DNA from: a virus
Lineage: Duplodnaviria; Heunggongvirae; Uroviricota; Caudoviricetes
Virus record (IMG/VR): IMGVR_UViG_2706794683_000008
Reading direction: 5' to 3' (one strand)
DNA length: 5,607 bases
Part shown: piece after piece, positions 1 to 5,607 of the stretch
How positions within the stretch are numbered: the first letter of the stretch is position 1
Layout of the letters: every line of letters starts with the position of its first letter
The notes under the pieces: model-generated
Databases searched by the model: none
Seen by the model: the letters and a program-made list of their open reading frames with translations, nothing else
What the model was told of the DNA's origin: nothing
Program-made: the position numbers and the translations under genes

Positions 1-410
1 GGCTGGGACGGAAGTCGCTGTCGTTCTCAAAATCGGTGGAGCTGCATGACAAAGTCATCGGGCATTATCTGAACATAAAACACTATCAATAAGTTGGAGT
101 CATTACCCGATATCCTGCTGAGAACATAAACACCCACGGATCGAGGCGTACGCTATCATGTTGCTGTGCACCGCCCAGTTTATAATTGGCGATGGTATCG
201 ATATCCATGTACCACACTGACATGTTTTAAAAAATGCAATAAGACATTGTATCTGAAAGAAAAAACAGGATTTTGAGGCGCTTTTTTATACCGTTTTCCG
301 TGTTTTTAACTGCCTGATTTTATTGAAATCTTTTTTAGTTTTGCAGAAAGGATTTTTTGCTCGATCGCTTTAATTTTATACATTCCTGATAACGGAAATT
401 TTTTTGCCCG

Positions 411-440
411 TTGACAGTTTTTGTTCTCCGGGGCTATATT
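411..440 (+). promoter_or_regulatory. Candidate sigma70-type promoter upstream of the Rha gene
   Basis: TTGACA at 411..416, 18-bp spacer, TATATT at 435..440; preceded by an AT-rich T-tract region (224..410). Sequence pattern only. Confidence 0.35.
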
Positions 441-446
441 CCTCAC

Positions 447-466
447 ACAACCGCAAAATCGGTTGT
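447..466. promoter_or_regulatory. Perfect 7-bp inverted repeat with 6-bp spacer; candidate operator or 5' hairpin at the predicted transcription start
   Basis: ACAACCG (447..453), spacer caaaat, CGGTTGT (460..466); lies just downstream of the candidate -10. Confidence 0.3.
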
Positions 467-682
467 CGGGATTGGCGTCTCGGATAACATCACAACGCAT
501 AGCCGCGTTTGCGGTTTTTTTTGCGTTAAGCATTGCCACATTCGCATTATGGTGGGGCGTGCAGGGGCGGAGAAATCCGCGCCGGGTTTTGTGATGACCG
601 GTTACGCCAACCCTGTACGTCTCACCACCTCCCTGATTGGCGTCAGAGGTGGTGATCATCCAATTAATTGGAGTCATCACAT

Positions 683-1156
683 ATGAATACAGCTATAACT
701 TTTTCTAACGAGTCACCAAAAGTCTTTTTCAAAGATGGTCGCCTGGTTACCACCTCTCAAGCTGTTGCCGACTACTTCGATAAACAACATAAACACGTTT
801 TAGCTAAGATTGACACACTCGACTGCTCTCCCGAATTTACATCAGCCAACTTTTCGGCCGATGTTCAGACTGTCGAAATTGGCAACGGCGCAGAACGTGA
901 ATCACGATGCTACCTGATCACAAAANNNNNNNNNNNNNNNNNNNNNNNNNNNNNNNNNNNNNNNNNNNNNNNNNNNNNNNNNNNNNNNNNNNNNNNNNNN
1001 NNNNNNNNNNNNNNNNNNNNNNNNNNNNNNNNNNNNNNNNNNNNNNNNNNNNNNNNNNNNNNNNNNNNNNNNNNNNNNNNNNNNNNNNNNNNNNNNTTTA
1101 TCTGGAGCAACATGGGTGGATCGTTGCCCGTAAAGAACAATTGGTGGAAAGGTTGA
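683..1156 (+). CDS. Rha-family phage regulatory protein; middle masked by N-run, C-terminus uncertain
   Basis: ATG at 683 with GGAG at 670..673. N-terminal 81 aa (MNTAITFSNESPKVFFKDGRLVTTSQAVADYFDKQHKHVLAKI...FTSANF...RCYLITK) matches the Rha domain pattern as I recall it. Reading frame runs through the 171-nt N-run (57 codons) to a TGA at 1154..1156; an alternative post-gap frame ends at 1165..1167. Confidence 0.6.
   Translation: MNTAITFSNESPKVFFKDGRLVTTSQAVADYFDKQHKHVLAKIDTLDCSPEFTSANFSADVQTVEIGNGAERESRCYLITKXXXXXXXXXXXXXXXXXXXXXXXXXXXXXXXXXXXXXXXXXXXXXXXXXXXXXXXXXFIWSNMGGSLPVKNNWWKG
926..1096. other. N-run (171 nt): masked or unsequenced, inside the Rha gene
   Basis: Run of n characters; length is a multiple of 3. 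Confidence 0.95.
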
Positions 1157-1293
1157 TGCGGTTTTAATGAATGCAAAACCCCGGATGATCACCGAGGTTA
1201 ATTTTATCGAGCGTGATTGCCGCTAATCGCCATCGCTCTGATTGAGCGTAAATCATTCAGGTTATTCAGTTCTTCCTTCTGCTCTCGCTGACG

Positions 1294-1440
1294 TCAATAA
1301 ATCCCATCATTGCGATCAACCTCATCCTTAACCATTGATGCGAGCAGTTCTTCCAGTTTCTGCGCTGACAGCTTTACCTGGTGATCTTCAGCATCTTCCC
1401 GGGCTATTGTGGTTCGCGCAGTGGCTGATTTTGCTGACAT
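1294..1440 (-). CDS. Hypothetical small protein (48 aa), weak call
   Basis: ATG at 1440..1438 to TGA at 1296..1294; hydrophilic, helix-like translation MSAKSATARTTIAREDAEDHQVKLSAQKLEELLASMVKDEVDRNDGIY. No clear Shine-Dalgarno; could also be a fragment of a degraded gene. Confidence 0.2.
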   Translation of the reverse strand: MSAKSATARTTIAREDAEDHQVKLSAQKLEELLASMVKDEVDRNDGIY

Positions 1441-1528
1441 CACCACAGGGGGCAGACGGACCATTGAACCATGGCCTCCGGAACAAATAAGGGCAAAAAT
1501 AACAACCACTATCGAAAGCTCACAAACT

Positions 1529-1672
1529 AACCGCAGCACGTTCCTGCATACGACGTGTCTGCGGCATAATCCCAATGATTACTCCCTGACAGGATTTGCA
1601 GGCCACTCAATATCAGGTGCAGTTGATGTATCAACACGATTCAACAATACCCGATATTTATTCCATGCCTCC
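1529..1672. repeat. Direct repeat copy A (~143 bp): tfa 3' end plus downstream hairpin
   Basis: Aligns by eye with 2799..2941 at roughly 85-90% identity; includes an imperfect hairpin at 1531..1564. Confidence 0.8.
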
Positions 1673-1812
1673 AGCAACGATCTTTCTTCCTCCGTTGCGA
1701 TTTCCAGATCTACAGCATCCTGCAGTGGCGCAATATACTCACTAAATTCCTGGATGTAGAACTGTGTGGTGACGGTCTTCCAGCCATTCGGCTCCTGCTG
1801 TATCGAAGCATA
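1579..1812 (-). pseudogene. Orphan 3' fragment of a tail fibre assembly (Tfa-family) gene, 77 codons plus stop
   Basis: Minus-strand translation ...[40 protein letters not shown] parallels the C-termini of the two intact tfa genes in this window (e.g. ...[35 protein letters not shown]). Bounded upstream by an in-frame stop at 1813..1815; no 5' part present. Confidence 0.6.
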
Positions 1813-1916
1813 CTAGGCTATTTCAATATCGCTATGCTGCGGCAGCATTTAACCCCTTGTAATTCATCGCCATAATTGATTTAATTCACAAATAAAACTA
1901 TAACATGGTGAAATCA

Positions 1917-2793
1917 ATGAAAACAAACACAGATGATGGGGCTAAAATTTACACACCACTTACCCTAAAGCTTTATGACTGGTGGGTTTTGGGAGTATCA
2001 AATCGGCTTGCATGGGGATGTCCTACAAAGGAACACCTTCTTCCACACTTTCTGGAACATTTAGGTAACAACCATCTGGATATTGGTGTTGGAACTGGGT
2101 TTTACCTTACTCACGTACCTGAGAGTAGTCTGATATCTTTAATGGATTTGAACGAAGCTAGCCTGAACGCGGCATCTACAAGGGCTGGGGAATCAAAAAT
2201 TAAACATAAAATTAGCCATGATGTTTTTGAACCTTATCCCGCGGCGTTACATGGTCAATTTGATTCCATTTCCATGTTTTACCTTCTTCACTGCCTGCCT
2301 GGAAATATATCTACAAAAAGCTGTGTAATACGCAATGCGGCGCAGGCCTTAACTGANNNNNNNNNNNNNNNNNNNNNNNNNNNNNNNNNNNNNNNNNNNN
2401 NNNNNNNNNNNNNNNNNNNNNNNNNNNNNNNNNNNNNNNNNNNNNNNNNNNNNNNNNNNNNNNNNNNNNNNNNNNNNNNNNNNNNNNNNNNNNNNNNNNN
2501 NNNNNNNNNNNNNNNNNNNNNNNNNNNNNNNNNNNNNNNNNNNNNNNNNNNNNNNNNNNNNNNNNNNNNNNNNNNNNGATGGAACTCTATACGGAGCCAC
2601 AATTCTTGGCGATGGAGTTGTGCACAATAGCTTCGGTCAAAAACTGATGCGCATTTACAATCAGAAAGGCATCTTTTCAAACACAAAAGATTCCGAAGAA
2701 GGCTTAACACATATACTCTCAGAGCATTTCGAGAATGTTAAAACCAGGGTTCAAGGTACTGTAGTAATGTTTTCCGCTTCAGGGAAAAAATAG
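1917..2793 (+). CDS. Class I SAM-dependent methyltransferase (Rossmann fold), interrupted by an N-run; substrate unknown
   Basis: ATG at 1917 with GGTGA 5 nt upstream (alternative ATG at 1905 lacks one). Motif I LDIGVGTG, acidic post-I residue (LMDLNE), motif II-like FDSISMFYLLHCLP, motif III-like DGTLYGATILG immediately after the gap. TAG stop at 2791..2793. It may be the e14 ymfD-type methyltransferase, but I cannot verify that from memory. Frame before the gap (codons from 1917) differs from the frame after it (codons from 2578). Confidence 0.7.
2357..2577. other. N-run (221 nt): masked or unsequenced, inside the methyltransferase gene
   Basis: Run of n characters; length is not a multiple of 3 and the coding frame differs on the two sides. 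Confidence 0.95.
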
Positions 2794-2800
2794 CATCCAA

Positions 2801-2833
2801 CCGCAGCACGTTCTTGCTTAAGACGTGCTGCGG
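2801..2833. terminator. Hairpin (11-bp perfect stem, 11-nt loop) between the convergent methyltransferase and tfa-fragment stops; possible terminator
   Basis: CCGCAGCACGT (2801..2811) pairs with ACGTGCTGCGG (2823..2833). No U-run directly after it on the plus strand; on the minus strand a T-run follows about 9 nt later. Imperfect copy at 1531..1564. Confidence 0.35.
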
Positions 2834-2847
2834 CATAATCCCAATGA

Positions 2848-2931
2848 TTACTCCCTGACAGGGTTCGTAGGCCACTCAATATCAGGTGCAGTTGATGTAT
2901 CAACACGGTTCAGCAACACCCGATACTTTTT
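2848..2931 (-). pseudogene. Orphan 3' fragment of a Tfa-family gene (27 codons plus stop), fused in frame to the invertase remnant
   Basis: Minus-strand translation [27 protein letters not shown]; TAG at 2932..2934 sits where copy A has a Trp codon (EAWNKYR versus EA*KKYR). Confidence 0.55.
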
Positions 2932-2940
2932 CTAGGCTTC

Positions 2941-3174
2941 CACCACCAGCACGACAAGATGCCGCATACAGTGCCCCAGTCAGTCCAGTTTTCAGACAAC
3001 CAGTGCGTCACCTTTTTGAAGGCGCTTTAAAGCACGTTTTAATCCAGGTCGGCCTGTCCTTGTTCCGCTTAATTTATCTTCAAATATTTGTTCATATCCT
3101 GCACAAACAAGAGCGTTTCGTTGCAGGTCTGTATTCTGGTCATTTGTTGATACCCTTACATAGCCAATCAGCAC
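2941..3174 (-). pseudogene. pin: Serine DNA invertase (Pin/Gin/Hin/Cin family) pseudogene: N-terminal catalytic region only
   Basis: GTG at 3174..3172 with GGGAGA 6 nt upstream. Translation (V)LIGYVRVSTNDQNTDLQRNALVCAGYEQIFEDKLSGTRTGRPGLKRALKRLQKGDALVV has the catalytic-Ser motif. In-frame TGA at 2992..2994 (where Trp is expected) and 2980..2982 (where Arg is expected), then degraded sequence, then fusion to the tfa fragment. The C-terminal DNA-binding domain is absent. Confidence 0.8.
3021..3081. promoter_or_regulatory. Candidate recombinational enhancer (two Fis-like sites) inside the invertase remnant
   Basis: GGCGCTTTAAAGCAC (3021..3035) and GCTTAATTTATCTTC (3067..3081): each 15 bp with G...C ends and AT-rich centre, centres 46 bp apart, 90-150 bp into the invertase coding sequence. 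Placement matches what I recall for Hin/Gin enhancers; the Fis motif is degenerate. Confidence 0.3.
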
Positions 3175-3228
3175 GCTGAATCTCCCGTCCAAAAGCACAA
3201 ATCATGCCATGCAGGCCAGAAACCGCCA

Positions 3229-3254
3229 TTATCTAAAACCTCGGTTTACGAGAA
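3229..3254. other. 26-bp crossover site for a Gin/Pin/Hin-type invertase (gix/pix-like), left boundary of the invertible segment
   Basis: TTATCTAAAACC TC GGTTTACGAGAA; its reverse complement TTCTCGTAAACCGAGGTTTTAGATAA closely matches Mu gix as I recall it (TTCCTGTAAACCGAGGTTTTGGATAA). Lies 55 bp from the invertase start, and the tail-fibre frame opens inside it. Confidence 0.8.
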
Positions 3255-4163
3255 CTCGGCACAAGCGGGGAGAAAATACCGTTACTCAGTACAGCGAATA
3301 CCTGGACTAATCGACAAACATTCAGCGGTGGCCTTTCTGGTGAACTATCCGGCAATGCTTCTACAGCTGCAAAATTAAAAACTGCCAGGAAAATAAGCAA
3401 TGTGGCTTTTGATGGTTCCTCCGATATCACATTAAAAGCAAGTCATGTTGGTGCGTTTGCCTTAGGGAAAACAGGAAGCACCGTTGCGAATGATAAAGCA
3501 GTTGGATGGAACTGGAGTAGCGGAGCCTATAACGCAACTATTAGTGGTGCATCAACGTTAATTATTCATTTTTATATGGGAGAAGGAAGTTGTCCTGCAG
3601 CTCAGTTTCGGATTAATTATAAAAATGGCGGTATTTTTTATCGTTCAGCCCGTGATGGTTATGGTTTTGAAGCCGACTGGTCCGAATTTTACACCACCAG
3701 AAAACCTTCAGCAGGAGATGTTGGTGCACTGCCGTTATCTGGTGGTCAACTGAATGGTGCACTGGGTATCGGAACATCCAGTGCTCTTGGCGGTAATTCG
3801 ATTGTATTGGGTGATAATGACACGGGCTTTAAACAAAAAGGCGATGGTAATCTGGATGTTTATGCTAATAACGTCCATGTTATGCGCTTTGTCTCCGGAA
3901 GCATTCAAAGTAATAAAACCATAAATATTACGGGACGTGTTAATCCCTCGGATTACGGTAACTTTGATTCCCGCTATGTGAGAGATGTCAGACTTGGCAC
4001 ACGAGTTGTTTAGACCATGAAGAAAGGCGTGATGTATGAAAAATCAGGCCATGTAATCACGGGGCTTGGTATTATCGGTGAAGTCGATGGTGATGATCCG
4101 GCAGTATTCAGACCAATACAAAAGTTAATTAACGGAACATGGTATAACGTATCGCAGGTATAA
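3237..4163 (+). pseudogene. Silent, promoterless tail-fibre variable C-terminal cassette with an in-frame amber codon
   Basis: Frame is open from 3237, directly after a TAA inside the crossover site, with no start or ribosome-binding site. Tail-fibre-like translation (...TFSGGLSGELSGNASTAAKLKTARKISNVAFDGSSDITLKA...). TAG at 4011..4013 interrupts a conserved C-terminal region; the same frame continues ...[47 protein letters not shown] to 4163, paralleling the expressed copy (...[18 protein letters not shown]). Confidence 0.7.
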
Positions 4164-4165
4164 TC

Positions 4166-4699
4166 ATGCAGCATTTAAAAAACATTGTCGCAGGTAATCC
4201 AAAAACCGTTGAACAATACCAGCTAACAAAGAATTTTGATGTTATCTGGTTATGGTCCGAAGATGGAAAAAATTGGCATGAGGAATTAAAAAACTTTCAG
4301 GAGGATACAATAAAACTGGCTTACACAGTTGAGGGAATAATTATTGCTATAGACAAGGATGTATCAGCAATTAATCCAGAAGGTTTAAGTGTCGTTGAGT
4401 TGCCTGATATTACAGCAAATCGCCGGGCTGATATTTCGGGCAACTGGATGTTCAAAGATGGTGCGGTGATAAAGCGAACTTATACCGAGGAAGAGCAAAG
4501 GCAACAAGCGGAAAATGAAAAGCAGAGCCTGCTGCAGCTCGTCAGGGATAAAACCCAGCTGTGGGACTCTCAGCTACAGCTGGGCATCATTTCCGATGAG
4601 AATAAACAAAAATTAACCGAGTGGATGCTCTATGCGCAGAAGGTTGAATCCACAGACACCTCCAGCCTGCCAGTAACGTTTCCCGAACAACCAGAATGA
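4166..4699 (+). CDS. tfa: Tail fibre assembly protein (Tfa family), partner of the silent cassette
   Basis: ATG 2 nt after the cassette stop; 177 aa; N-terminus [22 protein letters not shown]... closely parallels the other tfa here; typical Tfa C-terminus. Confidence 0.85.
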
Positions 4700-4702
4700 G
4701 AG

Positions 4703-4730
4703 AAGGCCCGCTATCGGGCCTTAATTTTTA
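4703..4730. terminator. Hairpin terminator between the two convergent tfa genes
   Basis: AAGGCCCG (4703..4710), loop ctat, CGGGCCTT (4715..4722), followed by AATTTTTA on the plus strand; sits between the stops at 4697..4699 and 4728..4730. Confidence 0.5.
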
Positions 4731-5255
4731 TTCAGGCTTTTGTGGCCATTCAGGATTTGCCGTATCCACACGGCTGACCAGAACACTGTAGCGTTCCCAT
4801 GCTTCCAGTCGTGTGCGTTCCTCGTCTGTTGCCATATTCAGCCTGACAGCTCGTTCCAGCGGCTGGATGACTGATTCAGCTTCGGAAAGCAATGCGGCCT
4901 TTTGTGATTCGGCCTGTTGTTGCAGTTCCTGTTCTGTATATTCCCTCTTTACTACTTTACCATCCAGAAACATCCATTTTCCGTTATTGTCTGCGTGACG
5001 ATTTGCCGTAATATCAGGAACTTCAACTATGCTTAGCCCTTCAGGATTAATAGTTGAAACGTCTTTACTGACAGCAACGATGATGTTGTTCTCATCGTAA
5101 GCAATTTTTATGGTGTCTGGCTGAAAATTCTTTTGTTCCTCATACCAGTTTTTGCCATCTTCGCAAAAGAGCCATACCACGCCCGCTTTTTTAGTTAGCT
5201 GGTATTGTTCCGGTGTTTTCGGATTCCCGGCCTTAATATTTTTCAGGTGCATCAT
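4728..5255 (-). CDS. tfa: Tail fibre assembly protein (Tfa family), partner of the expressed tail fibre
   Basis: ATG at 5255..5253, 1 nt after the tail-fibre TAA, with GGGGAG upstream; translation [22 protein letters not shown]...[13 protein letters not shown]. The track ORF beginning at 5291 is an upstream in-frame extension. Confidence 0.85.
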
Positions 5256-5256
5256 C

Positions 5257-5607
5257 TTAAACACTCCCCACGTTGTACCATATTCCCCCAATCAATTTCT
5301 GAATTGGCCTTCTGGCAACAGTGTCGACAATATCATCCGCATTGCTGTTAATTGCGGCTGTTAAAACATAACCTGACGCATCGCCAAAGCCGTAGTCGCG
5401 CCATACGTTTTTATATTCAATGCTGCCAAGACGAATATCCCGAACGACATGATTATGCAGCCATGTGCTTAACCAGTTGTTTTCCCACACTGAACCATAA
5501 ATATCGCCACTAGACGCAACTTGCGCACCACTTCCCAGCGCAAATTGAGGTAGCCTGAGTTTAACGGACACTCCTTCCTGAAATAGAATGGCATCAGAAG
5601 GAGCTAA
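5257..5607 (-). CDS. Tail fibre protein, C-terminal part (5' end beyond the window); the copy in expression orientation
   Basis: Minus-strand frame is open from the window edge ([12 protein letters not shown]...) to TAA at 5259..5257; C-terminus ...[18 protein letters not shown] parallels the silent cassette. Confidence 0.8.

Follow-up and report, generated by a model that had tools for sequence, protein, structure and literature searches.

In a stretch of viral DNA of 5,607 nucleotides (Caudoviricetes; IMG/VR record IMGVR_UViG_2706794683_000008; the whole stretch is hereafter the window) a methyltransferase gene lies between two direct copies of the 3' end of tfa, a fibre-chaperone gene, each followed by a hairpin. 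How did a cargo gene come to be bracketed in this way? A first-pass annotation, made from the letters alone, saw here the scar of a modular recombination that had inserted the gene at a boundary between tfa and an invertase gene. We find a decayed lambdoid prophage at ompW, of which the region forms the junction between the b region and the side tail fibres, with layered recombination scars (Table 1). Both the scar type and the locus are already known, and the arrangement is an ordinary, annotated recombination scar of lambda-like E. coli prophages.

Table 1. Positions of the features discussed, in window coordinates
Feature	Position	Strand	Details
3' remnant of another tail-fibre-module gene (DUF4376 / phrog_1141-type 'tail fiber protein')	1204..1482	-	internal stop
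Repeat copy A	1529..1678	-	last ~30 tfa codons, stop 1581-1579, 14-nt spacer, hairpin 1531-1564
Hairpin A, putative terminator	1531..1564	-	arms 1531-1541 and 1553-1557 + 1559-1564; T1558 bulged
TfaX-like chimeric ORF, pseudogene here	1579..1848	-	Caudo_TAP match, K-12 TfaX alignment, phrog_2341
ybcY cassette (putative moron)	1818..2798	+	ORF 1905/1917-2793, predicted class I SAM-dependent methyltransferase
Repeat copy B	2799..2947	-	hairpin 2801-2833, spacer, stop 2850-2848, last ~30 tfa codons
Hairpin B	2801..2833	-	11 + 3 bp, GCUU loop; fold -34.4 kcal/mol, z=-5.3 (tfa-sense strand)
Pin/Gin-family serine invertase remnant	2946..3177	-	codons 1-79 of ~199, two in-frame stops
hix/pix-like 26-bp recombination site	3229..3254	+	TTATCTAAAACCTCGGTTTACGAGAA; left edge of invertible tail-fibre segment
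Invertible-segment content	3255..5607	.	ORFs, Pfam gp37_C and Caudo_TAP, an inverted repeat, L001/L002 annotation
Alternative fibre C-terminus	to 4013	+	
tfa	4166..4699	+	
tfa	4728..5255	-	
Fibre C-terminus	5257 to beyond 5607	-	

Two direct copies of a tfa 3' end

A repeat search of the window returned a direct repeat in two parts, 118 nt at 90% identity (1559-1676 vs 2828-2945) and 29 nt, also at 90% (1529-1557 vs 2799-2827), the two being offset by one base. MAFFT joined them into a single continuous repeat from 1529/2799 to ~1678/2947, with a sole indel of 1 nt (the extra T at 1558), and the copies are ~90% identical over ~148 bp (BLAST E ~1e-48 to 1e-50). The minus strand of each copy carries the last 27-30 tfa codons, the stop and a stable hairpin of 11-14 bp. 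Repeat search, MAFFT and BLAST thus bear out the claim of two direct, homologous tfa 3' ends with their hairpins. A functional tfa is a complete ORF of ~175-195 codons that includes the N-terminal part and lies downstream of stf; neither copy is of this kind. At most 54-64 tfa codons are left in copy A and ~30 in copy B, and both lack the 5' part, as had been noted at first pass, and an adjacent stf. In copy A, residues 18-73 of the 76-residue translation of 1579-1809 align with positions 75-130 of the 131-position Pfam profile Caudo_TAP (PF02413, E=3.6e-25), and copy B has an in-frame TAG at 2934-2932 (TGG to TAG).

The first-pass annotation had set aside a target-site duplication, and rightly so, for repeats of ~148 bp that are 90% identical and made of gene ends and a putative terminator are too long and too diverged. 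Transposable elements are recognized by identical repeats of 2-14 bp, terminal inverted repeats and a transposase; here the sole ORF is a methyltransferase of the small-molecule type, and the repeat search of the window found no inverted repeats at the cassette edges.

The pair could have come from an in situ tandem duplication of the tfa 3' end and hairpin within one phage, followed by decay of the copies and later insertion of the methyltransferase gene, ybcY. Such an origin would account for the direct orientation and for the coding end and hairpin being common to both copies, and repeats of this size can arise from replication slippage or unequal crossing-over. The codons, however, do not look like those of decaying duplicates: the 11 nucleotide differences between A and B fall in 10 codons, 7 of them changed synonymously and 3 non-synonymously (including the nonsense change). 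Because the divergence is mostly synonymous, most of it appears to have arisen under selection, in two once-functional tfa alleles. Over its last 31 codons, moreover, copy B departs from the functional tfa of PhiR26_1 and phage 204576 at 1 nt, the TGG to TAG change; there this sequence ends a full-length tfa of 194 aa followed by stf-lom-J, and B-type ends are found in full-length tfa of independent phages. Copy A has a different left flank, and 35 nt of its hairpin recur unchanged in a hairpin of the lambda b region; ybcY adjoins the hairpin even where copy A is missing (STEC299). Duplication in situ is, thus, distinctly unlikely; copy A is probably an older remnant, from a different tfa allele. 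The extent of both copies differs among genomes: copy A may reach all the way to 1529 or stop short, at 1602 (appY side) or 1624 (hydrolase side), and B ranges from a bare hairpin (2833), through an end at 2921 or ~170 nt, to full length.

The tfa coding of copy A had been read as running on to 1812. The open frame does reach the TAG at 1815-1813, but homology to tfa ends at ~1743, with 15 nucleotide differences in the last 54 codons and 15 in the next 10. The frame is chimeric: its ~10 first codons (1848-1818) come from the ybcY cassette, and 1743-1579 is the true tfa 3' end (54 codons and the stop). A non-exhaustive search for A-type alleles found no full-length tfa with the 74-nt stretch 1744-1817. 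Relatives have TGG in place of the TAG and start the ORF with ATG at 1848, as TfaX of K-12 does; the intact phage version matches phrog_2341 (E=5e-56). Because of the TAG, the TfaX-like ORF is a pseudogene here.

We considered whether this remnant is kept for a function: it might yield a small TfaX protein, or the predicted sRNA IS009, in divergent co-regulation with ybcY. The chimeric ORF has its own ATG and its own PHROG family, the divergent spacer is bound by RpoD and H-NS in K-12 (PMC3946193), and the tfa'A/ybcY joint occurs in 3437 of 5426 complete E. coli genomes (63%). That prevalence, however, is accounted for by linkage to ybcY and ompT in DLP12-type prophages, the C-terminus of the ORF varies by lineage with the cuts in copy A, and the window has the nonsense codon. 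The Rfam match to IS009 (RF02111; 110.8 bits at 1622-1825, minus strand), which speaks for an RNA, lies below the gathering score of 117, and the family is itself a computational candidate built on the same locus. We consider retention for function very unlikely. As RNA genes the Rfam matches were rejected: the IS009 match coincides with the tfa remnant itself, with a second match of 46.4 bits at 2891-2970 (minus strand), and a CssrB match at hairpin B is weak and partial.

The ybcY cassette and the hairpins beside it

A run of 221 N (2357-2577) breaks the methyltransferase ORF and corresponds to a single base in every intact homologue, and the window has a further N run at 926-1096; the true length of the cassette is ~760 bp. 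Its edges were mapped from STEC299, in which ybcY lies beside ompT, copy A is absent and homology begins at 1818-1822, and from PhiR49_2 and Ayreon. The product belongs to phrog_2132 (E=4e-157; RefSeq WP_000240999.1) and scores above the Pfam cut-offs for Methyltransf_12 (E=4e-9), _23, _25 and _11, and the annotations of PhiR26_1 and PhiR68_2 carry 'YbcY' notes on the homologue. PDB matches are weak (UbiG and juvenile-hormone acid methyltransferase, E ~1e-3). We also considered YbcY as a defence or DNA-modification enzyme and rejected this, as it has no PADLOC family (mad2 at E=0.009 only) and no NCBIfam equivalog, and the PDB matches are marginal; it is not recognisable as a DNA methyltransferase.

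Upstream of the gene we noted a putative promoter, TTGATT (1876-1881) and TATAAC (1899-1904) separated by a 17-nt spacer. The consensus promoter scan passed over it; an RpoD-holoenzyme (SELEX) promoter of identical sequence is listed for ybcY in K-12, where H-NS binding is recorded in the ybcY/tfaX spacer (PMC3946193). The G+C content differs modestly, ~0.38-0.44 in ybcY vs ~0.47-0.50 in the tfa remnants. The gene is found in ~60% of complete E. coli genomes and also in viable phages, and among otherwise collinear relatives it comes and goes, being absent from PhiR49_2 and lambda and internally deleted in Ayreon. In every context seen, its 3' end lies a few bases before the conserved tfa hairpin. 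The gene behaves as a moron of ~760 bp with its own predicted sigma-70 promoter. The 148-bp repeats are likely to offer a route to its loss by occasional homologous pop-out, and likely lie behind assembly breaks in the region. PhiR49_2, with a solo hairpin and tfa remnant, could be either naive or a pop-out product, and the STEC299 type could be a derived deletion instead of the donor arrangement.

On the tfa-sense strand hairpin A folds at -26.6 kcal/mol (z=-3.0) and is followed by UUAGUUUGUGAGCUUUCG; hairpin B is followed by UUGGAUGCUAUUUUUU. Hairpin A was flagged by the minus-strand terminator scan. Hairpin B begins 8 nt past the ybcY stop codon and is common to the convergent ybcY and tfa. 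The tfa strand has an imperfect U-tract and the ybcY strand, outside Turner-type phages, none: Turner and PhiR68_2 lose homology precisely at 2833, and the ybcY strand there continues with a run of TTTTT. The hairpin of Turner is an A/B hybrid. All 8 variants examined retain the stem, with one compensatory change (CG to AU); a covariation test on these 8 was not significant, 58 of 500 shuffles matching the single compensatory pair. Together with its left flank, the hairpin forms a non-coding element at the end of the tail region in 157 phage records, and occurs twice in lambda. Both hairpins are candidate terminators, and hairpin A is probably the one that closes the late (tail) operon. A 45-aa 'hypothetical protein' annotated over hairpin B is not to be taken for a gene.

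Hairpins that bracket a gene might instead be sites for a recombinase, integron attC-like or IS200/IS605-like, which would make the bounded unit a mobile cassette, with ybcY and lambda ea47 as examples. Direct hairpin copies do bracket cargo both here and in lambda (ea31-hairpin-ea47-hairpin-tfa), inter-phage homology breaks exactly at the hairpin edges 1529 and 2833, and hairpin A has a bulged base. We, however, found neither an integron integrase nor TnpA(Y1) nor any other recombinase candidate in the vicinity, and on inspection of the sequence the stem lacks flanking paired attC R'/R'' core sites. Copy A includes at least 165 nt of tfa coding, and site-specific recombination at the hairpin would not account for the duplication of this stretch. 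A terminator suits both the U-rich tails and the location behind the last tail gene. We hold the mobile-cassette reading to be extremely improbable. An integron cassette in the strict sense (RYYYAAC ... GTTRRRY) was rejected by inspection: the minus strand has GTTGGAT after hairpin B but no complementary RYYYAAC before it. No tyrosine recombinase was found in the window.

More speculatively, the tfa 3' end, the late-operon hairpin and ~25 nt of left flank (~150-200 nt in all) may be more than a passive scar: lambdoid phages could use it time and again as a docking sequence, acquiring, shedding and exchanging b-region cargo as well as fibre modules by Red/RecET-type recombination over short homologies. 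We think this unlikely. If it were true, hairpin-bracketed genes (ybcY here, ea47 in lambda) would make up a definable class of exchangeable cassettes, and in a bolder form the retained TfaX/IS009 remnant could itself be functional together with ybcY.

The invertase remnant and the order of events

To the right, copy B is fused to a pin/gin-type remnant, as the first-pass annotation had it, which keeps 79 of ~199 codons. The remnant has 85% protein identity to intact invertase and, against Mu-like and P2-like invertases, 93-95% DNA identity. Its junction with tfa'B, at ~2946-2950, passes through a common G-GAA microhomology, and RefSeq labels the remnant 'recombinase family protein, missing C-terminus'. 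An intact recombinase has ~190 aa; with codons 1-79 only, fused to tfa'B, the pin gene is dead. Since pin is cut to 79 codons with two stops, inversion of the fibre segment could be driven only in trans. The hix/pix-like site beyond it is unique in the window (0 expected by chance). The partner site of the window would fall beyond its 3' end, and a homologous locus (L002) supplies the second site: inside stf, at a distance of 3055 nt, there is an inverted partner of 32 nt with 84% complementarity. Inter-genome homology breaks at ~3249. On the other side of ybcY, the outermost of three 3' remnants stacked on the minus strand matches the C-terminal part of phrog_7703 (E=6.8e-25) and phrog_1141 'tail fiber protein' (E=5.6e-21), and RefSeq treats the homologous stretch as a DUF4376 pseudogene.

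The first-pass annotation proposed that one modular recombination event had put the methyltransferase at an existing tfa/invertase boundary. The direct fusion of copy B to the pin remnant fits this, as do Turner and PhiR68_2, which have ybcY, the hairpin and then a pin gene ~1 kb away. But tfa'A-ybcY-hairpin-tfaB exists without the invertase in K-12 DLP12 and in live phages (PhiR26_1, 204576, 2G7b, ev243), and the pin joint is internal to both genes, with microhomology only. It is also ~6 times rarer than the ybcY joint (538 genomes vs 3437), a distribution that argues for the opposite order. Insertion at the boundary is, in our estimate, highly improbable. Given the block without invertase elsewhere and the relative frequency of the joints, the invertase fusion would be a later, separate illegitimate join. 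The wider idea, that modular (mosaic) recombination left its scar about a cargo gene, is supported, and the same block is present in K-12 DLP12 and live phages. Relatives of the kind that would speak against the first-pass reading were found in part: STEC299 has ompT-ybcY without copy A, and PhiR49_2 has a solo hairpin and tfa remnant without ybcY.

From the homologies, the breakpoints and their distribution, the stability of the hairpins and the intact arrangement elsewhere, we infer the direction and order of events as follows, and consider this four-step account probable. The ybcY gene would be a moron, with its own sigma-70 promoter and ORF, that converges with tfa on the hairpin after the last gene of the tail operon. 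Copy B would be the residue of the phage's own functional tfa, and copy A the 3' end and putative terminator of a different tfa allele. While two lambdoid phages exchanged a neighbouring b-region or fibre module, a non-homologous joint may have fused the middle of an A-type tfa to the upstream edge of the ybcY cassette (~1818), leaving copy A behind; this single old tfa'A/ybcY joint would then have spread through homologous recombination. The conserved tfa-3'/hairpin stretch would serve as a homology 'linker' for module exchange. Later, in one sublineage, an illegitimate join over 4-5 nt of microhomology would have linked codon -30 of tfaB to codon 79 of a pin gene from an invertible fibre cassette, removing the 5' part of tfa and killing pin.

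The locus has little import beyond careful annotation, for which the fragments should not be read as genes. It is a textbook case of the mosaic assembly of lambdoid prophages: at every successive swap at the tail-fibre/b-region boundary the earlier fibre-chaperone gene would stay behind as a 3' stump, three in a row here, with a one-gene moron beside the putative late-operon terminator.

Comparison with known prophages and phages

The closest known system is tfaD-ybcY-tfaX of the DLP12 prophage (E. coli K-12 MG1655, b0561-b0563), which has the three elements in the same order and orientation. Collinear BLAST across both ybcY joints gave 96-99% identity to K-12 and seven phages, placing the window in the DLP12-type module; against K-12, 1602-2356 (the tfa'A/ybcY joint) is 96% identical and 2578-2945 (ybcY 3' end, hairpin and tfa) 98%. 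The K-12 order is tfaD-ybcY'-tfaX-appY-ompT. Unlike here, ybcY is a pseudogene in K-12, tfaX (copy A) stops at the counterpart of 1602, where it adjoins the appY region, and has no hairpin of its own, and copy B is part of a longer tfaD fused to a terminase remnant. The window has all of copy A, hairpin included, and 30 codons of copy B fused to pin', and the prophage is at ompW.

The same tfa'A-ybcY-hairpin series, at 97-99% identity, is present in the viable lambdoid phages PhiR26_1 (PV340555), 204576 (CP025907), Nesevirus 2G7b, ev243, Turner, Kati and PhiR68_2, between the b region (int, ompT, hydrolase or appY) and the side-tail-fibre genes. Their right-hand neighbours differ, being a full-length tfa-stf in PhiR26_1 and 204576, a short tfa'B and then unrelated fibre modules in 2G7b and ev243, and a Rac-like ynaE-pin(+)-tfa(-) straight after the hairpin in Turner and PhiR68_2. 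The pin'-tfa'B fusion occurs in none of these phages.

Morons of lambdoid phages were reportedly described by Juhala and co-workers in 2000. Like them (reviewed in PMC3594210), ybcY is one extra gene with its own predicted promoter, beside a predicted terminator, carried by some phages and missing from close relatives, in a non-essential region after the tail genes and with somewhat lower G+C. Unlike them, it has no terminator of its own and would depend on the resident hairpin downstream of tfa.

On the invertible side, the pin-hix-Sv-tfa / tfa'-Sv' layout is that of e14 and the Mu G-segment, with the difference from Pin/Gin/Cin/Hin systems that the invertase is truncated and interrupted by stops. 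Mosaic exchange of tail-fibre and tfa genes among lambda, P2, Mu, P1 and e14 is said to have been described by Haggard-Ljungquist (1992) and Sandmeier (1992), and the locus resembles it in that conserved tfa 3' ends are common to unrelated phages.

Two direct copies of a tfa 3′ end and hairpin

A repeat search of the window returned two pairs of matches (1559-1676 against 2828-2945, 118 nt, 90%; 1529-1557 against 2799-2827, 29 nt, 90%), spaced by 1269 and 1270, and MAFFT aligned them as a single continuous repeat, from 1529/2799 to ~1678/2947, with one 1-nt indel. Its two copies, A and B, matched each other with BLAST E-values of ~1e-48 to 1e-50. The minus strand of copy A encodes a Caudo_TAP (lambda Tfa family) C-terminus (E=3.6e-25), and in both copies 14 nt separate the tfa stop from a stable hairpin. 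Repeat search, alignment, BLAST, minus-strand translation and folding thus bear out the direct repeats of a tfa 3′ end and hairpin described in the first-pass annotation.

Positions of individual features in the window
Feature	Position	Strand	Remarks
IS1, right end	1-108		
ompW 3′ fragment	~101-226		abutted by the IS1 end; mark of prophage attachment site
c4-a1b1 targets	434-486	+	Rfam
isrK	447-521	+	Rfam 72 bits, gathering score 50
C4 antisense RNA	545-632	+	Rfam 75.9 bits, gathering score 45
Rha	683-1156		
N run	926-1096		171 N against 244 nt in 99%-identical genomes
Hairpin A	1531-1564	- (tfa-sense)	T1558 bulged; folding -26.6 kcal/mol, z=-3.0
tfa end-to-cassette stretch	1744-1817	-	~74 nt, 25 residues encoded; between demonstrable tfa end and ybcY-cassette edge
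Putative ybcY promoter	1876-1904		exact sequence present
N run	2357-2577		221 N
WP_001309429.1	2738-2875	-	RefSeq, 45-aa hypothetical protein
Hairpin B	2801-2833	- (tfa-sense)	folding -34.4 kcal/mol, z=-5.3
hix/pix-like 26-mer	3229-3254		adjoins dead pin gene

Copy B differs from the functional tfa 3′ ends of PhiR26_1 and 204576 by 1 nt in 31 codons (TGG to TAG), which identifies it as the stump left by the phage's own tfa. Its reported fusion to an invertase remnant is confirmed: the stump passes straight into codons 1-79 of a ~199-codon Pin/Gin-type enzyme, 85% identical to an intact one and carrying two in-frame stops.

Copy A differs from tfa at 15 positions in the last 54 codons, and then at 15 in the next 10. 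It had been proposed that its tfa coding runs on to an in-frame stop; the frame is indeed open to TAG at 1815-1813, but nucleotide homology to tfa ends near 1743. The stretch beyond could be a highly diverged central part of tfa, or else filler DNA picked up at the original illegitimate joint. Relatives have TGG in place of the TAG, with the ORF starting from the ATG at 1848. Since homology to STEC299 begins at 1818-1822, the first ~10 codons of this minus-strand ORF, TfaX, belong to the cassette of the methyltransferase gene ybcY, and TfaX is chimeric. A functional product of TfaX or of IS009 is conceivable but unsupported, given that C-termini vary between elements, that the window copy has a nonsense codon, and that IS009, with an Rfam score of 110.8, falls short of its gathering score (117).

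Ten codons, with 11 nt in all, differ between the copies; seven changed synonymously and three did not (one to a nonsense codon). This bias indicates that the copies diverged while both genes were functional, and so represent two alleles and not a local duplicate in decay. Duplication in situ is disfavoured by the same bias, and by the different flanks of A and B. As judged from the sequences, copy A appears to be an older stump, independent of copy B. Left of hairpin A lies a further minus-strand 3′ stump, of a fibre-module gene (DUF4376/phrog_1141), making three stacked stumps within 1204-2947. Complete copy A with the DUF4376 flank recurs at 99% identity or more in ~800 records. Phage 204576 shares with the window a copy A that is complete as far as 1529; in K-12 and PhiR68_2 the copy breaks off at 1602, where it meets the appY side, and in 2G7b, ev243, Turner and PhiR26_1 it breaks off at 1624, where it meets the hydrolase side.

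The ybcY cassette and the hairpin element

The product of the cargo gene, YbcY (WP_000240999.1), has by profile match a Methyltransf_12-type class I SAM-dependent methyltransferase domain, and falls in phrog_2132, a family with no function assigned. Profile searches returned no NCBIfam equivalog and no PADLOC family, and among solved structures only small-molecule O-methyltransferases were similar, marginally. A genomic-SELEX study records for ybcY a constitutive RpoD promoter, TTGATT-17-TATAAC, and H-NS binding to the divergent ybcY/tfaX spacer (PMC3946193); the promoter sequence is present in the window. The ORF is broken there by an N run in place of the single C of every intact homologue. 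The lengths of both N runs disagree with the sequence replaced in 99%-identical genomes, and both look like scaffold gaps or masks. Running over the 3′ end of ybcY, hairpin B and the tfa stump, on the opposite strand, the RefSeq call WP_001309429.1 is almost certainly spurious.

ybcY converges on tfa, and 8 nt lie between the end of ybcY and the hairpin that follows tfa. In STEC299, ybcY directly follows ompT, without copy A. PhiR49_2 lacks ybcY and has a solo hairpin and tfa stump, flanked on the left by A/lambda-type sequence. Ayreon (about 3945-4090) keeps the ybcY upstream region and last 35 nt, the gene body being gone; this is an internal-deletion derivative of the module, after which comes a 63-codon tfa stump annotated as a hypothetical protein. 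Together, these two phages put the right cassette edge at most a few nucleotides from the ybcY stop codon. The cassette measures ~760 bp, with a somewhat lower G+C (~0.38-0.44) than the tfa stumps (~0.47-0.50).

At the end of the tail-gene region, the hairpin and the ~25 nt to its left form a conserved non-coding element that is widespread. Together with the conserved tfa 3′ end, it occurs in 157 phage records, either closing the tail region or beside attP. Lambda (J02459) has the hairpin twice in direct orientation (1418-1452 and 3001-3044), after tfa and, in the b region, between ea31 and ea47, so that ea47 is bracketed like ybcY. Hairpin A is identical to the ea31/ea47 copy (35/35) and shares ~24 nt of its left flank; the post-tfa hairpin is a third variant, with a compensatory C-G to A-T change. 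The element overlaps the annotated attP in HK633 (2478-2562), and in Stx phages lies near the prophage end, beyond NleG cargo (Stx2a_WGPS4, 505-578). A mobile cassette targeted to hairpins is disfavoured: neither a recombinase nor core sites are present, and it would not account for the doubling of 165 nt of coding sequence. We infer that the tfa 3′ end, hairpin and left flank probably serve as a homology patch linking swapped modules, the hairpin being a putative terminator.

Prophage setting and invertible segment

The window comes from a prophage remnant that occupies ompW in E. coli, beside the trp operon, and is common in ST131 and other lineages; 108-3997 is 99% identical to E. coli relatives. 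RefSeq annotates the homologous stretch as ash, Rha, a DUF4376 pseudogene, a tfa pseudogene, a class I SAM methyltransferase, a second tfa pseudogene, a recombinase pseudogene, a tail-fibre fragment, two convergent tfa and a long stf (minus strand). The best relatives lack IS1 here, since their match begins at 108; of 5426 genomes, 5378 have matches to the IS1 end itself, with a median of 10 sites per genome. A 20-nt match (85%) between the IS1 terminal inverted repeat (87-106) and sequence just upstream of the rha start (661-680) is probably due to chance. The C4/isrK RNA matches, just upstream of the ash/Rha genes, mark a P1/P7-type antisense-RNA immunity/antirepressor module.

The pin remnant is part of an e14/Mu-G-type invertible fibre cassette. 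In the homologous ST131 locus the hix-like site has an inverted partner inside stf, 3055 nt away (8883-8914 and 11970-12001), with alternative fibre C-termini and convergent tfa genes between them. The pair delimits a ~3.1-kb invertible tail-fibre segment, whose flipping would now be possible only with an invertase in trans.

Proposed order of events and known arrangements

Of 5426 complete E. coli genomes, 3437 carry the joint between truncated tfa of copy A (tfa′A) and ybcY (1740-1930), at 80% coverage or more, and 538 carry that between copy B and pin (2885-3005). The latter is internal to both genes, which have only G-GAA in common there; with these frequencies, this points to the invertase fusion as a later, lineage-restricted illegitimate join. 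Viable lambdoid phages hold the block at 97-99% identity: as int-ompT-hydrolase-tfa′-ybcY followed by other fibre genes (2G7b and ev243, Nesevirus), as tfa′-ybcY-hairpin followed by ynaE-pin(+)-tfa(-)-stf(-) (Turner, PhiR68_2), or as tfa′(-), ybcY(+), a full 194-aa tfa(-), stf, lom and J (PhiR26_1), a layout to which 204576 adds the window's complete copy A and left flank. The uninterrupted arrangement sought in relatives is thus found, as a full tfa beyond ybcY, in PhiR26_1 and 204576. The first-pass annotation proposed one insertion of ybcY at the tfa/invertase boundary; the joint distribution and the intact arrangements without pin fusion disfavour that site, while the observation, and part of its interpretation, stand.

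What the analysis shows directly are the homologies, the breakpoints, their frequencies and the stability of the hairpins; the polarity that follows we infer. ybcY would first have been a b-region moron directly against the putative terminator downstream of tfa. A non-homologous joint of the middle of another phage's tfa to the upstream cassette edge would have produced tfa′A-ybcY-hairpin-tfaB (tfaB being the tfa that ends in copy B), and this single joint would have spread among lambdoid phages and prophages by homologous recombination, further swaps trimming both stumps differently in each lineage. Joining to pin through microhomology would then have cost the ompW prophage lineage most of tfaB. 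We consider this scheme as a whole likely.

The feature is real, has an ordinary explanation and is already annotated in kind and in locus. In the DLP12 prophage of K-12, ybcY is a pseudogene lying between tfaD and tfaX, beyond which come appY and ompT, so the bracketed arrangement is already in the E. coli K-12 reference annotation. The cassette has the anatomy of a moron (PMC3594210), but differs in that ybcY borrows the resident putative terminator.

Follow-up and report, generated by a model that had tools for sequence, protein, structure and literature searches.

What happens to a prophage tail-fibre switch when the gene for its invertase has been broken off and joined, without a change of reading frame, to the end of a tail-fibre assembly gene? 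We addressed this question in a lambdoid prophage that occupies the ompW site of E. coli. Its right end makes up a stretch of 5,607 nucleotides (the window) whose closest match is strain TUM10008 at 99.3% identity. Homologous loci used for comparison carry handles such as L001 where they need to be told apart. The features of the window, in coordinate order, are as follows.

1-137: remnant of the 3′ end of ompW
between the ompW remnant and the tfa-like remnants: ash/Rha genes
1294-1850, minus strand: two older tfa-like remnants
1905-2793, plus strand: class I SAM methyltransferase gene
2795-2847, minus strand: region 3′ of tfa with a hairpin, as read from the sequence
2848-3174, minus strand: invertase stub plus tfa end, the feature under study
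2848-2942, minus strand: orphan 3′ end of a lambda-type tfa, its last 31 codons and the stop codon TAA (2848-2850)
2939-2945, minus strand: junction patch
2943-3174, minus strand (read from 3174 to 2943): 5′ stub of 77 codons of a Gin/Pin-type serine DNA invertase
3090-3152, minus strand: putative recombinational enhancer within the stub, assigned by homology and geometry
3229-3254: 26-bp pix/gix-type site, TTATCTAAAACC-TC-GGTTTACGAGAA, with its central dinucleotide at 3241-3242, the left boundary of the invertible segment
3243-5607: invertible tail-fibre segment, running off the window, assigned from open reading frames and Pfam matches to gp37_C and Caudo_TAP
3243-4163, plus strand: silent tail-fibre C-terminal cassette, with a TAG at 4011-4013
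4166-4699, plus strand: tfa
4728-5255, minus strand: second tfa
5257-5607, minus strand: start of the expressed cassette

An invertase stub with stop codons

The feature under study runs exactly from the start codon of the invertase, an annotated GTG at 3174-3172, to the stop codon of tfa, and its minus-strand translation from that GTG opens with LIGYVRVSTNDQ, followed by 52 protein letters not shown here. Nucleotide matches in E. coli genomes cover an invertase part (95% identity over 277 nt, E = 2e-120) and a tfa part (97.9% over 96 nt, E = 5e-38). Pfam analysis of the translation with its stops repaired finds Resolvase at residues 3-83 (profile positions 2-91 of 145, E = 7e-22) and Caudo_TAP at residues 79-105 (profile positions 104-130 of 131, E = 4e-12). 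Alignments and Pfam matches together bear out what a sequence-only reading of the window had proposed, that the 3′ two-thirds of the invertase are gone and the 5′ third has been joined in frame to a tfa 3′ end.

Two TGA codons and one TAG interrupt the frame. The first TGA (2992-2994) stands in place of a conserved Trp, encoded by TGG in Mu gin, the P2-like pin of L003, pinE (O157, L007) and the invertase of strain EC958. The second (2980-2982) replaces the first Arg of the catalytic LDRLGR motif, encoded by CGA in pinE and by CGC or CGG in Mu gin, L003 pin and the EC958 invertase. Comparison with these four intact invertases confirms that both TGA codons lie at conserved positions, as the sequence-only reading had claimed; the TAG (2932-2934), which falls in the tfa part, was absent from its list. 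The second Arg of the motif has become His (GRS to GHC) and the active-site Ser (VST) is still present; we take the catalytic roles of the LDRLGR arginines to be those of R68 and R71 in gamma-delta resolvase. The catalytic domain is incomplete, with everything beyond Resolvase profile position 91 physically absent, and the HTH_7 DNA-binding domain, which the intact EC958 paralogue has, is missing from the stub, where tfa sequence follows codon 77. Judged by this sequence, the stub encodes no functional recombinase. PGAP flags both halves of the fusion as partial genes.

The tfa part is likewise a fragment. Between 2945 and 2780 it agrees at 164 of 166 positions with L005 and L006, in which a 585-bp tfa is intact, over the 3′ end of that gene and the sequence beyond it. 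This agreement excludes the possibility that 2848-2942 is not derived from tfa. The intact homologue has 194 aa, and the fragment has no start codon, no full-length Caudo_TAP domain in an open frame and a TAG inside.

An illegitimate join with imperfect microhomology

Ungapped alignment of the window with both pinE and tfa, carrying out the comparison with intact pin/gin and tfa genes that had been suggested for locating the breakpoint and any microhomology, places the breakpoint between 2943, the last invertase-specific base, and 2942, the first tfa-specific base. This falls inside the interval of about 2938-2946 in which the frame had been estimated to pass into the Tfa C terminus. Across the junction patch (TGSWGGA, 2945-2939) the two parents share five of seven bases, at most three of them contiguous, an imperfect microhomology whose register leaves the frame intact. 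This register accounts for the in-frame join, which carries no functional weight, since every copy has at least one stop and one join in three would keep the frame by chance.

Such a join could also have been made by the invertase itself, through an aberrant site-specific deletion at a quasi-pix site in tfa. Cin and Gin, in the work of Iida, reportedly use quasi-sites at low frequency, and the join does fall in the neighbourhood of the invertase's own gene; however, neither parent resembles AAACC-NN-GGTTT at the breakpoint, where the join is a GGTGG/GGA patch. A scan for pix-like motifs that allowed two mismatches returned matches at 2733/2734, 3022 and 3229 in this region and none near 2943, with other chance matches in the window at 255, 1169 and 4544. 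As no pix-like motif lies near 2943, we rejected this origin, which we regard as very improbable. With at most three contiguous shared bases, a patch matching at five of seven positions and no resemblance to pix, the join is illegitimate rather than site-specific.

On the invertase side of the breakpoint the sequence has a composite history. From 3253 to about 3013 it is Gin-like, 91-95% identical to the alleles of Mu, D108, SfMu, P88 and L003, whereas from about 3013 to 2943 it fits Gin-like alleles poorly and is about 90% identical to a pinE-type allele, which makes the stub a mosaic. The sequence-only reading had described the frame as becoming degraded here. That description holds in so far as the stretch also has two nonsense and a few missense changes, but its divergence is not random decay and reflects mainly the pinE-type allele.

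Nested stops across three integration sites

The junction is present at a query coverage of at least 80% in 535 of 5,426 complete E. coli genomes, and occurs in prophages at three chromosomal sites, ompW (the window, L002 and L009-L012), potB (L001) and attλ (L008). We read it base by base in eight copies that represent the three integration sites and come from independent assemblies. All eight have the same join, the TGA at the catalytic Arg and the GHC sequence. Seven have the TGA at the conserved Trp, with L008 keeping TGG. The TAG in the tfa tail is polymorphic, present in some copies and replaced in L001 and L008 by the TGG of intact tfa. This nesting of stops across sites and assemblies indicates a decay series and not sequencing error, in which the stub acquired first the TGA at the catalytic Arg, then the TGA at the conserved Trp and then the TAG in the tfa tail.

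The sequence-only reading had allowed that the stops might be sequencing errors. Errors of sequencing or assembly in an intact gene, or recoding of the stops in a functional invertase, are possible a priori, and some RefSeq records do annotate the first 60 codons as a 'recombinase family protein' without a pseudogene flag. The recurrence of the TGA codons in eight and seven of the eight copies, across independent assemblies, excludes such errors; moreover, the gene physically lacks its catalytic domain past profile position 91 and all of its HTH domain, and we give an intact or recoded invertase practically no chance.

The junction was found in none of 50,697 records of sequenced phages, in which matches end at or before window position 2938. 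A 45-nt junction scan of species-representative genomes returned one 2.5-kb contig alone and gave no support outside E. coli. This contig (L017, JAEWTL010000008.1, 2.5 kb) is binned in a 'Bacillota bacterium' MAG, contains the exact E. coli invertase-tfa junction 45-mer and is probably E. coli DNA that was mis-binned or contaminates the MAG.

In strain 1218KP (L014, 4000-4110) the stub has been cut further by an IS26/Tn3/repA block in the chromosome. What remains is the pix site and roughly 110 bp from the start of the gene, the match reaching window position ~3065. We considered this copy as an independent truncation and rejected it as an uninformative secondary event in one strain.

A switch cassette grafted onto a lambda-type tail fibre

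Two relatives carry the corresponding region with no invertase. In L005 (a prophage at potB) and L006 (a prophage by ompT) the order is stf, an intact tfa, the methyltransferase gene and a tfa remnant, an arrangement that is plausibly the ancestral allele. L001 occupies the same potB site as L005, and the two align collinearly as far as the junction and once more within stf; in the interval L005 has 2.0 kb, comprising the 5′ part of tfa and the 3′ part of stf, and L001 has 3.7 kb, comprising the invertase stub, pix, Sv-tfa, tfa′-Sv′, pix and part of stf. This swap indicates that a lambda-type stf-tfa module acquired an invertible cassette. A Gin/Pin-type cassette (pix - Sv - tfa / tfa′ - Sv′ - pix - invertase) replaced the distal part of the module, one end of the exchange lying inside stf and the other being the illegitimate join of invertase codon 77/78 to the last 31 codons of the resident tfa. 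The event may have been a deletion inside one (composite) prophage or a direct exchange between two elements. A search of the 5,426 genomes with a reconstructed ancestor, consisting of the stub and its pinE continuation, found no intact Gin-like/pinE-like mosaic, full-length matches reaching only 81-82%. The scar itself is an ordinary prophage recombination scar.

The surrounding DNA records further exchanges at this prophage end. The region 3′ of the tfa end contains a hairpin with an 11-bp stem (CCGCAGCACGT...ACGTGCTGCGG), and the same region is found at the intact tfa locus and at the second tfa remnant (1521-1578). A direct repeat (1529-1673 and 2799-2942, 89.7% identical) flanks the SAM-methyltransferase gene, both copies consisting of a tfa 3′ end and the same downstream hairpin. 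Because prophages at potB, ompT and ompW all have the order tfa end, methyltransferase, tfa, the methyltransferase looks like a moron cassette that moves between tfa ends. Upstream of it, on the minus strand of 1204-1850, lie at least two more remnants of tail-fibre-assembly type, one of DUF4376 type that is interrupted by a stop and one at 1579-1850 that represents the C-terminal half of a tfa, and these stacked orphan tfa ends suggest repeated module replacement. The Rha-family gene and the methyltransferase gene are each partly hidden by a run of N (926-1096 and 2357-2577). On the minus strand at 2738-2875, overlapping both the methyltransferase 3′ end and the tfa tail, RefSeq places a 45-aa 'hypothetical protein' (WP_001309429.1), probably a spurious call. 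A scan of 2700-3320 for promoters and terminators returned the pix palindrome itself and nothing else.

The orphan segment still inverts

The segment is bounded by two inverted, dyad-symmetric 26-bp sites with matching central dinucleotides. The partner of the site in the window lies outside it, within stf, as relatives L001, L002 and L009-L012 show, and has been seen with TC/GA centres in L001, L002, L008 and L009. Between the sites are alternative tail-fibre C-terminal exons in opposed orientation, each with its own tfa. The TAG at 4011-4013 cuts the silent plus-strand cassette 50 codons before its end; the corresponding arm of L001, 98-100% identical, has CAG at this position, which identifies the TAG as a nonsense mutation in the currently unexpressed copy. 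The arm beside the stub (window 3223-4823) matches the stf-fused arm of L001 (12625-11025), taken as its reverse complement, at 98-100% identity, against only 73-82% for the partner arm, which starts at about 4823, so that arms have been shuffled between lineages as well as flipped.

The 3.08-kb segment goes on flipping in ST131 relatives, as distinct from the genome that the window comes from, with the exchange falling exactly on the central dinucleotides of its two sites. We inverted the junction of EC958 (L009) in silico at the central dinucleotides of both sites and searched with 320 nt at an identity of at least 99%. The flipped junction is present in 152 genomes and the unflipped junction in 237, and the flipped matches listed are 100% identical to the query. 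Orientation alternates among like-named ST131 isolates, with 4/0 differing from 4/1-1 and 4/4, U12A from U15A, and AZ161/AZ153 from AZ162/AZ146, among others. When 3,083 bp of strain 4/1-1 are inverted in silico at the TC/GA centres, the result matches strain 4/0 over 12,320 bp with 0 differences; all three stops are present in the 4/0 and 4/1-1 copies compared, and either orientation leaves stf with an intact open reading frame, of 2826 or 2907 bp, and an alternative C terminus. A preprint has demonstrated by PCR reversible tail-fibre inversions in a BP-4795-like prophage of ST131 (10.1101/2022.05.07.487787).

One assembly holds both states, unflipped in the chromosome CP015085 and flipped in the alternate contig CP015087, which is the signature of a mixed culture. 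The latter (L018, NZ_CP015087.1, 32.7 kb) is filed as 'extrachromosomal' and is not a plasmid; it is a low-quality, frameshift-rich alternate contig that covers the chromosomal rluB-trp-ompW-prophage region with the segment flipped.

Could the two orientations arise by RecA-dependent homologous recombination between inverted repeats? Arms have clearly been exchanged between lineages, and in some relatives long inverted repeats connect them (1,325 bp at 85% in L001), but the ST131 arms are dissimilar, with 41 of 160 positions identical just inside the sites, and the identical core of the two sites is 12 bp only. Strains 4/0 and 4/1-1 differ, furthermore, by an exact exchange in this core and by nothing else over 12.3 kb. 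A 12-bp core between unrelated arms makes homologous recombination unlikely, and we hold this explanation to be improbable; both orientations are found with the exchange at the site centres, and the recombination is site-specific. The ST131 copy of the prophage is defective, an IS interrupting lom, and other copies are deleted, so that switching there may lack phenotypic consequence.

A candidate invertase in trans and a putative enhancer in the stub

The gene adjoining the segment is the dead stub, leaving no functional cognate invertase beside it, and the catalyst would most likely be supplied in trans by an invertase of another prophage. An intact invertase of 190 aa (WP_000904922.1; Resolvase and HTH_7) is present at 100% identity in EC958, JJ1886, 4/0 and 4/1-1, and occurs in hundreds of other genomes. 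It is the nearest intact invertase to the orphan segment in ST131, at a distance of ~485 kb, and adjoins aroA in a P2/P88-like prophage equipped with an invertible segment of its own; it is 78% identical to the Gin-like protein of L003. The sites of its own segment have TT/AA centres and the orphan sites TC/GA; since the two orphan sites match each other, this difference should not matter. That Gin, Cin, Pin and Hin can act on one another's sites is a classical observation from the literature of the 1980s. We infer that the aroA-side invertase is the best candidate catalyst in ST131. The preprint on ST131 located invertase genes only in two other prophages (10.1101/2022.05.07.487787).

In strain 4/0 (NZ_CP023849.1) the aroA-side invertase gene lies at 957,834-958,406 and in 4/1-1 (NZ_CP023844.1) at 1,002,379-1,002,951. 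Compared with 4/1-1 and other ST131 genomes, 4/0 has the gene on the opposite strand and ~45 kb off, a hint that this isolate has undergone a larger rearrangement.

The locus retains cis-acting DNA of possible use to such an enzyme, namely the pix site, its partner within stf and the first ~230 bp of the invertase gene, the portion in which gin and hin have their Fis-dependent enhancer. Window 3172-3083 is identical to Mu gin at 89 of 90 positions, and within it are two Fis-like 15-mers, at 3152-3138 (TATCAACAAATGACC) and 3104-3090 (GTGCAGGATATGAAC), with centres 48 bp apart and the proximal one 96 bp from the pix centre; their register is presumably that of hin, to which we set it by homology. 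Known enhancers of this type span 65 bp, with a Fis site at each end and ~100 bp from the nearest recombination site, and wild-type Din invertases require a Fis-bound enhancer in cis (PMC3798978). By this likeness, 3090-3152 is a putative enhancer that would keep the orphan segment a competent substrate.

The stub might instead be neutral junk, its first 232 nt kept through an accident of where the join fell while the segment goes on flipping. The breakpoint is indeed a single historical event inherited by all copies, and IS26 has cut the stub further in one strain, although that truncation, ending at window ~3065, spares both Fis-like sites. Junction-bearing copies are polymorphic at 2 sites of 3172-3083 and at 4 of 3082-2943, so that the former stretch is no less variable, and these numbers are too few for a test of purifying selection. 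The cis requirement of Din invertases for a Fis-bound enhancer (PMC3798978) speaks against neutrality, as does the location in the stub of the sole enhancer-homologous sequence identified. We judge neutrality rather unlikely. As a tentative possibility, we propose that the stub persists because its first ~110 bp serve in cis as the enhancer of an orphan host-range switch, and that the invertase of an unrelated P2/P88-like prophage sets the tail-fibre choice of the lambdoid prophage in pandemic ST131 and other E. coli. If true, one prophage would depend in nature on another, with a pseudogene maintained for its regulatory role.

Comparison with known inversion systems

The explanation as a whole, in which a cassette exchange would have left the scar, the stub decayed and the segment still inverts with a catalyst supplied in trans and an enhancer in the stub, appears probable to us. 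Continued switching means that orientation differences are to be expected between otherwise identical clinical isolates, such as ST131 4/0 and 4/1-1, and these should not be taken for assembly errors or for phylogenetic signal. It also calls for caution in annotation, as the 60-codon 'recombinase family protein' at this locus is no enzyme and its DNA may still act as an enhancer.

The locus resembles the G segment and Gin of phage Mu (also D108 and SfMu) in its 26-bp site, nearly identical to gix, in its opposed Sv-tfa cassettes, in an invertase gene that lies just outside the segment and reads away from it, and in a stub 91-94% identical to Mu gin over the first ~270 nt. It departs from Mu in that only 77 codons of the invertase gene remain, interrupted by stops and joined to a tfa tail, in that the Stf of its lambdoid host prophage begins with a long N-terminal domain of lambda type, and in that inversion would be driven from elsewhere. 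The P segment and PinE of e14 (K-12, O157) belong to the same family of chromosomal prophage switches, and the last ~70 nt of the stub (3013-2943) are of pinE type (90%), but in e14 the invertase is intact and the sites, with TT/AA at their centres, depart from the present ones at 6 of 26 positions. Pin, according to Plasterk and van de Putte, is said to act in trans on Mu G. The Fis sites of hin, likewise two, are 48 bp apart. The Salmonella Hin/H segment has its enhancer towards the 5′ end of the invertase coding sequence, at ~100 bp from the closer recombination site and with two Fis sites (PMC3798978), and the stub has the same geometry; unlike the present segment, the H segment carries hin inside it, and Hin flips a promoter and not tail-fibre exons.

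The object is a degenerate member of this well-known family and not a new kind of system. What it adds is a dated module exchange, in which a Mu/e14-type cassette came to lie on a lambda-type side tail fibre, with an exact joint and nested decay. The pinQ, pinR and pinH genes of K-12 are also remnants of Din-family switches in decaying lambdoid prophages, by stf/tfa, and at these loci either the segment has been lost or a full-length gene has been kept. By contrast, the gene at the present locus is dead and the segment is complete and still switching, a modest addition from sequenced isolates in the form of an invertible segment that has outlived its recombinase.

Follow-up and report, generated by a model that had tools for sequence, protein, structure and literature searches.

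Can a tail-fibre switch still be thrown once its own invertase gene is dead, or is it frozen in one orientation? The question is raised by a 5,607-nt scaffold of a tailed virus (IMG/VR record IMGVR_UViG_2706794683_000008; "the window" refers here to this whole stretch), which carries an invertase pseudogene, a crossover site and tail fibre genes between positions 2941 and 5607. The initial annotation proposed that the cis elements of this region were apparently intact and that the switch was therefore either frozen or flipped in trans by an invertase encoded elsewhere. We find that the region is very probably a decayed invertible tail-fibre host-range switch of the Gin/Cin/Pin type (Din family), the same element as Phi4 of E. 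coli EC958, which is dead in the window and inverted in trans where its copies have remained intact. The reading of a dead invertase with flipping in trans is already known and was published in 2014 for the E. coli homologue (Forde et al.).

The element is a lambdoid prophage integrated next to trpA/ompW. In an intact copy, two 26-bp sites lie in inverted orientation, and a serine invertase is expected to recombine them at their central dinucleotide, assisted by a Fis-bound enhancer located in the 5′ end of the invertase gene. About 2.9–3.1 kb would be flipped in this way, and the fixed 5′ portion of the fibre gene would be joined to one or other of two alternative C-termini, whose cassettes each include a tfa chaperone gene.

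The invertase pseudogene, the crossover site and a putative enhancer

DNA alignment, BLASTP (the remnant translation was compared with Gin, the Phi1 invertase, PinE and Cin) and Pfam all identify positions 2941..3174 (minus strand) as a Gin/Pin-type serine invertase pseudogene. It starts with GTG at 3174 and codons 1–59 are intact, matching Mu gin at 172/177 nt and the EC958 Phi4 remnant at 176/177 nt; the likeness to Phi4 extends over a further 55/57 nt, and the site and leader are identical. Two in-frame TGA stops follow, at 2992-2994 (Trp61) and 2980-2982 (Arg65), and the gene is cut after about codon 78 (around 2945), removing most of the catalytic domain, helix E and the DNA-binding domain. 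The first 60 residues match the Pfam Resolvase profile (E=2.9e-15) over profile positions 2-69 of 145 only, and no HTH_7 domain was found in the remnant. No functional serine invertase gene lies beside the segment, which bears out the pseudogene assignment made initially.

The truncation joins the remnant to a 3′ fragment of a tfa gene (2799..2945, minus strand), which marks the deletion junction that killed pin. This fragment forms a 90% direct repeat with 1529-1676, with a methyltransferase gene between the copies, and RefSeq labels the homologous stretch of EC958 and JJ1886 as "tail fiber assembly protein, incomplete, missing N-terminus". The junction is present in 532 of 5426 complete E. 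coli genomes (at least 80% coverage) and these include both orientations of the segment. The resident invertase of this prophage lineage would have been dead for a long time, as a result of truncation onto the tfa fragment and the two stops.

The pin-proximal crossover site, TTATCTAAAACCTCGGTTTACGAGAA, occupies positions 3229..3254 (plus strand), with the halves TTATCTAAAACC-TC-GGTTTACGAGAA. It is the sole match to the Din-type site pattern in the window, where 0.01 would be expected by chance, and lies exactly where it had initially been placed. The site is in frame with the adjacent fibre cassette, and a TAA in its outer half closes the cassette when silent.

A putative Fis-dependent recombinational enhancer region can be placed at 3080..3160 from its homology to the N-terminal coding stretch of Hin/Gin and from its position. 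It lies about 80–160 bp from the centre of the crossover site, which is the published distance, and the stretch shares 97% identity with Mu gin. Genomes whose segment demonstrably inverts carry a remnant with a single base difference here, and only this inversion would imply an enhancer function. Two 15-mers were considered as Fis sites, at 3139-3153 and 3090-3104, but agree poorly with the degenerate Fis consensus and are not claimed as such.

Fibre cassettes and the right-hand edge

Two fibre C-terminal cassettes, each with a tfa gene, are arranged as mirror images. Cassette A (3243..4013, plus strand; Pfam gp37_C and gp37_trimer) is a promoterless alternative C-terminal part whose frame is open from the crossover site and ends prematurely at an amber TAG (4011-4013). 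This codon is CAG in E. coli L022, whose tip is 99.1% identical, and TAG in all eight S. sonnei-type loci. Beyond it, a 48-codon open reading frame (4017..4163, plus strand) represents the severed natural C-terminus: when translated, it matches the terminal stretch of the full-length fibre of L022 (...RVVQTMKKGVMYEKSG...NVSQV). The tfa gene of cassette A (4166..4699, plus strand; 177 aa) is intact, with a full-length match to Pfam Caudo_TAP (E=4.8e-34), and exactly the same protein is present in sister genomes. Between the convergent tfa genes lies a GC-rich hairpin (4703..4722; 8 pairs, 6 of them G-C, followed by a T-run), which is likely to be a bidirectional terminator.

The tfa gene of cassette B (4728..5255, minus strand; 175 aa) is also intact (Caudo_TAP, E=7.9e-37) and is called as a gene in all sister loci. 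Of cassette B itself, which the initial annotation took for an expressed fibre, the window holds only the last 95 codons (5257..5545, minus strand; FALGSG...NVGSV, by comparison with the 918-aa fibre of L002). Similarity to the intact loci L002, L007 and L008 ends at 5545, and from 5546 to the end of the scaffold (5546..5607, plus strand) the sequence is the left end of IS600. In the complete genome L001 the corresponding element (11381-12700) is 99.8% identical to an annotated IS600 and includes transposase Pfam domains; the annotated match is an "IS3-like element IS600 family transposase" in S. sonnei plasmids, and its alignment begins at query position 1, equivalent to window position 5546. 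The window is a short scaffold with IS1 at its left edge and IS600 at its right. Runs of N were considered as gene interruptions and rejected: they are scaffold gaps, and their lengths disagree with the sister genomes.

What lies beyond the edge can be read in five complete genomes of the window type (L001 and L003-L006), which match it at 99.9-100% (exactly for L003-L005). CP104423.1 is an example of a complete genome of this type, and the window organism is probably of the Shigella sonnei type. Past IS600 they carry a lysis/late-gene region on the same strand, and the fibre gene is not continued. Neither the second crossover site nor the rest of this gene occurs in the 9 kb or so to the right or in the leftward sequence. 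The window and the corresponding loci of these genomes also lack the constant 5′ part that should read in frame through the site. With up to 6 mismatches allowed, their 20.5-kb loci contain one site only. A second, inverted site had been predicted some 0.9-1 kb past the right edge; none of the five genomes has it, and in structurally intact relatives it lies about 0.54 kb past the equivalent of 5607. The flanks contain no second inverted site because an IS600-associated deletion very probably removed it, together with the constant 5′ part of the fibre gene and the portion of cassette B that lay upstream.

The cis elements were therefore not all preserved, since the second site went with this deletion. 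The classic layout is partly retained, in the pseudogene, the crossover site and the two mirror-image fibre-tip and tfa cassettes; the second site and a complete expressed fibre are missing. With cassette B cut by IS600, with neither a second site nor the remainder of the fibre present and with an amber codon in cassette A, the switch is dead rather than merely frozen. Inversion is impossible in the window genome, which has a single crossover site left (a second is probably absent from the rest of the genome also), and no fibre can be expressed from it. The window copy is a relic rather than a complete switch held in one orientation.

Inversion of intact relatives

In contrast to the window, L002, L007, L008 and the ST131 loci carry two inverted 26-bp sites with the same core dinucleotide. 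In L002 and L007 the second site is 2.9 kb away from the first. S. sonnei AR_0030 is among the intact relatives. Intact fibres of 918 aa (L002), 875 aa (L008) and 941 aa (JJ1886) read through the site as ...VIEYLGL(R/Q)E..., and both L008 and JJ1886 have the same cassette A as the window fused to the N-terminal part of the fibre.

These relatives occur in both orientations, with the exchange at the site core. In L008 (S. sonnei ATCC 29930) the segment is inverted with respect to L002 and the half-sites are swapped reciprocally, which places the exchange within the central 12 bp. Among ST131 strains, EC958, 4/4, U13A and the O25b chromosome have one orientation while JJ1886, 4/0, U12A and the O25b extra contig have the other, again with reciprocally swapped half-sites. 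Flipping the segment in silico at the core makes 4/0 identical to 4/4 and U12A identical to U13A (100.000% over 11,644 bp, dead invertase included). Cassette A was found beside the remnant in 374 genomes, some of whose loci may have an intact invertase with a cassette A-like sequence, and the ST131-type cassette B in 143. The reciprocal half-site swaps, between ATCC 29930 and its sister and between ST131 strains with otherwise identical loci, strongly support the view that structurally intact copies of the locus are flipped in trans. This alternative of the initial annotation is thus well supported for intact copies, whereas the window copy is neither frozen nor flipped.

Intact homologues that might supply the enzyme do exist elsewhere: Din-family invertases are encoded by Phi1 in EC958 and by a P2-like prophage in U13A. 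The related invertase that would still invert intact copies may be one of these P2-like prophage invertases of EC958 and U13A. The suggestion that U12A-U15A are devoid of any other invertase, based on one matching place per record, was rejected, U13A having the intact, more divergent P2-like prophage enzyme. For Phi4, Forde et al. 2014 (PMC4134206) noted that the invertase is severely truncated, that inversion must occur in trans, possibly via the Phi1 invertase, and that both orientations are present in PacBio reads, with adapters and hairpin artefacts checked. Cross-complementation by prophage invertases is documented in other systems: PinQ and PinR as well as PinE flip the P segment of e14 (Kirigo et al. 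2025, PMC12529663) and Fin of Fels-2 acts in trans on the Salmonella Hin segment. A trans-acting enzyme for the S. sonnei genomes was sought and not identified, either among the 2,405 relatives that the Phi1 invertase yielded in a protein search or by tblastn of Cin against plasmids, where no Shigella was among the leading organisms. One intact relative of 190 aa (P0109), which carries an S. sonnei label, comes from a Mu-like prophage but occurs only in draft assemblies unrelated to the sister genomes.

Could the switch of the window genome nevertheless be complete, if an IS600-mediated rearrangement had carried the fibre 5′ part and the second site to another place in the genome, so that an invertase acting in trans could invert a large chromosomal segment? 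Rearrangements bounded by IS600 do occur, the region past the IS in L005 being inverted relative to L001, and the window-type genomes were read over 20.5 kb only. Within those loci, however, none of the five genomes has a second site at up to 6 mismatches, and the same-strand lysis/late-gene region that follows IS600 fits a deletion of structural genes better than a translocation. Cassette B would in any case still be split by the IS and cassette A still closed by its amber codon, and we consider such a relocation highly improbable.

Two other explanations concern the relatives. That their orientations arise from RecA-dependent recombination between inverted repeats, and not from a serine invertase acting in trans, could be argued from the short inverted repeat that surrounds the sites, which is imperfect (3 of its 36 bp are mismatched in EC958; Forde et al. 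2014, PMC4134206), and from the two tfa genes, which form a 159-nt inverted repeat of 71% identity. The tfa repeat is not the breakpoint, however, and in every independent case the exchange falls within 12 bp centred on the core dinucleotide of a canonical 26-bp site. Homology of 12 bp is very short for RecA-dependent recombination. Both orientations moreover coexist in single cultures (Forde et al. 2014, PMC4134206; L016/L017), therefore indicating a high switching rate which is typical of invertases, and a RecA origin seems extremely improbable. It is scarcely credible that the switch is frozen everywhere and that the two orientations were either created by misassembly or already established before the invertase died. 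Inverted repeats can mislead assemblers, and the O25b "extrachromosomal" record is a spurious duplicate contig. Nevertheless, all copies in both orientations share the same truncation junction and stops; the truncated founder molecule had a single orientation and descendants in the other must therefore have inverted afterwards. Strains of similar name that come from the same sample sets show no difference other than the flip, and Forde et al. 2014 (PMC4134206) saw both forms in reads after adapter and hairpin checks.

Related systems and the fate of the switch

The closest known system is Phi4 of EC958 (Forde et al. 2014, PLoS One 9:e104400; PMC4134206). The window shares with it the trpA/ompW neighbourhood at the trp operon, the module of ash/Rha, tfa fragment and methyltransferase, the truncated invertase with its junction, the 5′ part of cassette A and the pin-proximal site, which is identical to "Phi4_3prime" in Table 3 of that study. 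The truncated invertase, the site sequence and the trpA/ompW flanks that define a module of the Phi4 type are thus all shared by this copy. The second site of Phi4 is identical in intact S. sonnei-type relatives, whose segment is 2,942 bp compared to 3,106 bp in Phi4. The window copy is more decayed: cassette B is cut by IS600, nothing is left of the second site or of the fibre 5′ part, and the tip of cassette A differs and carries the amber stop.

Likeness to phage Mu includes codons 1-59 of gin with the GTG start, the mirror-image arrangement of fibre-tip and assembly genes, and the gix site (TTCCTGTAAACCGAGGTTTTGGATAA), which resembles that of the window and has the same core dinucleotide. 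In contrast to Mu, the switch resides in a lambdoid prophage. Its invertase is dead and is a mosaic that resembles pinE beyond about codon 68, and its fibre cassettes are unrelated to Mu S/U over most of their length. The P segment of E. coli K-12 e14 likewise has mirror pairs of stf/tfa genes beside a pin gene in a cryptic prophage, and it can be inverted in trans by enzymes that other prophages encode (Kirigo et al. 2025, PMC12529663). Unlike the window, e14 has an intact pinE, both sites, a different core (TT/AA) and a demonstrated function at host level, the blocking of T2 adsorption. The Salmonella H segment belongs with these through hin, of the same recombinase family as the remnant, but it carries a promoter controlling flagellin genes where segments of the window type carry alternative fibre C-termini.

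One might speculate that the 5′ 230 nt or so of the dead invertase are kept by selection for the enhancer, making the Phi4-type segment a "client" switch of co-resident prophage invertases that could serve the host and not the phage, the S. sonnei copy being a later loss. We think this rather unlikely. Phi4-type segments are widespread, occurring in about 10% of complete E. coli genomes and commonly in either orientation, and if the idea were true the benefit to the host might lie, for instance, in effects on the surface or in phage defence, as with e14 StfE2.

As a discovery the switch carries little weight, the system being a textbook one. In practice, such loci cause assemblies to include alternative contigs that are not real and fibre fragments with wrong annotation. 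They also illustrate that the invertase of one prophage can drive rearrangements in another, defective prophage. In the window genome, of S. sonnei type, the IS600-associated deletion and the amber codon of cassette A would together have killed the switch, and the window would represent an end stage of prophage decay in IS-rich Shigella genomes, with a pseudogene, a nonsense mutation and an IS600-associated deletion in a single locus.

Organization and decay of the switch

The window contains a single match to the Din-type crossover site pattern, TTATCTAAAACCTCGGTTTACGAGAA at 3229-3254 (0.01 expected by chance), exactly where the initial annotation had placed it. Cassette A, the C-terminal part of a fibre (3243-4013, plus strand), reads in frame through this site and includes gp37-type fibre domains. 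Its tfa gene (4166-4699, plus strand) and the opposite tfa (4728-5255, minus strand) are both full-length and are separated by a GC-rich hairpin (4703-4722). The mirror layout proposed in the initial annotation thus stands for cassette A and the two tfa genes, but the supposed expressed fibre on the minus strand is reduced to its last 95 codons (5257-5545), cut by IS600. Cassette A is itself interrupted: its amber codon (TAG, 4011-4013), common to 8/8 S. sonnei-type loci, corresponds to CAG in E. coli L022, a relative with 99.1% identity in the fibre tip, and a 48-codon ORF (4017-4163) is the severed end of this fibre.

The invertase gene, on the minus strand, begins at 3174 with a GTG start codon as does Mu gin, and matches Mu gin at 172/177 nt over codons 1-59. 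Two in-frame TGA stops follow codon 59 (2992-2994 and 2980-2982), then a short pinE-like stretch with further changes, before the remnant breaks off at ~2945, where the final ~30 codons of a tfa gene take over. Pfam recognizes the Resolvase catalytic domain over its first half only and found no DNA-binding domain, and the description of the gene as a pseudogene is confirmed. The enhancer-equivalent region (~3080-3160) is almost unchanged; its homology, its position and the inversion seen in relatives make it a candidate Fis-dependent enhancer.

To the left, two tfa 3′ fragments forming a 90% direct repeat (1529-1676 and 2799-2945) flank a class I SAM methyltransferase gene (222 aa, 1905-2793). 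The same tfa-methyltransferase module occurs as tfaD-ybcY in the K-12 prophage DLP12. The N runs at 926-1096 and 2357-2577 correspond to 244 nt and 1 nt in sister genomes and are therefore scaffold gaps of arbitrary length, the methyltransferase gene being really uninterrupted. Rfam matches to isrK (447-521, plus strand, 72 bits) and C4 antisense RNA (545-632, plus strand, 76 bits) directly precede ash-like and Rha-family genes (the Rha gene from 683) and mark a P1/P7-type module for antirepressor control at the end of the prophage.

Sister loci and loss of the second site

A look-up of the 177-aa tfa protein retrieved eight complete chromosomes with the locus beside the trp operon (L001-L008), 0/8 of them in the RefSeq E. 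coli set; with a 3-kb query, no complete E. coli genome reaches 80% coverage. One of the eight (L008, CP026802.1) is the Shigella sonnei type strain, ATCC 29930, and the accession adjacent to that of L002 belongs to a S. sonnei plasmid. The window matches L003, L004 and L005 at 100% and L001 and L006 at 99.9-100%, both IS junctions included, and probably derives from S. sonnei. This IS600-truncated form is the majority among the contigs read (these five and 14 similar against three intact). The window is a short scaffold of 5,607 nt. Its left end (1-107), which we take for an IS1 terminus, aligns in L001 with part of a called IS1 transposase gene and the sequence directly beyond it. The right end (5546-5607) belongs to IS600, which begins here: the matching L001 stretch, beginning at the position equal to 5546, is 99.8% identical to annotated IS600 copies.

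Beyond IS600, the five complete window-type genomes carry lysis and late genes of a lambdoid prophage; continuation of the fibre gene is absent in 5/5. A second inverted crossover site had been expected 0.9-1 kb past the right edge. A search allowing up to six mismatches detected one site, and no second, in each 20.5-kb locus of these genomes; in intact relatives the second site lies at ~0.54 kb. Since neither the fibre continuation nor a second site is present, the upstream part of cassette B, the second site, the constant 5′ fibre part and the tail genes are gone from this neighbourhood, which fits an IS600-associated deletion. Left with a single site and lacking the 5′ part of the fibre gene, with cassette A stopped by an amber codon and cassette B cut by an IS, the switch cannot work in the window's genome. 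The term classic host-range switch is correct for the kind of system but not for the window copy, whose flank has no second site. L001 and L005 also differ past locus position 12644, where the stretch on the far side of the IS600 copy runs in opposite directions and is bounded by a second IS600 copy, indicating IS600-mediated inversion in the neighbourhood.

Inversion of intact copies carrying the dead invertase

L002 and L007 retain a complete switch in the orientation of the window. Their second site, read in the orientation of the first, is TTATCGAATACC-TC-GGTTTACAGGAA; it is located 2.9 kb from the first, ~0.54 kb past the equivalent of 5607. In L008 the segment is inverted and the fibre 5′ part is joined to cassette A, while the pin remnant is 99.85% identical to that of the window with the same truncation. 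Differences at positions 6, 9, 22 and 23 tell the four half-sites apart and serve as exchange markers. In L008 the outer half-sites are unchanged and the inner ones reciprocally swapped, so that exchange took place inside the central 12 bp, around the core dinucleotide. A conservative serine-invertase reaction leaves just such a signature, which homologous recombination can hardly explain.

The locus was previously described as prophage Phi4 of E. coli EC958, in which a segment of 3,106 bp is invertible and PacBio reads yielded contigs of the alternative orientation (Forde et al. 2014, PMC4134206); its two site sequences are those found here. The junction between the tfa fragment and the pin remnant is present in 532/5,426 complete E. 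coli genomes (>=80% coverage). A query joining the remnant to cassette A was covered in 374 genomes, a count to which a few loci whose invertase is intact may contribute, and one joining it to ST131-type cassette B in 143. Among the eight ST131 loci compared, cassette A adjoins the remnant, as in the window, in EC958, 4/4, U13A and an O25b:H4 chromosome, and cassette B in JJ1886, 4/0, U12A and, from that O25b:H4 assembly, an additional contig of 32.7 kb. The half-site swap is the same throughout. Once flipped in silico at the core dinucleotide, 4/0 matches 4/4 at 100.000% identity over 11,644 bp, a stretch that includes the dead invertase, and U12A likewise matches U13A. Invertase truncation is a single shared event in a molecule of one orientation; any copy in the opposite orientation must therefore have flipped later, with the invertase already dead.

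The fibre CDS fused to cassette B is a RefSeq pseudogene with a missing C-terminus in four ST131 loci (L010, L013, L015 and L017), whereas three in the other orientation (L011, L012 and L014) have an intact 941-aa fibre; ST131 cassette B may itself be damaged. Assembly GCF_001874485.1 includes the trp-Phi4 region twice (L016, NZ_CP015087.1; L017, NZ_CP015085.1), once in the chromosome and once as a linear record of 32.7 kb, labelled "extrachromosomal", in which the segment is inverted and several frameshifts occur. The linear record is spurious, an alternative-orientation contig that was submitted as a replicon.

Probable action of invertases in trans

Cross-action among Din-family invertases is established: the e14 P segment is flipped by each of PinQ, PinR and PinE, the Hin segment by the Fels-2 enzyme Fin, and both the H and the G segment by PinE (PMC12529663). 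Intact invertases elsewhere, suggested by the initial annotation, are indeed present in relatives. EC958 encodes a Gin-like enzyme in Phi1; U13A has a different allele in a P2-like prophage, with a PinE-like N-terminal part and a C-terminal DNA-binding part closely resembling that of the Phi1 enzyme. An intact 190-aa invertase labelled S. sonnei (P0109) belongs to a Mu-like prophage. In two assemblies the tfa gene beside it is on opposite strands (L024, 4989-5510; L025, 5018-5539), making this another segment found in both orientations.

In E. coli L022 (NZ_OZ040035.1, 4862-11145), the same module of dead invertase, methyltransferase and switch adjoins potB rather than trpA/ompW, and hence lambdoid prophages harbour it at no fewer than two chromosomal sites. 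In L022 the tip of window-type cassette A is undamaged and occupies the expressed position.

In intact copies, an invertase from another prophage would bind both sites, presumably assisted by Fis at the enhancer inside the pin remnant, and the segment would then flip, swapping the fibre C-terminal tip and its chaperone. Flipping in trans, one of the two options first proposed, holds for the relatives, whose inverted copies share the dead invertase, but not for the window copy, with no second site in its flank. Flipping of a switch with a dead invertase is ordinary and was already known (Forde et al. 2014, PMC4134206); what the present analysis adds is solely the population-level and half-site evidence.
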